Source of the DNA: an uncultured Gammaproteobacteria bacterium | Lineage (GTDB): Bacteria > Patescibacteriota > Patescibacteriia > Veblenbacterales > UBA10138 | Assembly: GCA_964348825.1 (NCBI GenBank) | Contig: CAYGDX010000001.1 | Coordinates: 90,909-154,908 of the forward strand | DNA length: 64,000 nucleotides | Direction of reading: 5' to 3' | Part shown: piece by piece, positions 1-64,000 of the stretch | Position numbering within the stretch: the first letter of the stretch is position 1 | Layout of the letters: every line of letters begins with the position of its first letter | The notes under the pieces: generated by a model | Databases searched by the model: none | What the model saw: the letters and a program-made list of their open reading frames with translations, nothing else | Told to the model about the DNA's origin: nothing | Position numbers and translations under genes: made by a program

Positions 1-266
<266 letters not shown>

Positions 267-274
267 GGTAGAAA

Positions 275-1597
275 ATGAAAAACTCTCTTAATCCATCAGT
301 TGGTGATCGCGTAGTGATTATCGGCGGTGGTGCCACTGGAGCTTTATGCTCCGTCACTCTTGCGGAAGCAGGATGTCAGGTGATTGCCCTGGAGAAAAAA
401 GCAATGGGCAATGGATCTTCCAGTCGATCAGCGGCATGCATCAGAGCTCAATTTGATGTAGAAGAAACTGCGGTCGGTATGGCATATAGTGAAGATTTTT
501 ATGAACATTTTCACGATATTATGCATACTCCACCAGAGGATCGTTGTTGGATGATCCGTCGCAATGGGTATTTATTTTTATATGAGAACCCAACTGTTTA
601 TAATGATGGATCTAAAAAAGAAGAAGTAGTAAAATCATGGTCAACAGCTCAAGAAAAAGCGTTAATGCATCAAGAGATTGGTTTGCCGGTAGAAGTATTA
701 AAACCAGATGAGATTAAAAAACGTTGGCCATATTTGGTTACGGATAATTTAATTGGTGCAACATGGTGTCCTAACGATGGATTTTTAAACCATGATCAAA
801 TTTATCGGCTTGGTTTTCGTCGGGCTTTGGAACTCGGTGCGGTGCTTCAGCAAAATACCGAAGTTTTGGGTGCACGTTTTACAAATGGTAAAATAGCGGC
901 ACTTCAAACCACGACTGGCGAAATCGAGTGTGATTGGGTGGTTAATGCCGCCGGAGCTTGGGCACCACGTGTCAGTCGATCATTAGGTGGAATTGATTTG
1001 CGAATATCTCCGCTTAAAAGATATCTTTGGTTTTTGGAGACCCATAACCCTGAAGTGGTGTTACCAAATAAATGGGGAGATTTACCAATGACTATTTATG
1101 GTATGGGCGGTGGTCGCGGTGCTTACTCACGTCCGGAGAATAATAACACTTTAATGTTAGGTTGGGCGCATGAAACTGCACCTGAACCTAATTTCGTTGA
1201 TACTGATCAAGATTTGCTTGAGCCCGAGTTTGCTGATAGAACAGGAGAACGTGCTATTGCCTTAATGAATCAAGTCAATGATTTTTCTCCGGCGTTAGCA
1301 GGATCTGGTTGGCCCAAGCATATCACTTGTGGGTATTATGAAACTACACCGGATCACAATCCTATGATTGGTATTGATGACAATCTTTCGAATCTTGTTC
1401 ACGCCGCTGGTTTTTCTGGGCACGGTTTAATGCACGCCCCGATTACCGCTTTATTGGTGCGTGAAATTATTCAAGGGTTAGGAAAGACCAAACAGGTGTT
1501 TCTTCCGGCGCCTTTTGAAAAATACACAATGTCCTTACAAGCTTTTGCTCCCAATCGTCAAATTGATCTGGCGCATACAGAGGGTAGAGTTATTTAG
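275..1597 (+). CDS. FAD-dependent oxidoreductase (DAO / glycine-sarcosine oxidase-like family)
   Basis: N-terminal Rossmann dinucleotide-binding motif VVIIGGGATGALCSVTLAEAG. 440 aa, similar overall to D-amino-acid oxidase family enzymes. Confidence 0.55.
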   Translation: MKNSLNPSVGDRVVIIGGGATGALCSVTLAEAGCQVIALEKKAMGNGSSSRSAACIRAQFDVEETAVGMAYSEDFYEHFHDIMHTPPEDRCWMIRRNGYLFLYENPTVYNDGSKKEEVVKSWSTAQEKALMHQEIGLPVEVLKPDEIKKRWPYLVTDNLIGATWCPNDGFLNHDQIYRLGFRRALELGAVLQQNTEVLGARFTNGKIAALQTTTGEIECDWVVNAAGAWAPRVSRSLGGIDLRISPLKRYLWFLETHNPEVVLPNKWGDLPMTIYGMGGGRGAYSRPENNNTLMLGWAHETAPEPNFVDTDQDLLEPEFADRTGERAIALMNQVNDFSPALAGSGWPKHITCGYYETTPDHNPMIGIDDNLSNLVHAAGFSGHGLMHAPITALLVREIIQGLGKTKQVFLPAPFEKYTMSLQAFAPNRQIDLAHTEGRVI

Positions 1598-1624
1598 GAT
1601 TGATAACAAAAAAATATTACACCT

Positions 1625-1672
1625 AAGCCAAGTGAACTTGATATAAATATCAAGAACGCTTGGCTTTTTTTA
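1625..1672 (+). terminator. Rho-independent terminator-like hairpin plus T-run after oxidoreductase gene
   Basis: aagccaag...cttggctt stem followed by ttttttt. Confidence 0.45.
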
Positions 1673-1724
1673 AATTTTTGATATAATAAATCATATCGCT
1701 TTATTTGTTTAGAGTTCGCTTTCT

Positions 1725-2984
1725 ATGGAAAAATTTGATTCAATTTTACAAAAAACTAAAGAAGCATCGTTGGATGTCCAATTGTTAAGCAACAAAGTTA
1801 AAAATAGTATTTTGCGTGATTTATGTAGCGCGCTTATTTTTTCAACTAAAAAAATTCTACAAGCTAATGCTCGTGATTTTTCGCGTTTGTCTACTTCTTA
1901 TCCGCATGCTGATCGGCTTAAATTAACTGCGGAAAGAATTAAAGGAATGGTAGATAGTATTAAAGCAGTAGAAAAATTACCTGATCCAATTGGCAGAGTA
2001 ATTGACCAACGTGTTCTTAAAAATGGATTGAAAATTGAACGACGAACCGTGCCTTTAGGTGTTATAGGAATCATTTACGAAGCGCGGCCAAATGTGACAG
2101 TGGAAATTTTTAGTTTAACTATTAAATCAGGCAATGTAGTGGTACTTAAGGGTGGGCGCGATGCGTATGAAACTAATAAGGTTTTGGTTAATTTAATTCA
2201 TCAAGTGCTACGTAAACATGGTATTAATAAATCAGCCGTTACTATGCTTGATCCATTTCGGCTTAATTTAACAGACAAACTTTTAAAAGCTAATCAGTAT
2301 TTAGATATTATTATTCCTCGCGGTAGTTATGAATTAATTAAATATGTTAGACAAAATTCTACCCTACCATTAATTGAAACTGGCGCGGGTGTTTGCCATA
2401 TTTACGTAGAAAGTTCAGCCAAACTTGATTGGGCAGTTCGCACTGTGCTTAACGCTAAAACAAGACGGGTTAGCGTTTGCAATGCTTTAGATACTTTAGT
2501 AATTGATAATAAAGTGGCTGACAAATTTTTTAAGATTATCAGTCCAAAATTAGCTGAAGCAGGTGTTAAGATTTATGCTGACCAAACAAGTTATAAAATA
2601 CTTCATAGAAAATATCCAATTAATTTGTTGTATCACGCTAAATCATCAGATTATGGTAGGGAATTTCTTAGTTTGGCTATGAGTGTAAAAGTGGTAAATA
2701 ATGCAAATGAAGGGTTGGCTCATATTCAAAATTATACTTCCCATCATTCAGAAGGAATTATTACATCAAATAAAAAAATTGCTACCAAATTTCAACAAAC
2801 AATTGATGCGGCGGCGGTTTATGTTAATACTTCTATTGCTTTTACTGATGGTTATGAGTTTGGTTTGGGTGGAGAAATTGGTATTAGCACACAAAAACTT
2901 CACGCTCGTGGGCCAATGGCTTTACAAGAGCTTACTACTTACAAATGGTTAATACAAAGCCAAGGCGCAGTTCGACCTAGGTAG
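1725..2984 (+). CDS. proA: Gamma-glutamyl phosphate reductase (glutamate-5-semialdehyde dehydrogenase)
   Basis: 419 aa; aldehyde dehydrogenase-type ProA motifs (RRTVPLGVIGIIYEARPNVTVE, VCNALDTLVI, HSEGIIT). Confidence 0.85.
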   Translation: MEKFDSILQKTKEASLDVQLLSNKVKNSILRDLCSALIFSTKKILQANARDFSRLSTSYPHADRLKLTAERIKGMVDSIKAVEKLPDPIGRVIDQRVLKNGLKIERRTVPLGVIGIIYEARPNVTVEIFSLTIKSGNVVVLKGGRDAYETNKVLVNLIHQVLRKHGINKSAVTMLDPFRLNLTDKLLKANQYLDIIIPRGSYELIKYVRQNSTLPLIETGAGVCHIYVESSAKLDWAVRTVLNAKTRRVSVCNALDTLVIDNKVADKFFKIISPKLAEAGVKIYADQTSYKILHRKYPINLLYHAKSSDYGREFLSLAMSVKVVNNANEGLAHIQNYTSHHSEGIITSNKKIATKFQQTIDAAAVYVNTSIAFTDGYEFGLGGEIGISTQKLHARGPMALQELTTYKWLIQSQGAVRPR

Positions 2985-3052
2985 TTTTTATAATATTTAA
3001 TGTAATATTTATCATAGAATAGTTTATGGTTTTTTTGTTGTAGAATGGTTAT

Positions 3053-3568
3053 ATGAAGAAACTCATTGTATTTGTTTGTAATGGTAATATCCATCGTTCC
3101 GTTATAGCCGCTTCATCTTTGGGAAAAATTCTTAAAGAGCACAAACTGGATTCGAAGTTTTTGGTTACTTCTTATGGATTACAAGGAACAAAAGGAACGC
3201 GCTTGCCAAAACACAAACGTCTTTCAGAATATCCAAAGGAGTGGAAAGCTACAAAGCCAATTTTAGAGGAGTTTGGCATTGATATAAGCAAACACAGTTT
3301 CCACAAAATTTCGGCTCATATAATGAAAAGGGCGAGTGTTGTTATTGCCATGGATAACAAAGTTTATTTGGGAGCAAAAAATTCTTTAGTGAGGCAATTT
3401 TCTAGTCAAGTATACAAGGTTCATTGTTTTTCTGAACTTACAACAGGTCGTAAGACAATTAAAGATCTTTTGGGTATTGGCGATAAGAAATTGCACAGAA
3501 AAGTCATTGCAAGTATTTATTTTACACTAAATAAAAAATATAATAATATTTTAAGTTGGGTAAAATAA
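3053..3568 (+). CDS. Low-molecular-weight protein-tyrosine phosphatase / ArsC-like fold
   Basis: N-terminal P-loop VFVCNGNIHRS (C-X5-R-S), typical of LMW-PTPs. Confidence 0.55.
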   Translation: MKKLIVFVCNGNIHRSVIAASSLGKILKEHKLDSKFLVTSYGLQGTKGTRLPKHKRLSEYPKEWKATKPILEEFGIDISKHSFHKISAHIMKRASVVIAMDNKVYLGAKNSLVRQFSSQVYKVHCFSELTTGRKTIKDLLGIGDKKLHRKVIASIYFTLNKKYNNILSWVK

Positions 3569-3809
3569 TTGTGTAAGAAAATAATAATTTCTTCGTTAAA
3601 TAAATTAGCAGTAGATTTTAAAATCCGAATATCTAATACTGAAATCCGAAAAAGATGGAGTTTTGTATTTTGGGCTTAGAATTTTGGATTTATTTAGGAT
3701 TTAGAAATTAGAAATTAGGATTTTTTTGGATTCCCGCCTCCGCGGGAATGACAATTACTAAAACTATTAGCTATTTGCCATTTACTATTGGCTAAATTAT
3801 AATATCCTC

Positions 3810-4076
3810 ATGCCTCTTGAATTAAGTGAATCAACCCAAGTACGTATGATGCTGGATGAAAACCAGCGTTTACTTGAAGAAATAAAGAAAAATACCGAAC
3901 GCACGCGGAAATATATTCTGTGGAGTCAGATTTTTTTGGTAGTTAGAATGCTTATAATAATTTTGCCATTGGTTGCCGGATTTATATTCCTCCGCCCATT
4001 TTTTAAAGAAGCGGGTAGTGCGTATGAAGATATAATCGGCAGTGGCGCGCTGGAAGTGCTGAAGAGTTTAAAGTAA
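3810..4076 (+). CDS. Hypothetical small membrane protein
   Basis: 88-aa ORF with one hydrophobic helix (IFLVVRMLIIILPLVAGFIFL). No homolog recognised. Confidence 0.3.
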   Translation: MPLELSESTQVRMMLDENQRLLEEIKKNTERTRKYILWSQIFLVVRMLIIILPLVAGFIFLRPFFKEAGSAYEDIIGSGALEVLKSLK

Positions 4077-4187
4077 GGGTGTAGCGTGTAGGGGGTAGGG
4101 TGTAGTATGCTTGCCCCGTGATCGTCATCAGACGATTTTACGGGGTCATTGCGAGGAGCGAGTAAGGCGAGCGACAAAGCAATCTCT
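4074..4187. repeat. Composite MITE-like repeat: G-rich gggtgtag segment + ccccgt..acgggg hairpin + gtcattgcgag..agcaatc (family A)
   Basis: Same modules recur at 23397-23448, 26011-26100, 26221-26262, 26535-26622, 38466-38545, 52855-52900, 53806-53980. Confidence 0.6.
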
Positions 4188-4356
4188 CAAAAGTTTCAAT
4201 GACCAAGTTTAAAGTTCAAATAAATATTCAAAAGTTTCTAAAATTTTAAAATGTTGGAACTTTATTGGAACTTGGAAATTTGAACTTGGGATTTAAACAA
4301 TTTAGACATTTTTAGAAATTAGAGCTTAGAAATTAGTCATTTTTAATCTTTATTTT

Positions 4357-5610
4357 ATGTTTAACCATTCTTCCAAACCCCATTTTTTTATCATCTTTAT
4401 CGTCATCATCAGTTTATTCGCCGGCGCATTGGGCGGCGCGGGCGCGGTTATTTGGGGCGCAGGTTTCCTTAATCTACCAAGCAATCAAAATTCATCAATC
4501 ATAAATAATTTACGTCCCTCATCAGTCAAAATTCAAGAAGAGTCAGCTACAACTTCGGTGGTGAGCAAAGTTTCACCCTCAGTCGTTAGCATTATCATCT
4601 CCAAAGATGTGGCCAAGCTTTATAATTCCACCGGCCCCAATACGCCGTTTGATGGTTTTTTTGGACAGGGCTCACCGTTTAATTTCTTTTTTGGCAATCA
4701 AATACCGCAACCAGCCCCGCGTAAAGTTCCACAAGGCAAACAAACTATTGGCGGCGGTACTGGTTTTGTAATTGATAGCGCCAAAGGTTTGATTTTAACT
4801 AACCGTCATGTGGTAGATGATACCGAGGCCGATTACACCGTGCTCACCAACGATGGCAAAAAATACGAGGCCAAGGTTTTAATTCGTGATTCTGGTAATG
4901 ATTTGGCAATTGTGCAAATAAAAGACGCCAAACTTCCGGCTTTAGAATTTGGTGATAGCGATAAAATACAAATCGGCCAAACTGTAATTGCTATTGGCAA
5001 TGCTTTAGGTGAATATCGTAACACTGTTACTAAAGGTGTAATTTCGGGCACCGCGCGCAATGTAGTAGCGGGTGATAGCCAAGGATCAAGCGAAAGTTTA
5101 GAAGGAGTTTTTCAAACTGACGCCGCTATTAATCCGGGAAATTCCGGCGGGCCGCTGGTAAATTTATCTGGCCAAGTGATTGGTATTAATACCGCGGTGA
5201 ACCGTGAAGGTCAACTCATTGGCTTTGCTATTCCATCAAACGAAGCCAAACGTTTAGTTGATAATTATCAAAAATACGGCAAAGTGGTACGGCCGTATTT
5301 AGGTATTCGTTATGTTTTAGTTACACCAGAAATGGCGCGGGCTAATGATTTGCCAGTGGATTATGGTGCTTTAGTAGTTCGCGGGCAAAATGATAATACT
5401 TTAGCGGTAGTGCCAGGGTCGCCAGCTGATAAGGCGGGCTTAGTAGAAAATGATATAGTGCTTGAAGCCGATGGTAAAAAAATTAGCACGGAGCAATCAC
5501 TAGTTAAAATTCTCTCGCGTTATAAACCAGGTGATACAGTCAAGCTTAAAATTTATCACAAAGGTGAGCAGAAAGATGTTGCCGTGAAGCTAGGGGAGTT
5601 TAAAGAATAA
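4357..5610 (+). CDS. htrA: HtrA/DegP-family periplasmic serine protease with C-terminal PDZ domain
   Basis: N-terminal membrane anchor. Trypsin-like catalytic motifs (TNRHVV, GNSGGPLVN) and a C-terminal PDZ region. Confidence 0.8.
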   Translation: MFNHSSKPHFFIIFIVIISLFAGALGGAGAVIWGAGFLNLPSNQNSSIINNLRPSSVKIQEESATTSVVSKVSPSVVSIIISKDVAKLYNSTGPNTPFDGFFGQGSPFNFFFGNQIPQPAPRKVPQGKQTIGGGTGFVIDSAKGLILTNRHVVDDTEADYTVLTNDGKKYEAKVLIRDSGNDLAIVQIKDAKLPALEFGDSDKIQIGQTVIAIGNALGEYRNTVTKGVISGTARNVVAGDSQGSSESLEGVFQTDAAINPGNSGGPLVNLSGQVIGINTAVNREGQLIGFAIPSNEAKRLVDNYQKYGKVVRPYLGIRYVLVTPEMARANDLPVDYGALVVRGQNDNTLAVVPGSPADKAGLVENDIVLEADGKKISTEQSLVKILSRYKPGDTVKLKIYHKGEQKDVAVKLGEFKE

Positions 5611-5614
5611 AACA

Positions 5615-5646
5615 AAAACTCCGACGTTCATCGTCGGAGTTTTTAA
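5615..5646 (+). terminator. Rho-independent terminator after htrA
   Basis: aaaaactccgacg-ttca-tcgtcggagttttt hairpin with flanking A/T runs. A second hairpin (cctcccctcaataggggagg) follows. Confidence 0.6.
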
Positions 5647-5840
5647 ATCCTAAAAAATTCCTCCCCTCAATAGGGGAGGTTAGGTGGGGTAATAAATAAA
5701 GCAGCCTGCAAAGGCTGTTTTTAAATTTCTAATCTCTAATAACTAATTTCTAAAAATGACTAAAATTTTAAAAATTAATTTATTGAAAATTGATTTAAAA
5801 TTGTAAATTTAAAATTAAACACTAAATACTACACCCTAAC

Positions 5841-6449
5841 CTACTTCCTAACCACTTTCGCCACTACAATTTCACTGGCCGTTATATCTTGCCCAGCAAC
5901 TTCCGCATTAGTTGTAATAGTTACAGTTTGTCCTACTTGCAAAGCACTAGCAGTAATTTTTTTAGTTAAAGTTGTAATTTTAGGTGCACCACCGGCGCTT
6001 GGAATAACCACAGTAGTGGTGCGTTCAGTAATTTTAGTTTGGGGAGTATAGTTAATAGTAAAATTTCCGGCTCGCAAAGTAGTTGGTGCGCCATTTTTAC
6101 TCGCACTCTGCATTTGCAAAACAAAAGATGATTTAGTTGCGCTCGTAATCGTTCCGCTTAAAGTGTAAGTAATTGGTGGGGTGATTGCCCCGTTATCATT
6201 TATTGGCGCTATCGGTTCAGTGTCAACTGACTTCGAACTATCAACTTCTAACTTTAAACTACCATCTATTAACTCTTGGCTATCGACTAATGACTCATCA
6301 TTGCTATTTGCTATTAGCGATTTGCTAGTAGCCACTTGCCACGCCTTTCCATAACCCAAATTATAACTAACAGCCGAACTTGCGCCCGCCAAAATTAAAG
6401 CCAGTATTATTACCAACCCAATTCCACGGGAGTTAAGAATAATGTCCAT
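5841..6449 (-). CDS. Hypothetical secreted/membrane-anchored protein, Thr/Ser-rich
   Basis: N-terminal signal/anchor (IGLVIILALILAGASSAVS), low-complexity T/S-rich body. The only minus-strand gene in the first 11 kb. Confidence 0.4.
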   Translation of the reverse strand: MDIILNSRGIGLVIILALILAGASSAVSYNLGYGKAWQVATSKSLIANSNDESLVDSQELIDGSLKLEVDSSKSVDTEPIAPINDNGAITPPITYTLSGTITSATKSSFVLQMQSASKNGAPTTLRAGNFTINYTPQTKITERTTTVVIPSAGGAPKITTLTKKITASALQVGQTVTITTNAEVAGQDITASEIVVAKVVRK

Positions 6450-6888
6450 ATGTTTAAAATCCTAATTCCTAATCCGCCCGCTGGCGGACTAAATTCTAAA
6501 TAAATCTTAAAATGTCGAAATCCAAATGATTAAATTTTTTGTGATTTGGATCTTTTGGATAAATAAACTACCCCCTACACGCTACACCCTTAATTAATCA
6601 TACAATAAATTACCCAAAAGTTACAATTTTTACCAAACAAATTCCTCCTTTGTAAAAGGAGGTGACGAAGCCCAAGCGAGGCGGAGGATTTACAAAAGAA
6701 GAAAATTATACACAGCTTGTTGCAATGCTATGTTCTTGGTATAATAAAAGTAGTAATTCACCTATAAGTAAGTTCAAATTTCCAATGACCAATAAAGTTC
6801 CAACATTTTAAAATTTTAGAAATTTTTGAATATTTATTTGAACTTTGAACTTGGGATTTGGAACTTTATAACCAAATATTAGATTTTT

Positions 6889-8412
6889 ATGAATAGTAGG
6901 AGGATTAAACAATCTAAGATAAAAAAATTCTCGCCACGAGCCCGTTTGTATTTATCCGCCGTGCTTGCCCTACCTTTTATAATTGGGGGAATGTTACTCG
7001 CGCAGGCAGAATGGTTGGATCCACCGGGTGATCCACCGCCAGTGGGAGCTAATTTACCAGGCGCAGTTTTATTACAAACAGTTGATGTTCAAGTCGGCGG
7101 TATAAAGATTAGTGGCCCAGCTTTTATTGAAGATGGAAATTTAACACTTGGTAAAACTGTGGCTGCTGCTTGGGTTGGAAAAAAAATAACGGCTGGACAA
7201 GGTGATTTTACAACCACCTTAGGAGACGCGGTTTTAGGTTTAACCACTACTCCCGGCAGTGCTGCTATAAAAGGTATAGGTATTGGTAATCCAACTGCTA
7301 ATCCGGCAGATCCGACCGCCACTTGGGCTGGATATTTTGATGGCACAGTTTTTGCTAAAGATGTTTGTGTGGGTGCTAATGCAAATTCATGTCAATCTCT
7401 CGGTTCTGGCTCCGGCTCAAGCGGTGATTTGTGGGAAGAGGTTACCGCTGGTGGTAATAATATTAGAAAGAAGAAAGCTGGTGTGGTGGTAGTTGGTACT
7501 AGTAATAGTACTATCCCAGCCACATTATCAAGTGATATTACAGATAATTTGAAATTATTTTTAACTGGTGATAGTAATAGAGCGCCACGAGTTTATTTAA
7601 CTAGTGATACCAATAACAATCCAGAAATTGATTTGCAATTAAGTGCGGCCGATAAAGACCATTGGGGCATTTTTGCCGATAAAACTTCCCGAAATTTAAA
7701 TTTGTGGGCTAAAGACAAAGCTACTGCCGTAGATGGTGGTAACAGGTTTTCTTTTACCAGTGATGGGGTGATGATTTTTGGTGGTTGGCCAGCACCAACT
7801 TATGGTGTAACAGTTATAAAAACAGGTTCAGCCGCAAATATTGGAGTAGTTACCAGTTCAGAATTAGGAATAAATTGTGGTAATACTTGTTCGGGGGCAA
7901 ATTTTCCTAATTATTCTGTAACTTTAGTGGCTAATGAAAATGGTAATAAATTTAATAAATGGACCAATGGCACTGGCCCGGCCTTATTTTGTAGCACGGG
8001 TATTAATAGTACTAATCCAAGTTGCTCCTTTACTTTATCTGATAATGCAACAGTCAAAGCTGATTTTTCATTGATTTATAAAATTACCTTATTTAAATCG
8101 GGCAATAATTTTGATAATGTAATATCTAGTCCATCTGGTATAAATTGTGGTGCTACTTGTGAGTCAACTTATAATGCTGATACCCTAGTTACTTTAACAG
8201 CTAAGCCCGATGTTGGCTGCTCTAATAAATGTGGTTCAGGTGGCTTGCGTCCACCTCGAGATTTTTGTAAATGGATAGGTTGTCCAGTAGGTAGTTATAC
8301 AATGAATACAAAATCTTGTACTGTTACGGTAGATCAGGCTCTTAATATTACAGCTGAATTTATGGCCCAAGGTGGGCTTTGTTTACCGCCGGATGTTGGG
8401 GGGGGAACTTAA
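6889..8412 (+). CDS. Secreted protein with InlB B-repeat-like (divergent bacterial repeat) domains
   Basis: N-terminal signal/TM. Two repeats of the pattern G-INCG-x-C-x(n)-VTL-A-P-x-G-x-F-x-W-x-G-C (SSELGINCGNTCSG..., SPSGINCGATCEST...). Confidence 0.5.
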   Translation: MNSRRIKQSKIKKFSPRARLYLSAVLALPFIIGGMLLAQAEWLDPPGDPPPVGANLPGAVLLQTVDVQVGGIKISGPAFIEDGNLTLGKTVAAAWVGKKITAGQGDFTTTLGDAVLGLTTTPGSAAIKGIGIGNPTANPADPTATWAGYFDGTVFAKDVCVGANANSCQSLGSGSGSSGDLWEEVTAGGNNIRKKKAGVVVVGTSNSTIPATLSSDITDNLKLFLTGDSNRAPRVYLTSDTNNNPEIDLQLSAADKDHWGIFADKTSRNLNLWAKDKATAVDGGNRFSFTSDGVMIFGGWPAPTYGVTVIKTGSAANIGVVTSSELGINCGNTCSGANFPNYSVTLVANENGNKFNKWTNGTGPALFCSTGINSTNPSCSFTLSDNATVKADFSLIYKITLFKSGNNFDNVISSPSGINCGATCESTYNADTLVTLTAKPDVGCSNKCGSGGLRPPRDFCKWIGCPVGSYTMNTKSCTVTVDQALNITAEFMAQGGLCLPPDVGGGT

Positions 8413-8417
8413 AAATA

Positions 8418-10939
8418 TGATGTATTATAAGTTTATTAAAAAATATTACAAAATATTAAACAAATTTATAAATTTTAAATTTATTACAATTTTTCGTTTT
8501 GTTAAAAAATTACCATTACAAAATTTATTATCTTCACCCCGTCAGTTATTAATTAATTTATCTGTTATTTTGCCAATGGTATTTTTAACAGCTTTTATTT
8601 TGAATAATATAACAAACGGAACAATTGGGTTGTCATCGGTAGTAAATTCTTTTGAAAATAATTTTTTAAATTTGAGCGGTAATTTTATAAATGAGGCCAG
8701 TGCCCAACAGCCATGCCCACGCCCAGGACTTTCAACTACTGGTGAGGGGAGGATTTATTTTGATAAAACTTGTGAGAATAAGTTTATGGTTAGTGAGAAT
8801 GGTGGAGAGTGGAAACCAGTTTCTTTGTGGCAGGGTAGTGGCGGAAGTATTTATCCGATTAATGAAGCTACAACAAATGTTGGTATTGGAACAACTAATC
8901 CAACAAAAAAATTAGAAGTGGCTGGTGGTACTAAGTTTAATCCAAGTAGTTTGGGCATTATTGGTTCAGGTTCTTCAACTGATTATTCGGGTAGGAATTT
9001 TTTATTCGTGAACGTTTCTACCCAACAAAGCAACAACCTAGCCTCTTTAGTGTTAGAAAACGTTGATCAATTAGGTATTTGGAGTAATAAAGGGGGTGGA
9101 CATTGGGGTGATTTAGTTTTAAATAATTTAATGACAGCTAGTTCTTTGTATTCACAGTATTTTTATCAGTGTACTGACCCAATAAATAAAACTGGTTGTA
9201 GTTCAATAGGTGGTAATGGTTGGTGGCAAGTAATGGAAAATGCTTCGACTTCCAGAATACAAAATCTACCCGCTTATCCAGATGTGAGTATATATAATAG
9301 TTTGTATGTCAACGGTTCTTTAAATTTAACAGCTACAAATAGTACTAGTGGTTGGAATGCTTTTGTTGATGCCAGTGATTATGAATATTCAACTGCTTTA
9401 GTTGACTCAAGCGCCACGCTAGATGGTAGTCATGTTGTGTTTGTTGGAAAGAATAATAACATTTCAAATCCCAAGAGAGCTTACGCACTTTATGTTCACA
9501 ATACACCACCGGTTACAGTAGATACTATGGATATTTCTGACACTACGATTACTAATGATTTTCAAAGTGTATTAATTACTAATGATAGTACTATTTTTGC
9601 CACCACTTCTGCAACAGCATCTGCCGATGTGATTAGATTCACTAGTAAACCAGTTAATAATTTTGGTGGCTGGAGTAGAGTTTATGATAATGCGCGTGGT
9701 CCCGGTTTGTTGAGTTTTGGTAGTGATAACACACCACGACCAATGTGGGGTTATAACTACGTTAAAACAGTTAATTCAAAATCTTATTCACATCATATGA
9801 TTTTTGTTGGTTCAACCGTTACTACTGGTAATGGCAAGTTGAATCTTTTTGTTTATTGTTTTGATAAAAATATTGATACAGATTGCGGCAAAGATTATAA
9901 CATTGATATATTTCAAAATAGGTCTAGCGCATCTTTACCTATGTCAACTCGCGCCATTACTGGAATAGTGAATTCTAATAATAATTCCGCTACCGTATAT
10001 TTAGCTGGTGAAAGCAATAGTACTACTGTTATTACAACTGCTGCTTTTACAGATTATGATACATCACCCACTTATAGATCAATTACCATAGGTAATAACT
10101 TTGATGTAAATCCATATAGTATTTGGGTGAATAAAGATGAAGATTATCTTGTAGTTGCCGGAGCAGCCCGCACTGGTAAAAATTATAATGTAGCAGTTGG
10201 CAGGAAGTCTGGTGTTACTTGGAGCTGGAATGGAGTAACTCTTGGCGACAGAGACACTATTATTAAAAAAATTTGGGCTAACACTGACGTTAGTACTGGA
10301 GTTACAACTATATATTTAAGTGGTGCAAAAAATGTAACAAGCAATACAGATGGTTATCCAACTTTATATACTCTAACTAAAACTTCCGATATTCCTTCGG
10401 TTGTAAAAATTAAAAAAAATGTTTGTACGGCTGGTGATCCTTCTAAATTTGAGGTTAGTTGTACTAATGATAATGAGTGTAATACTGCTGGCCAGTCTGA
10501 TGGTAAATGTGCTGATATTGGTCCAATTTGTTTAGATAAGTCAGCCACCGCCAAAAGGCCATCCTTTACCTGTTCTAATAGTTATCGCGTAGGGTCGTAC
10601 TCTATTAACACTTCGCCCTCCAAAACATACGTTTATGCTGGAGTTACTGGAGACCAATTATATGTTGCCGGTGATGTAACTTCAGCTGGCATGCTTTCGG
10701 TTCGTGGCTCAGCAGAAATTAATGGCAATATAAGAGTAGATAATAATCGATGGGAGGGTAGTAATGCCTCTCCGGCTAATGTTTATCCTGATGATTCACC
10801 TTCTCAAGAATCAGTCGGATCTGCCCAAATGTCTGGAACAGACGCTGTTTGTCCAAAAGGTGAGTATATGGTGGGTGTCAAGCCGGTTTATTCTGGAGGA
10901 AATTATTTAATTTCTAAGATTTATTGCGCTAGATTATAG
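8418..10939 (+). CDS. Large secreted hypothetical protein (about 840 aa), Cys-rich C-terminus
   Basis: Listed ORF starts at 8372 overlapping the upstream gene; Met at 8418 preferred. N-terminal hydrophobic segment, Asn/Ser/Thr-rich, C-terminal CxxC-rich segment. Confidence 0.45.
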
Positions 10940-10950
10940 TTGGTAAATAT

Positions 10951-10990
10951 AAAAAAGCCGATGAGTTAAAATACATCGGCTTTGTTTTTT
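10951..10990. terminator. Bidirectional rho-independent terminator between convergent genes
   Basis: aaaaaagccgatg-[loop]-catcggctttgtttttt: hairpin flanked by A-run and T-run. Confidence 0.6.
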
Positions 10991-11005
10991 GAAAAAACAA
11001 GGTTA

Positions 11006-12649
11006 CTATTTTAAAAGTAACATTTTTTTTGTTATTGATACTTCTATCGTGTGCAACCGATAGAAGTAAATACCAGAATTAAGGTGTGAAGCATCAAAAG
11101 TCACTTCATGGCTACCTGACTCCATGACTTTATTGACTAACTCCGCTATTTCTTCACCAAGTATATTATAAACTTTCAAAGTTACCAACTTCGAACTGTT
11201 TACTTCGAACTTAATACTCGTTGAAGGATTAAACGGATTCGGATAATTCTGCAACAATTTCATTTGACTTGGGATTTCGGATTTCGGATTTCGAATTTCC
11301 ATTTCTGGTGGAGGCGGTGGCATTTCACTGCTATGCACAATTCGAATTTGTGTACCCGGAATTATATCATAGAGCGACATTGTAAATTCACCAGTTTGTT
11401 CCACTTTTACCCAATACCCTTGTCCGGGATACAGCGTATCAACATTCTTATACCCATTCTCATAAGCGTAGAACGATGAGGTTACAATTCCCGGTGGATT
11501 ACTGGTGATGTAATTAGTCGGCATTTTTCCAGTGAGTGATCCAATCATATTCCACCCTTCTTGCACTTGAATAGTGGTGGAAGTTGAACTGTCGCCGGTA
11601 ATGCTTACATATTGTGTATTCGCAAATTTTAACCAGTACCCCTTGCCAACTTCTAACGTCTCCATAGAGTGGTAGCCATCATTATAACCAAATGCTTGTG
11701 ATATCGCTGTTGGAAATACATTTGCCACACTCGCATCGGTTACGTTTTTAGGTAGCGATACAATATTCCATCGCTTGTTAAAGCGATAGGCTACTTCTGG
11801 CAGAATATACACGCCAAAATTAAGTGTTGGATACAAAGTATCGCCGATTGTGACATATGAAGTATCAACTTCAGGATATGTTTGTGTCCAGCCATTTATT
11901 TTTTCGGCATATATTTTGTAAGTACCGCGCGGTATATTTTGGAAAATATAATTTCCAGATGAATCAGTAGTGGTTGAATCAAGTGTTGTATCTTTAATAT
12001 ATACCTTCCAATCCGCTGTTGGTTGCTCATCGTTATCATGGGTAGTATTTTGATTTTCATCTATAAATATATTTCCAGCCAAACTGCCAATTTCCCCGCC
12101 TAAGTAAAAGGTGTCTGGGTTGACTACTTTTCCATAGTTAGAAAAATCATCCAAATAAAAGGTATAATTTCCCACTAAAGTAGTAAATAAATAATTGATA
12201 ACCAAACTTACTGAATCAAATTGGTGAAGTATATCTGATCCTTCGTAGCTTTTTTTGATATAAGTCCAGTTTGTACCGGCATTTACTGGTGTTAAATTTC
12301 CAACTTGTATAGTAGTATCATTGTGATGTATTAATATGTACAAAACAGGATATATATTATTAGCGACGGTTCCCTTTTCCCAATAATTAAACCAAGTATC
12401 AAATTCGACTAATTGCGTAAATTTACGTCCGTAAATCACACTATCAGTTTGACTATCAGCTGTGGTGGTTATGCAAACTGAATTAGTGGAATTATGTCCA
12501 GTATTGGTAATGTAAATACTATCTGAGGCCATTGTAGAATATTGGCGCACCCATTTATCTTGCTCGGCTTTTGTTTCCGTTGGTAAAGCCAATGGCATGA
12601 TTGCGATTATGAAAATCGCCATTGTTAATATGTTTGTGAAGTTTTTCAT
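11006..12649 (-). CDS. Secreted protein with carboxypeptidase-regulatory-like (prealbumin-fold) domain and T9SS-type C-terminal sorting domain
   Basis: Signal peptide MKNFTNILTMAIFIIAIMPLALPTETKA. SGNYIFQNIPRGTYKIY beta-sandwich motif. C-terminus LQNYPNPFNPSTSIKFEV...LKVYNILGEEIAELVN...GSHEVTFDASHLNSGIYFYRL...TKKMLLLK matches the Por secretion C-terminal domain consensus. Contains an in-frame aaatccgaaatccgaaat repeat coding EIRNPKSEI. Confidence 0.7.
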   Translation of the reverse strand: MKNFTNILTMAIFIIAIMPLALPTETKAEQDKWVRQYSTMASDSIYITNTGHNSTNSVCITTTADSQTDSVIYGRKFTQLVEFDTWFNYWEKGTVANNIYPVLYILIHHNDTTIQVGNLTPVNAGTNWTYIKKSYEGSDILHQFDSVSLVINYLFTTLVGNYTFYLDDFSNYGKVVNPDTFYLGGEIGSLAGNIFIDENQNTTHDNDEQPTADWKVYIKDTTLDSTTTDSSGNYIFQNIPRGTYKIYAEKINGWTQTYPEVDTSYVTIGDTLYPTLNFGVYILPEVAYRFNKRWNIVSLPKNVTDASVANVFPTAISQAFGYNDGYHSMETLEVGKGYWLKFANTQYVSITGDSSTSTTIQVQEGWNMIGSLTGKMPTNYITSNPPGIVTSSFYAYENGYKNVDTLYPGQGYWVKVEQTGEFTMSLYDIIPGTQIRIVHSSEMPPPPPEMEIRNPKSEIPSQMKLLQNYPNPFNPSTSIKFEVNSSKLVTLKVYNILGEEIAELVNKVMESGSHEVTFDASHLNSGIYFYRLHTIEVSITKKMLLLK

Positions 12650-13220
12650 TGTGAAATTCCTTTGTTAATTAATGATTGAATAGTAATAATTTTGTGTATG
12701 CTTTTCCACTAGCCATGCCTTTTGGGTGTGGGTAGAGGATTGAATCGAAACTTGTTGTGCCTCGGGCGCTGTGAGTACCACGCTGGCAATGATTATAATT
12801 TGCAAAATGTTAAAGAACACTAATTTCTCCTTTTTGTTTTTATGATAAATATTTGTGTTCCCCGTAAAGCTCGCTTGCGCTCGCCACGGGGCACTGTTAA
12901 TTTTTTCTAGAATCTATTTTAGAATCTAGGACACAAAAGATGTATAAATATCATCTCCTGTCTTCTTTATTCTAAAATTTTAATTTAAGTTATTTGTTAA
13001 CAAATGCTTACTATCCTTTAATTTAAGTATACCTTATTTAACAATACATACTACCACATTTGTCAATTTCTGTCAAGAGTAGTGTTTTTGTGTATTTTTA
13101 TGCCAATTTTCGTGGTGTAAAATTGATCGAATTGTATTATTTTGATCTGATTGCTATAAAAAAGCCGTAGAAGTGGAGTTGTGTTAGTAAAAAATATGTT
13201 TTATAATATCATTATAATTC

Positions 13221-13258
13221 ATTATCTAATTATGTCCGGCCGGACATAATTAGATAAT
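13221..13258. repeat. Perfect 38-bp palindrome attatctaattatgtccgg|ccggacataattagataat, left copy
   Basis: Identical palindrome recurs at 13820-13855, so the pair brackets ORF 13274-13816. Confidence 0.8.
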
Positions 13259-13273
13259 AGAGATTAGTTTAAT

Positions 13274-13816
13274 ATGTTAAAACGAACTAAAACAATTAGT
13301 CAGATCATTTTGACCGCGCTTTATGGTAGCGGTTTGGCAATGGTTGAATTTCATAATTTTATCAATGATTTTAGGCGTTGGGGTTATCATTATGAAAGCA
13401 ATCGCGAATGGCAAAATTATTTAAAATACATAAAGAACAAAAAGAAGTCGTATCGCTTATTGTATAATCTAAAAAGAAGCAAATATATTAAAATCAATAA
13501 GACAGGCGATAAGATTATAGTAAGCTTAACTAATAAGGGTAAAATGGCAGCGCTTAAAAATAGTTTATTACAAACTAAAAAGATGTCAGATAAATATACC
13601 GTAGTGATTTTTGATATTCCCGAAACAGCGCGCTTAGCCAGGGTATTATTTAGAAAACTCTTAAAAGAAGCTAGCTTTAAAAAATTACAACAAAGTGTGT
13701 GGATATCGAATTGTGACGCTCGTGATATCATGATTAAATTTATTAAAGAACAAAAAATAGATAAGTGGGTGAATGTATTTTATGCTACCAATTTGTTCAA
13801 GAAGTCGAATTTATAA
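13274..13816 (+). CDS. Hypothetical protein: N-terminal winged-helix-like region + C-terminal Cas2/VapD-like domain
   Basis: C-terminal KYTVVIFDIPETARLARVLFRKLLKEASFKKLQQSVWIS resembles the Cas2 N-terminal strand-helix-strand (xxVVxYDIxx, RRxKVxKxL, RVQxSVF). N-terminal half is basic and wHTH-like. No cas1 or CRISPR array nearby. Confidence 0.35.
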   Translation: MLKRTKTISQIILTALYGSGLAMVEFHNFINDFRRWGYHYESNREWQNYLKYIKNKKKSYRLLYNLKRSKYIKINKTGDKIIVSLTNKGKMAALKNSLLQTKKMSDKYTVVIFDIPETARLARVLFRKLLKEASFKKLQQSVWISNCDARDIMIKFIKEQKIDKWVNVFYATNLFKKSNL

Positions 13817-13819
13817 TCG

Positions 13820-13855
13820 TTATCTAATTATGTCCGGCCGGACATAATTAGATAA
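13820..13855. repeat. Perfect 36-bp palindrome ttatctaattatgtccgg|ccggacataattagataa, right copy
   Basis: Starts 4 bp after the stop codon of the 13274-13816 ORF; identical to the copy at 13221-13258. Confidence 0.8.
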
Positions 13856-14024
13856 TAGTTAATTTTTTGATTTAAGTTGTTTTGGTTAAATATTGTGGAG
13901 TTATTGGTAGATATTAGTAAATTAATATGTATTCTATATAGCATATGTATAGAAGTTTGTTTTTAGATTGTTTAATTATGTAATTATTGTCGTGATTGGG
14001 AAAAAATGTTATAATTAATTTGAT

Positions 14025-15674
14025 ATGAGAGAACTTTGGAGGGGAAAAAGGTATTGGTTTCAATTTTTTTGCCTTAGTTTAATAATTGGGGTAGGATTTT
14101 TGTTTTTTAATAATGTTTTTGATAATTTTGGGCAACAAATTGGCCAAAAAATTTCTGAATTCAATTTTTTTAAACCAGTCTTAGCACAAAATGCGGGAGT
14201 TTTTAAAGTTAAAGGCTGGGCGTGGAGCGGTACAACTGGCTGGATTTCGTTAAGTTGTGCTAATACTAATAATTGTTCTGGAGTTGGCGGATCAAGCTAT
14301 GATTTAGAAGTAAATAGTAATACTAAAAAAATTAGTGGTTTTGCTTGGTCAAGTAATTTAGGTTGGATTTGCTTTGGTAGTTCTTGTGATGGTAATTCAC
14401 CAGACGGTTTAATATCAGTAGCAAATTATTTATGTGAAGATACAGATGGCGATTGTTCAGCAGATAATTACAAAGCACCGATGATAGGTTGGGCTAAAAT
14501 AGTTAATTTAGGTAATAAGGGTTGGATATCGTTGAGTTGTAAAAATAAAATTAGTCCCGTAGATATCATTAATCATTGTTTGGAGCCCCTTCCTAACTAT
14601 GGCGTTGTAGTTAATTTTGAAGATGGTATTTTAGGCGCAAAAACTAATGCAACTTCAGATACTAATTGGGCTTGGCAATATGCTGGCGGTGGTGCAGGTA
14701 ATGCTTATGGTACAGGTTGGATACAATTTAATCCTGACACGGAAATTTTAGCACCATATTTACAAGCCCGAGGTGGCGATGTTTTTGCCAGAAAATTCAC
14801 TAGTTTTCTCCCACCACCAAAAGGTAAATATAATGCTCAGTATTTGATTCAGTCGCAAACAGGAATTAGTCGTTTTCGGGCTTGTATTGATGCTGGTGGT
14901 AATGCGATAGAAGGTTGTCGTTTTGGCACTTATAGTGCCTTGACGGTACCAGGAATAAAGCCAGTACAAGATACTATCAATAACCCTTATTCTTTTAAAT
15001 TAGGTCGCTTTGATTTTCATAACTTAGTAACACCAATAAATGGCACAAGTAATCGTAACCGTTATGGTCATTTATTAGTAAATACTCCGCCAGCGAATTT
15101 GAATATTTTATTAGATGATAAAATTTTAGAAAATAAAGTAATAAAAGTTAACGGTGACACTACAATAGGAGACATTACTCTTAACAATGGTGATACTATT
15201 GTTAAGAGTGGTGCTGGTACAATTGTTATTCAAGGTGATTTAAATATTAATGGTAATATAAATTATCAAAATATTTCAGGCAGTTTAGATTCAAAACAAT
15301 TGGCTTCGGTAGTTTGGATTGTGCTTGGCGATGTTAATATTGCACCCAATGTAACAGATGTGGCGGGTAATTTTATTATTTTAGGTAAAAGAGATATTGC
15401 AATTTGTGGAGGTGTTAACTTAGTTGGTGATCAGATACCACAAACATGTGGTTTATTTAATACCTGTAGTCCAATTGGTGATAGTTGTAAGGATTTTTCA
15501 TTAAGCATTACCGGTAGTGTATTTGCCCGACAGTTTTTGTTGAATCGCACTTATGTTGATAGAACTACCAGAGAACCATCGGAAAAGTTTACAGCCGATG
15601 GGCGAATGCAGTTGAATCCACCGCCCGGTTTTGCTGATTTTGCCAAAGGATTGCCGACGTTTAGTCGACAATAA
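14025..15674 (+). CDS. Hypothetical membrane-anchored/secreted protein with GW-rich repeats
   Basis: N-terminal TM (YWFQFFCLSLIIGVGFLFF). Repeated G-W-x-W-S-x(n)-GWI-x-x-S-C motifs. No known domain recognised. Confidence 0.4.
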   Translation: MRELWRGKRYWFQFFCLSLIIGVGFLFFNNVFDNFGQQIGQKISEFNFFKPVLAQNAGVFKVKGWAWSGTTGWISLSCANTNNCSGVGGSSYDLEVNSNTKKISGFAWSSNLGWICFGSSCDGNSPDGLISVANYLCEDTDGDCSADNYKAPMIGWAKIVNLGNKGWISLSCKNKISPVDIINHCLEPLPNYGVVVNFEDGILGAKTNATSDTNWAWQYAGGGAGNAYGTGWIQFNPDTEILAPYLQARGGDVFARKFTSFLPPPKGKYNAQYLIQSQTGISRFRACIDAGGNAIEGCRFGTYSALTVPGIKPVQDTINNPYSFKLGRFDFHNLVTPINGTSNRNRYGHLLVNTPPANLNILLDDKILENKVIKVNGDTTIGDITLNNGDTIVKSGAGTIVIQGDLNINGNINYQNISGSLDSKQLASVVWIVLGDVNIAPNVTDVAGNFIILGKRDIAICGGVNLVGDQIPQTCGLFNTCSPIGDSCKDFSLSITGSVFARQFLLNRTYVDRTTREPSEKFTADGRMQLNPPPGFADFAKGLPTFSRQ

Positions 15675-15759
15675 GGTTTTACTTTAGTAATTAATGTATT
15701 AATGGTATAATAAATTGAGAATGACTGATTTTTCAAAAATCCGAAATTTATTTATTAAA

Positions 15760-15838
15760 CACTAGAACATTTAAACATTAGAACATTATTAATAAAAAAC
15801 TTTTTGTTCTTATGATCTAGTGATCTAATGTTCTAGTG
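15760..15838. repeat. Palindromic cactagaac / gttctaatgtt element (family D)
   Basis: cactagaacatttaaacattagaac...gttcttatgatctagtgatctaatgttctagtg. Related copies at 17944-18030, 21878-21912, 22270-22307, 27845-27925, 34888-34975, 43570-43632, 58048-58100, in both orientations. Confidence 0.65.
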
Positions 15839-15860
15839 ATAATTCCTTACTTCAACCATC

Positions 15861-16925
15861 GTGTCTTTTTTTTCTAAAACTCGTTCTTATTTAGGCGTTG
15901 ATTTAGGTACTGCTTCCATTAAAATTGTGGAGCTGGAAAATCGTGCCGGCACACCTACACTTCTTACCTATGGCTTTGCCGAATTGCCAGTGGATGAAAT
16001 TAAATTTGATGTACACGAAACCGTAGCACGTACGGCTAAAACTGTAGCTAAAATTTGTGCCGAGTCGCACACTAAATCACGTAAAGTGATAGCGGCTTTG
16101 CCAACTTTTTCGGTTTTTAGTTCGGTAATTACACTGCCAGTAATGAATGAAAAAGAAGTTGGGCAAGCACTGACTTATGAAGCCAAAAAAATTATTCCTT
16201 TGCCGATTGAAGAAATGGTGCTCGATTGGAAAATTTTAAAAGATAAGGTAGGTGCGCCGGCTAGTAATAAAAAAGATAAAACTATGCGCGTGCTTCTCAC
16301 TGCCGCACCGCGCACTTTGGTAAAAAAATATCAAGATATTTTTCAAGCTGCCAACCTAGAATTACTATCGCTTGAAACCGAGGCCTTTGCGCTGGAGCGA
16401 TCACTGCTTGGTTCTGATCCGGCAGTAACATTACTACTTGATGTTGGCGCGCTCACTACTGATTTAGTAATTGTGGAAGATCATGTGCCAATTTTAAATC
16501 GCAGTATTGATGTGGGTGGAGTAACCGCTACTAAAGCCATTGCCCAGAGTTTGAATGTGAATGAACATCGGGCTGAACAATTCAAGCGCGATGTGGGTAT
16601 GATTTCGGGCGGGGCGGGCAGTGGTGGCGTGGGTAAAGTAATTGAAAATACTTTTTCACCAATCATTAATGAAATAAAATATGCGCTTTCACTTTACCGC
16701 GTGGAAAGCACTTCACCGCTTGAAAAAATAATTTTAACCGGAGGTTCAGCTTGGCTACCAAATTTATCTGATTATTTGGCTACACTTTTTCAAGTAAAAG
16801 TGATTATTGGTGATCCGTGGGCGGCGGTATCATACCCCACTGATATAAAAGGTGTACTACAAGAATTAGGTCCGCGTTTTGGTACGGCAGTAGGTTTAGC
16901 AATGCGGGAGATTAAGAGTAGCTAA
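15861..16925 (+). CDS. pilM: Type IV pilus assembly protein PilM (actin-like ATPase fold)
   Basis: GTG start. SYLGVDLGTASIKIVELE N-terminus and overall actin/FtsA-like PilM architecture. Confidence 0.8.
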   Translation: MSFFSKTRSYLGVDLGTASIKIVELENRAGTPTLLTYGFAELPVDEIKFDVHETVARTAKTVAKICAESHTKSRKVIAALPTFSVFSSVITLPVMNEKEVGQALTYEAKKIIPLPIEEMVLDWKILKDKVGAPASNKKDKTMRVLLTAAPRTLVKKYQDIFQAANLELLSLETEAFALERSLLGSDPAVTLLLDVGALTTDLVIVEDHVPILNRSIDVGGVTATKAIAQSLNVNEHRAEQFKRDVGMISGGAGSGGVGKVIENTFSPIINEIKYALSLYRVESTSPLEKIILTGGSAWLPNLSDYLATLFQVKVIIGDPWAAVSYPTDIKGVLQELGPRFGTAVGLAMREIKSS

Positions 16926-17011
16926 GTTTAAATTCTAATATCGAATATCGAAATTCGAAAAAATTTAAAATTAATTTAGGATTTCGGATTTAGTGCTTCG
17001 GATTTTAAACT

Positions 17012-17935
17012 ATGGATCCCAATTTATTACCTAATGAATTACGTGTGGGCGAAAAGGAAGAATTGTCACATCCGCCCCAACCAACATCGGTAAAGCCAGA
17101 TGCGATTTTATCATCTAAAGAGAAAGACAGGGTAATTGAGCTTGATATAAATGTAGGTTTGTGGTCAAAAATTAAATCTTGGTTTAATAAAGACGAAGTA
17201 CTAACTAGTGCGGATGACAAATCAGCGCTTGAAAAAGGTGAGGTTGATTTTGGTAAAACTTCGGCTGGTAAAATTTTAGGGATTCCTACCCATCATGGCG
17301 TACCACTTGGTGTAGTGCTCGATGTAAATTTATTGCCGGTTGAATCGCGCCCAATTGAAGAAGCCAAGCGTTATGGTGTGCATTTTTTAGCCGTGGCCGG
17401 AGCAGCTATTTTAGTAGTGATTATTGGTTATGCAATTTTACTAAGTTTAAAATCAGCTAAAGAAGCAGAATATGCCGATTTACAACGTGAAGCAGAAATT
17501 TTAACCACCGATATTACTGGTTTTAATGTCAAGCTTAATGAATTAAAATTAACTGGCCGGCGTATGAAGGTAATTACTGAAATTCTGAGTATGCGTAGCG
17601 ATTGGTTGAAGTTTTTTGATACCTTGGAAGGGTTGATAATGCCTAATGTAAGTTTCACTTCGCTATCGCTTCAATCATCAGGTAATTTTGTACTCGGGGC
17701 CGAAGGTAAAACTGTGAGTGATTTGGCTAAACAATTTTTGGTTTTTCAAGAGGGTAAAGATATTTGGGCGGAAGTGGAAATGGCCGGTGTGAGTTTGGGT
17801 AGTGGATTAGTTGAGGAAGATAGTGGATTAAGTTCTAGTGCTTCCGATTCTACGGCCAGTACAACTTTTGAATTAAAATTAAAACCAGGTTGGCTTCAGG
17901 CAGGAGAGAAAGCGATTGGTAAGAGTGAAGAGTAA
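17012..17935 (+). CDS. pilN: PilN-like type IV pilus inner-membrane assembly protein
   Basis: Position after pilM, single TM helix (FLAVAGAAILVVIIGYAILL) followed by a coiled-coil periplasmic region. Confidence 0.5.
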   Translation: MDPNLLPNELRVGEKEELSHPPQPTSVKPDAILSSKEKDRVIELDINVGLWSKIKSWFNKDEVLTSADDKSALEKGEVDFGKTSAGKILGIPTHHGVPLGVVLDVNLLPVESRPIEEAKRYGVHFLAVAGAAILVVIIGYAILLSLKSAKEAEYADLQREAEILTTDITGFNVKLNELKLTGRRMKVITEILSMRSDWLKFFDTLEGLIMPNVSFTSLSLQSSGNFVLGAEGKTVSDLAKQFLVFQEGKDIWAEVEMAGVSLGSGLVEEDSGLSSSASDSTASTTFELKLKPGWLQAGEKAIGKSEE

Positions 17936-18055
17936 GAGTTTTTCACTAGAACATTAGATCACTAGATCATAAGAACAAAAAGTTTTTTATTAATAATGTT
18001 CTAATGTTTAAATGTTCTAGTGTTCTAATGAATAAGATTTAGAATTTTAATTACT

Positions 18056-18655
18056 ATGCCTCCAGTTAAATCAAAAAATCAAGTAAGCAAATGGGAGCGT
18101 GCTTTGGAAAAATATTTTCTGTGGCTGGCGCTTGGTTTGTCGATATTAATTATTATTTTAGGGGTGTGGTTTTTGTGGCGTCCGGTTTATAATGAGTGGC
18201 AAGGCGGAGTAGATTTAAATAAAGAAAGAAATGAATTACAAGTGGCGCGAGCACGCTTCGAGGTTTTAAAAAAATTATTTACTGATTGGGAAAATCTAAA
18301 GGTGAAACCTGCGGGGCGTGATTTGCCTTTGATTTTACCAAGTGAGGCCGAGGTGCCTAATTTATTGGTTCAGCTTGAAGCCATAGCGCGCGATACTGGT
18401 TTTAAATTACAAGGTATTGCGGTGAGTGAAGCGAGTGGTAAGGGAACATCTCGTAAAGGTGAATCAGGTGCTACTACAATTTCCGGTGCGCGACCAATTA
18501 AAATCACACTTAGTTTAGATGGCGCTACGTACCCCAAAGTTAAAACATTGCTTAAGGCCTTGGATCAGGCTTGGCGTTTAATTCAGGTAGATAGTTTTAC
18601 GGTGGGGCGCGATAGTGCTTTGAGTTTAGAATTAACTGCTTATTATTTCCCTTAA
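18056..18655 (+). CDS. pilO: PilO-like type IV pilus assembly protein
   Basis: Single N-terminal TM (FLWLALGLSILIIILGVWFLW), coiled-coil plus C-terminal alpha/beta region. Synteny pilM-N-O. Confidence 0.5.
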   Translation: MPPVKSKNQVSKWERALEKYFLWLALGLSILIIILGVWFLWRPVYNEWQGGVDLNKERNELQVARARFEVLKKLFTDWENLKVKPAGRDLPLILPSEAEVPNLLVQLEAIARDTGFKLQGIAVSEASGKGTSRKGESGATTISGARPIKITLSLDGATYPKVKTLLKALDQAWRLIQVDSFTVGRDSALSLELTAYYFP

Positions 18656-18658
18656 ATT

Positions 18659-19000
18659 ATGTTAGTAGCTAAAAGTTTGCCAATTGGAAAAACCTTAACT
18701 ATGATTAGTGTGGTAGTTGTAGCGTTAGGTACAATTTTGTATTTGGTGTATACTAATTTTATAGATACTTCATCGGCACCGGTAAGTGATACACCAGTAA
18801 CTACTGGTGTATCAACACTTGAAATTAGCGCGGCTGAGGCCAAGTTTAAATTACCTAGTGGACAAGTTTTGGATAAAAATTTCTTTACCCTGCCGGCAGT
18901 TGAGGAATTATTTAATTTTGGTGATTTGCCAGTAACTGCTACACCTGTGAAGCGAGATGATCCTTTCGCCCCCTTGCCAAGTACAAATAAACGGCGGTAA
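18659..19000 (+). CDS. Hypothetical membrane protein (possible PilP analogue)
   Basis: 113 aa with N-terminal TM. Position after pilO. No sequence motif recognised. Confidence 0.3.
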   Translation: MLVAKSLPIGKTLTMISVVVVALGTILYLVYTNFIDTSSAPVSDTPVTTGVSTLEISAAEAKFKLPSGQVLDKNFFTLPAVEELFNFGDLPVTATPVKRDDPFAPLPSTNKRR

Positions 19001-19047
19001 AATAGAAATAGTTTAAAAATAACTTTTTAATTAAATAAATAAAATTT

Positions 19048-19599
19048 ATGAGTATGCGTTTTTCTAAAATAAATGGCTTTACCCTCGTAGAGCTTTTAGT
19101 CGTAATTGCCATTATTGGTATTTTGTCATCACTTTCAGTGGTGTCGTTAAACTCTGCTCGTGGCCGCGCGCGCGATGCTCAACGTTATAATGATTTAAGG
19201 CAATTATTTACCGCGATGACGCTTTATTATGATACTCAAGTATCTACTCCGCAATATCCCAGTATGAGCGGTTCTGAAGAGGATAAATGGACTAGTGATA
19301 ATGATACTGCGAGTTGGTGGAATGGTATAGCAGGGCCTAATAGATTTTTCCCTACAGTTTTGAAAGATCCTGGGATTGGCAATACATCTGCTTATTCGTA
19401 TGCTGTGCAAGCCGAAACAAGTGCTGGTAAGGGGGATCTGCGACAACATTATTGTGTTTATACAAAATTAGAAGGCGCAGATAATTATTTAATTGTAACC
19501 GAGAGTGGTTTAAAATCTAAAGAGGGAACCCCCGAATTTACAGATAATTCAACAGTTTGCGATTGTACACCAGGTTTATGTGCAGAAGCTGGTTCGTAA
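19048..19599 (+). CDS. Type IV pilin (class III signal peptide, N-methylation motif)
   Basis: NGFTLVELLVVIAIIGIL...ARDAQRYNDLRQ prepilin leader and conserved N-terminal helix. C-terminal Cys pair. Confidence 0.8.
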   Translation: MSMRFSKINGFTLVELLVVIAIIGILSSLSVVSLNSARGRARDAQRYNDLRQLFTAMTLYYDTQVSTPQYPSMSGSEEDKWTSDNDTASWWNGIAGPNRFFPTVLKDPGIGNTSAYSYAVQAETSAGKGDLRQHYCVYTKLEGADNYLIVTESGLKSKEGTPEFTDNSTVCDCTPGLCAEAGS

Positions 19600-19641
19600 T
19601 TTTTTAGAATTTTGATATTAGGATTTAGAATTTAATTCAGT

Positions 19642-20052
19642 ATGCCCAAAAAGCAACCCAGTGGCATAATTCTTCTTATAGTAATAGTTGGGGTGGCGGT
19701 TTTATTGGCCGCCACTTTTGTTTTAATTACTGTCGGACGTAAACAGAATTTGACCAAACGTGAGGCAATTCGTTTAGAAAACTTACGCTTGATTTCTCAA
19801 GCGCAGGAATTTTATTTTGACCGCTTCCAAAAATATGGCTCGTTTGAGGAGTTGATTAAGGCTCGTTTATTAGATGAAATTCCGCGTGACAACAAGAATG
19901 AAAAAGGTTATAATTTATATCGCAGTACTAAAGAGGATGAGTGGTGTGTGTGGTTAGAAATGGAGCAGCAAAATCCGCCGTATTTAAGCCTTGGCTCGCA
20001 CGGTCAAAAAAAATTAATAATACCGCCGATTGATTTAGAAACATGTAAGTAA
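19642..20052 (+). CDS. Pilin-like protein lacking canonical prepilin cleavage motif
   Basis: N-terminal TM plus KREAIRLENLRLISQAQEFYF, resembling the pilin N-terminal helix region. No G-F-T-L-[IV]-E motif. Confidence 0.3.
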   Translation: MPKKQPSGIILLIVIVGVAVLLAATFVLITVGRKQNLTKREAIRLENLRLISQAQEFYFDRFQKYGSFEELIKARLLDEIPRDNKNEKGYNLYRSTKEDEWCVWLEMEQQNPPYLSLGSHGQKKLIIPPIDLETCK

Positions 20053-20119
20053 AATCCGAATATCGAAATCAGAAATACAAAAACTTTGAACTATTGACTA
20101 ATAACTTTGAACTTAGTGT

Positions 20120-21874
20120 ATGGCTGACGAAGCAATCATGGCAAAATCAGGTAACACCGGTGATATTGGTGATTTTTTAGTTACCCAAAATATTTTAACC
20201 GTGGCGCGTTTAGCTGAATATAGAAAAATTGCACAAGCTGAACAGCGAGGCATTGAGGAAGTTTTAATGGAGCGTGCGGCGCTTACCCCTGAAGCACTAC
20301 TTAAAGCTAAAAGTGCTTTTTATGGATTACCAGCAGTTGATTTAACCCAACAAGCCGTGACTGAAATGGTGCTACGCTTAGTGCCACTTGAACTCGCCCA
20401 ATACTATCAATTAGTACCTTTCCGGCGTGACAACAACGACGTGTGGATTGCTTTGGTACATCCAGAAAATTATAAATCAATGGAAGCAGTTGATGTTTTA
20501 GGACGTCAGCACGGCTGGAAACCAAAATATGCGATTACCACTTCCACTTCGTTACTTAAAGTGCTTCGTCAATATAGTTCGCTTACTTCCGAAGTCGGTG
20601 AGGCCTTAAAAATGGCGGAAGATGACGATCAATCAGCCCTAAGGCAAGATGAAAATGTACAAGAATTTGAAGAAGTTTTAAAAGCCGCACCGGTGGCGAA
20701 AATGGTGGCCTCAATTCTCCGGCACGCGGTAGAAGGTGGTGCTTCGGATATTCATATTGAACCAGGCGATGCCGATAGTCGCGTGCGTTTTCGAGTTGAC
20801 GGCATTCTTCGTACCTCACTTACCTTACCGAAATATATTCACTCGGCGGTTATATCGCGTATTAAAGTACTAGCTAATTTAAAAATCGATGAAACCCGAC
20901 AACCGCAAGATGGTCGTATTCGTTTACGAGTGGTGGATAAAGTAATTGATTTTCGTATTTCCACTATGCCAGTAATTGGTAATGAAAAAGTGGTGATGCG
21001 TATTTTGGATCCAACGACCGGCGTGCGTACTTTTGAGGGTTTGGGTTTTACTGGTCAAAAATTACGCATCCTAAAAGAAGCAATTCAAAAACCGCATGGC
21101 ATGTTCTTAGTTACTGGGCCAACGGGTAGTGGTAAAACAACCACGCTTTACGCCGTGCTCAATATTTTAAATCGCGAAGAAGTAAATATTATTACACTAG
21201 AAGATCCAGTGGAATATTTTATGGGTGGTGTGAACCAATCGCAAGTGAACCCGGAAGTGGGTTATACTTTTGCCAATGGTCTTAGATCAATTCTTCGGCA
21301 AGACCCCGATATTATTATGGTTGGTGAAATTCGTGACTCGGAAACTGCGGAGCTTGCGATTCATGCTTCGCTCACTGGTCACATACTACTTTCAACTCTC
21401 CACACCAATGATGCGCCGGCCGCAATTTTGCGTTTAACCGATATGCACATTGAACCGTTTTTAATTGCCTCCACTGTGAATGTAATAATTGGTCAACGTT
21501 TGGTCAGAAAATTATGTGAAAGTTGCCGCAAACCCAGCACTCTGCCGCCAGAAATGCTTAAGAAAATTCAAGAATCGTTTGCTGGAATGGGCGCGGGAGC
21601 GAAAGAAGAAGTTCCAGCTGAACCGTGGACAACTTATGAAGCGGGTTCCTGCTCACACTGTGAAAATTCTGGTTACAGGGGTCGGGTGGCGATTACAGAA
21701 ATACTAGCCAATACGCCGGAATTGCAAAAAATAATTGCCGATGGCGCCAAGCCCCACGAACTAAAAGCTGAATTTGTACGCCAAGGTAGTACTAGTTTGA
21801 TGCAAGATGGATATTTGAAAGTGCTTACAGGTATGACATCGCTCGAGGAAGTGCTCACTGCGGCGCAGGACTAA
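20120..21874 (+). CDS. pilB: Type IV pilus assembly (extension) ATPase PilB / GspE family
   Basis: Walker A GPTGSGKTT, Walker B DPDIIMVGEIRD, His box GHILLSTLHTNDA, tetracysteine CESC...CSHC. 584 aa with N-terminal GspE-N domain. Confidence 0.9.
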   Translation: MADEAIMAKSGNTGDIGDFLVTQNILTVARLAEYRKIAQAEQRGIEEVLMERAALTPEALLKAKSAFYGLPAVDLTQQAVTEMVLRLVPLELAQYYQLVPFRRDNNDVWIALVHPENYKSMEAVDVLGRQHGWKPKYAITTSTSLLKVLRQYSSLTSEVGEALKMAEDDDQSALRQDENVQEFEEVLKAAPVAKMVASILRHAVEGGASDIHIEPGDADSRVRFRVDGILRTSLTLPKYIHSAVISRIKVLANLKIDETRQPQDGRIRLRVVDKVIDFRISTMPVIGNEKVVMRILDPTTGVRTFEGLGFTGQKLRILKEAIQKPHGMFLVTGPTGSGKTTTLYAVLNILNREEVNIITLEDPVEYFMGGVNQSQVNPEVGYTFANGLRSILRQDPDIIMVGEIRDSETAELAIHASLTGHILLSTLHTNDAPAAILRLTDMHIEPFLIASTVNVIIGQRLVRKLCESCRKPSTLPPEMLKKIQESFAGMGAGAKEEVPAEPWTTYEAGSCSHCENSGYRGRVAITEILANTPELQKIIADGAKPHELKAEFVRQGSTSLMQDGYLKVLTGMTSLEEVLTAAQD

Positions 21875-21912
21875 ATAATCATAATAACATTAGATCACTA
21901 GAACATTAGAAC

Positions 21913-22272
21913 ATGAGTCAAGAATTCAGAGAGCAGTTAAAAAAGAAAATGGACGAATATGTAAAATTAGTTTATCGCGTGACTAAAAATTATCCCCGCG
22001 ACGAGTTATATGGAGTAACTTCACAATTAAGAAGATCAACCCTATCCGTGATATTAAATTATTTAGAGGGTTATGCCAGGCGCCGAATTCCAACTTGCTA
22101 TCATTTTTGGGAAATATCTTATGGTTCGTTACAAGAAAGTAGATATTTATTAGATTTATCATTAAATGAAAATTATTTATTAATTGAAAATCACAAAACA
22201 TTAAGTGTTTTAGCTGATGAAATTAGTGCTATGCTCTGGCAATCCTTGAAGAATTTAGAAAAATACAAATAG
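21913..22272 (+). CDS. Four-helix-bundle protein (23S rRNA intervening-sequence protein family)
   Basis: SQLRRSTLSVILNYLEGYARRR matches the 'four helix bundle protein' family signature. Bracketed on both sides by family D repeats. Confidence 0.7.
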   Translation: MSQEFREQLKKKMDEYVKLVYRVTKNYPRDELYGVTSQLRRSTLSVILNYLEGYARRRIPTCYHFWEISYGSLQESRYLLDLSLNENYLLIENHKTLSVLADEISAMLWQSLKNLEKYK

Positions 22273-22307
22273 TTAATGTTTAAGTGTTCTAATGTTTTAA
22301 TGTTCAA

Positions 22308-23390
22308 GTGTTTATGTCCACCACCGACTCCTTAACCATCAATCGCTTGCTCACTGAAGCCGCAGAAAGGCAGGTATCTGACCTTCATTTTACTGTTGGT
22401 GCAAATCCAGCCGCGAGGCGTGACGGCAAGCTTGAAACATTAAACGCCGAGCCACCCGTCACCGAAGAATTTATGAAAGGGTTGGTCGAATTTTTTATTC
22501 CGGAGAATAAGAGAGCTCGTTTTGCCAGCGCGCAAACTTTAACCTTAACTTATAATTTTGGCACACGCGCTCGTTTTCGGGTGCACGGAAGCTACCAAAA
22601 GGGTTATCCAGCTTTAGATTTACATTATGTACCATGGCAAGCGCCCGACGTTACAACTATGGGTTTGCCTAAAATTTTACTTAATTCTATAAAAGAAAAA
22701 GAGGGATTGATTCTTTTGAGTGGTTTGCAGGGGTCAGGCCGTAGTGCTACGCTCGCGGCGCTACTTGATAATATTAATCATACACAAGCTAAACATATTG
22801 TAACGATTGAAGATCCAGTGGAGTATTTACTGACCAACGATAAATCATTTATCAAACAAAAAGATGTCGGTGATGATATTCCAAGTGTGGAAGATGCTTT
22901 GGGTGGCCTTAAAGATGAAGATGTAGATGTGCTAGCGATTGATGTACCGCTTAATATGGCGGCTTGGCGCGAAATTTTTACACGGGCGCGGAGCGGCACT
23001 TTAGTTTTTGTGGCGATGGAAGCCGATACTTCAGTGCGGGCGCTAGAATCACTTATTTTAAGTTGGCCGGGTGCTGAAGCTGATAGTTTAAAACAATTAT
23101 TAAGCGAAACACTTCTCATTGCTACTTCACAGCGCTTAGTGCCACGCGTTGGCGGTGGTAAGGTAATGGTAGTAGAATGTTTACTTGGTAATACGCCGGT
23201 TAAATCATTAATTCGCGATGGTAAGATTTTACAACTCCAAAATGTACTGGAATTATCGCGTGAAGATGGTATGGTGTCACTCGAAAAAAGATTGTCTGAT
23301 TTAGTAAAAACTGGAGAAATTACACAAGAAGATGCAGTAGCTCACGCTGTGAACAAAGAGGTGATTGGGTCGATGTTGCGGGTGAAGTAA
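22308..23390 (+). CDS. pilT: PilT-like retraction-ATPase homolog with degenerate catalytic motifs
   Basis: PilT-length GspE-family core. Walker A is GLQGSGRSAT (Lys to Arg, Pro to Gln). Walker B region DEDVDVLAIDVP lacks the catalytic Glu. His-box GTLVFVAMEA lacks the His. Confidence 0.7.
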   Translation: MFMSTTDSLTINRLLTEAAERQVSDLHFTVGANPAARRDGKLETLNAEPPVTEEFMKGLVEFFIPENKRARFASAQTLTLTYNFGTRARFRVHGSYQKGYPALDLHYVPWQAPDVTTMGLPKILLNSIKEKEGLILLSGLQGSGRSATLAALLDNINHTQAKHIVTIEDPVEYLLTNDKSFIKQKDVGDDIPSVEDALGGLKDEDVDVLAIDVPLNMAAWREIFTRARSGTLVFVAMEADTSVRALESLILSWPGAEADSLKQLLSETLLIATSQRLVPRVGGGKVMVVECLLGNTPVKSLIRDGKILQLQNVLELSREDGMVSLEKRLSDLVKTGEITQEDAVAHAVNKEVIGSMLRVK

Positions 23391-23641
23391 TTTTTAGGGT
23401 GTAGCGTGTAGGGTGTAGTTCGTCATTGCGAGCTTCAGCGAAGCAATCCCTAGTAAATCCCCAAATCCCAATCCCTAAGATTGAATTTTAAATTATAAAT
23501 TTTAAGTCAATTTTTAATTAAAACATTTAGTTTTTGATTAAAAACCCGTAAAGGTCTCGTGGAGACCCACGCGTTTCTTTACGAGATTTAAAATTAAAAA
23601 TTTAGTTATTTTTAGAAATTAGATATTAGAAATTTTCGTTC

Positions 23642-24850
23642 ATGTCCTTATTCTCCTACGAAGCCAAAGATCTCGAAGGCCGTGCCTTAAAAGGCATGGT
23701 TGATGCGGCATCGCATGCCGCTGCCGTGGAAATTTTAACCGACAAAGGCCTTACCCCAATTACAGTCGAAGAAAAAAAGGTGAGTCGTTTGCAATTTTTA
23801 TTTGGCAATCAAATTTCGCGCATTAAGATCAAAGATATTGTAGTATTGTCGCGTCAGCTTTCGGTGATGGCTTCTGCCACTGTACCAATTGTGCAAGCAC
23901 TTAGAATTTTAGAAAAACAAACCGCCAATCCTAAACTTAAAGTAATAATTTCCGAAATTGCCGATGAAGTAGAAGGTGGTGCCAAATTTTCCTCTACGCT
24001 GGCCAAATATCCCGATGTGTTTTCCGACTTTTATATCAATATGGTGGCGAGCGGTGAAACCTCAGGTAAGCTCGATGAAGTGCTGAATTATTTAGCAGAT
24101 GAACAAGAAAAAAATTACGATATGATTAGTAAAATTCGCGGGGCGATGATTTATCCGGCTTTTATTTTGGGTGGGTTACTTTTAGTTGGCGCGGTGATGA
24201 TGATTTTCGTGGTGCCGAAACTCACTTCAATTTTAGTGGAATCAGGCGTGGCCCTGCCACTTTCTACACGAATCCTAATTGGCTTTAGTAATTTTTTAAG
24301 AAATTTTTGGTGGTTATTTTTAATAATGCTGGTGGGCGGGGGAATTGGTTTTCGTTATGGTGTAAAAACTCCAAAAGGAAGGCACTTGTGGCATTTAATT
24401 CAGCTTAAAATTCCGGTGGTTGGCACAATTTATCAAAATATTTATTTAGTGCGCTTTACTCGTTCAATGTACACGCTAATTGTTGGTGGTGTGCCTTTAA
24501 CTCGCAGTTTAGCCATCGTTTCCGATGTGGTGGGTAATGCTGTATTTAAACAAATTATTGATGAAACAATTAAAGAGGTAGAAGATGGCAATTCCATTGC
24601 CACTGTGTTTTCACAAACCAAAGTAATTCCTTCAATGGTATCACAAATGATGATTGTGGGTGAAAAAACTGGGCGACTCGAGGAAGTATTTAAACGTTTA
24701 TCCGACTTTTATACTCGCGAAGCTAATAATTTAGTGGCCAATTTAGTAACCTTGCTTGAGCCAATGGTGATGCTTGTAATGGGTGTATCAGTGGGGTTTA
24801 TGGTTTCGGCGATACTGTTGCCTATGTATAGGTTGTCCTCCGGCGCTTAG
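23642..24850 (+). CDS. pilC: Type IV pilus inner-membrane platform protein PilC (GspF family)
   Basis: 402 aa, two GspF-type repeats with three TM segments. Typical PilC topology and motifs. Confidence 0.85.
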   Translation: MSLFSYEAKDLEGRALKGMVDAASHAAAVEILTDKGLTPITVEEKKVSRLQFLFGNQISRIKIKDIVVLSRQLSVMASATVPIVQALRILEKQTANPKLKVIISEIADEVEGGAKFSSTLAKYPDVFSDFYINMVASGETSGKLDEVLNYLADEQEKNYDMISKIRGAMIYPAFILGGLLLVGAVMMIFVVPKLTSILVESGVALPLSTRILIGFSNFLRNFWWLFLIMLVGGGIGFRYGVKTPKGRHLWHLIQLKIPVVGTIYQNIYLVRFTRSMYTLIVGGVPLTRSLAIVSDVVGNAVFKQIIDETIKEVEDGNSIATVFSQTKVIPSMVSQMMIVGEKTGRLEEVFKRLSDFYTREANNLVANLVTLLEPMVMLVMGVSVGFMVSAILLPMYRLSSGA

Positions 24851-24894
24851 AGTAAAATCCTAAATCCTAAACCCTAAATTCTAAACAATATCAA

Positions 24895-25263
24895 ATGACA
24901 GAAAATCAAAATTCAAAACAGTATAATTTAGAAGATAGGACACTTTGTTTTGCTAAAGAAATTGGTATTTATGTTAATAAATTGCCGTTTACAGTGCCTA
25001 ATAAGGAATACGGTAAGCAGTTAGTGCGTTCCGCGAGTTCGGTAGGCGCAAATTATCTTGAAGCTAATGAAGCATTAAGCAAAAAAGATTTTTTAATGCG
25101 GATTAAAATTTCTCGTAAAGAAGCTAAAGAAACTCGCTTTTGGCTACAATTAACCGAGCCATTACCAGAAATGAATAGCGCTAGAGATAAATTTATTCAA
25201 GAAATTACTGAATTAATGAAGATTTTTGGAGCAATTATAGAAAAATCTAAACCTAATGTTTAA
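24895..25263 (+). CDS. Four-helix-bundle protein (second copy)
   Basis: VRSASSVGANYLEANEALSKKDFLMRIKISRKEAKETRFWLQL matches the same family as 21913-22272. Confidence 0.7.
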   Translation: MTENQNSKQYNLEDRTLCFAKEIGIYVNKLPFTVPNKEYGKQLVRSASSVGANYLEANEALSKKDFLMRIKISRKEAKETRFWLQLTEPLPEMNSARDKFIQEITELMKIFGAIIEKSKPNV

Positions 25264-25382
25264 TGTTTTATAATTTTGGATTTGTTTAGTATTTAGATAT
25301 TAGAATTTAGGATTTAAATAAAACGCCATTGTGTACTTATTTGCCTAGTGTTATAATTATATCGTCAAATAGAATATTATAA

Positions 25383-25922
25383 ATGAAAGGGGGTGAGACA
25401 ATGAACATTCGTAAAGGCTTTACGTTGATAGAATTATTGGTGGTGATTGCCATCATAGGCGTCTTGTCCACCCTAGCGGTGGTGTCGTTTCAAGGGGCAA
25501 GAGGAAAGGCAAGAGATGCTCAACGTTTAAGTGCGGTAAAAGCTCTTCAACAAGGCTTGGAATTTTATTATAATGATAATGATAGTAGTTATCCTCTAGC
25601 GCATACCACTGCTATTAAATTATCTAATGATACTGCTAAGACGAATTGTCTTGACAGTAATGGATTTAAGGATGGAAGTACAACAACACCATGTGTGGAT
25701 CCTATATATTTAAAGACCATAAATGATGATCCATCACCAGGAGTTTTGTGGTATTATCTGAGTAATGGAAGTGATACTATACCAGCAACTAAATATGCTA
25801 TAGCTGTTAAGATGGAAGGCAATACTAATCCATATAAAGTGGGGTGGAATTGTATGCTTAATGATGGATCCTTAGGTGTAGTAACAGAAACTAATGATGT
25901 GCCAGCTTGTACAATACCATAA
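25383..25922 (+). CDS. Type IV pilin (major pilin candidate)
   Basis: KGFTLIELLVVIAIIGVLSTLAVVSFQGARGKARDAQR prepilin leader/helix. Own rho-independent terminator downstream. Confidence 0.8.
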   Translation: MKGGETMNIRKGFTLIELLVVIAIIGVLSTLAVVSFQGARGKARDAQRLSAVKALQQGLEFYYNDNDSSYPLAHTTAIKLSNDTAKTNCLDSNGFKDGSTTTPCVDPIYLKTINDDPSPGVLWYYLSNGSDTIPATKYAIAVKMEGNTNPYKVGWNCMLNDGSLGVVTETNDVPACTIP

Positions 25923-25940
25923 TAATTTTTAAAACATTTA

Positions 25941-25979
25941 ACCCTCTTCCGTCCACACGGGGGAGGGTTTTTGTTTTTA
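25941..25979 (+). terminator. Rho-independent terminator after pilin gene
   Basis: aaccctc-ttccgtccacacgggg-gagggtt followed by tttttgttttt. Confidence 0.65.
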
Positions 25980-26274
25980 TGGTATGATTAGTGATAGATT
26001 GGGTGTTAATGAGCAGTTGTCATTGCGAGTGAGTCATCAGACGAGCGACGATTTGTCCGCCGTAGCTTTAGCGAAGGTGGAAGCAATCTATCAAAATCAC
26101 TAATAACTAATTCCTAATTTCTAAAAATTCCCAAGACCCAAATCCCAAAATTTAGACATTAGTCATTAGATATTTTTAGAAATTAGATATTAGACATTAG
26201 AAATTTATTTTTTAGAGATTGCCACGCCCTCGCTCTTTTCGCTCGGGCTCGCAATGACATAACACTCTTACTCT

Positions 26275-27102
26275 ATGCTCTTACTAATCTTCATCTTCGG
26301 CCTCTGTCTCGGCAGTTTTTTAAACGTCCTCATTCTCCGCCTAAAAGACGACAAGTCAATTCTCGGTCGTTCGCAGTGTCCAAAGTGTTTAAGGCAACTT
26401 AAATGGTTTGAAAATATTCCACTACTTTCTTTTATTTTTTTACGCGCGAAATGTGCTTCGTGTAATCAACCAATCTCTTGGCAATATCCTTTAGTAGAAT
26501 TTACGAGCGGGGTTTTGTGGGTTACATCCTACTTTGTCATTGCGAGCCAAGCGAAGCAATCCCTCGTTTTAGCAACAGAGATTGCCACGTCGTCCGCTTC
26601 GAGCGTCCTCCTCGCAATGACACAAAACGATTGGCTGGCTATGTTTACTTTTGGTGTATTCGTAACCATTTTACTCATTCTTTTTGTTTTTGACTTTCGT
26701 TGGTACATTTTACCTGATCAAATTACCATTCCTGCCATCGTTATCACCATAATTTTACAATTACTACTCGGCGTTTCCATTATTAATTTACTTATCGCAG
26801 GATTATCTGGTGCGGCTTGGTTTGGCGCGCAATATTTTGTATCAAAAGGTAAATGGGTGGGTGATGGTGATATTCGCCTTGGCGCTTTAATTGGTTTAAT
26901 GCTTGGCACTTGGCAGTTACTTTTAACCACTTTTTTTATCGCTTATATTGGTGGCGCCATTATTGCCGTTATTTTATTGTTACTAGGCAAAGTAAAACGT
27001 GGGGCGAAACTGCCAATGGGAGCGTTTTTGACAACAGCAACGATAATTGGGCTGATGTATGGTAAAATAATATGGGAATGGTATATAGGATTAATATGGT
27101 GA
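26275..27102 (+). CDS. pilD: Prepilin peptidase PilD (A24 family) carrying an in-frame repeat insertion
   Basis: N-terminal CxxC-x21-CxxC zinc domain (CPKC...CASC), A24 core with GDGDIRLG Asp motif. Residues VIASQAKQSLVLATEIATSSASSVLLAMTQN are encoded by a family A repeat. Confidence 0.8.
   Translation: MLLLIFIFGLCLGSFLNVLILRLKDDKSILGRSQCPKCLRQLKWFENIPLLSFIFLRAKCASCNQPISWQYPLVEFTSGVLWVTSYFVIASQAKQSLVLATEIATSSASSVLLAMTQNDWLAMFTFGVFVTILLILFVFDFRWYILPDQITIPAIVITIILQLLLGVSIINLLIAGLSGAAWFGAQYFVSKGKWVGDGDIRLGALIGLMLGTWQLLLTTFFIAYIGGAIIAVILLLLGKVKRGAKLPMGAFLTTATIIGLMYGKIIWEWYIGLIW
26535..26622. repeat. Family A repeat (tgtcattgcgag..agcaatc..ctcgcaatgaca) inserted in-frame within pilD
   Basis: Same inverted-repeat module as intergenic copies (e.g. 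4146-4185, 53824-53929). Reading frame of pilD is uninterrupted. Confidence 0.75.
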
Positions 27103-27242
27103 TTGAATCACTAATCACTAATTCCTAATATCTAAAAATCACCAAGATCCAAACCTCAATCCCAAAATTTAGTCATTAGACATTAGTCATTTTTAGAAAT
27201 TAGAGATTAGTTATTAGACATTATATAAGTTAGTACATAATC

Positions 27243-27842
27243 ATGTTTAGTTTAAATTGTCAAAAACATAGCGCTGGATTCACTTTGTTAGAGCTAACTA
27301 TATCCATTGGCATTTTTATGATGATTGGCGGAATGGTAATGGTGAATTTTCGTGCTGGGCAATATTCTGATGAACTTCAAGCCGGTGCCAAAGCAGTGGA
27401 GAATGCCGTACGTGAAGCCCAAGCCGCGGCCATTGGCGGGCAGGAGGTGTGTGTTAATGCTGATAGCAGTAAATTCGCACCCTTAGGTGGATTTGGATTG
27501 AATATCGCGGCTGATAATACTGCACTGTGGTTTGGGGATTGTGATTATGGAACTGATTCTGATAATGATCCACCACGTAATTATGTATATAGTCCTGACC
27601 CTAATATTGATGTGATTGTGCAAAATATTGATTTGGGATCTAATATTAAGATAAATACAAAAACTCCAGCAGATGGCGATATAATGAATTTAGTTTTTAG
27701 TTCTGGCAGTGAGGTTGCTAAAATAAATGGTAGTAATCCAACCACAGTAAATCAGGTAGTAGTAACTTTAGAACACAAAAAAACAGCGAAGAGAAAAACA
27801 GTAGTAATTAATTTATTAAGCGGGCAAGTGTTTATTGAGTGA
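27243..27842 (+). CDS. Minor pilin / pseudopilin (GspH/FimT-like)
   Basis: SAGFTLLELTISIGIFMMIGGMV prepilin-type N-terminus. Confidence 0.6.
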   Translation: MFSLNCQKHSAGFTLLELTISIGIFMMIGGMVMVNFRAGQYSDELQAGAKAVENAVREAQAAAIGGQEVCVNADSSKFAPLGGFGLNIAADNTALWFGDCDYGTDSDNDPPRNYVYSPDPNIDVIVQNIDLGSNIKINTKTPADGDIMNLVFSSGSEVAKINGSNPTTVNQVVVTLEHKKTAKRKTVVINLLSGQVFIE

Positions 27843-27962
27843 TGATTTTTATTAGAACATTAAATCATTAGAACATAAAAACAAAATTGATAAAATGTTT
27901 CAGTGTTCTAGTGTTTTAATGAATATACTTCGGATTTAAAAACAACTAGTAGGTATTTTATT

Positions 27963-28664
27963 ATGTATAATTCTAAGAACCATCCTTCCGGCCAAGGTCT
28001 TCTCGAGGCGACTCTCGCCATCGGCATTATTATGGTGGGTCTTGGGGCTCTTATGGCTATGACTTTGCAAAGTACCCAAGCCACTACAGTAAGTAGTCAG
28101 CAATTAGTGGGGCAGAATTTAGCGCGTGAGGCTATTGAAGTGGCGCGTAATATTCGGGATAGTAATTGGTTGGCGATTGGTAACAGCGCACCAACCGGTG
28201 TGACGTGGGATAAGGATTTAGTGCCAACTGGTAATAATCAAGCGGCAGTAATTGTTTTTTTACCGCCGGATGCTGGTGCTGCAACTTTTGAAATTAAATT
28301 TATTACCTTTGTTGGCGCTAACGCTTCATCACGAAAAGAGGAGGACATTGATGCTTTGGATGAACCAAAAATACATATGTATCGCGGTACAGTCGGTGAA
28401 GGTTATTTATGGCGACAGAGTGACGTAGGGTTGGGCGCAAATTATACAGATACTAATTTTCGTCGCATTTTAGCTCTTGATCCGGTTTGTCAGCCCGAGA
28501 CGGGTGACGCTTATGTTAATGTCGCTAAAGCAGATTGTAATGGGACTGATACTAAAATCGGCATCCGAGCCGAAGCGCGCGTTTCCTGGCCTCGTAGCGG
28601 ACTTTTGGGCGGTTCGGGTAGAAGTAGCGTGAGTATGGTGGAGTACTTATATAACTGGAAATAG
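27963..28664 (+). CDS. Minor pilin-like protein (PilV/PilW-like)
   Basis: GQGLLEATLAIGIIMVGLGALMAM hydrophobic N-terminal helix with a G-x-x-L-E prepilin-like motif. Confidence 0.5.
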   Translation: MYNSKNHPSGQGLLEATLAIGIIMVGLGALMAMTLQSTQATTVSSQQLVGQNLAREAIEVARNIRDSNWLAIGNSAPTGVTWDKDLVPTGNNQAAVIVFLPPDAGAATFEIKFITFVGANASSRKEEDIDALDEPKIHMYRGTVGEGYLWRQSDVGLGANYTDTNFRRILALDPVCQPETGDAYVNVAKADCNGTDTKIGIRAEARVSWPRSGLLGGSGRSSVSMVEYLYNWK

Positions 28665-28839
28665 TTTAACGAGTAAGTATTATTGTCATTCTGAGCCACA
28701 GTGAAGAATCTTTAAATTTTGAAAATTTCCAATGACCAAGTTCCAATTTCCAATAAATTTTCAATGATTTAAAATTTTCAAACATTGGAACTTTATTGGG
28801 ATTTTGAACTTTGAACTTGGGATTTAAACAACTTAGATT

Positions 28840-29424
28840 ATGCTTCATCTAAATCACAAAAAATATAGCACTGGATTTACTCTAATGGAAATCGTCATAG
28901 TTCTCGCTCTATTTGCTCTTGCCAGCATATTGATTGCCGGGATTTTTGTGAATATGCAAACTACTCAGCGGCGGGTACGGGATAATCAGGAATTAATTAC
29001 CGATGCGCGTTATCTATTAGAAGTAATCGCGCGTGAAGTGCGCTCGGATTTTATTGATTATAGTGGATTAGTGAGTGGCAAATTATCATTAAAATCGGCC
29101 AGTGGAGTTGATATAGTAATAGAGCATAAAACAGGAGATGGTTGTACAGCACCTGCAAAATGTGTCGTTGATATTAGTCGTGATGGAAATGCCGCTCAAT
29201 TGAATTCTAAAAATTTAGCAGTTGAACATTTGCAATTTTACGTTTCACCATTAACTGACCCGTTTCCCACAGGTACTCCCGGTGTAATCCAAACCACACC
29301 CGATCAACAACCAAGAGTCACAATTGTCCTAAAAGTTAGCAATGAGCCAAAAAAACCTCGTGCCGCTGAACGCAAGGCAATTTATTTACAAACCACTGTT
29401 TCGGCGAGAGCGTATGTTAGATAA
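28840..29424 (+). CDS. Minor pilin / pseudopilin
   Basis: STGFTLMEIVIVLALFALASILIAGIF prepilin N-terminus. Confidence 0.6.
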   Translation: MLHLNHKKYSTGFTLMEIVIVLALFALASILIAGIFVNMQTTQRRVRDNQELITDARYLLEVIAREVRSDFIDYSGLVSGKLSLKSASGVDIVIEHKTGDGCTAPAKCVVDISRDGNAAQLNSKNLAVEHLQFYVSPLTDPFPTGTPGVIQTTPDQQPRVTIVLKVSNEPKKPRAAERKAIYLQTTVSARAYVR

Positions 29425-29562
29425 TTTAAAAATAAAAAATCAAAATGCAAAATGACAGATTAAAATTTAAAATAAATTATAACTTACTAATATCTAAAGA
29501 AAAATTACTACCCAATAATTTTTTCATTTTACATTGTCATTTTTATTTTTGATTTTTACATT

Positions 29563-30429
29563 TTGATTTATAAGATGTTCAAATTTTCAATTTTCAATTC
29601 CAATACTTTTTTTCCTCGCGGTAATGTACTTTTACTCGCCCTCCTTATGCTTGCCGGAGGTATGGTGGGCACTTTGGCTTTGACCTCAATTGTTACCAGC
29701 CAACTTCGCCAGTCGCGCGTGATTGATGCGGGTATGATTGCGCACTACGAAGCCGAATCGGCTTTGGAAGAAGGTTTGTATAGTGCTCGTAAATTAGAAG
29801 AGATTGATATTGCAAGCGCTCCAGATTGTTCAGCTAATGCAACAACTGGTGATTTGGGTTGTACTACAGTAAATTTTAGGCAGGAATTTGCGGGATCAGC
29901 GGATGTTTTGGTGTCATCTCTAAAAACCGACGAAACATTTGAATTAGATGTTAGTGAATCATCAATTATTGGTTTGACTTTAGAATGGTATCCAGCTCAC
30001 GATTATAATTTTGGACCACAATTAGCTATTACTTATGTTAATAATGAAAATGGTGTACCAACAATAACTCGCCCGGTGAATGGAGTATCTGGAGCGCCAT
30101 TCAATTGTGTTTCTAGTGACCCAGATACAATTTGTGAAAATCCATCATCCGCCTTAGACTTAGAAAATAATACCGAAAAAGTTCGTTTTCGTGCTCTATC
30201 TCCACAAAGTGTGGCAGCGTTAGATGGTGGTGATATAAAAAATTTAAAAATTAGACCAGTTTGTTTGGCGGGTGTTAGCCCATGTGTATTTAATAAGTAT
30301 GTTAAATTAAAAACCCGTGGTAAAAAAGGTGATGTGGGTTATACTGTGCAAGTTAGCATACCTACTTCCGTACCAGCTTATGGTATTGCTGATTATGTAT
30401 TATTCTCGGAGCAGGAAGTTAAGAAGTGA
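29563..30429 (+). CDS. PilX-like minor pilin
   Basis: RGNVLLLALLMLAGGMVGTLALTSIVTSQLRQS resembles the PilX N-terminal domain. Confidence 0.4.
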   Translation: MIYKMFKFSIFNSNTFFPRGNVLLLALLMLAGGMVGTLALTSIVTSQLRQSRVIDAGMIAHYEAESALEEGLYSARKLEEIDIASAPDCSANATTGDLGCTTVNFRQEFAGSADVLVSSLKTDETFELDVSESSIIGLTLEWYPAHDYNFGPQLAITYVNNENGVPTITRPVNGVSGAPFNCVSSDPDTICENPSSALDLENNTEKVRFRALSPQSVAALDGGDIKNLKIRPVCLAGVSPCVFNKYVKLKTRGKKGDVGYTVQVSIPTSVPAYGIADYVLFSEQEVKK

Positions 30430-30430
30430 A

Positions 30431-32671
<2,241 letters not shown>

Positions 32672-32682
32672 GTTAAGATAAG

Positions 32683-32841
32683 TGTGTCATTCCCGTGAAT
32701 CCGCCATCCGTCAACTGGTCGGAGGCGGAGGGAATCCAGAGACAAGTTGTTTCGAACCTAGAAGCTAGAATATAGAATCTAGATAAGTGCAGTCCAAATT
32801 ATAACTTCTAACTTTTATATTCTAAATTCTGGACACTTTGG
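32683..32841. repeat. Composite repeat, second copy flanking ligA
   Basis: gtgtcattcccgtgaatccgccatccgtcaactggtcggaggcggagggaatcc ... ctagaagctagaatatagaatctagataagtgcag ... ggacactttgg; matches 30431-30659. Confidence 0.65.
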
Positions 32842-32877
32842 ATTTCATTTTTTCACTTTTTACGCTACAATATCTCT

Positions 32878-33165
32878 ATGTCAGTTGAACAAATTAATGT
32901 GGAAAAACTCGCTCATTTAGCGCGGTTAGAGCTAAATACAAAGGAAAAAAGTACTCTGACGGATGACCTGCAGAGTATTTTGCAGTATGTGGCGCGGGTG
33001 CAGGAAGTTAAGGTTAAAGGTAAGTCACAAGCGGCAGGAGTAAATTATGAGCAAACCACGCGGGCCGATGAAGTAAAAACATGGGGCGAGGGTAGTGAAT
33101 TAGTTAAACAAGCACCCGAGAATGAAAATAATATGGTAGTAGTGCCGGGGGTGTTTGGGGAGTAG
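32878..33165 (+). CDS. gatC: Glutamyl/aspartyl-tRNA amidotransferase subunit C
   Basis: 95 aa; VEKLAHLARLELNTKEKSTLTDDLQSILQYV typical GatC. Confidence 0.75.
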   Translation: MSVEQINVEKLAHLARLELNTKEKSTLTDDLQSILQYVARVQEVKVKGKSQAAGVNYEQTTRADEVKTWGEGSELVKQAPENENNMVVVPGVFGE

Positions 33166-33392
33166 TTAAGTAAGAGTAAGAGCTTAGAGCTGTGCCCCGT
33201 ACTGTTTCCACTGAAGTGGAATCTAGTACGTGGGTAAGAGTGGCTTGCCCCGCGTAGTTTTAACGAAGTGGGGTCATTCCCGCGGAGGCGGGAATCCAGG
33301 AACAAAAAATCCTAAATAAATCTAAAATCTTAAATTCAAAATTTTTAAACATTTAGTTATTTGGATTTGATTTGACATTTAGATTTTGAAAT

Positions 33393-34877
33393 TTGAAATT
33401 AAATACTATGTCTTTAACCCAATACAATTTATCTGAATTAAGTCAGAAGATACAATCTCAAGAACTTACAGCCCGCGAAGTCGTGGCCGATTATTTAAAA
33501 AAATCAACGGCTGATTTTACGTCTAAAAAATCTTTAGGAGTTTATTTAACTTTGGCCTCAGAGCAAGCATTAGCTCGGGCCTCCGAAATTGATAAAAAAA
33601 TTACTGCAGGCGAAAATGCGGGAGAACTCGCCGGCGTGCCAATTGCAGTAAAAGATATAATTGTAACTCGCGGTATAAACACCACTGCTGGTTCTAAAAT
33701 TTTAAAAAATTATGTACCGCCCTATTCGGCTACAGTAGTGGAAAAATTAGAAAGTGTCGGCGCGATTGTAATTGGTAAAACTAATTGCGACGAATTTGCC
33801 ATGGGTGCTTCAGGTGAGAATTCGGGGTTTCATCCCACTCATAATCCGTGGGATGTGCTCCGCGTACCCGGTGGTTCATCAAGTGGTAGTGCCGCGGCGG
33901 TAGCGGCAGGGTTTGCCCCAGCGGCGCTCGGCACTGATACTGGTGGCTCAATTCGTCAGCCCGCAGCTTTTTGCGGTGTAGTTGGTTTTAAACCAACTTA
34001 TGGCCGCGTGTCGCGTTTTGGATTGATGGCCATGACGTCGTCGCTTGATCAAGCTGGGCCCTTTGCGCGTACAGTAGCTGATGCATCATTGTTACTTAAA
34101 ATTATGTCAGGTGTCGATAAGCGCGATGCTACTAGCGTTAACACTTCCGTGCCTGATTATCCAGCTTTATTAAATAAAGATATTAAAAAAATAAAAATCG
34201 GTGTGCCTAAAGAATTTTTTGGCGAAGGTCTTGTGCCTGAGGTAAAAAAAGTGGTTGAAGAGGCGATTGATAAATTAGCCGAACTTGGCGCAGAAATTAT
34301 ACCAGTTAGTTTACCGAGTATGCCTTATGCCCTCGCCGCTTATTATATTTTATGTCCAGCCGAAGTAAGTACAAATTTAGCGCGCTTTGATGGTTTGAAG
34401 TATGGAGAAAGTTTAAGAGATAAAGATTTATTTACTACTTTAGCTAAAACGCGCGGGGAATTATTTGGTCGCGAAGTAAAGCGTCGCATAATGCTGGGTA
34501 CCTTTGTTTTATCGGCTGGTTATTATGATGCTTATTATAAATCAGCCCTCGCCGCACGTGAAGCAATTAAGAGTGATTTTAATCGTGTATTTAAAGAAGT
34601 AGATATACTAGCTACGCCAACTACACCAACTACGGCTTTTGAGCTGGGGAGTAAAAATCAAGATCCGCTCGCTATGTATTTGGCTGATGTTTATACTGTG
34701 CCCGTAAATATCGCAGGGTTACCAGCTATTTCCGTGCCATGTGGATTATCAGCCGGACTCCCAGTTGGTTTACAGTTGATTGGTAATATGTGGCAGGAAG
34801 AGAAGATTTTGCAAATGGCGTATAATTATGAACAAGCAACGGAGTGGAGTAAATTAAGGCCAAAAATAAAATCTTAA
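33393..34877 (+). CDS. gatA: Glutamyl/aspartyl-tRNA amidotransferase subunit A
   Basis: Amidase signature GGSSSGSAAAVAAG...GTDTGGSIRQPAAFCG. Alternative start at 33408 (MSLTQ). Confidence 0.9.
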   Translation: MKLNTMSLTQYNLSELSQKIQSQELTAREVVADYLKKSTADFTSKKSLGVYLTLASEQALARASEIDKKITAGENAGELAGVPIAVKDIIVTRGINTTAGSKILKNYVPPYSATVVEKLESVGAIVIGKTNCDEFAMGASGENSGFHPTHNPWDVLRVPGGSSSGSAAAVAAGFAPAALGTDTGGSIRQPAAFCGVVGFKPTYGRVSRFGLMAMTSSLDQAGPFARTVADASLLLKIMSGVDKRDATSVNTSVPDYPALLNKDIKKIKIGVPKEFFGEGLVPEVKKVVEEAIDKLAELGAEIIPVSLPSMPYALAAYYILCPAEVSTNLARFDGLKYGESLRDKDLFTTLAKTRGELFGREVKRRIMLGTFVLSAGYYDAYYKSALAAREAIKSDFNRVFKEVDILATPTTPTTAFELGSKNQDPLAMYLADVYTVPVNIAGLPAISVPCGLSAGLPVGLQLIGNMWQEEKILQMAYNYEQATEWSKLRPKIKS

Positions 34878-34997
34878 ATCTTATTCATTGGAAAACTAGA
34901 ACATTTAAACATTAGAACATTTTAATAAAAAACTTTTTGTTCTTATGTTCTAGTGATTTAATGTTCTAGTGAAAATTATTACTCTTACTAAATAACC

Positions 34998-35570
34998 ATG
35001 GAAACCATACTCGCTCTCATAGTTCAATACGGTTACCCCTTACTTTTTTTAGGTGTGGTGGTGGAAGGTGAAATTTTCCCACTGGCCGCGGGCTTTGCGG
35101 CTTCCTTGGGATTGCTCGAAATGTGGTTAGTAATTTTAATAACCTTTGTTGGTGCAGTGATTGGCGATATAATTTGGTTTTGGGTGGCGCGTAAGTGGGG
35201 TCGAGCTTGTTTACTACGTTGGGGCCGGGTTTTATGGATTACCCGTAAACGTTTAAGTTGGCTAGAAGAACATTTTGCTGAGAATGGTAAAAAAACTTTA
35301 TTTGTTACTAAATTTATTTACAGTTTTGGTCACGCTTCTATAATTGTGGCGGGTATTGCGCAAATGAGTTGGCGTGAATTTCTTAAAGTAGATGTACCAG
35401 TCAGTTTGCTGTGGGCGATTTTATTTAGCTTGCTGGGTTATGTATTTGGCGCCAGTTTCTCGGTGCTGCAGCATGCATTACGCGATGTAACGCTCGCCGC
35501 TGGAATTGTTGTGGCAGTAATCGTTGGGCTTAATATTTATATTCGAAGAAAATTGAAGAAGAAAGTATAG
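34998..35570 (+). CDS. DedA/TVP38 family membrane protein
   Basis: VVEGEIFPLAAGFAAS motif and multiple TM helices typical of DedA. Confidence 0.65.
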   Translation: METILALIVQYGYPLLFLGVVVEGEIFPLAAGFAASLGLLEMWLVILITFVGAVIGDIIWFWVARKWGRACLLRWGRVLWITRKRLSWLEEHFAENGKKTLFVTKFIYSFGHASIIVAGIAQMSWREFLKVDVPVSLLWAILFSLLGYVFGASFSVLQHALRDVTLAAGIVVAVIVGLNIYIRRKLKKKV

Positions 35571-35793
35571 ATTTAAAATCCTAAATCCGAATATCTAAAT
35601 CCTAAATAAATCCCAATGATTAAAAGCCAAAATTGAATTTTAAATTATAGATTTTAAATCAATTTTTAATGACTTAATTTTAAAACATTTAAATATTTAT
35701 TAATTTAATCATTGAATAAAAATTTAAAATTAAAAATTTTAGTTATTTTTTAGAAATTAGATATTAGAGATTAGAAATTTTGAAAATTGCTTT

Positions 35794-36534
35794 ATGTTTA
35801 AAACCAAAGACAACAACATAAATATTAGTAAGAATAAATCATGGTTCCATCATTGGTGGTTTTGGCTTATCATTCTCATCATTTTCTGGTTTGGTGTGCC
35901 AATATTATTTAATTGGTTGTGGCCGGGCCAAATTATGGGTACTGGCTTTACGGTGCGTCCGGGGCAAAGTGAAGTTAAAAATCAAGGATTGGTACAAGTG
36001 GAAACTACTGATGATCCTAGCTTAGGTCCAGCCGATGCTCCGGTAGTAATTGTAGAATTTAGTGATTTTGAATGTCCGTATTGTCGCGCGGCTGCGCCGA
36101 TTATTCGCGCCGTGGTTAAAAATAATTATGAAGCAGTGCGTTTAATTTATCGCGATTATCCGGTAGTTGAAATTCATCCGCAATCTATTCCAGCCGCTCA
36201 AGCGGCAAATTGTGCTGCTGAGCAAAAAAAATTCTGGGAGTACCATGATTTATTATTTGTCAATCAAGAAAAATTAGGTGAACCACTTTATAACGAATTA
36301 GCCGTAAAATTAAAATTAGATATGGTTACTTTCGCGTCTTGCCTTAATAATAAAAGTGTTTTAATGGAAATGAAAGATGATTTAGAAGCAGGATTTAAGG
36401 CTGGTGTACGCGGTACGCCCACTTGGTTTGTGAATGGTCGTAAAATTGAAGGGGTGATAAGTAAAAATGATTGGCAAAAAATTATCCAAGCGGCGATAAA
36501 AGAGAAGTTTAGTAAGAGTAACAGTGGAGAGTAA
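35794..36534 (+). CDS. DsbA-family thiol:disulfide oxidoreductase, membrane-anchored (paralog 1)
   Basis: N-terminal TM. Thioredoxin active site FECPYC in a DsbA-like fold. Confidence 0.7.
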   Translation: MFKTKDNNINISKNKSWFHHWWFWLIILIIFWFGVPILFNWLWPGQIMGTGFTVRPGQSEVKNQGLVQVETTDDPSLGPADAPVVIVEFSDFECPYCRAAAPIIRAVVKNNYEAVRLIYRDYPVVEIHPQSIPAAQAANCAAEQKKFWEYHDLLFVNQEKLGEPLYNELAVKLKLDMVTFASCLNNKSVLMEMKDDLEAGFKAGVRGTPTWFVNGRKIEGVISKNDWQKIIQAAIKEKFSKSNSGE

Positions 36535-36590
36535 GAGTTTTTTAAAAATCCGAAATTCGAATATCTAAATCCTAAATAAATTCCAAAAGT

Positions 36591-36760
36591 CGTGCGGCCT
36601 CGTCGTAGGGTTTGTACAGAGCGCAAGGCAAACGAGCGTCCGGTTCGGGCGTGCTGTGGTAGTTGTGCATAGCCCGAACCAGCTCGTTTGGCGAGCACTG
36701 TTCAAACCCGAAGACACAGGCCGCGATTCTTGGTTACTTCTATTAAAGAAGTAACAAAAT
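36591..36760 (+). repeat. Structured about-170-nt element (family C), forward orientation; possible small ncRNA or cruciform-forming MITE
   Basis: Long stem caaacgagcgtccggttcgggc...gcccgaaccagctcgtttg plus terminal hairpin ggttacttct-attaa-agaagtaacc. Related copies at 37667-37853 (reverse), 39899-40170 (with about 100-nt hairpin insertion), 52622-52850 (diverged). Confidence 0.5.
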
Positions 36761-36855
36761 AAATCATTAATTAAATTTTAGAAATTTTGTTATATTTATT
36801 TCCCATGTTATACTTAAAATACTTTATTTAACCATTTATTATTTTTTATTACATT

Positions 36856-37632
36856 ATGTCTGAACTTTACAATAAGCCAAGTTTGTTTGCCGGTGCTTCA
36901 CCAAAGTTTACATTTATTATGGGTTTGGTAACAGGTGTAGCGGCAGTGAGTTTAATTGGTTTTGTGCTCATCGCTACTTCGGCTACTCCAGGATTATTAG
37001 CTAAGTTAGGTAACAATCTAGCAGTTAATCCATCACCACAAGCGGGTGCGCCTAATGCGCCGGGCGGAGAGGTGCCTCCACCACCACTTGGAAAACAAGA
37101 TGTTAAAGTAAAATCATCAGATTATATTCGGGGGAGCAAAAATGCGCCAGTTACTGTAATTACATATTCCGATTTAGAATGTCCATTTTGTAAAAGATTT
37201 CATCCTGGTGTGCTTAAGTTAATGAATGATTATAAAGGTAAGGTACGTTTAATTTATCGTCATTTTCCATTATCATTCCATGCTAATGCCCAAAAAGAGG
37301 CCGAAGCTTCGGAATGTGTAGGCAAGTTGGGTGGGGCTGACAAGTATTGGAGTTTTATTGATAAAATTTTTGAGCGCACTACCACCAATGGTACTGGTTT
37401 TGCTTTAGATAAACTTGGGCCACTAGCAAAAGAAGTAGGTGTGGATCAAGCCAAATTTCAGAAATGTTTAGATGATTCCGAATTTGCCGCCAAAGTGCAA
37501 ACCGATTTGCAAGAAGGTGCGGGTTTTGGCGTGGGTGGTACACCAACTACATTTGTAAATGGTACACCGGTGGAAGGCGCCGTGCCGTTTGAGCAATTGA
37601 AAGCCGTGGTGGATCAAGAGTTAGCAAAATAA
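36856..37632 (+). CDS. DsbA-family thiol:disulfide oxidoreductase (paralog 2)
   Basis: N-terminal TM, active site LECPFC. Confidence 0.7.
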   Translation: MSELYNKPSLFAGASPKFTFIMGLVTGVAAVSLIGFVLIATSATPGLLAKLGNNLAVNPSPQAGAPNAPGGEVPPPPLGKQDVKVKSSDYIRGSKNAPVTVITYSDLECPFCKRFHPGVLKLMNDYKGKVRLIYRHFPLSFHANAQKEAEASECVGKLGGADKYWSFIDKIFERTTTNGTGFALDKLGPLAKEVGVDQAKFQKCLDDSEFAAKVQTDLQEGAGFGVGGTPTTFVNGTPVEGAVPFEQLKAVVDQELAK

Positions 37633-37666
37633 TATAGAATTAAAATTAGTTTATTTGTTTTTTTGT

Positions 37667-37853
37667 CACTTCTCTAGGAGAAGTAACCAAGAGTCGCAAC
37701 CTTTGTCTCCAAGTCAGGCAGTACTCGTCAAACTCGCTGGTCAGGCCTATGCACATCGACCACAAACACGGCCTGACCGGACGCTCGTTTAACTTCCCTG
37801 CCTACCGGCAGGCAGGCGCTCTGCACTGACTTTACGACGAGGTTGCACAACGG
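37667..37853 (-). repeat. Family C structured element, inverted orientation, with compensatory stem changes
   Basis: Reverse-complement alignment to 36591-36760. Stem ggttcgggc/gcccgaacc is replaced by ggtcaggcc/ggcctgacc (covariation). Extra hairpin cctgcctaccggcaggcagg. Confidence 0.5.
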
Positions 37854-37876
37854 TTAATTTTTCATTTTGATTTTTT

Positions 37877-38476
37877 ATGAATAAGAAAAATTTAATTATT
37901 GCTCTAGTTGTGATAGTAGTAGTTTTGGTTGGTTTGTGGCAATGGAGTCGGCAAGATGCACCTTCATACCCGGAAGTTAATTCGCCGCGGCCATTTTTAG
38001 GGTTAGCAGATTCTAAAGTGGTGGTAGAAGAATTTTCTGATTTCCAATGTCCAGCTTGTAAAGCGGCTCAACCAATAGTTAAGGATTTGATTGAAACTTT
38101 GGGTGGTCGTATAAAATTTAGTTATCGCCATTTCCCTTTACTTACTATTCACACGCAGGCCTTCCGCGCCGCGCTCGCTTCCGAATGTGCTAATGATCAA
38201 GGTAAATTTTGGGAATACCACGATATTTTATTTGAGAAACAGCCAGCATTTTCACCCGAGGATTTAAAGGCCTATGCTGGTCAGCTTGGACTTAAAACGG
38301 ATGATTTTGCGGCTTGTCTTGATTCCCGCGCTAAAAATAAAGTGGTGCGTGAGGAAATGAAAGAAGGTGACAAAAGAAATGTAAACGGCACCCCAACTTT
38401 TTTCTTGAATGGTGAGAAAGTAGAGGATTGGAGTAAACTTAAGGAATTGATTCAGGCGAAGCTAGTCGGCGGTTAG
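37877..38476 (+). CDS. DsbA-family thiol:disulfide oxidoreductase (paralog 3)
   Basis: N-terminal TM, active site FQCPAC. Confidence 0.7.
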   Translation: MNKKNLIIALVVIVVVLVGLWQWSRQDAPSYPEVNSPRPFLGLADSKVVVEEFSDFQCPACKAAQPIVKDLIETLGGRIKFSYRHFPLLTIHTQAFRAALASECANDQGKFWEYHDILFEKQPAFSPEDLKAYAGQLGLKTDDFAACLDSRAKNKVVREEMKEGDKRNVNGTPTFFLNGEKVEDWSKLKELIQAKLVGG

Positions 38477-38680
38477 GTGGTAGCATGTAGCTTGTAGTGG
38501 TTGTCATTGCGAGAAGCGAGTTAAACGAGCGACAAAGCAATCACTTAAAATCACTAATAACTAATTCCTAATATCTAATAATGACTAATGACTAAAATAA
38601 AAAAATTAGACATTCGTCCGCCAGCTGGCGGATTGGGATTTTTTAGAAATTAGATATTAGAGATTAGTCATTCTAAAATA

Positions 38681-39496
38681 ATGTTTACCTTACTCCATAA
38701 CACCATTCCTAGTGCCATCGCTGTAACCATCGGTCCCGTGCCAATTCGTTGGTACGGGATTATGTTAACCATCGCGGTTTTCGCGGGTTATTTTTTAGCG
38801 CGACATTATTTTGGTAAAGCGGGACACAACAAAGCCAAATTTGATAATTTATTTTTGCCGCTAGTGTTAATTGGTTTGCTGGGCGCGCGCCTCACTAATG
38901 TTTTTTTGTTTGAATGGTGGTACTTTAAAAATCACTTATCAGAAATTTTTAATATTTGGCAAGGCGGGTTAGCTTTCCACGGCGCAATTATTTTTGGTGG
39001 AGTTTATTTGTGGCAGTGGTGTAAAAAGCAAAGCATAAATTTTTTATCACTCCTTGATATTTTAGCGCCAGCACTCACAGTGGGACAGGCGATTGGTCGA
39101 TTTGGGAATTATTTTAATCAAGAGCTTTTTGGGTTGCCCACTAATTTGCCGTGGGGAATTCCGATTGCGGAAGATCTCCGCCCCAGCCAATTTAGCATTC
39201 AAGAATATTTTCACCCTACATTTTTATACGAATCAATTGGATTAATAATTTTAACTATTATTTTATTATTACTCGGGCGGCGCACCAAACCAGCTGGTTC
39301 AATTTTTGCTTATTATTTAATTGGTAGTGGGCTATTGCGCTTCGCTTTAGAGTTTATTCGAGTAGATGAACAGTTAATTGTTTGGGGTATTAGGATTGGA
39401 TTACTTATTGGATTTATAACAATCTTAGTTGGTTTGTTTTTGTTATTATATAGAATATATAAGAGTAAAAATGTAAAAATAAAAATCCCTAATTAA
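38681..39496 (+). CDS. lgt: Prolipoprotein diacylglyceryl transferase
   Basis: Lgt signature IRWYGIMLTIAVFAGYFLA and GRFGNYFNQELFG. Multi-TM. Confidence 0.85.
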   Translation: MFTLLHNTIPSAIAVTIGPVPIRWYGIMLTIAVFAGYFLARHYFGKAGHNKAKFDNLFLPLVLIGLLGARLTNVFLFEWWYFKNHLSEIFNIWQGGLAFHGAIIFGGVYLWQWCKKQSINFLSLLDILAPALTVGQAIGRFGNYFNQELFGLPTNLPWGIPIAEDLRPSQFSIQEYFHPTFLYESIGLIILTIILLLLGRRTKPAGSIFAYYLIGSGLLRFALEFIRVDEQLIVWGIRIGLLIGFITILVGLFLLLYRIYKSKNVKIKIPN

Positions 39497-39520
39497 CTTA
39501 GGGATTTTTAGTTTTTCATT

Positions 39521-39565
39521 TGGCGGGCCCGGCCGGATTCGAACCGGTGATCTTCTCCGTGACCC
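39521..39565 (-). repeat. Duplicate of the 3' half of tRNA-Asp (anticodon-stem 3' strand through CCA)
   Basis: Reverse complement tcacGGAGAAGATCACCGGTTCGAATCCGGCCGGGCCCGCCA is identical to the 3' 42 nt of the intact tRNA at 39619-39696. Preceded by hairpin ccccgtagagacacgcttgtcttctacgggg instead of a tRNA 5' half. Confidence 0.6.
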
Positions 39566-39618
39566 CGTAGAAGACAAGCGTGTCTCTACGGGGCACAGCA
39601 GTGAGGTATTTGATTATT

Positions 39619-39696
39619 TGGCGGGCCCGGCCGGATTCGAACCGGTGATCTTCTCCGTGACAGGGAGACGTGTTAACCGGGCTACACCACGGGCCC
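39619..39696 (-). tRNA. tRNA-Asp (anticodon GUC), CCA encoded
   Basis: Reverse complement folds as GGGCCCG-TG-GTGT-AGCCCGGTTA-ACAC-G-TCTCC-CTGTCAC-GGAGA-AGATC-ACCGG-TTCGAAT-CCGGC-CGGGCCC-G-CCA. Perfect 7-bp acceptor stem, U33, A37. One A.C mismatch closing the T-stem. Confidence 0.7.
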
Positions 39697-39739
39697 AGCA
39701 AATAATCAAATTAATTTTGTTTAGGGCTACTGCGCCCCG

Positions 39740-39790
39740 TAGACCAAAAGGTTCTTCGGGGCACCACGGGCCCAGCAAAGGAAAAACAGA
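39740..39790 (-). repeat. Duplicate of tRNA-Asp 5' end interrupted by a ccccg..cgggg hairpin
   Basis: Reverse complement GGGCCCGTGGTG-[ccccgaagaaccttttggtctacgggg cgca]-GTAGCCC matches the first 12 nt of the tRNA. After the hairpin it resumes with D-loop nt GTAGCCC, then diverges. Confidence 0.5.
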
Positions 39791-39898
39791 CGCTTTATTA
39801 ATATAGCAGAAACAATATTTATTTCAAGGGGTATATTAAAAATCCTAAATCCGAAACCCAAACTTCTAAATAAATCAAAAATCCCAATTCCCAAAAGT

Positions 39899-40170
39899 CG
39901 TGTGGCCTCGTCGTAGGGTTTGTACAGAGCGCAAGGCAAACGAGCGTCCGGTTCGGGCGTGCTGTGGTAGTTGTGCACCCGCCTGCCGAAGCTGTTTCCC
40001 CAAGTTAACGTACGATGATTAGTATACTTTAGTTAACTATTAGAAATACTAAAACTAAGTTGGGCTAGCGGCGGGCAGGTAGCCCGAACCAGCTCGTTTG
40101 GCGAGCACTGTTCAAACCCGTAGACAAAGGCCGCGATTCTTGGTTACTTCTACTAAAGAAGTAACAAAAT
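39899..40170 (+). repeat. Family C structured element with about 100-nt hairpin insertion
   Basis: Same 5' (cgtgtggcctcgtcgtagggtttgtacagagcgcaaggcaaacgagcgtccggttcgggcgtgctgtggtagttgtgca) and 3' (agcccgaaccagctcgtttggcgagcactgttcaaacccg...ggttacttctactaaagaagtaac) arms as 36591-36760. Inserted stem-loop cccgcctgccg...cggcgggcaggt. Confidence 0.5.
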
Positions 40171-40174
40171 CGGT

Positions 40175-40203
40175 TTGACAACTTTCGAAATTTCCTGTAT
40201 AAT
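40175..40203 (+). promoter_or_regulatory. Consensus sigma-70-type promoter (TTGACA-17 nt-TATAAT)
   Basis: ttgaca at 40175-40180, 17-nt spacer, tataat at 40198-40203. Immediately abuts the 3' end of the family C element. Confidence 0.6.
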
Positions 40204-40237
40204 AGATATATAAATAATAAAACAAATACAAAAATTT

Positions 40238-40423
40238 ATGCGGCCGGGATTTCAATCCAATTTTCAAGCTAATTCTAAGAAGCGCGTAGGCGCTGGTTCT
40301 AACTATGTTTGTACATGGCGCAAACCAACCAGTACTAACCTTTGGCCGAGAGTTTGGCAGCAAATTCGTCGCGGCGCACTTTGGATTTTATTTGATGAAA
40401 CTTTTACTTCCACCCACCACTAA
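40238..40423 (+). other. Leader region: 61-codon basic Trp-containing ORF or small ncRNA, ending inside a terminator loop
   Basis: No Shine-Dalgarno. ORF stop codon TAA (40421-40423) lies in the loop of the first terminator hairpin. Region bounded by a perfect promoter and tandem terminators. Confidence 0.3.
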
Positions 40424-40470
40424 GGTGTGGTGTTTTTATTTTAAGCCGTAACACACGGCTTAGTTTTGTT
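40415..40470 (+). terminator. Two tandem rho-independent terminators directly upstream of the 923-aa gene start
   Basis: caccac-taaggt-gtggtg followed by tttttatttt, then aagccgt-aacac-acggctt followed by agttttgtttt. The second ends 3 nt before ATG at 40473. Confidence 0.6.
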
Positions 40471-40472
40471 TT

Positions 40473-43244
40473 ATGTCATCAGAAAGCGCATTATCATCGA
40501 TGGATAATAGCAGACAACAAGTAGGCGTAGATACTCAAGGAGTAGATGTTTTTAGTATTACGGATGGGAAAAAAGTTACAATAGATCATGAGTCTCAACG
40601 AATTAGAAATACTCCTGATTATGCTAAATATCGAGAGGACTTGGATGAAATTTTTGACTATTGGAAAAATGATCCAGATGGTAGAGTAAGTTTGTTTTCG
40701 ACGTTCAATAAAAAAACAAATGTAGACGAAGAATTATTATCTTTAGCGGCTACGTACTTTGGTGAAGACAAAGAAGTGTTAAAGGCAGTAGAAGAAGATG
40801 AAGTAGAGCCGAGACAGTCGAGTCAGTTTCATAGTTATTTAGATGGAATCAAAAGAGTCATTTCTAAATTAGACAAGCCCAAATTTGTTTTGGAATTAAT
40901 TCTTGGTAGTAATTATAAATACATTGAGGACGAAGGTGAACCAGAAGAAAAGGAAGTGCACATGTTTGTTGATGCTAAAAATAAGGGCAGTATTATAGAA
41001 CTGGCCATAGCGGATTATTTAACAGGTGTGAATTACAGCCCTGTGTCAGAGGTAGAAAGTGATAATGGTAAAATTATACCTGAACCAGTAGTGTCAAATT
41101 CAGATGATACAACTAAAACTGTAACAAATGAGCAGGTTGACGCTGTCACTTCAACAGTAAAGTCAGATAAAGTTGAAGTAAAAAGCTCTGGAGCTGATAG
41201 TAGCCCATTTAAAGCACCCACCCGCGAAGAAATTTTACAAAATAAACCAAGTGAATTAAAAGATCCCTCAAAGGTAGTTAAAAAAGTCGATGATGATAAG
41301 GATAAGGGTAGTAAAGAAAATAAAAAAACAGAGCCGGCTAAAAACGAGAAAAAAGGTGGAGACGGTGGTGATGGAAAAGAAAATGAAAAATCTCGACTCA
41401 AAGAAGAGATTCAATGGTTTTTGCGTCAGGAAAATCTGAAGGGTTTAACCGTTGAACAAATTGAATGGCAGTTTCTAGAGGGAAATTTGTCTTCGTATTA
41501 TAAAGATAAGGATTATTTAAATTCATTGATGGTTCATAGAAATGTTTGGCGAACTGAAGTGGAATCATTTATTGAAACCATTAAACAAGATAAGTATTTC
41601 TCGGCTAAAAAGTTGATAGAAGAATCAGCTGCCTTTTTGGCGCCGTATTCAACTGAAAAACATCAAGCGGGAGAGTGGATCGTATACGATAAAATAAAAT
41701 ATGATTATGATTTATTACCAAAAGAAGTGGTGGATGAAAAAGAAGTAGCGGAAGGAAAAAAGGGCCAAAAAGATTTTCAAATAAAAGCTTTAGAGCAGAT
41801 TTTTAGTAAAATAGTTTATAGTGGCAAATGGAAAAAAGGTAGTCAGGATCAGCCGGAGTTGAAAGGTTCCGAGTTAGATAAAGATTTAGATGTGCGCTTA
41901 TGTTTGTGGTTATTGGAGCGGGCTGGTTTTAGCACAAACTCAAAAGCTGTTGATGTACCAGAAAGTCTAGTGGATGGCGCAACTTTTGATGCTGGTAGCA
42001 GAAGTGGTTTAAGTATTGATAAAAGTTTTGATTGGAAGTTAGAAGATGGTCAGGCAAAACGCGGAAAAAAACAGTTAGGCGCGATTTTTGATAATCACCA
42101 ACCACAAAATGGTTTGCATACTTCGGCAGCATATCAGCTTAATTTTTTCTTACGTGCAGCCGAAGAAATGGGATTATTTGATAACGAAGATAATGATCAT
42201 ACAAAAAAGAATCAAAGCGAATACATTAAATTAGATAGAAAAGTAGTTGATATGATGGTAAATATGTCGATTGATGAAGACAATGGTCGATTAGTAAAAG
42301 ACATTAAGCAGTTTAACGAGAGTGACAAAAATCTACGTGGTTTAGTTGGTAGAATTAAAACCTCTAAATTTGATGATTTACATGATTTTATTATTACTGT
42401 ATTACAATCTGATAGGAATAAAAGTTTGATAGAAAGAGATAATACTAAGAAAGTATATAACAATATATTGGATTATCCATTATCTGATAAATGGTTAGAA
42501 AAATTTAATTTAATCTGGCCAGATACAAAAAATAAAGGTAAATACACTGGTTGGGCATATCAACAAAAAGGCAATATCGAGCAGACTCACCGGATATTTA
42601 TGGTTGAGGGCAGTAAAGATAAATTAAAGAGTGATGAAGAGTTAGAAAAAGAAGGTTGGTTAGTAAGATTTTCTGATAAGAGTGGTAAAGATTTGCGCTT
42701 TGTAGTAAATATTCCTGGATTTGAGGGAGATTTTTATGGCGGCCACGTAGCGGCTCGAGCGCTTGGTTTTGATGGTATGATAAAATATACTCCAGAAAAG
42801 GCAAGTTTTTTAATTAATGTTTTAAAACCCGAATTATCGCTTAATAAAATTGCCGGAGATATTAAACAAGGTCAAATGGTTCGTGATACATTAGATATTA
42901 AACCTCCTAATGCTCAGGAGCTTAAGACAACATTACGTGAGATGTTAAATACATTATCACCCGGTTTGGCTGATAAGGCGCAAGGTAAGCTCAAAGAGTA
43001 TTTATTATTAGAAGACAAGGTGGAAAATGATTGGCAACAAGTAGATAAAGAATTTGTAAAACAAGAGTTAAAAACTTGGTACGATAAATTACCAGCCAAT
43101 AAAAAGCCAACTGATTTAGAGAGTCAGAATCAGGAATTTGAATGGCTTTTGGAATATAAATTAGTTAGCTTGAAAAGTAAGTTGTATAATGAATATATGG
43201 AATTATATAAAAAAATTAAGGATCTAAAATCTAAAGTTAAATAA
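40473..43244 (+). CDS. Hypothetical large acidic protein (923 aa), no signal peptide, no recognised domain
   Basis: Long uninterrupted ORF, Lys/Glu/Asp-rich with low-complexity KDKGSKENKKTEPAKNEKKGGDGGDGKENEK segment. Confidence 0.5.
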   Translation: MSSESALSSMDNSRQQVGVDTQGVDVFSITDGKKVTIDHESQRIRNTPDYAKYREDLDEIFDYWKNDPDGRVSLFSTFNKKTNVDEELLSLAATYFGEDKEVLKAVEEDEVEPRQSSQFHSYLDGIKRVISKLDKPKFVLELILGSNYKYIEDEGEPEEKEVHMFVDAKNKGSIIELAIADYLTGVNYSPVSEVESDNGKIIPEPVVSNSDDTTKTVTNEQVDAVTSTVKSDKVEVKSSGADSSPFKAPTREEILQNKPSELKDPSKVVKKVDDDKDKGSKENKKTEPAKNEKKGGDGGDGKENEKSRLKEEIQWFLRQENLKGLTVEQIEWQFLEGNLSSYYKDKDYLNSLMVHRNVWRTEVESFIETIKQDKYFSAKKLIEESAAFLAPYSTEKHQAGEWIVYDKIKYDYDLLPKEVVDEKEVAEGKKGQKDFQIKALEQIFSKIVYSGKWKKGSQDQPELKGSELDKDLDVRLCLWLLERAGFSTNSKAVDVPESLVDGATFDAGSRSGLSIDKSFDWKLEDGQAKRGKKQLGAIFDNHQPQNGLHTSAAYQLNFFLRAAEEMGLFDNEDNDHTKKNQSEYIKLDRKVVDMMVNMSIDEDNGRLVKDIKQFNESDKNLRGLVGRIKTSKFDDLHDFIITVLQSDRNKSLIERDNTKKVYNNILDYPLSDKWLEKFNLIWPDTKNKGKYTGWAYQQKGNIEQTHRIFMVEGSKDKLKSDEELEKEGWLVRFSDKSGKDLRFVVNIPGFEGDFYGGHVAARALGFDGMIKYTPEKASFLINVLKPELSLNKIAGDIKQGQMVRDTLDIKPPNAQELKTTLREMLNTLSPGLADKAQGKLKEYLLLEDKVENDWQQVDKEFVKQELKTWYDKLPANKKPTDLESQNQEFEWLLEYKLVSLKSKLYNEYMELYKKIKDLKSKVK

Positions 43245-43245
43245 T

Positions 43246-43572
43246 ATGGATAAAGCTAATGAGTTGTTTGACAATTATTTAAACCAAGTATTAGATAAAT
43301 CCTCTGGTGGTGTTTTGTCTTCCGAGCAAATTACGGCTTTAAGGCAGGAGTTAAGTGGTGTACTAGAAGAAAAATTATATTTAACTTCACTCAATGCTTT
43401 AAATGAGGCAGATACTGCTGCTTATGCGGAATTTATACAAACGGCCGATGATGTTTCGCTTCCCGCACAAATAGAATTTTTTAGTAAACATATTCCCGAG
43501 TATCAAACATTTTTAAAACAGGTTTTAGATGGGGCAGTGGAGGAGTTTGTGAAGTTGAGCGTGTCAAAATAA
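43246..43572 (+). CDS. Small acidic hypothetical protein (108 aa), chaperone-like
   Basis: Start 2 nt after the upstream stop (translational coupling). Acidic helical protein. Confidence 0.4.
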   Translation: MDKANELFDNYLNQVLDKSSGGVLSSEQITALRQELSGVLEEKLYLTSLNALNEADTAAYAEFIQTADDVSLPAQIEFFSKHIPEYQTFLKQVLDGAVEEFVKLSVSK

Positions 43573-43635
43573 CATTAGATCGCTAAATCATTAAAACAAA
43601 AAATTGATTTAATGTTCTAATGTTTAAGTGTTCTA

Positions 43636-43821
43636 ATGAAAGTTGTTAAACATATGACTGACGAAGAAAAAATAAAAAAAATTGAAAGTATTTACGCTGA
43701 TTTTGAACGTAAGTTAGCGCGTCATCGTACACACGTACAGCAGGTAGTGCATAGTACTTTACAGCAAATTGATAAAGAAAAAGCCAACACCATTTTAGAA
43801 TCATTTAAACAAAGCAAATAA
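43636..43821 (+). CDS. Small hypothetical protein (61 aa)
   Basis: ORF between family D and family B repeats. Helical, charged. Confidence 0.25.
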   Translation: MKVVKHMTDEEKIKKIESIYADFERKLARHRTHVQQVVHSTLQQIDKEKANTILESFKQSK

Positions 43822-43959
43822 ATTTGAGCATGTAGTTTATTGTAGGTGTCATTCCCGCGTAGGCGGGAATCCAGAAACAAATTACCTTGAATTGGTATTA
43901 AAAAATTATTAATATATTTTATAGATCCCTGATCAGGTCGGGGATGACAGTAAATTTTT

Positions 43960-46900
43960 ATGTCTGAAACCCCCAAACCATCACCAACTGAAAATCAAAC
44001 TAAGGTTGAGCTTAAATCTCATCCAGAACTTCGCCGCGATGTGTTAAAAGAAAAAGGTGTGGGAGTCTCGAAATTACTTGATAGTATTTATGATAAGGTG
44101 AAAGGTGGGTTAACTGGATTTAAGGATTTGATGACTGAATATACAAGCTTACTTGAAAAAGATAAAGCAGATACTTCTGTTACTCAACAAACAGCTATTG
44201 ACGAAGCTGAAACGGAAATTAAGAGAGTGCAGCGGCAAGTGGAAGAAGATAAAAAGGAATTGCAATATAAATTAGCAGAAATTGCTGAAGTGAGGGATAA
44301 CTTCAATAAAGTTGTTTGGAGGGAAGAGTTAAGACGTGACCCGATATTGAATGACGAATATGGTGTTAAATTTAGTCGAATTTTAAGCGCTGACGAAGAA
44401 AAAGTTATTGATCAAGTTTTAGACGATCAGAGATTAGAAATTGGAAAAAAGGCCGAAACAACTAGTAGGTTTAAAAAAATTCCGATTAATGAAAATGCGG
44501 AACGTAGTGATTATGTTGCTAATTATATTGCCAATGGTTTGTTGCGTCCAGAATATATAGAAGAAAGAAAGAGAGTTTATAAAAAGAAAGGACTGCCAGT
44601 TGAAGGTGTAAAAGTTGAGCCAGTTGTTGATCCTGTACCACAAATTATAGCCGAACCCGCAGCACCAGATGTCGTTATTACGCCAGTTGAACCAGAGGTT
44701 ATTTTAAATACCGAATCTGTTGCGCCAGTAGTTAATCCAACTGGCCCTGAAGTCGTGTCAGTTATTCCGACTGCTGAAGTAGAGCCGGTTGTTTTGTCAG
44801 AGGGGGAAGAAACAAAAAAAGTGAATGAATATTTAGAAAAGATTAATAGAGGTGGAATTTTAACTCCTGAAGAGCAAATATACTTAAATGAATTTACAAG
44901 AAAGCAGGAAGAAAGAGATCAAGCTGGTCGCGCACCAATTATTTCCACCGAAACTCCACCAGCTACCACAGAAGCCACTCCAAAAAAATGGGGTAAGGTT
45001 GAGGTGGCTAAATTAATGAATGAATTGAAGTTAAAAGATTTACCAGAATTAAAATATGATTGGCAAGTTAAATCTAATCAAGTGGAGGTGTTAGATGATA
45101 ATGGTAGTGTCAAGCGTGATAAAAAAGGTAATGCCATCACTGAATCATTTAACGAATTTACAGTAAATCTTAAATCTGAAAGTAAGGATGAACTTGCTAA
45201 CTTGTTAGATAAAAAAAATATACCAGAAGAAATAAAGAGTGATATTCTAAAAAATTTAATACAGACGATTGAAGATAGAATGTCTAAAAGTTTAGATGGG
45301 CAAGCTAAATTAGAAGAAGCCAAATCATTAAAATATCACAAGAAGCAAATTGGTTTGCAGTTCGGATTGCAATTAGCATTGAGTGGTGGGATTGCTATGA
45401 CACGTTGGCTATCTGGCGTCGCGGAAGCGGCTAGTCATGCTATTGGCAATGTAGCGCGAGTCGGTGGTTTTAGTGTTATGGGCGCAGGTGCTGGTGGCGG
45501 TCGGTTTTTGATTAACCGTGGATTGATGCCAGAATTAAATAGTTTAATATTAGGTAAAGAGAATGAATCATCTTTGCATAAAGCGGGTGTAGAAGTGGTG
45601 AATAAATTTTTTACCACTGATACAGTTAAAACTTTAGGTAAACAGGTTTTGAGTGAATTATTGGCTGAAAAATTAAAAGGTCATGTGGCTTTAACGTCAG
45701 AAACTAATATTGATACTATAAAAAGTTTATTAAAAGAGCATTGTGGATCGGCTTTTGAAAATGAAGCTCAAATAGAATCTTTTAGTCGGGAACTGGCTGC
45801 CATTGAACAGATTAAACAAGGTAATCAAAAACAGTTGGCTAAGTACATGGAGAGGTTGAAATTAAACGGTTTTTTAAATAGCGCTACTAAATCAGCTATC
45901 GCTGGTGGTACCATGGCCGCAGTAATGGCTTGGGTGCCTGGGTTAGGACAAGTTTGGGGTGGCGCCTTTGGTGCATTCACAATGGGTGGGCAAATTAAAT
46001 CAGCTTTGCGGCGCATGGGTATTGAAGAGCGTTATCAAATAATGCGTGAACAGATTTTAGGATTAGAGCAGAATAGAAGTGTAACCAAAAAGATTTTAAA
46101 AAAAGTAAGTTTTGGTTGGGGTGAAAAAAAGATTGCTGGTGCTGGTAATATTATGACTGAGGTTAATGGTCAAAAACGGGCCAACGAGGTGATGGCTTAT
46201 TTAGTTAGCGGTTTATTGGTGAATGATCCATTGCTTCAAGCACGCGCTGAAAGTTTAATTCAGCAAGCGGCCGAGCAGGGTATTATGCCTGAGCAAGCGG
46301 TGGTTGAAGCTAGAGTAAAAGCTTTAGAAAAAAAGTTAAAAATAGAACGTGCTACTGAAAATGTGGCTTATGCCGTAGGTACAGCAGTTGGCGCGGCAAC
46401 AAGTTGGGCGGCCATGGCGGCTAGTGAATTATTTAAAGGTGGGTCTGGCAGTAAGGTAGTAGTAGAAGCTGGCACTAGTAAGGGTTCACAAAATGCAGGT
46501 GAATTAAATACCGAAACTCATAATATAAATAAAGGGCCAGGAGTTCAAGCTGAACATCCGCCAATCGCCATCAAAATTGAAGGAAATATTGATACCGTGA
46601 GTGAAGCTGTTGATAAAGCTTTGCATGGCGCACCAACTACTACTCAAGATAATTTTGTTCACAAAGAATTAGGTGATGATGTTGCTATTACTGATTCTAA
46701 TCGTCACGGTTTGGTTGTTCAAGCAGTGCGTGAATTTAGTATCCGTAATATAAAAATGGGCGATGGTAATGACTTACTAAATCGTATTCATAATGGCGAT
46801 ACCGTGTTGCTTAAAAGTGATGGTGCAGTAGAAGTTAAAGGTACTTCTGGCATTAATCCAGAAGCTGTGGCCGAAAGTACTCTTCGTAAATCAGCGGCTG

Positions 46901-48936
46901 AACTTCACACTGAAACACAAACTGTTGAGGTAGAAAATAATCCACTTAAAAATGCAATTTGGCAAGAAGGATTAGTAGATGGTAAGTCAGTTAAATTTAC
47001 CGAGTTACCATTTGATTATAAAACTCACGATTTAAATGCTTATGCGCAAACCGATTCAGATACTTGGAATGAAGCGCGAAATTTACCTGATACAATTGAA
47101 CTTCACGATCGCGCCGGTAACGTAATTGATTATTGTCCGGTAGACCCTAGTGATACACGTAGTTTGAGCGAAGTATTGGCGGAAGCTAATAAGAGTTTTG
47201 GTACAGTTGATTCTCGTCTTCACGAAATTACCGAGGCCATGCCAAAATCTGGTTATTTTATGTCGGCCGGATCTAGGACTGAAATTGCTAGTTGGGCAAA
47301 AGTAGATATTCATAGTGGCGCACCGCTTTCCGAAACACAAATACATGATTTAAATCATTTAGATAATATTGTTGGTAATCACGCCACTGAATATTTAGGT
47401 AATTCAGCTTTTAAGTCGTTCTTAAGTTCTAATTTTGAAAATTTAAATGCTTCACGCGCTTGGGCTGATTTTCAAGCGGTAAAGTCATTACACGGTCAAG
47501 GGTTTGGGAATGTGGATATAAAAAGTGTTGATTTTATAAACAAAACTGCGGGCTGGGTGCGGATTGGCGAAAATAATTCCGGTAGTGGTTTTATGGCGCA
47601 AGTGGAAAATGGTGCGCTTCATACTTCATTGAAATCACCACTCACCGGCTCATCGATTGAAGTTTCCTTACCCAAAGATAAGGTGTTTAATTTTGAGATG
47701 GTGAACCGAGGCGTGAATCAAGCGATTGAGCAACAATCAGCGGAAATGAATGTAAAAAGTAATTTAGAAAGTATGGTAGGAAGCTCAGAGGCGAATGAAA
47801 TTTTGAAATTACCAGCTGGTTCAAATATAGAGCAGGAAATTTTGGATATTGCTAAAAATAAAGTTTTGTTTGTCACTGTGTCCGATGGCAACGGCCCTGA
47901 AGCAGTGAAATATTTAAATGGTTTAACTGATTTAACTAAAGGTGAGGGAACGCTTGCAGAACAATTAAGCAAAGCGGTGGTGCAAGGCAGGGTAGCGAGT
48001 GCAGTAGAATCAGTCAAATCAACTCCCGAGGTTGTTTATAAATCAACTGGAGATTTTAAAACTGAAGCTGGGTTTAAATCTGGAGTGGTAGTACCGCAAG
48101 ACGAAATAAACCCAAGTCGCCAAAATCCAGAAGAAGTGATAAAGCAAGCCCAAGTTGATATTGATAAACAAACTATAAATGCTATGAAAGGTGAGGGTAA
48201 ATATGCGTATGAGCCAAAGCCAGTAGAATTAAAATCTCAAACGCATCAAGATATAATAAGGGAAGAAGTTAAGCAAGATGTTAATTTAGCTGAGCAGGCT
48301 GGGGCTGGGGGCACAGCTGATGTTGCTGAACACGCCAGTGATGTATTTAACGAGCTAGATAATACTCAAGCCGCTTATGAGGCGCTTCACGATACTTCAC
48401 TTTCCGCAGCTGATAAATTCGCTGTCTTGATGTCGCTTAAATTAACTGATGGCGGTCGGCCGTATATGTTTGAAGGTGGCACTGAAGGTATTAGCTTAAA
48501 AGATGGTAAATATTTGTATTATGATCATGGCACAGCCCATGAATTAACACCGGATAATATAAATAAAATTGCTAGTGGCGAAATAGAACAAACTACTCAG
48601 GTTGATGCTGAAAAAACTTCAGTGGTTGAACAAGTAGAAACACCAATAGATAATGTTTCTACAGAGTTGAAAGATATTTTAGGGGATCACCTAAAAGGTA
48701 TTACACCTGATAACGTGTCTGATTATTCGGCCTTCTTTAATGGTTCGGCTGATCAAGCTAAATTAGCTTTTGATCATTTAGGTGAAGTAATTCGTGGTGG
48801 TGGTGATATAAAGAGTCAGGTACTTGCTTCACCAGAATTAACTTCTGCCACTAAAATAATTTTACAAGTGGAAGGTGGTGCCTTGGGTAATCCAGCAGCT
48901 AAAGAATTGTATAAAGATTTGTTTAGTAATAAATAA
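43960..48936 (+). CDS. Giant hypothetical protein (1658 aa) with internal glycine-zipper hydrophobic segments; tape-measure-like architecture
   Basis: Coiled-coil N-terminal third. Central Gly/Ala-rich hydrophobic segments (IGLQFGLQLALSGGIAMT..., AIAGGTMAAVMAWVPGLGQVWGGAFGAFTMGG, VAYAVGTAVGAATSWAAMAA). Long acidic C-terminal half. No signal peptide, no catalytic motif recognised. Confidence 0.5.
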   Translation: MSETPKPSPTENQTKVELKSHPELRRDVLKEKGVGVSKLLDSIYDKVKGGLTGFKDLMTEYTSLLEKDKADTSVTQQTAIDEAETEIKRVQRQVEEDKKELQYKLAEIAEVRDNFNKVVWREELRRDPILNDEYGVKFSRILSADEEKVIDQVLDDQRLEIGKKAETTSRFKKIPINENAERSDYVANYIANGLLRPEYIEERKRVYKKKGLPVEGVKVEPVVDPVPQIIAEPAAPDVVITPVEPEVILNTESVAPVVNPTGPEVVSVIPTAEVEPVVLSEGEETKKVNEYLEKINRGGILTPEEQIYLNEFTRKQEERDQAGRAPIISTETPPATTEATPKKWGKVEVAKLMNELKLKDLPELKYDWQVKSNQVEVLDDNGSVKRDKKGNAITESFNEFTVNLKSESKDELANLLDKKNIPEEIKSDILKNLIQTIEDRMSKSLDGQAKLEEAKSLKYHKKQIGLQFGLQLALSGGIAMTRWLSGVAEAASHAIGNVARVGGFSVMGAGAGGGRFLINRGLMPELNSLILGKENESSLHKAGVEVVNKFFTTDTVKTLGKQVLSELLAEKLKGHVALTSETNIDTIKSLLKEHCGSAFENEAQIESFSRELAAIEQIKQGNQKQLAKYMERLKLNGFLNSATKSAIAGGTMAAVMAWVPGLGQVWGGAFGAFTMGGQIKSALRRMGIEERYQIMREQILGLEQNRSVTKKILKKVSFGWGEKKIAGAGNIMTEVNGQKRANEVMAYLVSGLLVNDPLLQARAESLIQQAAEQGIMPEQAVVEARVKALEKKLKIERATENVAYAVGTAVGAATSWAAMAASELFKGGSGSKVVVEAGTSKGSQNAGELNTETHNINKGPGVQAEHPPIAIKIEGNIDTVSEAVDKALHGAPTTTQDNFVHKELGDDVAITDSNRHGLVVQAVREFSIRNIKMGDGNDLLNRIHNGDTVLLKSDGAVEVKGTSGINPEAVAESTLRKSAAELHTETQTVEVENNPLKNAIWQEGLVDGKSVKFTELPFDYKTHDLNAYAQTDSDTWNEARNLPDTIELHDRAGNVIDYCPVDPSDTRSLSEVLAEANKSFGTVDSRLHEITEAMPKSGYFMSAGSRTEIASWAKVDIHSGAPLSETQIHDLNHLDNIVGNHATEYLGNSAFKSFLSSNFENLNASRAWADFQAVKSLHGQGFGNVDIKSVDFINKTAGWVRIGENNSGSGFMAQVENGALHTSLKSPLTGSSIEVSLPKDKVFNFEMVNRGVNQAIEQQSAEMNVKSNLESMVGSSEANEILKLPAGSNIEQEILDIAKNKVLFVTVSDGNGPEAVKYLNGLTDLTKGEGTLAEQLSKAVVQGRVASAVESVKSTPEVVYKSTGDFKTEAGFKSGVVVPQDEINPSRQNPEEVIKQAQVDIDKQTINAMKGEGKYAYEPKPVELKSQTHQDIIREEVKQDVNLAEQAGAGGTADVAEHASDVFNELDNTQAAYEALHDTSLSAADKFAVLMSLKLTDGGRPYMFEGGTEGISLKDGKYLYYDHGTAHELTPDNINKIASGEIEQTTQVDAEKTSVVEQVETPIDNVSTELKDILGDHLKGITPDNVSDYSAFFNGSADQAKLAFDHLGEVIRGGGDIKSQVLASPELTSATKIILQVEGGALGNPAAKELYKDLFSNK

Positions 48937-48945
48937 TTTTCTATT

Positions 48946-49890
48946 ATGCTCGAGCGAGGAATGTCACCCGAAGATATTAATTTTACTGCACCAGCGGAAG
49001 AACAACCAAATAATTCAGATAAAAAATTTTCTCGTCGTGATTTTACTAAATTGTTAGGTTTGGGTTTGGCAGGGCTAGTAGCGGAAAAAGCTTTAAGTCC
49101 GCTAGCGCGTGCCGCGGAAATGGTATCTAGCGAAAGTAGTGGAGCAGAAGTTGAAGCTGAAATGTTGACGCCGGTAGAACAGCGTGAAGTAGAAAGTAAA
49201 GTGCAATCTGAAATAAATAAAGCTCGCGAACTGATTCTTAACCAAGATTACAGTTCTTTTTTGGGTAATAAATTTTTAGTGGCGGCTTTGTATTATTCAG
49301 ATAATTTTATGAATAATGAGTTAACGTCAGAAAAAATTAAAAATGATCCACCACGTCAAATAATTGCCGGCCTCAAAACATATATTACACCAGATGTAAA
49401 AAAGCAATATGTAGCCATGCTTAAATTATGGTCACGTAATATAGAATTTAAAGATCCTGTTAAACCACTCGAGCGAATGGATTTTGGACGTGGTACCAAT
49501 CATAGCGATGCGGTGGATTTATTTATTGCTGAAGGGTCAGATATAAAATCAGTTTATAGTGGCATAGTAGTACACGCCGAAGGTGGTTTTAGGTCGCGTG
49601 ATCCTTTGTCAGTTAGTTCTCGCAAAGGTGGTAATACGGCAATAGTTTTTAATGCCGAGAAGAATGAATTTTATCGTTATTGTCATATGGAAAAAGTATT
49701 AGTGGAGCCGGGTGAAAGAATAAAGGCGGGAGCTTTGGTGGGTAAAGTTGGACACACAGGTTTGAATGCGGGTAAACGTGGGCATGGTGAACATTTGCAT
49801 TTTGAAATAAATAAATTTGATCCTAGAGATGGTTCAACTATTGCCTTGCCCGCTCCCGAAATAAAAACTCGTTTACGAGCGATTGAATAA
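48946..49890 (+). CDS. M23-family (LytM/lysostaphin-like) metallopeptidase with twin-arginine-type signal peptide
   Basis: N-terminal SRRDFTKLLGLGLAGLVA (Tat-like S-R-R-x-F-x-K). C-terminal M23 motifs HxxxD-like region and YCHMEKVLVEPGERIKAGALVGKVGHTG...HLHFEI. Confidence 0.7.
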   Translation: MLERGMSPEDINFTAPAEEQPNNSDKKFSRRDFTKLLGLGLAGLVAEKALSPLARAAEMVSSESSGAEVEAEMLTPVEQREVESKVQSEINKARELILNQDYSSFLGNKFLVAALYYSDNFMNNELTSEKIKNDPPRQIIAGLKTYITPDVKKQYVAMLKLWSRNIEFKDPVKPLERMDFGRGTNHSDAVDLFIAEGSDIKSVYSGIVVHAEGGFRSRDPLSVSSRKGGNTAIVFNAEKNEFYRYCHMEKVLVEPGERIKAGALVGKVGHTGLNAGKRGHGEHLHFEINKFDPRDGSTIALPAPEIKTRLRAIE

Positions 49891-49942
49891 AATCCTCCGC
49901 CTCTCGATTTGACTCGAGGCACCTCCTTTAAAAAAGGAGGAA

Positions 49943-49990
49943 TAAAAAAAACAAGCCAATCTGAAGTTTTGAAGTTCAGAATTGGCTTGA
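49943..49990 (-). terminator. Rho-independent terminator for minus-strand gene 50016-50753 (also closes the plus-strand M23 gene)
   Basis: On minus strand: caagccaattctgaa-cttcaaaac-ttcagattggcttg followed by ttttttttt. A further hairpin cctccttt-aaaaa-aggagg lies on the plus side. Confidence 0.55.
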
Positions 49991-50015
49991 ATATTACAGT
50001 TGTGGAATTCCCAAT

Positions 50016-50753
50016 TTATTGGGATTTTTTACAACCTTTATACCGGCAATGTTCTCCGGTACATTCTTTTTGGTGTCGCTCAGAGGCAGCGGCACAAATT
50101 TTCTCATATGCGGTACGTTGTACCTCATTGAAATCGTCTGTGTCCACTTCATCTGAAAATGCTTCAGATGCTACAACAATCTCCAAATTGCTAATTCGGT
50201 CACTGTTGCCATCAGTCTTGTTGTTAAGACCGATAATTACATCTTCGGCGTTGCTTAATCTGATTGCGTGTTTGTCAACGCGTTCGGTTAAGCTTGCCAA
50301 GTCGGTGGCATATTCGTCGGAAAGTGATAACCCTTCGTTGACGAGCGAGTCAATTCTCGCTTGTAATTTAGCAAATACGCCGTTTTTGAATCCCGGCATA
50401 TTGACCCAACGTTTGTCACCCATCTTCCTTAATGTATCTAACAGTTTGGCATAGGCCGCACTGTCAAGATTGATTGTGACGGACGGTGCTGTTGTTGGGG
50501 GGCAAGGGCTTGTACGTGCTCCAGTTCCGCCAGCTTTCAATGCGGCGAGTTCTTTTTCAAGAGCATCGAGGCGTTTTTCGAGTTTTTCGCGGTTGTGACG
50601 CATTGTGCCGAGAAATGCCGCGGTGGTGTCAGAATCAAGCGATGAATTGACAACGTGTGTGCCGTCTTTGCATAAAACCTGCGCGGACGTGGTATTGAAG
50701 TTGAAGATCATCGCGAAAGCGACGAGTAATGTAATGAATAATAAGTTTTTCAA
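50016..50753 (-). CDS. Secreted coiled-coil protein with Cys-rich C-terminus
   Basis: Signal peptide MKNLLFITLLVAFAMIFNFNTTSAQ. Coiled-coil EKLEKRLDALEKELAALK. C-terminal CTGEHCRYKGC. Local GC content visibly higher than the flanks. Confidence 0.5.
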   Translation of the reverse strand: MKNLLFITLLVAFAMIFNFNTTSAQVLCKDGTHVVNSSLDSDTTAAFLGTMRHNREKLEKRLDALEKELAALKAGGTGARTSPCPPTTAPSVTINLDSAAYAKLLDTLRKMGDKRWVNMPGFKNGVFAKLQARIDSLVNEGLSLSDEYATDLASLTERVDKHAIRLSNAEDVIIGLNNKTDGNSDRISNLEIVVASEAFSDEVDTDDFNEVQRTAYEKICAAASERHQKECTGEHCRYKGCKKSQ

Positions 50754-50833
50754 AGTGTGTTCCTTTATAATAATTGATTTGGATTAAAATTTTGAATTAA
50801 AGTTATGATCAGTATAATAGAATTTAATTTTTG

Positions 50834-51802
50834 TTAATCTTCAGGTGGGCCGTCGGTATTGTGACCCTTGACTGGCGCTGGCTTTGGCTTCGGAGGATCG
50901 GGTTGTGGTACAACCTCTTCCTCTTCTTCATTCCCAACGTTTTCGTCAACGGGTTGATCAACTGTCGGCGCCGGTAACTGCTCGGGGAGATTATTAATTT
51001 GCTCTTGCAAGTCGTTGACTTGCTGTTGCAAAGCTTTATAGTCACTTTGCGATGCTTTACCCGTGCCGGAAAATCCACCAACGGAAATGATAGCAATTAA
51101 TACGATAAAAAGAGCAGAGAATAAGATGACCCCGAGTCGTTGCCAGAAGACTGGTTTTGCAGCTAATTTAGCAGCGTCTTCTGCTGACTTTTCTGCAAGT
51201 TTTTTCCACCCTTCTGCATCATCTGCGCTTTGCTTTGCAGCACCTGCAGAATTTGCTGATTCGCCAGCAGAAGTGTACGCATTGTTTGCGTGCGTTTCTG
51301 CGTCACCTGCGAGTTTCCGAACATTTTTTTCAGCCGTCTGGGAAAATTCCGTAAACGTTTCTTTTTCGGTTCTCACTAACGATTTAATACCATTAGTTCC
51401 TTCCTCAAAAAGACGTTCCAAACTTTCTTTGGCGCTCTGATTGGTATTTTCAAGGGCGGATTTTTGTTCGTCAAGATAATTTTTGACTTTTAAAATCGTC
51501 GCGAACGTTGTATCCGTCATTAATAAATCAGCGATGGATACATCTTTCTCGTACAGCTTCAACTGTTCGTCGAAGCTTAGAACCGAGACGAAGTTTACAA
51601 TTTCATTAGCCGCTACAGCACGATAGGCGTTGATGGCATGAGCCTGCGCGTCCGCCTGTGTTGAATCAGGAGGCGCTGTTTGCATGAATTCGTTTTCAGC
51701 TTGATTGAAAACTTGTTCAAACTCATCCTGTTTTTCCGGAAGAAGAATCGCGACAATCCGTCGCAAAACTTCAATGGTGATTGAATATAGATAATTTTTC
51801 AA
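50834..51802 (-). CDS. Membrane protein: cytoplasmic helical domain, one TM, Pro/Glu-rich extracytoplasmic tail ending HNTDGPPED
   Basis: TM VILFSALFIVLIAIISVGGF. Tail ...EEEEVVPQPDPPKPKPAPVKGHNTDGPPED shares its terminal motif with the next gene. Confidence 0.5.
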   Translation of the reverse strand: MKNYLYSITIEVLRRIVAILLPEKQDEFEQVFNQAENEFMQTAPPDSTQADAQAHAINAYRAVAANEIVNFVSVLSFDEQLKLYEKDVSIADLLMTDTTFATILKVKNYLDEQKSALENTNQSAKESLERLFEEGTNGIKSLVRTEKETFTEFSQTAEKNVRKLAGDAETHANNAYTSAGESANSAGAAKQSADDAEGWKKLAEKSAEDAAKLAAKPVFWQRLGVILFSALFIVLIAIISVGGFSGTGKASQSDYKALQQQVNDLQEQINNLPEQLPAPTVDQPVDENVGNEEEEEVVPQPDPPKPKPAPVKGHNTDGPPED

Positions 51803-51878
51803 AGTGTGATTCCTTTATAATATGTTACGAAATTTTTGAATTAGTTAAAACAGAATAATGAAATGAATTGAAATTTTG

Positions 51879-52241
51879 TTAATCTTCCGGTTCACCTTTT
51901 GGATTGTGAGTTCCGGAATTTCCGCTTCCACCCACCGCCGGCGCTGATTGCTCAGTGCTTTGGGGAGTGGTTGACGGATTTTTTACGGTTTTTTGTAAGC
52001 CGAAGTAAATGGCTAAACCGAGAACAATGACGGCGAGGATGATCAGAGCAGGTATTAACCATGCTGGTGACTTCTTTGTCGTTGGTTGGTTTTGTTGGCC
52101 AACCAGTTGTCCATTTCCGCCGAGGTCAATGTTTAAGGTTTGCTCTTCAATGATTGCTGTCAATTTAATTTTGACATTACCACCTAAGCGTCCTTTAATT
52201 AACTCGTCGATCGGAACGATTAATTCTTTAGTGTTGTTCAT
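51879..52241 (-). CDS. Small membrane protein with C-terminal tail ending HNPKGEPED
   Basis: TM WLIPALIILAVIVLGLAIYFGL. C-terminus GSGNSGTHNPKGEPED parallels the HNTDGPPED of the 50834-51802 product. Confidence 0.45.
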   Translation of the reverse strand: MNNTKELIVPIDELIKGRLGGNVKIKLTAIIEEQTLNIDLGGNGQLVGQQNQPTTKKSPAWLIPALIILAVIVLGLAIYFGLQKTVKNPSTTPQSTEQSAPAVGGSGNSGTHNPKGEPED

Positions 52242-52621
52242 ACGAATTTTCCTTTCGTTCGTATGTGTTCTATTACTTTCAGGGATCGGTAACCTGCCGA
52301 TTCTGTGTAGCTAGAACGTGTTTTTGAATATTTCACGGACATGGAAATTTCCCAAGCCGTGGCACGAATTAGAACCTGAACTCAAAGTAGGTTAAACCCT
52401 TGCTGCGCAGGCAAGGTCTTTGAGACAGGTTCATTTATATAAAATTGTTAAGTTGCGTTCATTACAGTAAGTGCACCCCACGCATCTTTAACATATCATG
52501 ATAGCGCATCTAGCAAATTCTGTCAAGACCTGTGGAATGAAAAAGTGAGTTTTTGGGCTAATATTAGATAAATTAATTCCCAAGACCCAAGCCCCAAATC
52601 CCAAAAACATTAGATTAATTA

Positions 52622-52850
52622 GGGTTTGTCGTTGTGCCGCCCTGTCGTAGGGTTTGTAGACATCATTTAATTTTAGTGACTTAAAAAAGTAACGCCGCAG
52701 TGAGACCCTCAGAACTTGCGTGTTGTGGTCGCTCTGCATAGCAAGTTCGTTTGGTCGAACCGGCGTTACCACTCGGGCGTGCCAGGGATGGGGTTGTTAG
52801 GGGTAAGGGACGGGCTTCGCCTAACTCCGAGTCCCTACCCCTAACGAAAT
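52622..52850. repeat. Diverged family C-related structured element
   Basis: Shares cctgtcgtagggtttgta and gttcgtttggtcgaaccggcg blocks with 36591-36760. Followed by a family A fragment at 52855-52900. Confidence 0.4.
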
Positions 52851-53066
52851 TAATAAGAGATTGCTTCGCTCGTCTGATGACTCACTCGCAATGACATTTA
52901 TGTTTGTATTATACCCCTCGGCTTGGCTCGGGGTTATCCGCTTTTTACAATAAATAAATTCTAGAAAGCGGATAAAAAAACAGAGTTGGAAAATTGAGGA
53001 TTAAATTAATTTTAATCCAGAAAATTCCAACTCTATAGATTATTCGTCGATGACTTATAGTGCCAT

Positions 53067-53717
53067 CTACTTTAAATCCGGACTAAAGGTAAGCCCAAAT
53101 ACGAAAGCAAAGTTGATTATACGTTCCTCCGTGTTGTTTATAAAATTAACATTTGTTACCCCACTCGCCCCTGCGCCAACTTTTACATTGAGTAATCCTA
53201 ACTTTTCAAATCTATGTGTGATAGCGAAAGCTACGTTTGGAGTTACTGTTTTCTTTTGGTTTTTATCCGTGCGATCATAAGCAAAGACCGCGCCGAATGA
53301 AATTTCTGTCCATAGATTTTTCTTTACCTTTGAAGGTGAGAAAATTAATTCAGCACCAAAGCCCCAAGGGTAATATCCACCAGCGTCATCGTTTTCATAA
53401 TAGCCAACAATGTTGCCAAATGCAGTTAATTTGCCAGCCCAGTTTTGAATTGGCCAAGAAAGTCCGATACTAGGTGCCGCTAAGTTAAGTGGTGCGCGTC
53501 CAGTGCCAAGTATGGTTACGCCGGAGAATCCAACCCATAAGCGGCCGCCATTGAAAGTAGTGGATTTTGGTTTTGCAACTTCGTTATCGTTGCAACAGTC
53601 ACAACAATCCGTATGATTATAATTGTGGCTGTGTTTTGGTTTGGAGCATTCTTGCGCCAAGCTGATTTGTGGAAGTGATAATAAAATCACAGCCACGAGT
53701 ATGTATGCGTATTTCAT
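53067..53717 (-). CDS. Putative outer-membrane beta-barrel protein (OmpA/OmpW-like fold), signal peptide
   Basis: Signal peptide MKYAYILVAVILLSLPQISLAQE. Alternating hydrophobic beta-strand patterns (AFAITHRF, INFAFVFGLTF). Cys cluster CCDCC near N-terminus. Confidence 0.45.
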   Translation of the reverse strand: MKYAYILVAVILLSLPQISLAQECSKPKHSHNYNHTDCCDCCNDNEVAKPKSTTFNGGRLWVGFSGVTILGTGRAPLNLAAPSIGLSWPIQNWAGKLTAFGNIVGYYENDDAGGYYPWGFGAELIFSPSKVKKNLWTEISFGAVFAYDRTDKNQKKTVTPNVAFAITHRFEKLGLLNVKVGAGASGVTNVNFINNTEERIINFAFVFGLTFSPDLK

Positions 53718-53805
53718 TGTAAAGGTTCCTTATGTTGTTATATTGTTTGTTTTGAATGAATTTTGATGTTATTTAATTTCATCTTACCTTACCTCTTTTA
53801 CCTAG

Positions 53806-53980
53806 AGTTTGTCAAGCCCGTGTGTCATTGCGAGCGAGTCCAAAGACGAGCGCGGCAATCTCACGTTTAAAGAAAATTCACCAGAGATTGCTTCGTCCTC
53901 CGACTGCGGTCTACGTCCTCGCAATGACAGTGGGTGTGTTATAGCAATCATTATTATTTGCTCTTGGGCTTGACAAAGAG
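53806..53980. repeat. Family A repeat bounded by terminal inverted repeats tttgtcaagccc / gggcttgacaaa
   Basis: gtgtcattgcgagcgag...ctcgcaatgacag core (53823-53930) nested inside a 12-bp perfect IR pair at 53809-53820 and 53966-53977. Confidence 0.6.
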
Positions 53981-54055
53981 TAAAATATGGAGTAGAATAA
54001 AGAGTTATAAAATATAGAGAAAAATAATCAAAAAACAAAAAAAGGAAAATTTACA

Positions 54056-54316
54056 ATGAGAAAATCGCTCGTTCTAATATTAACAATATTTGCAATAATT
54101 GGGATTATGTCATTAGGTTTAATTTTTTTAACCCTTCTCGGATTAGCTTTAACTCATGATCAGTCGGATTTCATAAGTTTTAGTAAATTTGTGTGGGGAA
54201 ACAAAGAATTAATTGTCGCTTGTTTAAGCGGGCTGATACCTTTATTGTTTCCTAAAATTAGAAATGAAATTGATTCACATCCGATTGGAGATTATTTGCT
54301 CAAAAATATTGGGTGA
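54056..54316 (+). CDS. Hypothetical small membrane protein (2 TM)
   Basis: 86-aa ORF with two hydrophobic helices. Confidence 0.3.
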   Translation: MRKSLVLILTIFAIIGIMSLGLIFLTLLGLALTHDQSDFISFSKFVWGNKELIVACLSGLIPLLFPKIRNEIDSHPIGDYLLKNIG

Positions 54317-54489
54317 GTAGCTCAAATGTATTTTATTTTGGAGCCACTATAATATCAGTGGCTTCTTTTTTTATTAACAAGTACAATGTAATTAGATTGA
54401 AATTTACCCCACCTAGCCTCCCCTAGAAAGGGGAGGAATTAGAAATACATTCTTAATTCGTGATTCGTTATTCTAGATTCTGTAACACT

Positions 54490-54936
54490 ATGTCCACCTT
54501 AGCTCAAAACAAACGCGCGCTATATGATTATCAAATCCTGGAGAAATTTCAGGCAGGATTAGTGCTGACTGGTGCTGAGGTAAAATCGACCAAAGGTGGG
54601 CGAGCGAATTTGCAAGGAAGTTATGTGTTGCCACGCGGTAATGAGTTGTGGTTGACTGGCGCATCAATTGCGGCTTATCCACCAGCGGCACGGGAGCAAA
54701 TTTCTTACGACCCAAATCGTGACCGCAAATTATTACTCAAGGCGCAAGAAATATCTTATTTGATAGGTAAGTTGAAGGAAAAGGGCTTGACAGTAGTACC
54801 AATTTCTATTTATACTGCGCATAGATTAGTGAAAGTTGAATTAGGGGTGGCGAAAGGTAAAAAGACGCATGATAAACGCAAGGTTATTAAACAGCGACAG
54901 CTAGATAGAGAAGTGAGGGGTTCTTTAAAATACTAG
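54490..54936 (+). CDS. smpB: SsrA-binding protein SmpB
   Basis: NKRALYDYQILEKFQAGLVLTGAEVKS...NRDRKLLL...AKGKKTHDKR matches SmpB throughout. Listed ORF starts at 54460; Met at 54490 fits SmpB N-terminus. Confidence 0.85.
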   Translation: MSTLAQNKRALYDYQILEKFQAGLVLTGAEVKSTKGGRANLQGSYVLPRGNELWLTGASIAAYPPAAREQISYDPNRDRKLLLKAQEISYLIGKLKEKGLTVVPISIYTAHRLVKVELGVAKGKKTHDKRKVIKQRQLDREVRGSLKY

Positions 54937-55026
54937 AGTAGACATTCACTAAGAAATCCGAAGCACGAATATCGAAATTCGAAAATTTTTTAGGATTTCG
55001 GATTTAGAATTTAGGATTTTGTCTTA

Positions 55027-55408
55027 GGGGGTGTTTACAATTTGCTAGTTCATTAAAATTATTTTCGGCAGGTGGTAGTGAGATCTACCTAAAAAGCTCA
55101 ACCTACAAATGCCAATTCATTTGTCGCTAAAATGAAGAATGCTTTTGCATCTTTATCTTTAGCACCAGTTATGGCCTAAAATCCATAACCGTTTGTTTAG
55201 CCAATGCTCAATAAGTTAAACAAGCGTCATTCATTGAGCTGTGATATGCTATAGTTGATACTTATGTAGCAGTCAAGAACTTTAAGTGTCGGCATTTTAG
55301 AATTTTGTGCGGTTTTTATCTAAAATTTCCTACTTAAATCACACTGAACCTGGAGCCGAAGGTAGTAGTTTGAATTACACACGGGTGCAATTCCCGTCAT
55401 CTCCACCA
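55027..55408 (+). ncRNA. ssrA: Putative tmRNA (ssrA), about 380 nt
   Basis: Directly downstream of smpB. 3' end cgggtgcaattcccg (T-arm-like) + catCTCCACCA (tRNA-Ala-like acceptor 3' strand, discriminator A, CCA). 5' GGGGGTG can pair with CATCTCC including a G3:U70-type wobble. Internal candidate tag ORF gcc aat tca ttt gtc gct aaa atg aag aat gct ttt gca tct tta tct tta gca cca gtt atg gcc TAA (ANSFVAKMKNAFASLSLAPVMA*). Confidence 0.45.
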
Positions 55409-55562
55409 CGTAAAAATCGAGCTATCAAGCGAGATTTTTACGTGCCCCGTGGCACGAACCAAGGTGAGTGCTTTACGGGGCTTCCTTTAGGTAGTAGCTC
55501 GATTCACGTGGCACAGCCTCGTAAAGTCTGAAGACCGCGAGGCAGGCCATCACAACTTTTGT

Positions 55563-55823
55563 ATGGGATTTACAGTTTATATTTTAGAAGAAATAGAAAG
55601 TAAAAAATGGTATATTGGTTATAGTACTAATTTACAACAAAGAATTAAGGATCATAATTCTCATAAAAATATTTCAACTAAATTTGGTAAATGGCGTTTA
55701 ATCTATGCCGAATATTATTTGCATAAGTTGGACGCTTTAGGTAGAGAAAAATTTTTAAAAAGTGGAAGCGGGCATCGTTTCCTTAAAAAACAACTTTATC
55801 ATTATCTAAACTACCTTGCGTAA
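55563..55823 (+). CDS. GIY-YIG nuclease-domain protein (small stand-alone, UPF0213-like)
   Basis: FTVYILEEIESKKWYIGYSTNLQQRIKDHN carries the GIY...YIG...R...H/N motif. Confidence 0.7.
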   Translation: MGFTVYILEEIESKKWYIGYSTNLQQRIKDHNSHKNISTKFGKWRLIYAEYYLHKLDALGREKFLKSGSGHRFLKKQLYHYLNYLA

Positions 55824-56394
55824 TTTTTATCGTCCCCGTTATCGGGTGAATCAATATATTAGAATCCCTGAAGTTCAGTTAATAGATGAAACAGGGAAAC
55901 CATGTGGCATTGTGCCAACAGTGGAAGCTTTGCGCCGTGCACAAGAAGTCGGGCTTGATTTAGTGGAAGTAAACCCAACTGAGCGTCCTTCGCTTTGCAA
56001 AATAATGGACTGGGGACAATTTCAGTACAAGCAGAAAAAAATGTTGCAGGCCCAAAAAGTTAAAGCCCACAAAGTAGCGCTTAAAGGTATTCGGTTAAGC
56101 TTAAAAATTGGTGAACACGATCGGCAAGTGCGAATAGATCAATCAAAAAAGTTTTTGGATGAAGGGCATCACGTGCGACTGGAAATGATTTTGCGTGGGC
56201 GTGAAAAGGGTCGCGGTGATTTAGCCCGTGAAATTATGCAAAAATTTGTAGCGGATTTAGGTGAAGGCATTCAAGTGGAAAGCCCATTAGCCCGCCAAGG
56301 CGGTAATGTTAGTATGCAGGTGGTAAAGAAGGTGGGGACGAAGGCAAAAGAGGAAAAGAAAGAGGAAAGTGAGTTAAAAATGACTAATAACTAA
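55816..56394 (+). CDS. infC: Translation initiation factor IF-3
   Basis: IRIPEVQLIDETGKPCGIVPTVEALRRAQEVGLDLVEVNPTERPSLCKIMDWGQFQYKQKK matches IF-3 N- and C-domains. Non-ATG start is likely (listed TTG at 55816 overlaps upstream ORF; an in-frame ATT at 55858 is a candidate), as is typical for infC. Confidence 0.85.
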   Translation: MRNFYRPRYRVNQYIRIPEVQLIDETGKPCGIVPTVEALRRAQEVGLDLVEVNPTERPSLCKIMDWGQFQYKQKKMLQAQKVKAHKVALKGIRLSLKIGEHDRQVRIDQSKKFLDEGHHVRLEMILRGREKGRGDLAREIMQKFVADLGEGIQVESPLARQGGNVSMQVVKKVGTKAKEEKKEESELKMTNN

Positions 56395-56606
56395 TGCCTA
56401 ATTTCTAAAAAATCCTAAATTTTAATGTCTAATTCCCAAATAAATTTTAAAATCCTAATACCCAAAAACTAAAACTTTTAGGATTTACGATTTGGGATTT
56501 ATTTAGGATTTCGGATTTAGGGCTTAGGATTTTAATAATTCCCTTGACTATATTGCTTAAATTCTGTATTATTTGATAGCTATTAAATTGTCTATTTTTC
56601 ATACCT

Positions 56607-56801
56607 ATGAAAGTTAAAACTCACAAAGCTACTGTAAAAAGGTTTCACGTAACATCAGGTCGCAAGTTGATGAAGCGTACTGCTGGTCAGAATCATTTTA
56701 ATTCTCGTGAACCAGGCGGCGTAACACGCGCTAAGCGTCGCGACGTGGAAATTGCTAAAGTAAATGTACCAGCGTTACGCAAATTAATCCCGGGCTCTTA
56801 A
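56607..56801 (+). CDS. rpmI: 50S ribosomal protein L35
   Basis: 64 aa, MKVKTHKATVKRFHVTSGRKLMKR... basic. Position between infC and rplT. Confidence 0.8.
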   Translation: MKVKTHKATVKRFHVTSGRKLMKRTAGQNHFNSREPGGVTRAKRRDVEIAKVNVPALRKLIPGS

Positions 56802-56845
56802 TTAGTTTTAGGATTTCGGATTTAGAATTTAGGATTTATTATTTT

Positions 56846-57589
56846 ATGTGGTATTTAGTTGGTATTTTTATATTAGTTGCCTTATCGGGTCTTCGCCAAG
56901 TGGATCAATATGAGAGAGGCGTAAAATTCACCATGGGTCGTTTTACTAAAATGGTCAACCCAGGTTGGCGGATTGTTTGGCCAATTTTTCAATCAATGCG
57001 TAAAATTGATTTGCGTTTAAAAGCGGTAGATGTGCCAACGCAAGATGCTATTACCAAAGATAATGTTTCGGCTAAAATAAATGCCGTAATTTATTATAAA
57101 GTAATTGACGCTTCGAAATCGGTACTCGAAGTGGAAGATGTTTATTTCGCGGTGCTACAACTGGCGCAAACTACCATGCGTAATATTGTGGGTGAAGTAA
57201 CCTTGGATGAGCTTTTGAGTCAACGCGTTACTATTTCTGATAAAATTGAAAAAATTGTTGATGAAGCAACTTTGACTTGGGGGGTAGAAGTAACTTCAGT
57301 GGAACTCAAAGATATAAATTTACCAGTGGATATGATTCGCACCATTGCTAAGCAAGCTGAAGCGGAACGTGAGAAGCGCGCGGTAATTATTAATTCCGAA
57401 GGTGAAGTAGCGGCGGCGGAAAATTTAGCGAAAGCCGCTGGTATTTTAGCTGGTTCACAAGGCGCTTTACATCTTCGAACTTTAAATTCAATTAACGACA
57501 TTTCTTCTGATCAATCTAATACTGTTGTTTTTGCAGTGCCACTCGAAGTGCTTAAGGCGTTTGAGGGGTTTAAGAAGAATCAATCATAA
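56846..57589 (+). CDS. SPFH/Band-7 (stomatin/prohibitin-like) domain membrane protein
   Basis: N-terminal TM then QYERGVKFTMGRF...VDVPTQDAITKDNVSAKINAVIYYKV SPFH core. Confidence 0.75.
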   Translation: MWYLVGIFILVALSGLRQVDQYERGVKFTMGRFTKMVNPGWRIVWPIFQSMRKIDLRLKAVDVPTQDAITKDNVSAKINAVIYYKVIDASKSVLEVEDVYFAVLQLAQTTMRNIVGEVTLDELLSQRVTISDKIEKIVDEATLTWGVEVTSVELKDINLPVDMIRTIAKQAEAEREKRAVIINSEGEVAAAENLAKAAGILAGSQGALHLRTLNSINDISSDQSNTVVFAVPLEVLKAFEGFKKNQS

Positions 57590-57702
57590 TTTTTAGCCAC
57601 TAGCAATTAGTTCCTAGCCACTAGAAAGTAAATTAGGAACTATTGGCGAGGAACTAGTTGCTAACACTTAGAACTAATAACTAACGACTAATAACTAAAT
57701 TT

Positions 57703-58050
57703 ATGGCCAGAGTTAAACGCGGCGTGATGCACGCCAAACGAAGAAAAAATTTATTAAAGCAAACCAAGGGGTTTCGTTGGGGTCGCAAAAGTAAGATTGG
57801 TTTAGCTAAGGTGGCGGCTCGTAAAGCTGGGGTGCATGCTTTTGCGCATCGCAGGGATCGCAAGGGTGATTTTCGCCGTTTGTGGCAAATTAGAATTAAT
57901 GCCGCTGTGCGCGAGTATGGTTTGAGCTATAGTAAATTTATGGATTTGTTAAAGAAAAATAAGATTGAACTTGATCGCAAAATTCTTTCGCAACTCGCTA
58001 ATGATTATCCAAAAGTTTTTGCGAAGTTGGTGGAGGCGGTGAAGAAGTAA
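57703..58050 (+). CDS. rplT: 50S ribosomal protein L20
   Basis: MARVKRGVMHAKRRKNLLKQTKGFRWGRK... matches L20. Confidence 0.9.
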   Translation: MARVKRGVMHAKRRKNLLKQTKGFRWGRKSKIGLAKVAARKAGVHAFAHRRDRKGDFRRLWQIRINAAVREYGLSYSKFMDLLKKNKIELDRKILSQLANDYPKVFAKLVEAVKK

Positions 58051-58149
58051 TTATTCATTAGAGTATTAGAACACTTAAACACTAGAGCATTCGGCGCTAG
58101 TGTTTTTTATTTTGCTAAAATCGAAAAAACCAGTATAATTAAGAGCGTT

Positions 58150-59874
58150 ATGTTATCTCTTAAACTACAAAATGAACTATATAAATTAGCCCGCGAACAC
58201 TATCAATTAAAGCCAATTGAAGTGGAAGTGGTGCCGACGCGTGATATGGCGCACGGTGATTTTACGAGCAATGTAGCAATGAAAGTAGCTTCACGCTGGG
58301 GGGTAACACCGCGCGTGGCCGGTGAAACATTACTGCAAGCTCTTAATGCTTCAAAAGTTATTACTAAGTACTGCGCCAAAGTTGAAATCGCGGGCGCGGG
58401 TTTTATTAATTTTTATTTAAAACCGGAAATTTTATTATCTATTCTATCAGAGCTAACTAAAAGAGAAAATTTATTTAAGGCACAAAAAATTATTGTGGAA
58501 TATTCTTCGCCTAATATTGCGAAGCCGATGCACATTGGGCATATTCGTTCCACGATTATTGGCGAAGCGGTAGCGAATTTGTATGAGCAGTTGGGCGCGA
58601 AAGTTATCCGCCTAAATCATTTAGGTGATTGGGGTACACAATTTGGAAAATTAATCGCCGCTTATAAAATGTGGGGTTCGAAATCCGCCGTGCATAAAAA
58701 TCCAATTGATGAATTATTAAAACTTTACGTACGTTTTCATGAGGAGATGAAAACAAATTTAGAGCTTGAAAAGCAAGGGCAAGATGAATTTAGAAAATTA
58801 GAACAAGGTGATAAAACAAATCGCAGTTTGTGGAATTGGTTTAAAAAAGAGTCACTTAGGGAATTTGATAAAATGTACAAACGATTAGGTATAAAATTCA
58901 CAGCGCTCACTGGCGAAAGTTTTTATGAAGCTAAACTCACTCCCTTGGTGCGGGAATTATTAAAACGAAAAATTGCTAAACAAAATGCCGACGGCTCAAT
59001 TGTGGTTCATTTGGAAAAAGAATCACTGCCGCCGTGTTTAATGCAAAAATCCGATGGGGCTTCACTTTATGCCACGCGTGATGTGGCCACGATCAATTAT
59101 CGAGTACAGCATTATAAACCAGCACAAATATTTTATGTGGTAGGTAATGAACAGTCACTTCATTTTGAGCAAGTGTATGCTGTGGCGCGTCGTTTAGGTT
59201 ATGTTGGTAGTACGCAGTTAGAGCATCTTAAATTTGGTACTATTTTGGGTGATGATGGCCATAAATTTGCCACTCGCGAAGGCCGATTGATTAAATTAGA
59301 TGAAGTACTGGCTGAGGCAGTTACACGGGCGCGAGCGATTATTGAGGTAAAAAATTCTAAACTGCCTACCAAAATTAAAGAGCAAGTAGCCGAAGCGGTT
59401 GGCGTGGGAGCTTTAAAATATAATGATTTGTCGCAAAATCGCCAAACCGATATTACGTTTAGTTGGGATAAAATGCTGAGTTTGAGTGGTAACAGTTCGC
59501 CGTATTTACAATATAGTTATGTAAGGTTGCAGAGTATTCTTAGAAAAGGGGGTAGGGTGAAGGGTGTGGGAAGTAGAGTTAAATTTGATAAAAATATTCT
59601 AAATAATTTAACAGCGAGTGATTTGAATGTGCTTAGAATATTAATTCGCTATCCTGAAGCAATTATGCAGGCGGCGCGGGAGAATGGCCCGCATCTTTTG
59701 GCACAATATTTATATGACCTAGCTAATGCGATTAATTCTTTTTACCAAAATTCGCCAGTGCTTCAGGCACGCGAACCATTAAAAAGTTTTCGTTTGGGTT
59801 TAATTAAAAATGTGGCAGATGTTTTAGCGCAAGGGTTAGGGATTTTGGGGATAAAAGTGGTGGAACGAATGTAG
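58150..59874 (+). CDS. argS: Arginyl-tRNA synthetase
   Basis: HIGH motif (PMHIGHIRST), class I Rossmann core, C-terminal DALR-type anticodon-binding region. An in-frame G-rich repeat segment at 59546-59580 encodes GGRVKGVGSRV. Confidence 0.9.
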   Translation: MLSLKLQNELYKLAREHYQLKPIEVEVVPTRDMAHGDFTSNVAMKVASRWGVTPRVAGETLLQALNASKVITKYCAKVEIAGAGFINFYLKPEILLSILSELTKRENLFKAQKIIVEYSSPNIAKPMHIGHIRSTIIGEAVANLYEQLGAKVIRLNHLGDWGTQFGKLIAAYKMWGSKSAVHKNPIDELLKLYVRFHEEMKTNLELEKQGQDEFRKLEQGDKTNRSLWNWFKKESLREFDKMYKRLGIKFTALTGESFYEAKLTPLVRELLKRKIAKQNADGSIVVHLEKESLPPCLMQKSDGASLYATRDVATINYRVQHYKPAQIFYVVGNEQSLHFEQVYAVARRLGYVGSTQLEHLKFGTILGDDGHKFATREGRLIKLDEVLAEAVTRARAIIEVKNSKLPTKIKEQVAEAVGVGALKYNDLSQNRQTDITFSWDKMLSLSGNSSPYLQYSYVRLQSILRKGGRVKGVGSRVKFDKNILNNLTASDLNVLRILIRYPEAIMQAARENGPHLLAQYLYDLANAINSFYQNSPVLQAREPLKSFRLGLIKNVADVLAQGLGILGIKVVERM

Positions 59875-60012
59875 GGTTTAATGTCAAATTACAAATGTCA
59901 AATATCAAATCAAATCCAAATGTTTAAAATCCAAAATTTTGTCATTTAATCGTTAAATCATTTGACATTGATTTGTCATTTGGATTTTAAAATTTGAAAT
60001 TAAAATTTATTT

Positions 60013-62925
60013 ATGATCAATTTTCCTGAATTAGAAGAAAAAATATTAAAGTTCTGGGAGGAGAACGATATATTTGCTAAAACCATAGAGCAGGGGCGAA
60101 AAAATAATTTGCCGCGATTTGTTTTTTGGGAAGGGCCGCCAACTGCCAATGGGAAGCCAGGGCTTCACCATGTGCTCGCTCGTGCTTTTAAAGATTTAAT
60201 TCCGCGTTATAAAACCATGCGGGGATTTTTGGTGGAAAGAAAAGCGGGTTGGGATACACAAGGATTGCCAGTGGAGTTACAAGTAGAAAAGGCCTTGGGA
60301 TTTAAAGGTAAACCAGATATTGAAAAATACGGCGTAGCGGAATTCAATGCGAAGTGTAAAGAAGACGTGTGGAAATACAAAGCTGATTGGGAAAAATTAA
60401 CCAAGCGGATTGGTTTTTGGGTAGATTTAGAAAAGCCATATATAACTTACGAAAATTATTATATTGAAAGTTTGTGGTGGATTTTGAAAAAAGTTTGGGA
60501 GGCAGAATTGCTTTATAAAGATTATAAAGTGTTGCCGCATTGCCCACGGTGTGGTACGGCCCTTTCCAGTCACGAAGTAGCACAGGGATATAAATCTGTC
60601 ACAGACGTGGCCGTGACAGTTAAGTTCAAAGTTCAAAGCCCAAAGTTCAAAGATACGTTTATTCTTTCTTGGACGACGACGCCGTGGACGTTGCCGGGGA
60701 ATGTGGCGCTCGCTGTAGGTGCGGATGTTACTTATTTAAAAGTTAAATTAAGTAATGAGTATTTTATTTTAGCTAAAGACCGATTAGGAATTTTATCTGA
60801 TCAAGAATTTAAAATAGAAGAGGAAATAAAAGGCCAAGATTTGGTTGGTTTAGAATATGAGCCATTGTTTGATATTAAGCCTTTGCAAAATGATAAATCA
60901 CATCGGGTATACGCGGCGGATTTTGTAACTACAACTGATGGTACAGGTGTAGTGCATACGGCTGTGATGTATGGTGAAGATGATTTTAATTTAGGCACGA
61001 CTGTGGGGTTGCCAAAATATCACACCGTAGATGAAGCTGGTAAGTTTACCCAAGACGTGCCGCAGTGGGCAGGTAAATTTGTGAAAAATAAAGAAGTTGA
61101 ACAAGGAATTATTGATGATTTAAAAACGCGTGGGTTGCTACTTAAAGATGAACTGTATACTCATGATTATCCATTTTGTTGGCGCTGTAGCACGCCGCTT
61201 TTGTATTATGCTAAACCATCTTGGTTTATTAAAATGTCGGCTTTACGTGAAGATTTAAAGTTGGCTAATGAAAAAATAAATTGGTATCCAGAGCATATTA
61301 GAAATGGACGTTTTGGTGAATGGCTTGAAAATGTTAAAGATTGGGCAATTTCGAGAGAAAGATATTGGGGAACGCCACTGCCACTGTGGGTGTGTCAAAT
61401 GTGTAATAAAGTTGCTTGTGTAGGAAGTTTAATTGAATTAGCAGAACTAGTAAAAAATCCGAAATCCGACCCGCCCGCCGACGAGGCAGGAATCCGAAAT
61501 CCGAAATTTGATTTGCACCGTCCGTTTATTGATGAAATTGTTTTGCCATGTTCGTGCGGTGGGGAAATGTGTCGTACGCCGGAAGTGGCCGATTGTTGGT
61601 TTGATTCAGGGAGTATGCCACTCGCGCAGTGGGGCTATCCGCACTTGGCCACTAGTTCCTCGGAGCTAGCCACTAGTTTTCCAGCGGATTATATTGCCGA
61701 AGCAATTGATCAAACACGCGGTTGGTTTTATGTCTTACTTGCGGTGTCAACATTGCTTAAAAAATCTGGTGTCATAAAAGAAATTGATCAAGATAAGATT
61801 ACTCCGCCGTATAAAAATGTTATTTGTTTGGGGCACATCAATGACAAACAGGGTCAAAAAATGTCTAAATCAAAAGGCAATATTGTGGATCCGTGGGAAG
61901 TGATAAATAAATATGGCGTAGATGCTTTGCGTTTTCATCTCTACACCAATAATCAACCAGGCGAGCCGAAAAATTTTGATATTAAGTCGGTTGACGAAGT
62001 AGTGAAAAAAACATTTTTGATTTTGATGAATGTGGTGACGTTTTATGAATTGTATAATTTTCAGGGTGTAGGGAATAGGGTGAAGGGTGTAGGGCAGAAT
62101 GTGATGGATAGGTGGATTTTGGCACTTTTACAAGATGTTGCAAATAAAGTCAGCGCGCATTTGGATAAGTATGAAATTACTGAAGCAGGGCGTTTGCTCG
62201 CTGATTTCGTAACTGATTTATCTACTTGGTATGTACGGCGTAGTCGCGATCGGTTTAAAGCCGGCGGTGAAGAATTAAGCCAAGCGGTACAAACTTTGGG
62301 GTATGTTTTGGGTGAACTCTCAAAACTATTGGCGCCCTTTGCGCCATTTACAGCTGAAGAAATTTACAAGAAAATTGGTGGCAAAGAAGAATCGGTGCAT
62401 TTAGCCAATTGGCCGGAGGTTAAAGATTTGTCAGCTGAACAAAATCAATTTTTAAGCGAGATGGCAAAATTAAAACAAGTGGTAGAAATAGCTTTGGCCA
62501 AGCGCGCTGAAGCGCAAATTAAAATTCGTCAACCACTTCGTTCGCTCAAAGTATCTGGCTTAGATTTGTCTCCGGAGTTAAAGCAAGTATTGGCAGATGA
62601 GGTAAACGTGATGGAGGTTAAATTAAGTGAAGGTGAGTTTGATGTGGAATTGGATACTGAATTAGATGACGAACTTAAAGCGCTTGGTACTTTGCGTGAT
62701 TTTACGCGCGAAGTAAATGCTTTGCGTAAAAAACTTGGATTTACAATTAAAGATTCAGCTGAGCTTGCAGTATTTAGTCCGATAGAGTTTCAGGAGTTAC
62801 TGCAAAAATATAATGATGAAATTTTAAAATCAACTTTAACTAATAAAATTAAATTGACCGATGTAGTTCAAGACCACGAGTTTGAAATTGGTGATATAAA
62901 AATTAGCATTGGATTAATAAAATAA
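60013..62925 (+). CDS. ileS: Isoleucyl-tRNA synthetase
   Basis: HIGH-type PGLHHV, WDTQGLPVE, YPFCWRCSTPLLYYAKPSWFI, KMSKSKGN. In-frame repeat-derived segments at 61456-61510 (NPKSDPPADEAGIRNPKF) and 62064-62096 (GVGNRVKGVGQNV). Confidence 0.9.
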   Translation: MINFPELEEKILKFWEENDIFAKTIEQGRKNNLPRFVFWEGPPTANGKPGLHHVLARAFKDLIPRYKTMRGFLVERKAGWDTQGLPVELQVEKALGFKGKPDIEKYGVAEFNAKCKEDVWKYKADWEKLTKRIGFWVDLEKPYITYENYYIESLWWILKKVWEAELLYKDYKVLPHCPRCGTALSSHEVAQGYKSVTDVAVTVKFKVQSPKFKDTFILSWTTTPWTLPGNVALAVGADVTYLKVKLSNEYFILAKDRLGILSDQEFKIEEEIKGQDLVGLEYEPLFDIKPLQNDKSHRVYAADFVTTTDGTGVVHTAVMYGEDDFNLGTTVGLPKYHTVDEAGKFTQDVPQWAGKFVKNKEVEQGIIDDLKTRGLLLKDELYTHDYPFCWRCSTPLLYYAKPSWFIKMSALREDLKLANEKINWYPEHIRNGRFGEWLENVKDWAISRERYWGTPLPLWVCQMCNKVACVGSLIELAELVKNPKSDPPADEAGIRNPKFDLHRPFIDEIVLPCSCGGEMCRTPEVADCWFDSGSMPLAQWGYPHLATSSSELATSFPADYIAEAIDQTRGWFYVLLAVSTLLKKSGVIKEIDQDKITPPYKNVICLGHINDKQGQKMSKSKGNIVDPWEVINKYGVDALRFHLYTNNQPGEPKNFDIKSVDEVVKKTFLILMNVVTFYELYNFQGVGNRVKGVGQNVMDRWILALLQDVANKVSAHLDKYEITEAGRLLADFVTDLSTWYVRRSRDRFKAGGEELSQAVQTLGYVLGELSKLLAPFAPFTAEEIYKKIGGKEESVHLANWPEVKDLSAEQNQFLSEMAKLKQVVEIALAKRAEAQIKIRQPLRSLKVSGLDLSPELKQVLADEVNVMEVKLSEGEFDVELDTELDDELKALGTLRDFTREVNALRKKLGFTIKDSAELAVFSPIEFQELLQKYNDEILKSTLTNKIKLTDVVQDHEFEIGDIKISIGLIK

Positions 62926-62934
62926 CTTACTCGT

Positions 62935-63055
62935 TTGGTGTCATTCCCGTGAAAACGGGGATCTAGGAATTTAAAAAATCATTTATTATTGGATTCCCGC
63001 CTCCCTCCTTCGTTTATTAAAACTTCGGCAGCACAAGTCGCGGGAATGACAGAAA
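62935..63055. repeat. Family B repeat pair (gtcattcccg-hairpin-ggggatc ... ggattcccgc-hairpin-gcgggaatgac)
   Basis: Same gtcattccc / gggaatcc termini as copies at 3725-3755, 30490-30560, 32683-32740, 33268-33300, 43845-43940. Confidence 0.6.
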
Positions 63056-63085
63056 GAGGTTAAGTGTTTAAGTATTATAAATAAT

Positions 63086-64000
63086 ATGTCAGAACAAATT
63101 GATCAAAAAGAATTAGATGTAATAATAATTGGTACGGGGCCAGCTGGTGGGCAGTGTGCTAGAGAGCTTGCAAAATTAGGCAGGCGAGTAGTATTGCTTG
63201 AGCGTTCGCAAGAGATTGGACAACCTAATTACTCAACCGCTGGCACGCCCAAAGAAACAGTGGAAGAATTTGATTTGCCAGTTAGTGTTTTATCTGCTTC
63301 TTGGAATAGAATATATTTTGAATCAACTAATGCTAAAGCTGAATGGGTATTTCCTGACACGCGTGGTTATGTATTTAATTTTGCGGATTTAAAAAAATTT
63401 TTAGCTGAAGATGCGGCTCGCCATAGTGCCGATATTATGGTAGGAGCAGCAGCAACGGATTTAATTGAGGAAAATGGTAAATATGTTGGCGTAAAATATA
63501 AAGGAATTTTTGGTGAAGGTGAAGTACGAGCGCCACTAATAGTTGATGCGACTGGGCATTGGGGCTTTGTTAATTCTAAGCTTAATCTAAATAAGCCACC
63601 GACTAATGATTTAATCAGTGCTATGGAATTACAAATGTCGGGTATGCCAACGACTTTAAAAAATACTATGGCTTTTTATTTTGGTAGTGTAGCGCCACAA
63701 GGTTATGCTTGGGTTTTTCCAATGGAGCAAAATTGTGCTGCTAAAATAGGCATTGGTTCTTATGGACAATTGCCAGCAGGAGTTGAATTAAAAGTATTAC
63801 TTAAAAATTTTTTAAAAAAATTTCAAACTACTGAACACTTAGAACCAACTGAAATTCATGGTGGCGGTGGTTATATTTCACCGGGTATTAAAGATCATGT
63901 AGTTAAAAATATAGTTATGATCGGTGATGCGGCTTATCAGGTTAATGCTTTGGCTTATGAAGGTATTCGTCATGCTTTGCGTTCAGGACGACTTGCGGCT
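63086..64000 (+). CDS. FAD-dependent oxidoreductase, geranylgeranyl reductase family (3' partial, runs off window end)
   Basis: ATG at 63086. VIIIGTGPAGGQCARELAKLGRRVVLLER Rossmann FAD motif. Open frame continues to position 64000. Confidence 0.55.
   Translation, partial: MSEQIDQKELDVIIIGTGPAGGQCARELAKLGRRVVLLERSQEIGQPNYSTAGTPKETVEEFDLPVSVLSASWNRIYFESTNAKAEWVFPDTRGYVFNFADLKKFLAEDAARHSADIMVGAAATDLIEENGKYVGVKYKGIFGEGEVRAPLIVDATGHWGFVNSKLNLNKPPTNDLISAMELQMSGMPTTLKNTMAFYFGSVAPQGYAWVFPMEQNCAAKIGIGSYGQLPAGVELKVLLKNFLKKFQTTEHLEPTEIHGGGGYISPGIKDHVVKNIVMIGDAAYQVNALAYEGIRHALRSGRLAA

Follow-up and report, generated by a model that had tools for sequence, protein, structure and literature searches.

The window, that is, the whole 64,000-nucleotide stretch of DNA analyzed here, carries a pilD gene whose coding sequence contains a palindromic repeat of two inverted units. 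The locus comprises the following features.

26275–27102, plus strand: pilD, prepilin peptidase/N-methyltransferase of 275 aa, host of the insertion (ORF, Pfam, homologs, AF2)
26535–26622, plus strand: CGTC/TGTC-tagged REP dimer of 88 nt (TGTC...GACA), two inverted units with outward tags, predicted to be translated as V88–T116 (sequence, hairpin fold, orthologs)
26535–26563, plus strand: left unit, with tag TGTC, stem ATTGC, GAG, a short inner CCAAGC, GAA, stem GCAAT and tail CCC
26564–26577, plus strand: spacer TCGTTTTAGCAACA between the left and right units (sequence)
26578–26622, minus strand: right unit, read on that strand as TGTC-ATTGC-GAG-GAGGACGCTCGAAGCGGACGA-CGTG-GCAAT-CTC

The dimer (TGTCATTGCGAG...CTCGCAATGACA) forms a long hairpin, with fold z-scores of −4.9 as RNA and −4.2 as DNA. 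It contributes codons 88–116 (VIASQAKQSLVLATEIATSSASSVLLAMT, 29 aa) between the A24_N and Peptidase_A24 domains and keeps the frame. In the pilD frame, the ends of the dimer encode V-I-A and L-A-M-T and are stop-free, so the gene stayed open. The ORF, Pfam and sequence data confirm the original prediction: pilD contains, in its reading frame, one copy of a dispersed repeat family, placed after the N-terminal Cys/zinc domain and before the A24 core. Its estimate of about 30 added residues agrees with the 29 repeat-derived ones, but the 31-aa string given for them included two host residues (QN). Since the frame is conserved, the dimer is probably translated as a 29-aa extension.

The host protein has all the features of peptidase A24: an A24_N domain with four Cys (A24_N_bact, residues 7–87, E=4e-30), an A24 core with two catalytic Asp (Peptidase_A24, residues 128–231, E=1e-11) and a multi-pass membrane fold. 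Its 2410 homologs at E<=1e-10 are called prepilin peptidase and belong to Patescibacteria. Residues C35, C38, C60, C63, D140, D148 and D199 are invariant across 118 homologs, and all of them are kept in the window PilD. Genes with a prepilin N_methyl motif flank pilD, and the whole pilus operon around it is intact. Because the invariant Cys and Asp residues are all present and N_methyl-motif genes lie on the flanks, the window PilD looks functional, and its activity is predicted. The AF2 model contains 8 long helices with a mean pLDDT of 93.8, while the confidence falls to approximately 64 at residues 101–110, inside the insert. This drop, as well as the moderately hydrophobic nature of the insert (mean Kyte-Doolittle hydropathy 0.97), which could disturb folding beside a transmembrane helix, might indicate that pilD is inactivated and persists as an open pseudogene, or that the segment is lost from the RNA before translation. 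We consider this very improbable: the invariant residues are retained, the remaining model is very confident, the pilin substrates are encoded in the intact operon alongside, and the element occurs in orthologs in six different lengths, all in frame, a constraint that would not apply to a pseudogene or to an excised segment. To our knowledge, no bacterial mechanism excises such a segment from an mRNA.

Repeats notoriously cause mis-assembly, and the genome in question was assembled from a metagenome. A repeat mis-joined into pilD during assembly or binning would fit these circumstances but has a negligible probability. An identical 275-aa protein is found on four contigs of independent assemblies (NCBI, Logan, ENA), which also makes an assembly frameshift unlikely, and the element occupies the same codon in seven orthologs from other samples.

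The insert is located between TM2 and TM3, opposite the K/R-rich and the Asp-containing loops. Seven K/R residues are found in residues 25–69, four in 237–247, two in 191–196, and one in the insert. Judging from this distribution and the positive-inside rule, the insert loop is probably extracytoplasmic rather than cytoplasmic, as had been presumed, and this placement also leans on general knowledge of A24 peptidases. In the search for a solved homolog with which to orient PilD, a PDB sequence search returned 0 matches and Foldseek against the PDB none at E<=0.001. AlphaFold models the 29-aa extension as prolonging the TM2 helix and then forming a lower-confidence loop. With the charge-based placement, the extension would protrude on the outer side, well separated from the catalytic Asp residues and from the Cys4 domain, and this separation probably explains why it is tolerated.

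The motif GTCATTGCGAGC occurs 10 times in the window with up to one mismatch, compared with 0.16 occurrences expected from shuffles. As the original prediction had stated, the same DNA is present in intergenic regions; indeed, all the window copies outside pilD are intergenic.

26019–26258, strand not assigned: split dimer in the gap between a pilin gene and pilD, with a plus-strand unit (26019–26096) and a minus-strand unit (26209–26258)
53823–53929, strand not assigned: second tight dimer, upstream of smpB in the intergenic gap of a divergent gene pair (z = −4.2)
4145–4187, plus strand: single unit, intergenic
23422–23451, plus strand: single unit, 32 nt past the stop codon of a pilT-like gene
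38503–38545, plus strand: single unit, 27 nt past a DsbA-like gene
52856–52895, minus strand: single unit, intergenic, in the same orientation as the flanking minus-strand genes

The two units of the split dimer are separated by an AT-rich inverted repeat (26094–26128 and 26172–26206).

CGTC-tagged REPs were defined by Di Nocera, De Gregorio & Rocco in 2013 (BMC Genomics 14:522; PMC3733652), and at the superfamily level the 88-nt stretch in pilD is a head-outward dimer of such units. Both ends of the window dimer carry the unpaired terminal tag TGTC, which is, with CCTC, a variant of the CGTC tag, and its stem ATTGC/GCAAT opens with A-T pairs at positions 1 and 2. Its short unpaired tails, CCC and CTC, fit the CCA-like tail of the superfamily. 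In a survey of 577 units from 240 diverse loci, the tags were CGTC in 382 (66%) and TGTC in 173 (30%), and the tails were CCA in 292 (51%), CTC in 149 (26%) and CCC in 39. The units are built from five Watson-Crick pairs, beginning with A-T, A-T, then GAG opposite CGAA, CGTG or CGCG, and then an inner segment of 7–45 nt, which varies in length and is often its own hairpin, frequently of the GCGNAGC type. Compensatory stem variants include ACTGC/GCAGT, ATCGC/GCGAT and ATCCT/AGGAT, and covariation in the outer stem amounts to 5 compensatory versus approximately 12 single changes. An energy test of the inner hairpin is moderately supportive (median z −1.1; z below −2 in 31% of units), partly because nearest-neighbor models do not score purine-rich GAG/CGA modules. 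Paired units outnumber single ones by 144 to 29 in a count at loci that had been chosen for dimers, and the tags in the dimers face outward. No target-site duplication or flanking direct repeat accompanies 114 of the 124 dimers, and no target motif is visible around the 124 beyond a Y at −1 and an R at +1. Among the single units, 9 are co-oriented and 5 anti-oriented with genes, a bias that is not significant.

The resemblance to the described family extends to its biology: dimers with outward tags predominate, they lie mostly in intergenic DNA near the 3′ ends of ORFs, they occur in many phyla, and occasional in-frame intragenic dimers encode 20–30 aa (PMC3733652). No dedicated transposase is described for that family. 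In-frame dimers were also found here in GuaA, UvrA and another protein. In contrast to the 8–9 bp stem and 4–5 nt loop of the described units, the stem of the window unit pairs over 5 bp and leads into a conserved purine internal loop (GAG...CGAA) and a length-variable inner hairpin. Patescibacteria, Chloroflexi, Planctomycetota, Cyanobacteria (CGTC type) and viral contigs are additions to the published CGTC list; the intragenic targets given there do not include pilD, and the peptides VIAS, LAMT, RHCE and SLRG are absent from the paper's list of intragenic REPs (PMC3733652). Literature searches with DNA strings and translated peptide strings of the element returned primers only, or nothing.

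The analogy with Rickettsia palindromic elements drawn in the original prediction proved apt, given that RPE-4 and RPE-6 of R. conorii are CGTC-tagged REPs (PMC3733652). As summarized in PMC10969869 and PMC3733652, the work of Ogata et al. (2000, 2002) describes palindromic repeats that lie in frame in functional genes and add peptide segments. Any kinship would rest on this published equation of RPE-4 and RPE-6 with CGTC repeats. RPE-1, at approximately 150 bp, has an unrelated sequence, and RPEs come from an obligate intracellular alphaproteobacterium. VIPVLDTGI, the rickettsial CGTC-4 peptide, also differs from the VIAS...LAMT of PilD.

Other known repeats differ further from the window dimer. 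Like REPINs and the RAYT-mobilized GTAG REPs, it is an inverted doublet that forms one long hairpin and lacks a target-site duplication, and its clean presence or absence between relatives is compatible with single-strand excision. A REPIN/RAYT system was nevertheless rejected, since the tag is CGTC/TGTC rather than GTAG and no RAYT (Y1) or other transposase is found in the window or beside dimers elsewhere. No transposase Pfam domain was detected in the 46 window ORFs, and an all-against-all clustering of the ORFs near 120 dimers of diverse genomes yielded generic families only. A BLAST search of plasmids with a Bradyrhizobium-type dimer gave three unannotated matches. A MITE was likewise rejected: terminal inverted repeats are present, but flanking direct repeats are lacking at most dimers and no parent IS was detected. 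Other small repeats, namely BRE of Betaproteobacteria, intragenic ERIC and BOX/RUP elements, sometimes lie wholly within coding sequences with the frame kept (PMC3184786, PMC3110155); however, their sequences are unrelated and BRE units are tandem and VNTR-like. The Bordetella BRE is not the same element, as its supplement lacks the GTCATTGCGAG and GGATTGC motifs. The dRS3/NIME repeats of Neisseria (ATTCCC-N8-GGGAAT), which serve as a prophage integration site (PMC1797815), are a sister CGTC-1 type unit with the GTCATT...AATCC frame in common, but their stem, ATTCCCGC, differs, pairing perfectly over 8 bp around a 4-nt loop. Units of this dRS3 type are also present in the window, at about 33270, 43845 and 62937.

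Syntenic orthologs with PilD identities of 53–61% (LigA approximately 62%) carry a dimer at the same codon. Because of this, the insertion appears to be old and clade-wide, and to have been lost later in places, rather than recent or genome-specific. The element measures 86, 98, 89, 107, 83, 74 and 86 nt in the seven orthologs, each 2 modulo 3; this set is small (7–8 sequences) and, being drawn from called full-length proteins, is biased to in-frame copies. A metagenome scan for further close orthologs returned mainly distant PilDs (36–45% identity). The right boundary is the same in 8/8 loci, three codons ahead of a conserved Trp, while the spacers differ in sequence and length. In the orthologs L004 and L005, the inner hairpin of the right unit is held in common, and the right units are 90% identical compared with 66–69% for the rest of the gene; their left units are 63% identical, in keeping with divergence at the gene rate. 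The right units of the window and L006 match at 41/42 positions. Since the position and these unit interiors are shared, a single ancestral insertion seems the probable origin.

The alternative that REP dimers were inserted or renewed repeatedly and independently at the same pilD position, so that intact termini reflect recent arrival and not constraint, is unlikely in our judgment, although several observations suit it. In a neighbor-joining PilD tree, element-bearing proteins are interleaved with empty-site sisters, of which L127 and L128 have clean empty sites. Most lineages differ in their unit interiors, and the termini are perfect in most carriers despite saturation of the synonymous sites of the gene. 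Furthermore, the corresponding loop of the distant L305 PilD (36% identity) carries a dimer of this family that was placed there independently, and L308 has likewise gained one on its own. A precedent also exists in recB of two Xanthomonas species, which carries REPs at about the same site, and REP dimers can be nested in palindromic targets (PMC3733652). Against repeated arrival stand the codon-identical right boundary, the near absence of a target motif around the 124 dimers, and the unit interiors common by descent in L004/L005 and in the window and L006. Moreover, the left unit of L005 has diverged from that of L004 as an old shared copy would, a decayed remnant persists in the sister lineage L129, and the PilD unit interiors match no other copy of the same locus.

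The termini and sub-terminal motifs are conserved in nucleotides far beyond amino-acid need. Where residues are conserved, codon identity reaches 0.82 within the element motifs; in the rest of the gene, the same amino-acid classes give 0.39 (Mann-Whitney p = 1e-4). Folding persists in five of the seven orthologous dimers (z between −4.8 and −7.7), and where the consensus helices have changed on one side, G-U pairs are mostly retained on the sense strand. Insertion of such a dimer is a known kind of event, and the pilD copy stands out for its age and for how well its DNA is preserved. Candidate causes of this preservation are constraint on a DNA or RNA hairpin, a protein-binding site, and renewal. 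Accordingly, the dimer could be kept as a functional nucleic-acid element of the pilD message or gene, acting in processing, stability or pausing or as a protein-binding site, with the 29 aa as a tolerated by-product. We see this as a minority possibility, somewhat better placed than repeated insertion. The codon-level conservation, the slow divergence of the L004/L005 right units, the strong hairpins and the retained G-U pairs all favor it, as do the proposal that REPs 3′ of ORFs act as RNA elements (PMC3733652) and the constancy of the 11–12 nt dimer termini, which were also detected in at least 120 viral contigs and in at least 120 genome contigs spanning many phyla. Conversely, pilD has been kept in several lineages from which the element was lost or in which it decayed, the orientation bias of single units is not significant, and the sample is small. 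No T-run follows the hairpin, so a role as an intrinsic terminator was rejected, and Rfam gave no match at the gathering score in the window, none at E<=10 for the element and none on eight loci of other phyla.

Considering these lines of evidence together, we regard it as probable that a CGTC REP dimer was inserted in an ancestral pilD, is translated and tolerated on the outer side of the membrane, and has been inherited vertically. CGTC REPs would behave as REP-like, non-autonomous elements that leave no target-site duplication and have no known dedicated transposase. One dimer probably entered the DNA of the short TM2–TM3 loop in the ancestor of this Patescibacteria clade. As the trees and sequence comparisons suggest, it would then have passed down with in-frame indels, decaying in some lineages and undergoing clean or partial deletion in others. 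This reading adds the Candidate Phyla Radiation to Rickettsia and a few Proteobacteria as hosts of in-frame "protein-coding palindromes", the target here being an integral membrane protease that these very small cells require for their type IV pilus machinery. It also provides a natural test case for the question left open in 2013 of how CGTC REPs spread and persist without a known transposase, as one insertion can be traced through orthologs in which it is kept, trimmed in frame, decayed or cleanly deleted, and the kept copies display DNA-level conservation beyond neutral decay. The TM2–TM3 loop probably serves Patescibacteria PilDs as a general repeat sink: besides the independent dimers of L305 and L308, in-frame AT-rich heptamer repeats lie in it in P0027 and many other PilDs. 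In proteomes derived from metagenomes, protein families and loop-length statistics are inflated and distorted by translated repeats of this kind.

A bolder proposal, which we put forward tentatively and hold to be possible rather than probable, is that the GTCATTGC-GAG-[hairpin]-CGAA-GCAATCC unit represents an undescribed, structurally distinct branch of CGTC REPs, whose termini are almost the same across phage-like contigs and a wide range of bacterial phyla. The unit would be under nucleotide-level purifying selection, even in a coding region, over the time in which housekeeping proteins diverge to approximately 60% identity. If so, the hairpin or a hairpin-binding factor would serve the cell or some mobilizing machine, and the outer TM2–TM3 loop of PilD would be its recurrent landing pad.

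The insertion lies in a prepilin peptidase gene; the 2410 relatives of its product in the database are prepilin peptidases from Patescibacteria.

26275–27102, + strand: pilD ORF, encoding a 275-aa product

The product carries the Pfam domains A24_N_bact (residues 7–87) and Peptidase_A24 (residues 128–231). Between them, nucleotides 26535–26622 read TGTCATTGCGAGCCAAGCGAAGCAATCCC / TCGTTTTAGCAACA / GAGATTGCCACGTCGTCCGCTTCGAGCGTCCTCCTCGCAATGACA, in which a spacer of 14 nt separates one repeat unit from another that is longer and inverted. The element contributes codons 88–116 (VIASQAKQSLVLATEIATSSASSVLLAMT), and its 88 nt fold into a single long hairpin (folding-energy score z = −4.9 as RNA and −4.2 as DNA). 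Four independently assembled contigs encode exactly this protein, so the insertion is real and not an assembly artefact. The in-frame repeat proposed in the original prediction is thus confirmed; it adds 29 codons between the two Pfam domains and keeps the frame open. The prediction's statement that related DNA is intergenic elsewhere also holds: the window has 10 matches to the motif GTCATTGCGAGC (at most one mismatch), where 0.16 would be expected, and every copy outside pilD is intergenic. The other family members are as follows.

53823–53929: tight dimer, intergenic
26019/26258: split dimer, intergenic, its partners separated by an AT-rich palindrome
Four sites in the window: single units, intergenic

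Comparison of 274, later 609, units from the window, the ortholog loci, and diverse genomes gave the scheme (C/T)GTC - ATTGC - GAG - variable inner segment - CG(A/T/C)(A/G) - GCAAT - C(C/T)(A/C). Of the compared units, 66% bear a CGTC tag and 30% a TGTC tag, 51% a CCA tail and 26% a CTC tail, and 69% have CGAA as the 3′ loop. The outer stem is 5 bp, with few compensatory variants (ACTGC/GCAGT, ATCGC/GCGAT, ATCCT/AGGAT, and ATTCC/GGAAT). The most frequent inner segments, CGCAGCGAA and CGAAGCGAA, both contain GCGNAGC mini-hairpins, while longer ones often form perfect hairpins of unrelated sequence, as in the following examples.

L002: ACCCTGAT/ATCAGGGT
L004: TCCCGAT/ATCGGGA
L039: GGCCCC/GGGGCC

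Flanking direct repeats were absent at 114 of 124 dimers examined, and the sole flank preference (Y at −1, R at +1) is the tag itself. No transposase domain was detected in the 46 window ORFs, and no recurrent neighbouring gene was found around 120 dimers.

Neither Rfam, queried with the pilD element and related loci, nor literature string searches with the element sequences returned a match. A 2013 paper by Di Nocera, De Gregorio & Rocco (PMC3733652) describes CGTC-tagged REPs (small palindromic repeats) with an unpaired CGTC (or TGTC/CCTC) tag, A-T pairs at the first two stem positions, CCA-like tails, a stem of 8–9 bp, and a loop of 4–5 nt; inverted dimers predominate, the repeats lie mostly downstream of ORFs, and they lack an associated transposase. 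The paper also records intragenic dimers that encode 20–30 aa in frame, and it equates the Rickettsia elements RPE-4 and RPE-6 with CGTC repeats. The pilD element resembles these REPs in tag, A-T start, tail, dimeric arrangement, and location, but departs from the published stem and loop dimensions; we therefore file it as a structurally atypical branch of the CGTC superfamily. The analogy to Rickettsia palindromic elements drawn from the sequence alone proved close to literal. The in-frame REP dimer as a phenomenon is already published, and UvrA is a recurrent REP target in the 2013 paper (PMC3733652); the translated signatures of the pilD element are missing from its table of intragenic REPs. 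Three things deserve specialist attention: the unit is atypical and occurs very widely, it is documented here for the first time in Patescibacteria and in pilD, and it has been retained over a long time while staying conserved at the nucleotide level. A second repeat family, GTCATTCCCGCG-GNRG-GCGGGAATCCAG, occurs at about 33270–33300, 43845–43875, and 62937–62967. Its sequence fits both the dRS3 formula known from Neisseria, ATTCCC-N8-GGGAAT, and the type that Di Nocera et al. call CGTC-1 (translation VIPAKAGIQ), so that two CGTC-type families are found together in this genome.

The exact pattern GTCATTGCGAG-N40-70-CTCGCAATGAC was present at no fewer than 120 loci in a species-representative genome collection and likewise at 120 or more in a viral contig collection. 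The genome-collection matches listed come from, among others, Alpha-, Gamma-, and Deltaproteobacteria, Bacteroidota, Chloroflexi, Planctomycetota, Cyanobacteria, and Patescibacteria. Of 67 dimers in loci with GC below 48%, four lie within long ORFs; several frame combinations occur, but a frame with TGA in the right terminus is never used. Three of the four are clearly within real proteins of other low-GC bacteria, where they are translated in frame.

L041, 4466–4543: dimer in GMP synthase
L047, 2835–2921: dimer in UvrA
L096, 3453–3522: dimer in a 410-aa protein

The closest PilD homologs (P0002–P0007 and P0012, 53–82% identity) all carry an insert at a common place, with V-I-A ... L-A-M-T ends, and more distant ones have a basal 37-residue TM2–loop–TM3 segment. 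Gene order is shared among the ortholog loci (pilin, pilD, minor pilins, ligA), and the right end of every dimer falls precisely three codons ahead of a conserved Trp. Because the dimer lengths (86, 98, 89, 107, 83, 74, and 86 nt) are all 2 mod 3, comparison of the orthologs argues that the frame is under selection, and hence that the dimer is probably translated and PilD in use. The right units of L004 and L005 have their inner hairpin in common (38/42 nt), while their left units (63%) have diverged like the rest of the gene (66–69%); the right units of the window and L006 agree at 41/42 positions. These likenesses indicate vertical descent from one insertion, which would be older than the divergence of the carrier genomes, whose LigA and GatA proteins are now about 62% and about 59% identical, respectively. 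The recency implied by the original prediction is therefore not borne out. Repeated gain at the exact same codon within the window's clade is an improbable alternative, to which two independent gains elsewhere lend some plausibility: L305 (36% identity) has a complete dimer that is displaced by four residues towards TM3 and has a different left frame, and the PilD loop of L308 has a related dimer with different stems. Under the preferred single insertion, the element has apparently been lost from pilD several times, as the empty-site proteins P0017, P0019, and P0010 are sisters of carriers in a neighbour-joining tree, the empty sites in L127 and L128 are clean to within one codon, and L129 retains a recognisable dimer remnant (...ATGGA... 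vs ...ATGIA...). In L130 (1288–2154, encoding P0012), part of the right terminus of the dimer is present twice, in frame (CTCGCAATGACA TGGGGGGGTGGA CTCGCAATGACA), giving ...LAMTWGGGLAMT. Many other Patescibacteria have translated AT-rich heptamer repeats in the PilD loop, such as (CAATTTC)4 in P0027, which yields QFPISNFQFPN. Together with the independent dimers, these repeats suggest that the TM2–TM3 loop is a generally tolerated site. The in-frame (CAATTTC)4 heptamers of the L253 PilD loop (6303–6330) are related to the window's spacer repeats.

Conservation extends to the nucleotide level. At conserved-residue columns inside the element motifs, 82% of ortholog pairs have identical codons; in the remainder of pilD, residues of the same amino-acid classes reach 39% (Mann-Whitney p = 1e-4). 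The Ala codon in the element is GCG in 7/7 at a genome GC of 38%. Five of the seven ortholog dimers have z between −4.8 and −7.7, and the remaining two (L003 and L005) are decaying. The consensus structure built from these seven dimers has nearly all pairs invariant, and its one-sided changes are mostly G-U on the sense strand. Since termini matching at 11/11 positions in most lineages would not have survived neutral decay at the synonymous-site rate, either a nucleic-acid structure or binding site is constrained or the copies are renewed by some process. Single units showed no significant orientation bias relative to genes, no T-run follows the pilD dimer hairpin, and the unit interiors in pilD matched no other copies in their own locus.

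The AlphaFold2 model of PilD has a mean pLDDT of 93.8 (118-sequence alignment), and all residues invariant in the 118 homologs are present. Helix 70–101 (TM2) extends into the insert and spans its first half; confidence drops to about 64 near residues 101–110, and a short helix (109–112) leads to TM3 (117–143). The insert, which holds one Lys, faces opposite the K/R-rich loops 25–69 (with four Cys), 191–196 (beside D199), and 237–247, and opposite D140 and D148. The A24 catalytic aspartates are cytoplasmic. By this location and the positive-inside rule, the insert is predicted from the model to be extracytoplasmic, in disagreement with the cytoplasmic loop originally proposed. No solved homolog was found to orient the model.

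Three genes neighbouring pilD encode the N_methyl prepilin motif, and the complete pilus operon (PilM, PilB, PilT, and PilC) is intact. A strong intrinsic terminator (25940–25969; 13-bp stem and T-run) directly follows the major pilin gene, so pilD probably needs either read-through or a promoter of its own in the repeat-filled spacer 25980–26274. The operon also contains two small PF05635 genes (23S rRNA intervening-sequence protein / bAvd-like).

21913–22272: PF05635 gene
24895–25263: PF05635 gene

Both are bracketed by ~40-nt AT-rich inverted repeats (regions 21875–22315 and 24855–25315) that abut start and stop and are 73–83% complementary. In orthologous operons such genes shift position (after pilD, between pilB/pilT and pilC, or before the pilin), which, with the bracketing repeats, suggests that they may be mobile, IVS-like cassettes.

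Window-wide, nearly all intergenic spacers are filled with AT-rich short-period repeats of the TTAGAAAT, TTAGGATT, GGAACTT, and AATGTTCTA types. They form long imperfect inverted repeats, several families having 6–10 copies each.

Examples of AT-rich spacer repeats
3617–3729
4239–4347
26093–26206
27104–27228
28722–28837
35572–35791
56377–56543

Two GC-rich ~90-nt segments (families D17 and D18; 36578–36760 and 39886–40170), 97% identical and 3.3 kb apart, flank DsbA-like genes and a tRNA-Asp gene (39619–39696), with related inverted copies near 37642–37708. A 156-nt direct repeat of 89% identity (30504–30659 and 32686–32841) brackets ligA (30656–32671). A tmRNA gene (55027–55408; Rfam, 72 bits) that ARAGORN did not report adjoins smpB (54460–54936).

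Follow-up and report, generated by a model that had tools for sequence, protein, structure and literature searches.

Several families of short palindromic repeats offer points of comparison for the element described here. Hairpin MITEs are exemplified by Correia/NEMIS of Neisseria, RUP/BOX of Streptococcus, and bcr1 of Bacillus cereus. The ERIC/IRU sequences of enterobacteria are imperfect palindromes of ~127 bp found in either orientation between genes, in regions that are transcribed. Some of them have insertions at fixed positions inside the palindrome, and no mobilization mechanism or transposase is known for these sequences. Yeast mitochondria harbor GC clusters, which are GC-rich palindromic mobile elements located in AT-rich spacers and nested in one another. 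REPINs are REP doublets that form hairpins and are mobilized by RAYT transposases (Bertels & Rainey 2011, PMC3116915).

In the 64-kb stretch of DNA analyzed here in its entirety (the window), we identified a GC-rich element of ~175 nt, present as three copies and one diverged relative. We consider it somewhat probable (roughly 0.58) that the element represents a previously undescribed non-coding, non-autonomous family of interspersed palindromic repeats of Patescibacteria that is structure dependent and similar to REPINs, ERIC sequences, and hairpin MITEs. It resembles REPINs in being non-coding, extragenic, and multi-copy, in having a long ssDNA or mRNA hairpin with inverted halves as the putative replicative unit, and in that the unit carries no transposase. 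However, the 64-kb window shows no RAYT/Y1 gene; the long hairpin consists of two inverted halves of ~65 nt that are not recognizable as short REP palindromes, and searches with nhmmer and a covariance model found no REP-like singlets in the window or the fetched loci. Further, the element exceeds REPINs in length (175 nt) and lacks their symmetry, having an additional 3' hairpin and constant loops, and whereas REPINs are species specific, the element occurs in several metagenomes, with one contig placed in Patescibacteria.

With ERIC/IRU, the element shares an imperfect palindrome that extends over its whole length, intergenic locations within operons in both orientations, presence that differs between close relatives, longer variants with internal insertions at a fixed site, and the lack of a known transposase, although the two are unrelated in sequence and come from different phyla, and covariation and strand asymmetry were measured directly for the element. 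Like hairpin MITEs, it is a short non-autonomous repeat with inverted termini that would fold in transcripts and may change mRNA processing; in contrast to them, no target-site duplication or matching insertion sequence was found in the window and fetched loci, and conservation extends beyond the termini to the loops. Patescibacteria genomes are tiny, and the yeast GC clusters similarly are GC-rich palindromes, nested in places, that are strewn across AT-rich spacers in a small genome, but they are much shorter, organellar, and unrelated in sequence, so that the likeness is an analogy only.

Element copies in the dsbA-lgt region

The region of interest encodes three putative membrane-anchored DsbA-like thiol-disulfide oxidoreductases on the forward strand, namely, dsbA-1 (CPYC motif; 35794 to 36534), dsbA-2 (CPFC; 36856 to 37632), and dsbA-3 (CPAC; 37877 to 38476), followed on the same strand by lgt, encoding a prolipoprotein diacylglyceryl transferase (38681 to 39496). 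These assignments, first made from the open reading frames (ORFs), agree with the motifs, with an N-terminal hydrophobic segment in each of the three translated DsbA products, with Pfam DSBA/Thioredoxin_4 matches for the exact dsbA-1, dsbA-2, and dsbA-3 products, and with a Pfam LGT match on the gene at the matching position in L016, the contig that carries the exact dsbA-3. All four are context genes outside the element, and the ORFs listed for the 64-kb window are housekeeping-like in appearance.

The original prediction had described elements of ~170 nt, with a long stem and a terminal hairpin, in the dsbA spacers. All three copies were recovered by a repeat search, nhmmer, and a covariance model, close to where they had been placed. 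Copy w1 (36585 to 36760, forward strand; repeat families D18/D19; covariance model score, 197.9 bits) is the complete consensus form, with a long hairpin predicted at about 36593 to 36728 and a small 3' hairpin at 36733 to 36755. Copy w2, also found by the repeat search, is inverted (37660 to 37855, reverse strand; 146.6 bits), and the two bracket dsbA-2 in the inverted geometry proposed earlier. It occupies almost the entire dsbA-2/dsbA-3 spacer, lying 27 nt past the stop codon and 21 nt short of the start codon. Copy w1 is 96% identical to a copy in the sister genome (L003), whereas its identity to w2 within the window genome is only 76%, and judged by these identities w1 and w2 are best assigned to different subfamilies.

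Copy w3 (39893 to 40170, forward strand; repeat search; 162.6 bits) corresponds to w1 (97 to 98% identity) split by 102 nt at 39978 to 40079, which separate GTGCA from TAG in the apical loop, in agreement with the predicted apical hairpin insertion of about 100 nt. It is flanked on one side by the upstream region of a tRNA-Asp gene (reverse strand) and on the other by a predicted sigma-70-like promoter (12/12) at 40175 to 40203, and comparison with the sister genome (L006) places its right junction at 40170 to 40172. A 15-nt core of the element has three matches in the window versus 0.75 expected by chance. The diverged relative, w4 (52631 to 52850, forward strand; nhmmer E = 3e-6; fold z = −4.9), has its 5' end and apical hairpin loop in common with the family and differs in its middle stems and 3' hairpin; homologues of this type are present in L011 and L012. 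The inverted pair around dsbA-2 represents two of four copies of mixed orientation.

Fold, covariation, and nested insertions

The unit is GC-rich amid an AT-rich genome and consists of an interrupted hairpin of ~140 nt, a hairpin of 9 to 11 bp, and an A-run. Each copy is predicted to form the near-perfect ~140-nt hairpin and the small 3' hairpin; in w1, the latter is GGTTACTTCT..AGAAGTAAC, and the fold reaches −88.7 kcal/mol (z = −9.1 versus dinucleotide shuffles), with both strands of the hairpin being stable (−88.7 and −84.0 kcal/mol). The 5' end (GTGCGGCCTCGTCG) pairs with GACACAGGCCGCGA near the 3' end, leaving the small 3' hairpin outside the pairing, and this basal helix provides terminal inverted repeats of the kind that characterize MITEs.

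The helix change cited in the original prediction, from GGTTCGGGC/GCCCGAACC in w1 to GGTCAGGCC/GGCCTGACC in w2, is present, and the compensatory changes in w2 are located in its apical stem and basal helices, alongside two uncompensated mismatches. The covariation set comprised 12 sequences (plus 3), several of them closely related; in the 12 copies, 29 of 52 base pairs had changed on both sides, compared with 15.9 ± 2.2 in shuffles (0 of 500 reached 29) and 3 to 17 in slid controls, and paired cells accounted for 90.1% in the MAFFT alignment. Maintenance of the fold by compensatory changes is supported by these data. Some loops and internal loops stay constant while the stems covary, with the caveat that the constancy of the apical loop in L009 to L015 and of the 15-nt core in L001 to L004 is a consequence of the search patterns used. 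The fold is also polar: the long hairpin contains 39 G-U cells versus 10 A-C cells, the forward strand folds better in 9 of the 12 copies, and the covariance model scores w1 at 198 bits forward versus 33 bits reverse. Constant loops beside covarying stems, combined with a G-U excess, are expected of a functional RNA and count against reading the family as repeats.

The evidence for a selected, strand-specific fold is unusually strong, and searches of Rfam 15 with the window, the w4 region, and L009 to L015, which included the models for 6S, SRP, RNase P, and IS605/IscB-associated RNAs, returned no element match at the gathering score or at E values up to 5 to 10 with permissive filters. Retron, type I toxin mRNA, 6S RNA, and SRP RNA were also set aside on anatomy, as no reverse transcriptase, ORF, central bubble, or model match was found. 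Indels of 1 nt in the apical loop disrupt every reading frame; the element is therefore non-coding, and a coding reading of the loop (CCGSCA with a stop) is ruled out by the frameshifts.

Two kinds of smaller palindrome interrupt the element. A 20-nt GC palindrome, CCTGCCTACCGGCAGGCAGG, was located in w2 by sequence comparison (37797 to 37816); L002 carries it at the same position and, like L001, also at another position, and three different sites are used in all. Its removal from w2 restores the junction of GAGCG with GAAGT that is uninterrupted in L003. The 102-nt insert of w3 (39978 to 40079, forward strand) is a hairpin with termini CCCGCCTGCCG / CGGCGGGCAGG, inserted between GCA and TAG of the apical loop. 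A visibly diverged copy occupies the same site of L004 in the sister genome, the insert was found only within family copies, and hairpin insertions at this GCA-TAG site take three forms. Element copies hence serve as targets or hosts for smaller GC palindromes.

Distribution and orthologous sites

The element occurs at other loci and in other genomes: homologues were found at four other loci in the sister genome and on five other metagenome contigs, one of the five being placed in Patescibacteria. The four loci are single copies on four contigs (L001 to L004) of MAG H52-bin160_1, which appears to be the same population as the sister genome GCA_964360795.1 (L006 and L022), because L022 and L003 have identical gene coordinates, RsmA proteins in one 90% cluster, and an element at an equal position. 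Horizontal transfer between distant hosts was dropped as an explanation, as H52-bin160_1 appears to be the sister population itself. The core pattern occurs in only 1 of 185,579 species representatives, and no match was obtained in a first metagenome scan with a 21-base core pattern, among plasmids and phages (blastn), or among viral contigs (two scans). No neighborhoods in common emerged when the genes flanking L001 to L004 were compared with the window and its relatives by tblastn, and a search of the literature on interspersed repeats or MITEs in Patescibacteria found nothing relevant.

The gene order gatCA-VTT-dsbA1-dsbA2-dsbA3-lgt is unchanged in the sister genome (L006) and in two outgroups (L008 and L018), where dsbA-2 holds the same position with amino acid identities of 97%, 71%, and 58%, respectively; dsbA-1 is 85% identical to its L006 orthologue. 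None of the three dsbA-locus spacers in L006, L008, and L018 contains the element, also by covariance model, and no copies were found in 20.8 kb of L006 and 18.8 kb of L008. Element-free spacers in L008 and L018 are 3 to 135 nt long, the dsbA2-dsbA3 spacer measuring 18 nt in L008 and 3 nt in L018. Similarly, the MFS-rsmA spacer is 300 nt long with the element (L003/L022) versus 27 nt without it (L020/L021). Presence/absence differences at orthologous sites, a hallmark of MITEs, were therefore found at three window sites and at the L003 site.

Since the sister genome has the family elsewhere and not at the dsbA locus, and since the sister and both outgroups lack copies at all three window sites, the window copies are recent gains in the window lineage after its split from the sister. 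The dsbA paralogs are 31 to 40% identical to one another and have 1:1 orthologues across genomes; this orthology and the conservation of the trio without the element in relatives imply that the trio long predates the insertions. Other long AT-rich hairpin repeats sit in the same two dsbA spacers of the sister genome. The two genomes differ by rearrangements in these spacers, and no clean filled/empty junction was definable at the dsbA spacers between the window and L006. The window spacers are full of hairpin repeats that turn over between genomes still 84 to 93% identical in their coding DNA (window versus L006). The flanks of the 12 copies have no direct repeat in common that could represent a target-site duplication, the 3' A-run being part of the conserved unit, and element flanks pair no better than shuffled flanks, contrary to what would be expected if copies had inserted into the loop of a pre-existing palindrome. 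Searching with the exact window DsbA proteins yielded no strain-level filled/empty pair, only short Logan contigs from one run that break inside elements.

Proposed mobile repeats and competing explanations

The copies are scattered through intergenic spacers and point either way (relative to the gene upstream, seven antisense, four sense, and one between divergent promoters). We hypothesize that they spread via a mechanism based on recognition of the folded single strand, most likely as ssDNA processed by an enzyme whose gene lies elsewhere in the genome, comparable to the HUH/Y1 transposases acting on REPs and on IS200/IS605 ends; such a mechanism would explain why selection keeps structure over sequence. 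No transposase, integrase, or HUH domain was detected by Pfam in the 19 least obvious window ORFs or in the ORF list of the 64-kb window. Whichever way it points, a copy inserted in a transcription unit would yield a highly stable RNA hairpin, which may incidentally define an RNA end, direct processing, or form a barrier, and the element may replace the AT-rich hairpin repeats present in these spacers of the sister genome. The family offers a test case for repeat movement without a visible transposase, for effects on operon expression, and for the possibility that some "repeats" are RNAs.

That last possibility leads to the alternative that survives best, although we regard it as rather doubtful: a multi-copy family of Patescibacteria genes for a trans-acting, structured small RNA. 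In this case, each copy would be its own forward-strand transcription unit, proteins or RNAs would bind at the apical loop that stays constant (UGUGGUNGNUGUGCAUAG) and at the internal loops, and the w4 type would be a paralogous RNA with the same apical module. Strong covariation together with constant loops would fit such a family, as would the G-U excess and better folds on the forward strand, the occurrence of one apical module on entirely different stems in w4, L011, and L012b, the three forms of GCA-TAG loop insertion, which recall RNA expansion segments, and the location of the 3' hairpin end at most 30 nt from the stop codon of a convergent gene in five of the seven antisense copies. 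However, no fixed-distance promoter and no U-tract terminator were seen; w2 has flanks of only 27 and 21 nt and w3 lies between two divergent promoters; and copies only 76% identical within one genome, empty orthologous sites in the sister and outgroups, the lack of copies in the 20.8 kb of L006 and 18.8 kb of L008, and the single match among species representatives count against a trans-acting gene.

A related proposal, which we offer tentatively and with low confidence, is that family C and the w4 type constitute a new strand-specific structured RNA class of Patescibacteria built around the apical module CGUG-YUGUGGUNGNUGUGCAUAG, either a trans-acting multi-copy RNA or an element that spreads via an RNA or ssDNA intermediate bound there by an enzyme new to mobile DNA. 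If so, the GCA-TAG site would be a genuine expansion or insertion hotspot.

A host cis-acting transcript module (a terminator, insulator, RNase III site, or 3' stabilizer) interchangeable with AT-rich hairpin repeats seems distinctly unlikely to us. All copies are intergenic and mostly right after a stop codon, the same two dsbA spacers of the sister hold other long hairpin repeats, and the hairpin is stable on both strands, all of which such a module would predict, but neither hairpin is followed by a U-tract on either strand, and w3 is outside every predicted transcription unit. Termination at w2 would cut off dsbA-3, whose spacers of 3 and 18 nt in L018 and L008 suggest co-transcription. 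Moreover, a simple barrier needs neither G-U asymmetry nor conserved loops, and the relatives do well with element-free spacers. An intrinsic terminator in particular was rejected: on the element strand, AAAA follows the small hairpin, on the opposite strand, UUUU precedes it, and a scan found no terminator-like site inside the elements.

Finally, the original prediction that dsbA-2 was mobilized as a cassette, thereby explaining the paralog expansion, does not stand. Integron attC cassettes are expected to carry an ORF followed by R''/R' core sites (RYYYAAC / GTTRRRY), in one orientation and beside intI, whereas the ends of the element (GTCGTGC / GTTGTGC) depart from GTTRRRY, both orientations occur, and no integrase was seen in the window ORF list or the 19 Pfam-scanned ORFs. 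A composite unit in which the two inverted copies moved dsbA-2 and expanded the paralogs has in its favor only the geometry of w1 (forward) and w2 (reverse) and is highly improbable, given that w1 and w2 differ in subfamily at 76% identity and that the diverged paralogs have 1:1 orthologues. The case cautions against taking inverted repeats around a gene as a sign that the gene was mobilized. On the comparative data, the element is unrelated to the origin of the dsbA paralogs and neither created nor moved dsbA-2: the gene is neither absent nor elsewhere in relatives without the flanking copies, and all three (L006, L008, and L018) keep it between dsbA-1 and dsbA-3.

Family C as a structured repeat

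The same three copies of family C, a GC-rich hairpin element of about 175 nt, were recovered by a repeat finder, an nhmmer profile and a covariance model, namely, w1 (36585-36760, plus strand), w2 (37660-37855, minus strand) and w3 (39893-40170, plus strand), bearing out the original prediction of three copies with the middle one inverted. The apical hairpin insertion predicted for the third copy is also real, w3 being 98% identical to w1 plus a 102-nt insertion at 39978-40079 that splits the apical loop between GTGCA and TAG. A diverged fourth relative, w4, lies at 52631-52850; its first 28 nt are identical to those of a copy in the sister genome (MAG H52-bin160_1, apparently of one population with assembly GCA_964360795.1) and the apical loop is kept, and the middle stems differ.

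The fold of w1 (-88.7 kcal/mol, z = -9.1) consists of an interrupted hairpin of about 140 nt, a 9-bp hairpin and then AAAA, and its reverse strand is nearly as stable (-84.0 kcal/mol). The compensatory change quoted for the apical stem is correct in w2, which also has two mismatches without compensation. Pairs were counted in a MAFFT alignment of 12 copies, unfitted to any structure and with nested inserts taken out, and the consensus from RNAalifold, with the small hairpin added, was compared with shuffled and slid controls. Standard pairs occupied 90.1% of cells, versus 78.7% (shuffled) and 29 to 42% (slid), and 29 of the 52 pairs had changed on both sides, versus 15.9 ± 2.2 (shuffled; 0/500 reached 29) and 3 to 17 (slid), with near-complete covariation by position in helices 2, 4 and 5. 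The structure is thus under selection, as had been proposed.

The fold also has polarity: the forward strand folds better in 9 of 12 copies, and w1 scores 198 bits forward versus 33 bits reverse in the covariance model. The excess of G-U over A-C cells in the long hairpin (39 versus 10) is a suggestive rather than decisive sign of this, because about two-thirds of the G-U cells fall at three positions. The apical loop is constant independently of any search pattern in w1 to w4 and in the four loci of MAG H52-bin160_1 (L001 to L004); its constancy in metagenome loci L009 to L015, like that of AAACGAGCGTCCGGT in L001 to L004, is a consequence of the search pattern. A conserved reading frame in this loop was rejected, as one-nucleotide indels are present.

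Other palindromes are nested within copies. The 20-mer GC palindrome CCTGCCTRCCGGYAGGCAGG occurs at three different internal sites, and its removal recreates the junction of an uninterrupted copy. The 102-nt hairpin occupies one apical site, in both w3 and L004, and in L012 a w4-type element (2150-2440) has that same GCA|TAG site filled by a different GC hairpin, of 29 nt. That L012 element stands head-to-head with a family C copy, and each type might form one end of a single larger element.

Distribution, turnover and interpretation

The first search, an exact 21-base core pattern run against species representatives and JGI metagenomes, matched one further species representative, H52-bin160_1, in which it located four copies, each on a separate contig, and gave no match in the JGI metagenomes. 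A second scan, with only the apical loop in the pattern and the stems outside it, added five full or near-full members (L009 and L012 to L015) on contigs of 39 to 61% GC and a w4-type member (L011); L010 was rejected as a chance match within a gene. The elements thus recur at other loci and in other genomes. The protein neighboring the L012 element has its closest relatives in Kerfeldbacteria/Patescibacteria. The genes alongside the copies have housekeeping roles and are unrelated to one another (alaS, ftsH, efp, recA, prfA, rsmA and topA), with no conserved partner among them. Rfam 15 gave no match even at E values up to 5 to 10, nor did plasmids, phages or viral contigs match family C.

Family C is mobile. 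The copy shared by L003 and L022 occupies a 300-nt MFS-rsmA spacer, which in L020/L021 is 27 nt and empty. L022 comes from the sister assembly and matches L003 in gene coordinates, RsmA (one 90% cluster) and element position; therefore, family C occupies at least four other loci in the sister genome. All three window sites lack it there, and comparison with the outgroups L008 and L018 shows that the window copies are gains in the window's lineage. Further, w1 is 96% identical to L003 and only 76% identical to w2, so that several subfamilies coexist, common to both genomes. Coding DNA of the sister locus L006 is 84 to 93% identical to the window, and the spacers are unalignable, with different hairpin repeats in each. 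Because spacers are rearranged, no clean filled/empty junction was found between the genomes compared; the sole end fixed by comparison is the right end of w3 (40170-40172). No target duplication is visible at the copies, and neither the ORF list of the 64-kb window nor Pfam scans of its 19 least obvious ORFs revealed a transposase, an integrase or a HUH protein.

On the best-supported reading, family C consists of interspersed palindromic repeats of a new family, non-autonomous and structure-dependent, and an enzyme whose gene lies elsewhere may have moved the copies in the form of folded single strands. A live, if unlikely, rival is that it is a multi-copy structured RNA gene, which would be favored by the constancy of the loops, the excess of G-U cells and the sharing of an apical module between family C and the w4 type. 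The elements are new, and the evidence that they form a structured family is good, yet as interspersed repeats they are of a familiar kind; we take ERIC sequences to be among their closest known counterparts. On the testable features, family C does not appear to belong to the REPIN/RAYT system, the classical MITEs, the integrons or any Rfam family. REPINs (PMC3116915) are also among the closest known kinds. We found no description of such repeats in the literature on Patescibacteria.

Age and context of the dsbA block

The window is AT-rich, and its content resembles a Patescibacteria (CPR) genome. The predicted block of three DsbA-like genes plus lgt (four plus-strand ORFs, 35794-39496) was confirmed by CPYC, CPFC and CPAC motifs, with N-terminal hydrophobic segments, by Pfam DSBA/Thioredoxin_4 matches for the exact DsbA products and by an LGT match for the gene called at the lgt position in locus L016.

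The original prediction took the inverted copies w1 and w2 to suggest that dsbA-2 had been mobilized as a cassette, which might explain the paralog expansion. The order ligA-gatC-gatA-VTT-dsbA1-dsbA2-dsbA3-lgt is identical in three relatives: L006 (GCA_964360795.1; dsbA-2 97% identical in amino acids; dsbA-1/dsbA-2 and dsbA-2/dsbA-3 spacers of 215 and 143 nt), L008 (JGI Ga0172379; 71%; 135 and 18 nt) and L018 (GCA_964577765.1; 58%; 74 and 3 nt). Reading of the spacers and the covariance-model search found no family C copy in these loci, which refutes the cassette. The paralogs are mutually only 31 to 40% identical, each with a 1:1 orthologue in every relative. Hence the trio is ancient, and its arrangement was already in place when the family C copies arrived late; gene mobilization, the most striking part of the claim, is wrong.

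The w2 copy lies 27 nt past dsbA-2 and 21 nt ahead of dsbA-3, and the 3- to 18-nt spacing of these genes in outgroups suggests that they are co-transcribed. Family C may affect the dsbA transcripts. No U-tract follows either hairpin on either strand, w3 is flanked by two divergent promoters, and copies are antisense to the upstream gene in seven cases and sense in four.

Other features of the window

Beside w3, a perfect 12/12 sigma-70-like promoter (40175-40203), a 61-aa ORF (40238-40423; no Pfam match) and two terminator-like hairpins (region 40175-40463) are all kept in L006; this unit may encode a small protein or RNA. An intact minus-strand tRNA-Asp(GTC) gene (39619-39696; region 39516-39790), closely bracketed by the 10-nt inverted repeat TTGATTATTT/AAATAATCAA, has its 3' 43 nt repeated on one side (39520-39563) and its 5' 12 nt with leader on the other (39763-39786), both repeats adjoining CCCCG..CGGGG hairpins. 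The sister genome has a single plus-strand gene (L006, 12648-12724), and the arrangement suggests that the region was locally inverted and duplicated.

A 180-aa ORF (13274-13816) matches the PaaX central Cas2-like domain (E = 7e-14) and, weakly, Cas2; no CRISPR array was noticed nearby. Two ORFs for 23S_rRNA_IVP/bAvd-like four-helix bundles, at 21913-22272 (Pfam E = 6e-23) and 24895-25263 (Pfam E = 3e-13), are each enclosed by the arms of an AT-rich inverted repeat (21879-22306 and 24853-25316), a layout reminiscent of an rRNA intervening sequence with its stem and ORF, and further such ORFs occur in L001 and L003/L022.

Arms with an 8-nt period (AAATCCTAAATCC... and complement) occupy many spacers (e.g., 35572-35785, 33307-33403 and 56406-56538). 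Two such repeats of the sister genome fold into long AT-rich hairpins, and the same spacer holds different families or inverted versions in the two genomes. A 156-nt composite repeat, comprising a GC hairpin (GTCATTCCCGTGAATCCGCC..GGCGGAGGGAATCC) and an AT-rich palindrome, forms direct copies around ligA (30504-30659 and 32686-32841; 89% identical), with related pieces at other positions in L006. Finally, a short GC repeat (CATTGCGAGAAGCGAG..CGACAAAGCAATC and complement) is present in the dsbA-3/lgt spacer (38503-38545) and beside w4 (52868-52900).

Follow-up and report, generated by a model that had tools for sequence, protein, structure and literature searches.

The locus raises the question of why a tRNA-Asp gene of an ultra-small bacterium (Patescibacteria) should lie between two partial copies of itself. 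In the window, by which we mean the whole 64,000-nt stretch of DNA that was analyzed, ARAGORN recognized a single tRNA, a tRNA-Asp(gtc) on the minus strand, at the place proposed in the initial annotation.

39619-39696, minus strand: intact tRNA-Asp(GUC), CCA encoded (ARAGORN, Rfam, sequence comparison)

This gene has a tRNA score of 60.8 bits (Rfam), shares its exact sequence with the one tRNA-Asp gene present in the sister genome (L002) and is, by its sequence, the working tRNA-Asp of the locus. Parts of it recur as two direct repeats of 100% identity. A 46-nt repeat (39518-39563 = 39616-39661) contains tRNA positions 35-76 together with G34 and 3 nt of trailer, bearing out the exact 3′ copy reported initially, and an 18-nt repeat (39762-39779 = 39685-39702) contains positions 1-12 and 6 nt of leader. 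The gap between the intact gene and the 3′ repeat is only 52 nt. In a sequence of 38% GC, chance would by no means be expected to yield perfect repeats as long as 46 and 18 nt inside a span of 300 nt. An independent assembly (L001, ERR3094292) breaks within the 3′ repeat, as expected if the repeat is real. Each partial copy adjoins a CCCCG...CGGGG hairpin, and these modules were found where they had been described, at 39563-39593 and 39735-39761. The 5′ copy had been said to include D-loop nucleotides; its 12 nt hold, but the D-loop TAGCCC is not contiguous with them, being located at 39724-39729, beyond the hairpin.

The initial annotation read these repeats as att-type footprints of integrase insertion at a tRNA gene, perhaps now an excision scar. 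The region from the anticodon loop to the tRNA 3′ end is a classic crossover region of tRNA-targeting tyrosine integrases. The 3′ repeat runs from the anticodon loop to the 3′ end, the 3′ part of the tRNA is directly repeated as expected (46 nt), and the region differs between the window and the sister genome. The locus thus resembles attL/attR duplications of tRNA 3′ ends, and integrase-less CIME-like remnants, in having a 3′ tRNA repeat beside an intact gene. In contrast to these, the tRNA 5′ end is duplicated as well, the repeats enclose the gene instead of following it, and there is neither integrase nor cargo. The 64 kb contain 49 ORFs with a length of 120 aa or more; a Pfam scan of 40 of them revealed no integrase, recombinase or transposase, and no integrase or recombinase gene is present at any of the related lgt-tRNA-Asp loci. 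An element with genes between the repeats is absent from all nine of the related loci examined together with their intergenic DNA. Relics of positions 13-34 lie between the pieces, the outer flanks are complementary (see below), and two viral-contig scans with gapped junction patterns gave 0 matches. An integrase footprint, whether left by excision or by deletion, is thus largely refuted and retains hardly any probability. A metagenome scan with the junction 16-mer ACGGGGTCACGGAGAA matched at least 120 loci, and among the matches listed there was none in which a tRNA-Asp 3′ half came after the hairpin.

The two partial copies are evidently the ends of one second tRNA-Asp gene, here called the shell, which encloses the intact gene:

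39774-39787, minus strand: outer leader, GTTTTTCCTTTGCT, pairs with the outer trailer at 39511-39520
39762-39773, minus strand: shell segment 1, GGGCCCGTGGTG, tRNA-Asp positions 1-12 (repeat search, alignment)
39718-39729, minus strand: shell segment 2, TAGCCC plus TAAACA, relics of positions 13-17a and 20a-24, lacking G18G19 (alignment)
39599-39606, minus strand: shell segment 3, CCTCACTG, relic of positions 27-34 in which position 31 is A (alignment)
39521-39562, minus strand: shell segment 4, positions 35-76 with the CCA end, no difference from the intact gene (repeat search, alignment)
39511-39520, minus strand: outer trailer, AATGAAAAAC, pairs with the outer leader (inverted-repeat search)

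Since the shell surrounds the intact gene, the "duplicated tRNA halves" of the initial annotation are its two ends, and its partial copies turn out to be essentially what it had set against its own reading, parts of a second, interrupted tRNA-Asp gene. The shell segments span positions 1-25 and 27-76 without overlap and, internal relics included, represent the whole tRNA once. With the three inserts taken out, 72 of 78 shell positions match the intact tRNA; the same comparison gives 68/75 in the related locus L003 and 57/75 in L216. Of these inserts, a hairpin repeat interrupts the shell at 12/13, the intact tRNA and its 14-bp leader/trailer helix do so at approximately 25/26, and an inverted copy of the hairpin at 34/35. 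The counterpart of segment 2 in L003 and L202 reads TA(AA)TAGCCC, and A31 of segment 3 is common to both of these loci. We favor with moderate confidence the reading that a working tRNA-Asp gene is nested in an older, broken tRNA-Asp copy with hairpin inserts.

The outer flanks of the shell are 86% complementary over 21 nt (39511-39531 and 39767-39787), a pairing also present in the MFE fold, and in the predicted fold of the full precursor the outer 5′ piece pairs with the outer 3′ piece with a probability of 0.99. Complementary flanks (AAAATTAAATC and GATTTAATTTT) also border the outer pieces in L003. This feature of the outer pieces had been missed in the initial annotation. The joined window shell lacks G18G19 and G26U27, has mismatches at A31 and C27, retains only three anticodon-stem pairs and does not form a canonical cloverleaf; that of L003 comes nearer to one, yet also lacks G18G19. 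Comparison of L216 with L217 identified three SNPs in 3807 nt, two of them inside the 3′ shell of approximately 45 nt. Given the absence of G18G19 and the accumulation of SNPs in one lineage, the shell is probably a decaying remnant, and the enclosing gene is probably no longer a tRNA.

One promoter-like site and one terminator-like hairpin bracket the shell, its inserts and the inner tRNA:

39800-39827, minus strand: promoter-like TTGAAA-16-TATATT (with TG), preceding the outermost 5′ piece
39480-39510, no strand assigned: bidirectional terminator-like hairpin, shared with lgt (38681-39496, plus strand)

The former is the only minus-strand promoter-like site in 39300-40500, and the latter would form the end of a minus-strand transcript. 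In L003, L216 and L202 the outermost 5′ piece is preceded by the same arrangement of promoter and leader, which is also found ahead of the plain genes in L002, L209, L210 and L212.

The inner gene has complementary flanks of its own, as the initial annotation had pointed out; the arms (39608-39629 and 39690-39711) are 22 nt long and 91% complementary.

39697-39711, minus strand: helix leader arm, extends the acceptor stem of the intact tRNA (inverted repeat, covariation, fold)
39608-39618, minus strand: helix trailer arm, AATAATCAAAT (inverted repeat, covariation)

The 14-bp helix and the 7-bp acceptor stem together form a duplex of approximately 21 bp. Across the six lineages compared, 11 of the 14 helix pairs display compensatory double changes, and the pairs on the tRNA-sense strand include four G.U and no A.C, which indicates that the helix is under selection. 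Leader/trailer pairing as a general trait of Patescibacteria tRNAs was rejected by a scan of 75 tRNAs, in which at least 11 contiguous pairs were found only for the tRNA-Asp of the window, L003, L006 and L202. All four of these genes are enclosed or flanked by shell copies. With the helix destroyed in silico, the probability of the inner acceptor stem fell from 0.99 to 0.15 for the full precursor, but only from 0.99 to 0.98 for the module folded by itself; these are thermodynamic values for an unmodified tRNA precursor and indicative only. Folding of the inner tRNA is thus predicted to require the helix in the presence of the shell but not in its absence. L209 has a leader/trailer helix and no shell, so the helix is not strictly bound to nesting, which counts against the preferred reading of a gene within a gene.

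Five other Patescibacteria lineages have homologous shells, with hairpins at corresponding positions. The nested architecture and its right junction (helix end followed by G26-TCTC) are found in L003, L202 and L216, and partly in L006 and L214; Lgt identity among these lineages and to the window is 44-54%. L202 contains two shells, one within the other like dolls. This recurrence in distant relatives points to a recurring route by which a bacterial tRNA gene is broken and replaced, rather than to an integrase scar. Shell content differs greatly between lineages, with the T arm kept, replaced or lost and with one to six inserts, which lie at 12/13, 17/18, 25/26, 34/35, 44/45 and 65/66, mostly in cloverleaf loops or junctions. 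Conserved between lineages are A31, the GCYTG tails, the loop of the 44/45 hairpin (GAGCACAGCTC) and the trailer (AAGAGGATTTAAT). Of the lgt-tRNA-Asp loci compared, 14 are distinct; seven of these, including that of the sister genome, have neither a shell nor a repeat of tRNA sequence, and an eighth, L212, has a 20-nt 3′-end repeat only. The sister genome, with an Lgt 85% identical to that of the window and flanks of 84-90% nucleotide identity, carries one plain tRNA-Asp in the opposite orientation and approximately 530 nt fewer; both hairpin copies of the tRNA locus are missing there, and the whole locus is rearranged.

Some related loci suggest that no insertion took place, and that separate local tandem duplications (slippage or template switching at the GC-rich hairpins) were followed later by leader/trailer complementarity. 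L006 has a near-full degenerate copy upstream and a downstream 3′ copy that also duplicates 80 nt of trailer, L214 has a 3′ partial copy only, and both resemble tandem partial copies more than nested ones. In L212 the last 20 nt are duplicated together with a 32-nt terminator, and L056 has a similar 3′-end duplication at a tRNA-Gly gene. In the window, L003 and L202, however, the pieces are complementary in extent (1-25 and 26/27-76) and not random, and the right junction is identical in four lineages. The outer leader-trailer pair differs from the inner pair, which is not expected of tandem copies, and in L216 a 5-nt direct repeat, GTCTC, flanks the inserted segment in the manner of a target-site duplication. 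An origin by tandem duplication is therefore considered improbable. Its simplest form, three tandem copies, was discarded in the case of the window, as the outer flanks there are unlike the inner ones, with outer pairing to outer and inner to inner.

The hairpins that interrupt the shell belong to a family with further copies in the window:

39730-39761, minus strand: hairpin copy 1, inserted at 12/13; 27-nt palindrome at 39735-39761 with a 5-nt tail, CGCAG, at 39730-39734
39563-39598, minus strand: hairpin copy 2, inserted at 34/35; 31-nt palindrome at 39563-39593 with the tail CTGTG at 39594-39598
4114-4145, plus strand: dispersed copy, GCTTG-CCCCGT...ACGGGG, intergenic
12860-12891, minus strand: dispersed copy, intergenic
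55445-55480, plus strand: dispersed copy, 37 nt past the tmRNA 3′ end

Copies 1 and 2 represent one tail-plus-palindrome unit in opposite orientations; the stem of the 39563-39593 hairpin has 9-10 pairs. All five window copies share YTG-CCCCGT...ACGGGG, and further members occur in L003, L202, L209, L214 and L216. The family is dispersed, yet strongly concentrated in tRNA-Asp remnants of several genomes. The initial suggestion of hairpin MITEs targeting tRNA sequence is supported by this distribution, three more copies having been found in the window. The 17-nt complementarity between 39585-39601 and 39727-39743, with mismatches that are G.U on the tRNA strand, was rejected as a long-range RNA helix because the two hairpins are inverted copies of one unit. 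A partial copy of the tmRNA 3′ end following the 55445 hairpin was likewise rejected, the alignment score being at chance level (p = 0.54).

Interruption at several places invites the interpretation that the shell still functions as a tRNA-Asp gene, with the hairpins and the inner-tRNA segment as introns removed by a route other than group I splicing, in the manner of archaeal multi-intron tRNAs. The insert positions in cloverleaf loops and junctions would suit this, as would the L003 "exons", which match the inner tRNA at 68/75 positions and have a compensated acceptor stem, and introns are frequent in Patescibacteria RNA genes (PMC13011429). Against it, no group I or other Rfam family matched at E<=1; a scan of 39400-40500 returned the tRNA and three chance-level matches only, with no group I core. 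No bulge-helix-bulge (BHB) motif is present at the junctions: the 5′ junction is within a continuous helix, and in the predicted folds the junctions are either internal to such helices or at their ends, with bulges of at most 1 nt. The two hairpins are oppositely oriented, the same hairpins are also intergenic, and the joined exons have the defects described above. The intact copy, moreover, makes the shell dispensable. A functional interrupted gene is accordingly very unlikely.

Two known systems nevertheless bear comparison. Group I introns in Patescibacteria occupy position 35/36 of tRNA-Asp/Asn (Nakagawa et al. 2026, PMC13011429), so phylum and tRNA are the same and the 34/35 insertion adjoins the same anticodon-loop position. 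In contrast to those ribozymes, the 34/35 insert is a 36-nt hairpin and the other hairpin insert has 32 nt, no Rfam Intron_gpI match was obtained, the window junctions lack the U / omega-G signature, and an intact intron-less gene is present. Archaeal disrupted tRNA genes include multi-intron, split and tri-split forms and the transposing tRNA introns of Thermoproteales (PMC10714607, PMC4390854). As in these, several non-canonical positions are interrupted by short structured inserts, one insert family occurs at different positions, and leader sequences pair to join the pieces. Unlike these, the window host is bacterial, BHB motifs are absent, inserts are also found outside RNA genes in both orientations, one insert holds a complete working tRNA, and the interrupted gene appears non-functional. 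Among the ORFs scanned in the 64-kb window, neither a splicing endonuclease nor a ligase was seen.

A further alternative is that shell and hairpins form a selected structured RNA co-transcribed with tRNA-Asp, acting as a scaffold for processing or stability, as a regulator or as a decoy derived from tRNA-Asp; a selected role would explain the persistence of the shell across deep lineages. Shell sequence and hairpin positions are conserved at 44-54% Lgt identity, and hairpin stems carry compensatory changes (CCCCG/CGGGG to CCACG/CGTGG in L216; the 44/45 hairpin stem in L202). In L003, two compensated pairs set the outer acceptor stem apart from the inner (GGACCAG / CTGGTCC), and the predicted fold of the 291-nt region has z = -8. 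However, the plus strand is equally stable (z = -8.05), as for any palindrome-rich DNA, shell content is highly variable between lineages, and the shell is missing from seven of the 14 loci, the sister genome included, with only the 20-nt repeat in L212. SNPs are also enriched in the 3′ shell of L216/L217. We regard a selected structured RNA as possible but doubtful.

On the preferred reading, that of a working gene nested in a broken one, the shell is the older tRNA-Asp gene and retains the original promoter, leader, trailer and terminator of the locus. It was split at approximately 25/26 by a module consisting of a complete tRNA-Asp gene within a leader/trailer inverted repeat, and also cut at 12/13 and 34/35 by the oppositely oriented GC-rich dispersed palindrome of approximately 32-36 nt. 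The nesting may have originated by insertion of a tRNA-bearing palindromic module or by hairpin-provoked duplication; no enzyme able to insert the module or the hairpins was identified, which counts against this explanation. Recent copying or gene conversion may have kept the tRNA-like parts of the shell similar to the inner gene, and plain loci such as that of the sister genome may reflect collapse of the nested structure by recombination between direct repeats. The opposite orientation in L002 demands an additional event beyond simple collapse.

Transcription from the outer promoter would yield the whole unit of approximately 310 nt, in which the ~21-bp duplex would make the inner acceptor strands pair together and not with the identical copies in the shell. 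The duplex is probably also the excision site, where RNase III-like cleavage followed by RNase P and 3′ trimming may release the tRNA. It resembles the RNase III stems of rRNA operons, which are likewise formed from the flanks of a stable RNA and kept by compensatory change; in contrast to these, it flanks a single tRNA, and cleavage here is putative.

Neutral remnants would not be expected to be recognizable at ~50% Lgt identity, yet shell features are kept, which suggests selection on the shell or horizontal spread of a cassette. It is tempting to speculate, though unlikely, that the arrangement is a maintained system and not debris. In one version, a selfish cassette, the helix-flanked tRNA-Asp module, would enter the resident gene at 25/26, kill it and replace it; the nested dolls of L202 would result from repeated insertion, and the patchy distribution from exchange between lineages. 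In the other, Patescibacteria would have a non-group-I route that tolerates hairpin inserts in tRNA transcripts or removes them, and the shell would correspond, in bacteria, to the multi-intron tRNA genes of archaea, one of its introns containing a tRNA gene.

To our knowledge, heavily interrupted tRNA genes are a speciality of archaea and algae, and we know of no bacterial tRNA introns other than those of group I and, rarely, group II. No description of a nested tRNA-Asp/shell arrangement was found in the literature searched. Here a bacterial tRNA gene is broken at up to six places by short hairpins and another tRNA gene, in a pattern seen in at least six deep Patescibacteria lineages. The locus provides a concrete test case of an essential single-copy tRNA gene invaded and then rescued. 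It also reveals, on a bacterial tRNA, a covarying leader/trailer helix with a probable role in guiding how the tRNA is folded and processed. A functional shell or a mobile inner module, if true, would amount to a new mechanism. For annotation, partial tRNA copies beside an intact gene should not always be taken as integration scars.

Small palindromic invaders of genes include REP/BIME and RAYT-associated repeats, Rickettsia palindromic elements and the GC clusters of yeast mitochondria (PMC4478555). Like these repeats, the hairpin family comprises short GC-rich hairpins within a genome that is AT-rich; the bases of the stem are conserved and the tops vary, and the copies are dispersed and can sit in RNA or protein genes. 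Unlike them, it is strikingly concentrated in remnants of one tRNA gene, no consistent or clear target-site duplication was seen at its insertion junctions, and no cognate transposase (e.g., RAYT or DDE) was found among the 40 window ORFs scanned with Pfam. Palindrome-in-palindrome nesting, also a likeness to these repeats, is seen in a neighboring element:

39891-40170, no strand assigned: palindromic MITE-like element, arms at 39891-39977 and 40080-40170

Its arms are 97-99% identical to a contiguous 178-nt copy at 36583-36760 and are separated by a 102-nt AT-rich insert. The element belongs to the ~530 nt missing from the sister genome.

The tRNA-Asp(GUC) gene at 39619-39696 on the minus strand (Rfam score 60.8 bits) is the sole tRNA identified by ARAGORN in the 64-kb window; the host organism is a bacterium, given the tmRNA (Rfam) at 55027-55408. 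Two parts of the gene recur as exact direct repeats, one of 46 nt (39518-39563 = 39616-39661, spanning tRNA positions 34/35-76 and 3 nt of trailer) and one of 18 nt (39762-39779 = 39685-39702, spanning positions 1-12 and 6 nt of leader). The flanks of the intact tRNA are complementary (39608-39629/39690-39711, 22 nt, 91%), and the outer 5' and 3' pieces have complementary flanks of their own, different in sequence (39511-39531/39767-39787, 21 nt, 86%). The intact tRNA, partial copies, hairpins and complementary flanks of the initial annotation are borne out, small coordinate details aside. Joined, the outer segments give 74 nt, with 72 of 78 positions identical to the intact tRNA; the rest are two mismatches and the missing G18G19 and G26U27. 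Given this match, the supposed duplicated halves are, on sequence grounds, the two ends of another complete tRNA-Asp gene, here called the shell, which carries three inserts. This anatomy is well supported.

Features of the tRNA-Asp locus in the window
39827-39800, minus strand: promoter-like site TTGAAA-16-TATATT, upstream of the outermost 5' piece
39735-39761: GC-rich hairpin abutting the 18-nt repeat copy
39729-39718: shell relic TAGCCC + TAAACA, between hairpin and intact gene
39606-39599: shell relic CCTCACTG, between hairpin and intact gene
39563-39593: GC-rich hairpin abutting the 46-nt repeat copy
39510-39480: bidirectional terminator downstream of the last shell piece
Shell position 12/13: insert 1, 32-nt hairpin unit
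Shell position ~25/26: insert 2, ~126-nt segment holding the intact tRNA and flanking helix
Shell position 34/35: insert 3, 36-nt hairpin unit

The hairpin units at 12/13 and 34/35 are one element (5-nt tail plus palindrome) in opposite orientations, which accounts for the 17-nt inverted repeat 39585-39601/39727-39743. The promoter-like site is the only one on the minus strand in the region; lying before the outermost piece, with a terminator after the last, it would make the ~310 nt a single transcript.

Comparison covered 14 distinct loci in which lgt adjoins a tRNA-Asp of the window's type. Shell pieces are joined to hairpins in six (the window and those listed first below), and Lgt identity among the shell-bearing lineages is 44-54%.

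Shell copies at related loci
L003 (Kerfeldbacteria): shell minus six inserts identical to the inner tRNA at 68/75 positions; separate acceptor stem GGACCAG/CTGGTCC and 11-bp leader/trailer complement of its own
L202: two 5' shells, nested one outside the other
L216/L217: inserted segment flanked by a GTCTC direct repeat
L006: upstream degenerate near-full copy and downstream 3' copy
L214: 3' shell only
L212 (seventh locus): only a 20-nt 3' repeat and a duplicated terminator

The 3' shells align well, as GTCTC(A/C)C(T/G)GC-YTG-[CCCCGTA...CGGGG]-TCACGGAG, and in L003, L202 and L214 another hairpin comes next, at 44/45, with the conserved loop GAGCACAGCTC; the trailer AAGAGGATTTAAT is common to L003, L214 and L216. 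On its right, the inner module adjoins G26-TCTC in L003, L202 and L216, and in the window the relic CCTCACTG corresponds to this junction, 2 nt past the helix. Every nested locus has a conserved promoter/leader upstream of the outermost 5' piece, exactly where it precedes the gene in plain loci. We favor a model in which a tRNA module with its flanking helix was inserted into a resident gene, with hairpin invasions before or after: the 5' and 3' shells complement each other in extent, the junction does not vary between lineages, and the outer flank pair differs from the inner one. Partial duplications arise locally at the tRNA-Asp locus as well, as the copies in L006, L212 and L214 show. The patchy distribution can be explained by ancient origin with repeated collapse, or equally by cassette transfer between lineages.

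In shell copies of L006 (2385-2406, 2657-2672) and L214 (2638-2653), an equally long GC hairpin (TCCCGCG..CGCGGGA) stands in place of the T arm GCCGGTTCGAATCCGGT rather than within it; these hairpins are homologous between the two distant lineages. Relative to the neighboring lgt, tRNA-Asp and its promoter have switched orientation repeatedly among related lineages (plus in L002 and L203; minus in the window, L204, L207, L209-L212 and L216), and CCA is encoded in some alleles and not in others. Further tRNA loci of Patescibacteria also carry partial copies: the last 20 nt of tRNA-Asp and its 32-nt terminator (L212, 2888-3110), the last 17 nt of tRNA-Gly(TCC) and its trailer, ~200 nt downstream (L056, 6085-6373), and degenerate tRNA-like sequences upstream of tRNA-Gly(GCC) (L064/L075, ~535-905).

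Long flank complementarity is not general among the 75 tRNAs in the loci compared. Runs of 11-12 contiguous pairs are found only at tRNA-Asp of the window, L003, L006 and L202 (p <= 0.005 against shuffles), all four enclosed or flanked by shell copies. When six tRNA-Asp genes are aligned with flanks of 16 nt, a 14-bp helix emerges that extends the acceptor stem without a break. Eleven of its 14 pairs are maintained although both partners have changed, and the tRNA-sense strand shows four G.U and no A.C pairs, the pattern left by selection for an RNA helix. In partition-function folding of the 316-nt window precursor, the probabilities of inner 5'-inner 3' and outer 5'-outer 3' pairing are both 0.99 with the helix intact. 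Destroying the inner leader arm in silico reduces the inner acceptor stem to 0.15; with both leaders destroyed, the probability that the inner 5' strand pairs to the outer 3' copy is 0.42. In folds of the module alone, the same mutation is without effect (0.98), and the plain tRNA-Asp of the sister genome, L002, folds at 0.99. The helix would insulate the working tRNA against the identical competing strands of the shell, and the ~21-bp duplex is the likely site for cutting the tRNA out of the precursor; as a mechanistic feature, this modeled insulating and processing helix is reasonably supported. The helix may be older than nesting, or outlast it, as L209 carries it without a shell.

We read the shell itself as a remnant in decay, whose tRNA-like parts would be renewed from the inner gene; recombination between the direct repeats would readily remove the shell and regenerate a plain gene. 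That it is instead a selected RNA seems unlikely. In favor are sequence and hairpin structure specific to the shell that persist, with compensatory changes, over very deep divergences, and the compensated acceptor stem of L003. Against it, the window shell has no G18G19 and just three pairs in its anticodon stem, shell content differs widely between lineages, and no shell is present at seven of the 14 loci. Moreover, L216 and L217 differ by three SNPs over 3807 nt, two of which sit in the ~45-nt 3' shell.

Literature searches turned up no account of a bacterial tRNA gene nested and riddled with hairpins in this way, and the locus is a new form of disrupted tRNA gene in Bacteria. Its importance would be much greater if the shell were expressed and spliced, or the inner module mobile. 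Group I introns were recently described at 35/36 of Patescibacteria tRNA-Asp (PMC13011429); unlike these, the window inserts are ~35 nt and lack a ribozyme core (Rfam), which rules out a group I intron. An archaeal-type intron is ruled out by the lack of a BHB motif and by hairpins in both orientations and in intergenic DNA, and an assembly artefact by the same arrangement in independent assemblies of different lineages. The integrase footprint or excision scar initially proposed does not hold: no integrase, recombinase or transposase was found among 40 window ORFs scanned against Pfam, the tRNA is repeated at both ends, relics of its interior remain, and relatives lack cargo between the repeats. 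The other proposal, hairpin repeats targeting tRNA sequence, is upheld in part.

Lgt relatives assign the window to Patescibacteria. Flanking genes (Pfam) encode three DsbA-like proteins, Lgt, SmpB, IF3, ArgRS, IleRS, type IV pilus proteins, LigA and GatA. L002 is collinear (DNA flanks 84-90%, Lgt 85% identical), with one plain tRNA-Asp of identical sequence in opposite orientation, without hairpins or partial copies; ~530 nt of the window's 39464-40172 are missing from it. The extra DNA includes the second copy (39891-40170) of a 178-nt GC-rich palindromic (MITE-like) element, absent from the sister tRNA locus and without an Rfam match; 97-99% identical to the copy at 36583-36760, it has a 102-nt AT-rich insert at the palindrome center (39978-40079). 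As this copy lies in DNA extra to L002 and is itself split, small palindromic elements are apparently mobile in the window lineage, inserting into one another. The 16-mer GCTTCGGCAGGCGGGT occurs both in one arm of the 178-nt element and in a hairpin within the shell of L202.

A ~105-125-nt repeat family occurs in both orientations (window 15744-15844, 17928-18052, 34875-34992; L002 380-502, 1977-2101); 90-98% identical between the two genomes yet at different intergenic sites, it suggests recent mobility. Immediately after a hairpin at 4114-4145, TCATTGCGAGGAGCGAG...CGACAAAGCAATC (4146-4185) resembles a repeat that is common in genomes of uncultured bacteria. Two hairpins lie 3' of the tmRNA (55409-55560), one of the CCCCGT...ACGGGG family (55445-55480); what looks like a partial repeat of the tmRNA 3' region beyond this hairpin scores no better than chance. 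Just downstream of the tRNA locus, on the plus strand, are two very large ORFs without Pfam match, of 923 aa (40473-43244; conserved in L002) and 1658 aa (43960-48936). A 180-aa protein (13274-13816, plus strand) carries the PaaX central Cas2-like domain and matches Cas2 weakly, and a similar protein is encoded in L202 (3870-4445), ~1 kb past the tRNA-Asp locus.

Follow-up and report, generated by a model that had tools for sequence, protein, structure and literature searches.

A consensus promoter, 61-codon ORF and tandem terminators ahead of a giant-protein gene cluster in Patescibacteria: most likely a small-protein gene rather than an attenuator or riboswitch

Introduction

In the trp and his attenuators, a short leader open reading frame (ORF) with clustered regulatory codons is combined with alternative 2:3 and 3:4 helices in front of an amino-acid biosynthetic operon. 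The pyrBI attenuator has a leader ORF that runs through the whole attenuator, a single terminator and UTP-sensitive pausing, and it belongs to a pyrimidine biosynthesis operon.

The microcin C operon, mccA-mccB, is described by Zukher et al. 2014 (PMC4231749) as having one promoter, a small ORF and an intergenic terminator, which together yield an abundant short transcript and a minor read-through transcript. According to the same paper, ribosome occupancy of the small ORF influences termination, and the product ratio is set by read-through (PMC4231749). Partial terminators within operons are also known to set protein ratios (Li et al. 2015, PMC4824070). Data from E. coli show that the ribosome cuts terminator efficiency from ~90% to <10% at a distance of 5 bp from the stop; the efficiency is 0.12-0.8 at 17-18 bp and ~0.9 beyond 30 bp (PMC4824070).

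Here we describe a locus that resembles several of these systems in part. It lies in a 64-kb stretch of DNA, analysed as a whole and referred to below as the window, that belongs to a Patescibacteria (CPR) genome of ~38% GC. The surrounding genes include three DsbA-like genes, lgt, tRNA-Asp and tmRNA, followed by a DUF5663 gene typical of the group. The locus consists of a promoter, a small ORF and two consecutive terminators (T1 and T2) that abut a 923-codon ORF. An initial sequence-only reading had interpreted it as an attenuator-like control region or, alternatively, as a riboswitch-like leader or small noncoding RNA.

The closest described analogue is mccA-mccB, which shares the order of promoter, small ORF, terminator and downstream gene. 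In that system, a 7-codon ORF, mccA, encodes the peptide on which the downstream enzymes act, whereas the ORF considered here has 61 codons and is followed by genes without a recognisable enzymatic link. In mccA, the ribosome is described as inducing termination by relieving an upstream attenuating structure, whereas the present locus has two terminators and no upstream competing structure. A ratio device of the mccA type is compatible with the sequence, in which no + strand promoter-like site matching at least 9/12 positions occurs before 40969. Similar to pyrBI, the leader ORF reads into a terminator hairpin, the ribosome is the sole possible blocker and there is no antiterminator helix. Unlike in pyrBI, the leader ORF ends within the T1 loop and is succeeded by a second terminator, with no evident signal or pathway; the overlap of ORF and hairpin is found at T1 only, and the genes downstream of the leader are not pyrimidine genes. 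The trp and his leaders likewise have a short ORF upstream of an intrinsic terminator in the 5' leader, but the ORF here is 3-4 times longer and under purifying selection, and it comes without clustered codons, alternative helices or a biosynthetic operon for a sensed amino acid. The unit fits no known attenuator or riboswitch class. Compared with an ordinary small-protein gene ending in fail-safe tandem terminators, nothing essential differs, apart from the lineage-restricted, orphan nature of the product and a next gene whose start directly adjoins the second T-run.

Based on these comparisons and the analyses below, we propose, with a probability of about 0.5, that the locus expresses a small orphan protein as a self-contained unit, conserved in two species, which heads a giant-protein operon and ends in a leaky double terminator.

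Architecture of the locus

The locus comprises the following elements.

40175..40203, + strand: sigma-70-type promoter with the exact consensus TTGACA-17-TATAAT (12/12 match)
40210..40237, + strand: predicted AU-rich 5'UTR of about 28 nt, without a Shine-Dalgarno (SD) sequence
40238..40423, + strand: 61-codon ORF plus stop, with the product MRPGFQSNFQANSKKRVGAGSNYVCTWRKPTSTNLWPRVWQQIRRGALWILFDETFTSTHH, pI 11.4 (from the ORF list and the homologue in the related species L001)
40410..40442, + strand: intrinsic terminator T1 by folding, with its stem at 40415-40432 and T-run at 40433-40442 (TTTTTATTTT)
40441..40472, + strand: intrinsic terminator T2 by folding, with its stem at 40441-40463 and T-run at 40464-40472 (TTTTGTTTT)
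40473..43244, + strand: 923-codon ORF from the ORF list, first gene of a + strand cluster

The sequence-only reading had called the promoter the best match in the window, and it is the sole exact one in the 64 kb. By chance, 0.06 exact matches would be expected, and at least one was found in 5 of 100 shuffles. When up to one mismatch was allowed, the window held 6 matches against 0.83 expected. L001 carries an identical 12/12 promoter (5577-5605), and 50 of 54 positions agree between the two species over 40173-40226. Judging from the position of the -10 hexamer, transcription would start near 40210.

Two strong intrinsic terminators had been reported after the leader, with the stop codon of the small ORF inside the loop of the first and the ATG of the 923-codon ORF directly behind the second, at 40473. 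All of these points hold, and both terminators are conserved in L001. T1 folds with -8.6 kcal/mol, or with -10.8 kcal/mol in an alternative register (40410-40432), and is identical in L001 (5943-5960). The TAA of the small ORF (40421-40423) lies in the T1 loop, and its last two sense codons form the T1 5' arm. The T2 stem has 9 pairs (-10.7 kcal/mol, pair probability 0.97 or higher) and begins 17-19 nt past the stop codon, and its T-run ends at the ATG of the next ORF. In L001 (5969-5991), the T2 stem is kept and the loop differs; one pair is altered on both sides, from U-A to G-U. T1 and T2 stand back to back, with no sensor between them.

Conservation of the unit

L001, a Patescibacteria MAG obtained from groundwater of the Hainich H52 wells (JBBTZY010000165.1), is the sole other species in which the locus was found. 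L003 and L005-L007 are identical population copies of the L001 locus. The population copies L002-L007 and L024 are identical or differ by assembly errors only, and therefore contribute no polymorphism. A genome-contig scan with the 923-aa protein as query gave 1 locus, whereas a metagenome-contig scan with the small-ORF alignment and a viral-contig scan gave no match. A word-indexed search of 5.8 billion proteins with the small, 923-aa and 1658-aa ORFs returned the window copy and the L001 species only. Two sets of further candidates were rejected. The degenerate YVCTWRKP DNA pattern hit 16 metagenome loci, every one a chance match with in-frame stops, and the only extra matches in an exhaustive HMMER search of 1.84 billion representatives were 2 spurious repeat proteins.

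The promoter, the 61-codon ORF, T1, T2 and the abutting large-ORF ATG (0-3 nt past the last T-run) all recur in L001, so these features exceed what chance would produce. The leader is conserved in this relative: 215 of the 242 positions of 40231-40472 are identical in L001, in a gap-free alignment. Elsewhere in the syntenic stretch, the intergenic DNA of the two species cannot be aligned. The neighbouring genes share 84-89% DNA identity (about 87%) and the leader 89%, and on these figures we rejected a much stronger conservation of the leader than of the protein encoded behind it; the '42%' figure for the large ORF is an effect of its divergent centre. Conservation begins exactly at the -35 hexamer, and the DNA upstream is rearranged. 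In L001, this upstream DNA holds tRNA-Asp on the + strand and then its terminator; in the window, it holds an inverted tRNA and a 320-nt copy of an intergenic hairpin repeat. By this comparison, promoter, ORF and terminators behave as a single conserved unit.

Evidence that the small ORF is probably protein-coding

The small ORF of L001 (5766-5951) is of equal length, free of indels and 82% identical in amino acids, and NCBI annotates it as a protein. One gene caller left the small ORF uncalled (Logan contig L024). An ATG-initiated ORF of at least 61 codons arises by chance in this 232-nt transcript in 0.5% of shuffles (P=0.005). The dN/dS ratio, calculated from one species pair with two distinct sequences and 23 substitutions, is 0.29 in frame versus 0.53 and 1.11 in the other frames. 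The in-frame value is comparable to those of Lgt (0.26) and of the large-ORF N-terminus (0.31). The conservation of the small ORF that the sequence-only reading proposed to check is present in L001. The synonymous excess was significant by permutation, with P=0.016 for random placement and P=0.033 with the observed clustering kept. The codon-usage score of the small ORF (0.205) falls in the range of real genes (0.36 +/- 0.13), yet is not separable from that of spurious open frames (0.01 +/- 0.20). Contrary to the initial description, the 61-codon ORF is not the only one in the leader, as another frame holds a 48-codon ORF (40305-40451), for which the substitutions are less favourable (dN/dS 0.53).

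The start region of the small ORF is less accessible than usual. Its opening cost is 9.2 kcal/mol in the window and 11.2-11.4 kcal/mol in L001, compared with 5.1 +/- 2.3 kcal/mol for 34 genes; the window value is attained by 9% of these genes and the L001 value by none. This paired start region may weigh against translation, in a genome that hardly uses SD sequences. The small ORF does lack an SD, as first noted, but this says nothing about its translation because almost no gene in the window has one.

Across the whole window, SD sequences are almost absent from the starts of 47 ORFs, and AAGGA(A/G) is limited to a few minus-strand genes at ~50-54 kb and a couple of others. In 8 of 34 genes, a -10-like hexamer ends 6-10 nt ahead of the ATG. 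This suggests that leaderless or very short-leader mRNAs are frequent in this genome. The 5'UTR of the small ORF in L001 is about 135 nt longer. This insertion (5629-5758) is missing from the window; it includes a strong hairpin (UACGGCGGAAUCCGCCGUA) and, 10 nt ahead of the small-ORF ATG, the sequence AAGGUGG.

The 61-aa product is basic and Trp-rich. Its Trp codons are at positions 27, 36, 40 and 49 and are never adjacent, and W36 is replaced by Gly in L001. The best-conserved part of the peptide is the C-terminal half. No match to the product was found in Pfam, NCBIfam or the PDB, and among 5.8 billion proteins and 1.84 billion cluster representatives there were no homologues beyond the two species. 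The AlphaFold (AF2) model has a pLDDT of 54 and a single helix at residues 36-59, a confidence too low for use in a fold search. Another 61-aa ORF in the downstream cluster (43636-43821) shows no similarity to the leader ORF. Within the reach of these searches, the protein is an orphan restricted to two related Patescibacteria. Its predicted tryptic peptides are PGFQSNFQANSK, VGAGSNYVCTWR and GALWILFDETFTSTHH.

Taken together, the substitution pattern and conserved length on one side and the paired start region on the other lead us to consider translation of the small ORF fairly probable. The locus is most likely a small gene, predicted to encode a basic protein of 61 residues, and not an attenuator or riboswitch.

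The downstream ORF and its promoter

The 923-codon ORF is the first gene of a + strand cluster that extends to about 50 kb and continues with the DUF5663 gene, the second 61-aa ORF, a 1658-aa ORF and an M23 peptidase gene. Gene callers start the large ORF at its second ATG (40500), giving 914 aa. Neither the 923-aa nor the 1658-aa ORF contains a Pfam or NCBIfam domain, and among 5.8 billion proteins neither has a homologue outside the window and the L001 species. The N-terminal ~660 nt of the 923-aa ORF align with L001 in a block that is 89.6% identical.

Over its full length (40473-43244, compared with 6001-8937 of L001), the DNA of the large ORF aligns at the N-terminal ~220 codons and in the C-terminal part, and the centre is divergent. 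In L006, a strain of the L001 species, two proteins of 872 and 95 aa replace one of 970 aa.

No promoter-like site of at least 9/12 was found on the + strand from 40204 to 40968, and no further terminator-like site on this strand past T2 through the cluster until about 50 kb. The argument that the large ORF has no room for a promoter of its own is correct for a canonical promoter plus 5'UTR, but a leaderless start is conceivable, given the -10-like hexamers ahead of 8 of 34 genes. At the large ORF, the hexamer in the leaderless position (40461-40466, TAGTTT) matches at 3/6 and is accompanied by a poor -35. Because of the missing promoter-like site, read-through from the consensus promoter appears to be the likeliest source of mRNA for the ~9.5-kb operon.

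Proposed mode of expression

We predict that the small-protein unit operates as follows. The exact-consensus promoter would start a transcript near 40210 and, after the short AU-rich 5'UTR, the 61-codon ORF would be translated into the basic, Trp-rich protein. T1 and T2 would end most transcripts, giving an abundant short mRNA of ~230-260 nt. T1 would be unable to fold while a ribosome occupies the end of the ORF, and T2, 17-19 nt further on, would act as a back-up. Polymerases that escape both terminators would transcribe the 923-aa ORF and the genes behind it at a low ratio. As a result, the small product would be expressed at a large and mostly constant ratio to the costly giant proteins, and the proposed mechanism involves no ligand- or amino-acid-sensing switch.

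The effect of ribosomes on stop-proximal terminators in E. coli explains why a second terminator would be useful here. By analogy, a translated gene would be expected to end in tandem terminators if the ribosome that finishes translation masks the first of them. The original statement that a translating ribosome melts the hairpin would accordingly apply to T1, with the stop codon in its loop, and in part to T2, at 17-19 nt. The architecture can serve as a fixed or as a translation-dependent partial terminator.

If this reading is right, the protein is one lineage-restricted and probably highly expressed addition to the poorly known small-protein repertoire of Patescibacteria, and a consensus promoter with a leaky double terminator would be a simple ratio-setting device for a reduced genome. 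It would represent no new class of regulation, and would carry greater weight only if read-through depends on translation.

RNA structure and alternative explanations

One alternative is that the locus is a gene for a trans-acting sRNA of ~230 nt with its own promoter and terminators, in which the ORF is fortuitous and the large ORF is separately expressed. We regard this as unlikely, although it has several points in its favour. The window's strongest promoter and the tandem terminators bound a short transcript, as expected of an sRNA gene, and the segment is GC-richer than the genome (45% vs 38%). A 48-nt stretch at the 5' end (40231-40278) is invariant between the two species, and 54 of 55 positions are identical over 40231-40285. 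The consensus fold pairs this 5' end, AUG included, with 40372-40389, and all substitutions are compatible with it; the start codon is also poorly accessible, and the product is an orphan without a confident fold. One argument against an sRNA gene is the coding signal, which such a gene should lack. The indel-free ORF covers nearly the whole transcript, a length seldom reached by chance (P=0.005), and the synonymous excess is specific to its frame.

The folding results also count against the sRNA. When its terminators are removed, the leader core is no more stable than shuffled sequences (z -0.47 in the window and -0.60 in L001); the z of -2.85 for the whole leader is due to the two terminator hairpins. 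Two helices of the window MFE fold are broken in L001. No compensatory changes between the window and L001 were seen outside T2, in a comparison of two sequences whose power to reveal covariation is low. At the gathering score, the only Rfam matches in the whole window were tRNA-Asp and tmRNA, and at E<=10 the region 39500-40600 gave nothing besides the tRNA and a spurious antisense match. The Rfam search suggested by the sequence-only reading thus matched the leader to no family, and its riboswitch or noncoding RNA alternative fared poorly, with a shuffle-level core fold and compensation solely in T2.

It is doubtful that the leader is a translation-gated attenuator. In such a system, a ribosome following closely or stalled at the stop would cover T1 and partly T2, leading to read-through, whereas lagging translation would let both terminators act. 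The device would resemble coupling attenuation of the pyrBI type or an arrest-peptide switch, and the role of the ORF would be mainly regulatory. The geometry is suitable, is identical in both species and includes a stop codon in the T1 loop and a T2 situated in the zone that is ribosome-sensitive in E. coli (PMC4824070), but back-to-back terminators look more like a fail-safe gene end. The peptide is best conserved in its C-terminal half. Its full length is under purifying selection, which would be expected just as well of a functional protein. The paired start region could render translation conditional, and the large ORF has no good promoter. There is, however, no identifiable sensed signal, as the Trp codons are scattered, one of them is unconserved, and the downstream genes are not biosynthetic. 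Folding of the leader for an alternative antiterminator pairing, another proposed check, found none in either species: as long as the 3' arm of T1 is not yet made, nothing upstream in the nascent transcript pairs with the T1 5' arm, and the consensus fold leaves 40390-40414 unpaired or pairs it only across both terminators. Of the attenuator-like control first proposed, the geometry of T1 and T2 and the likely dependence of the downstream genes on read-through can be retained. Classical attenuation cannot, in view of the missing antiterminator, clustered codons and biosynthetic operon.

A more specific version, in which the 61-codon ORF is a translation sensor, and possibly an arrest element whose nascent peptide has a conserved, Trp-rich C-terminal half, strikes us as improbable. 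If it were true, a ribosome parked on the stop codon in the T1 loop would disable T1 and sterically weaken T2. The translational state, or a small molecule sensed in the exit tunnel, would then gate, in a Patescibacteria symbiont, a ~9.5-kb operon whose giant proteins evolve fast.

It is very unlikely that polymerase is carried past both terminators by a cis-regulatory leader RNA, whether riboswitch-like, protein-binding or a processive-antitermination element. The region is conserved at the head of a ~9.5-kb operon, to the degree of coding DNA and unlike other intergenic DNA, and only a processive mechanism could overcome two consecutive terminators together, but the coding signal accounts for this conservation, L001 tolerates an insertion of ~135 nt in the 5' part, and the leader shows no Rfam match at E<=10, excess stability, covariation or pairing with the terminators.

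Repeats and other features of the window

Immediately ahead of the promoter is a long imperfect hairpin (39847-40170; fold z -6.4 for 39880-40160), which ends 4 nt from the -35 hexamer. It is a copy of an intergenic repeat that occurs at least three times in the window, including 36546-36760 and 37661-37790 (minus strand). In the copy beside the promoter, a palindrome of about 100 nt (39978-40079) forms an additional apex. The repeat is absent from the L001 locus, has no Rfam match and may represent a MITE-like element or a structured RNA present in several copies. A 260-nt hairpin within it (39895-40150) was considered as a housekeeping RNA (6S or SRP) and rejected, being a copy of the intergenic repeat that is absent from the L001 locus and without an Rfam match.

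The tRNA-Asp(GTC) gene is on the minus strand in the window and on the lgt strand in L001, and is therefore inverted (39518-39563, 39619-39696, 39762-39779). The flanking DNA repeats 46 nt of its 3' part exactly and 18 nt of its 5' end, an arrangement that suggests past recombination or insertion at this gene.

Two further repeat families are found in intergenic DNA. The first is AT-rich and palindromic, measures ~120 nt ('gttctaatgtttaaatgttctagtgttctaatg') and is also present in L001; one copy lies within the giant-protein cluster, between the DUF5663 gene and the next ORF. The second is about 45 nt long ('aaatccgaaattcgaatatctaaatcctaaataaattcc') and occurs in many intergenic regions, including just upstream of tmRNA. 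Their copies in the window are as follows.

'gttctaatgtttaaatgttctagtgttctaatg' repeat: 15736-15851, 17928-18052, 34864-34986, 27846-27925, 43571-43638, 21876-21917, 22265-22312, 58051-58091
'aaatccgaaattcgaatatctaaatcctaaataaattcc' repeat: 3682-3725, 25274-25315, 35572-35616, 36540-36590, 39836-39880, 54984-55020, 56408-56452

Directly after the tmRNA gene, there is a GC-rich and apparently structured stretch (55440-55560). At about 55607-55800, a small ORF contains YIGYSTNLQQRIKDHN, which resembles a GIY-YIG nuclease motif, and a mobile element may have inserted beside ssrA.
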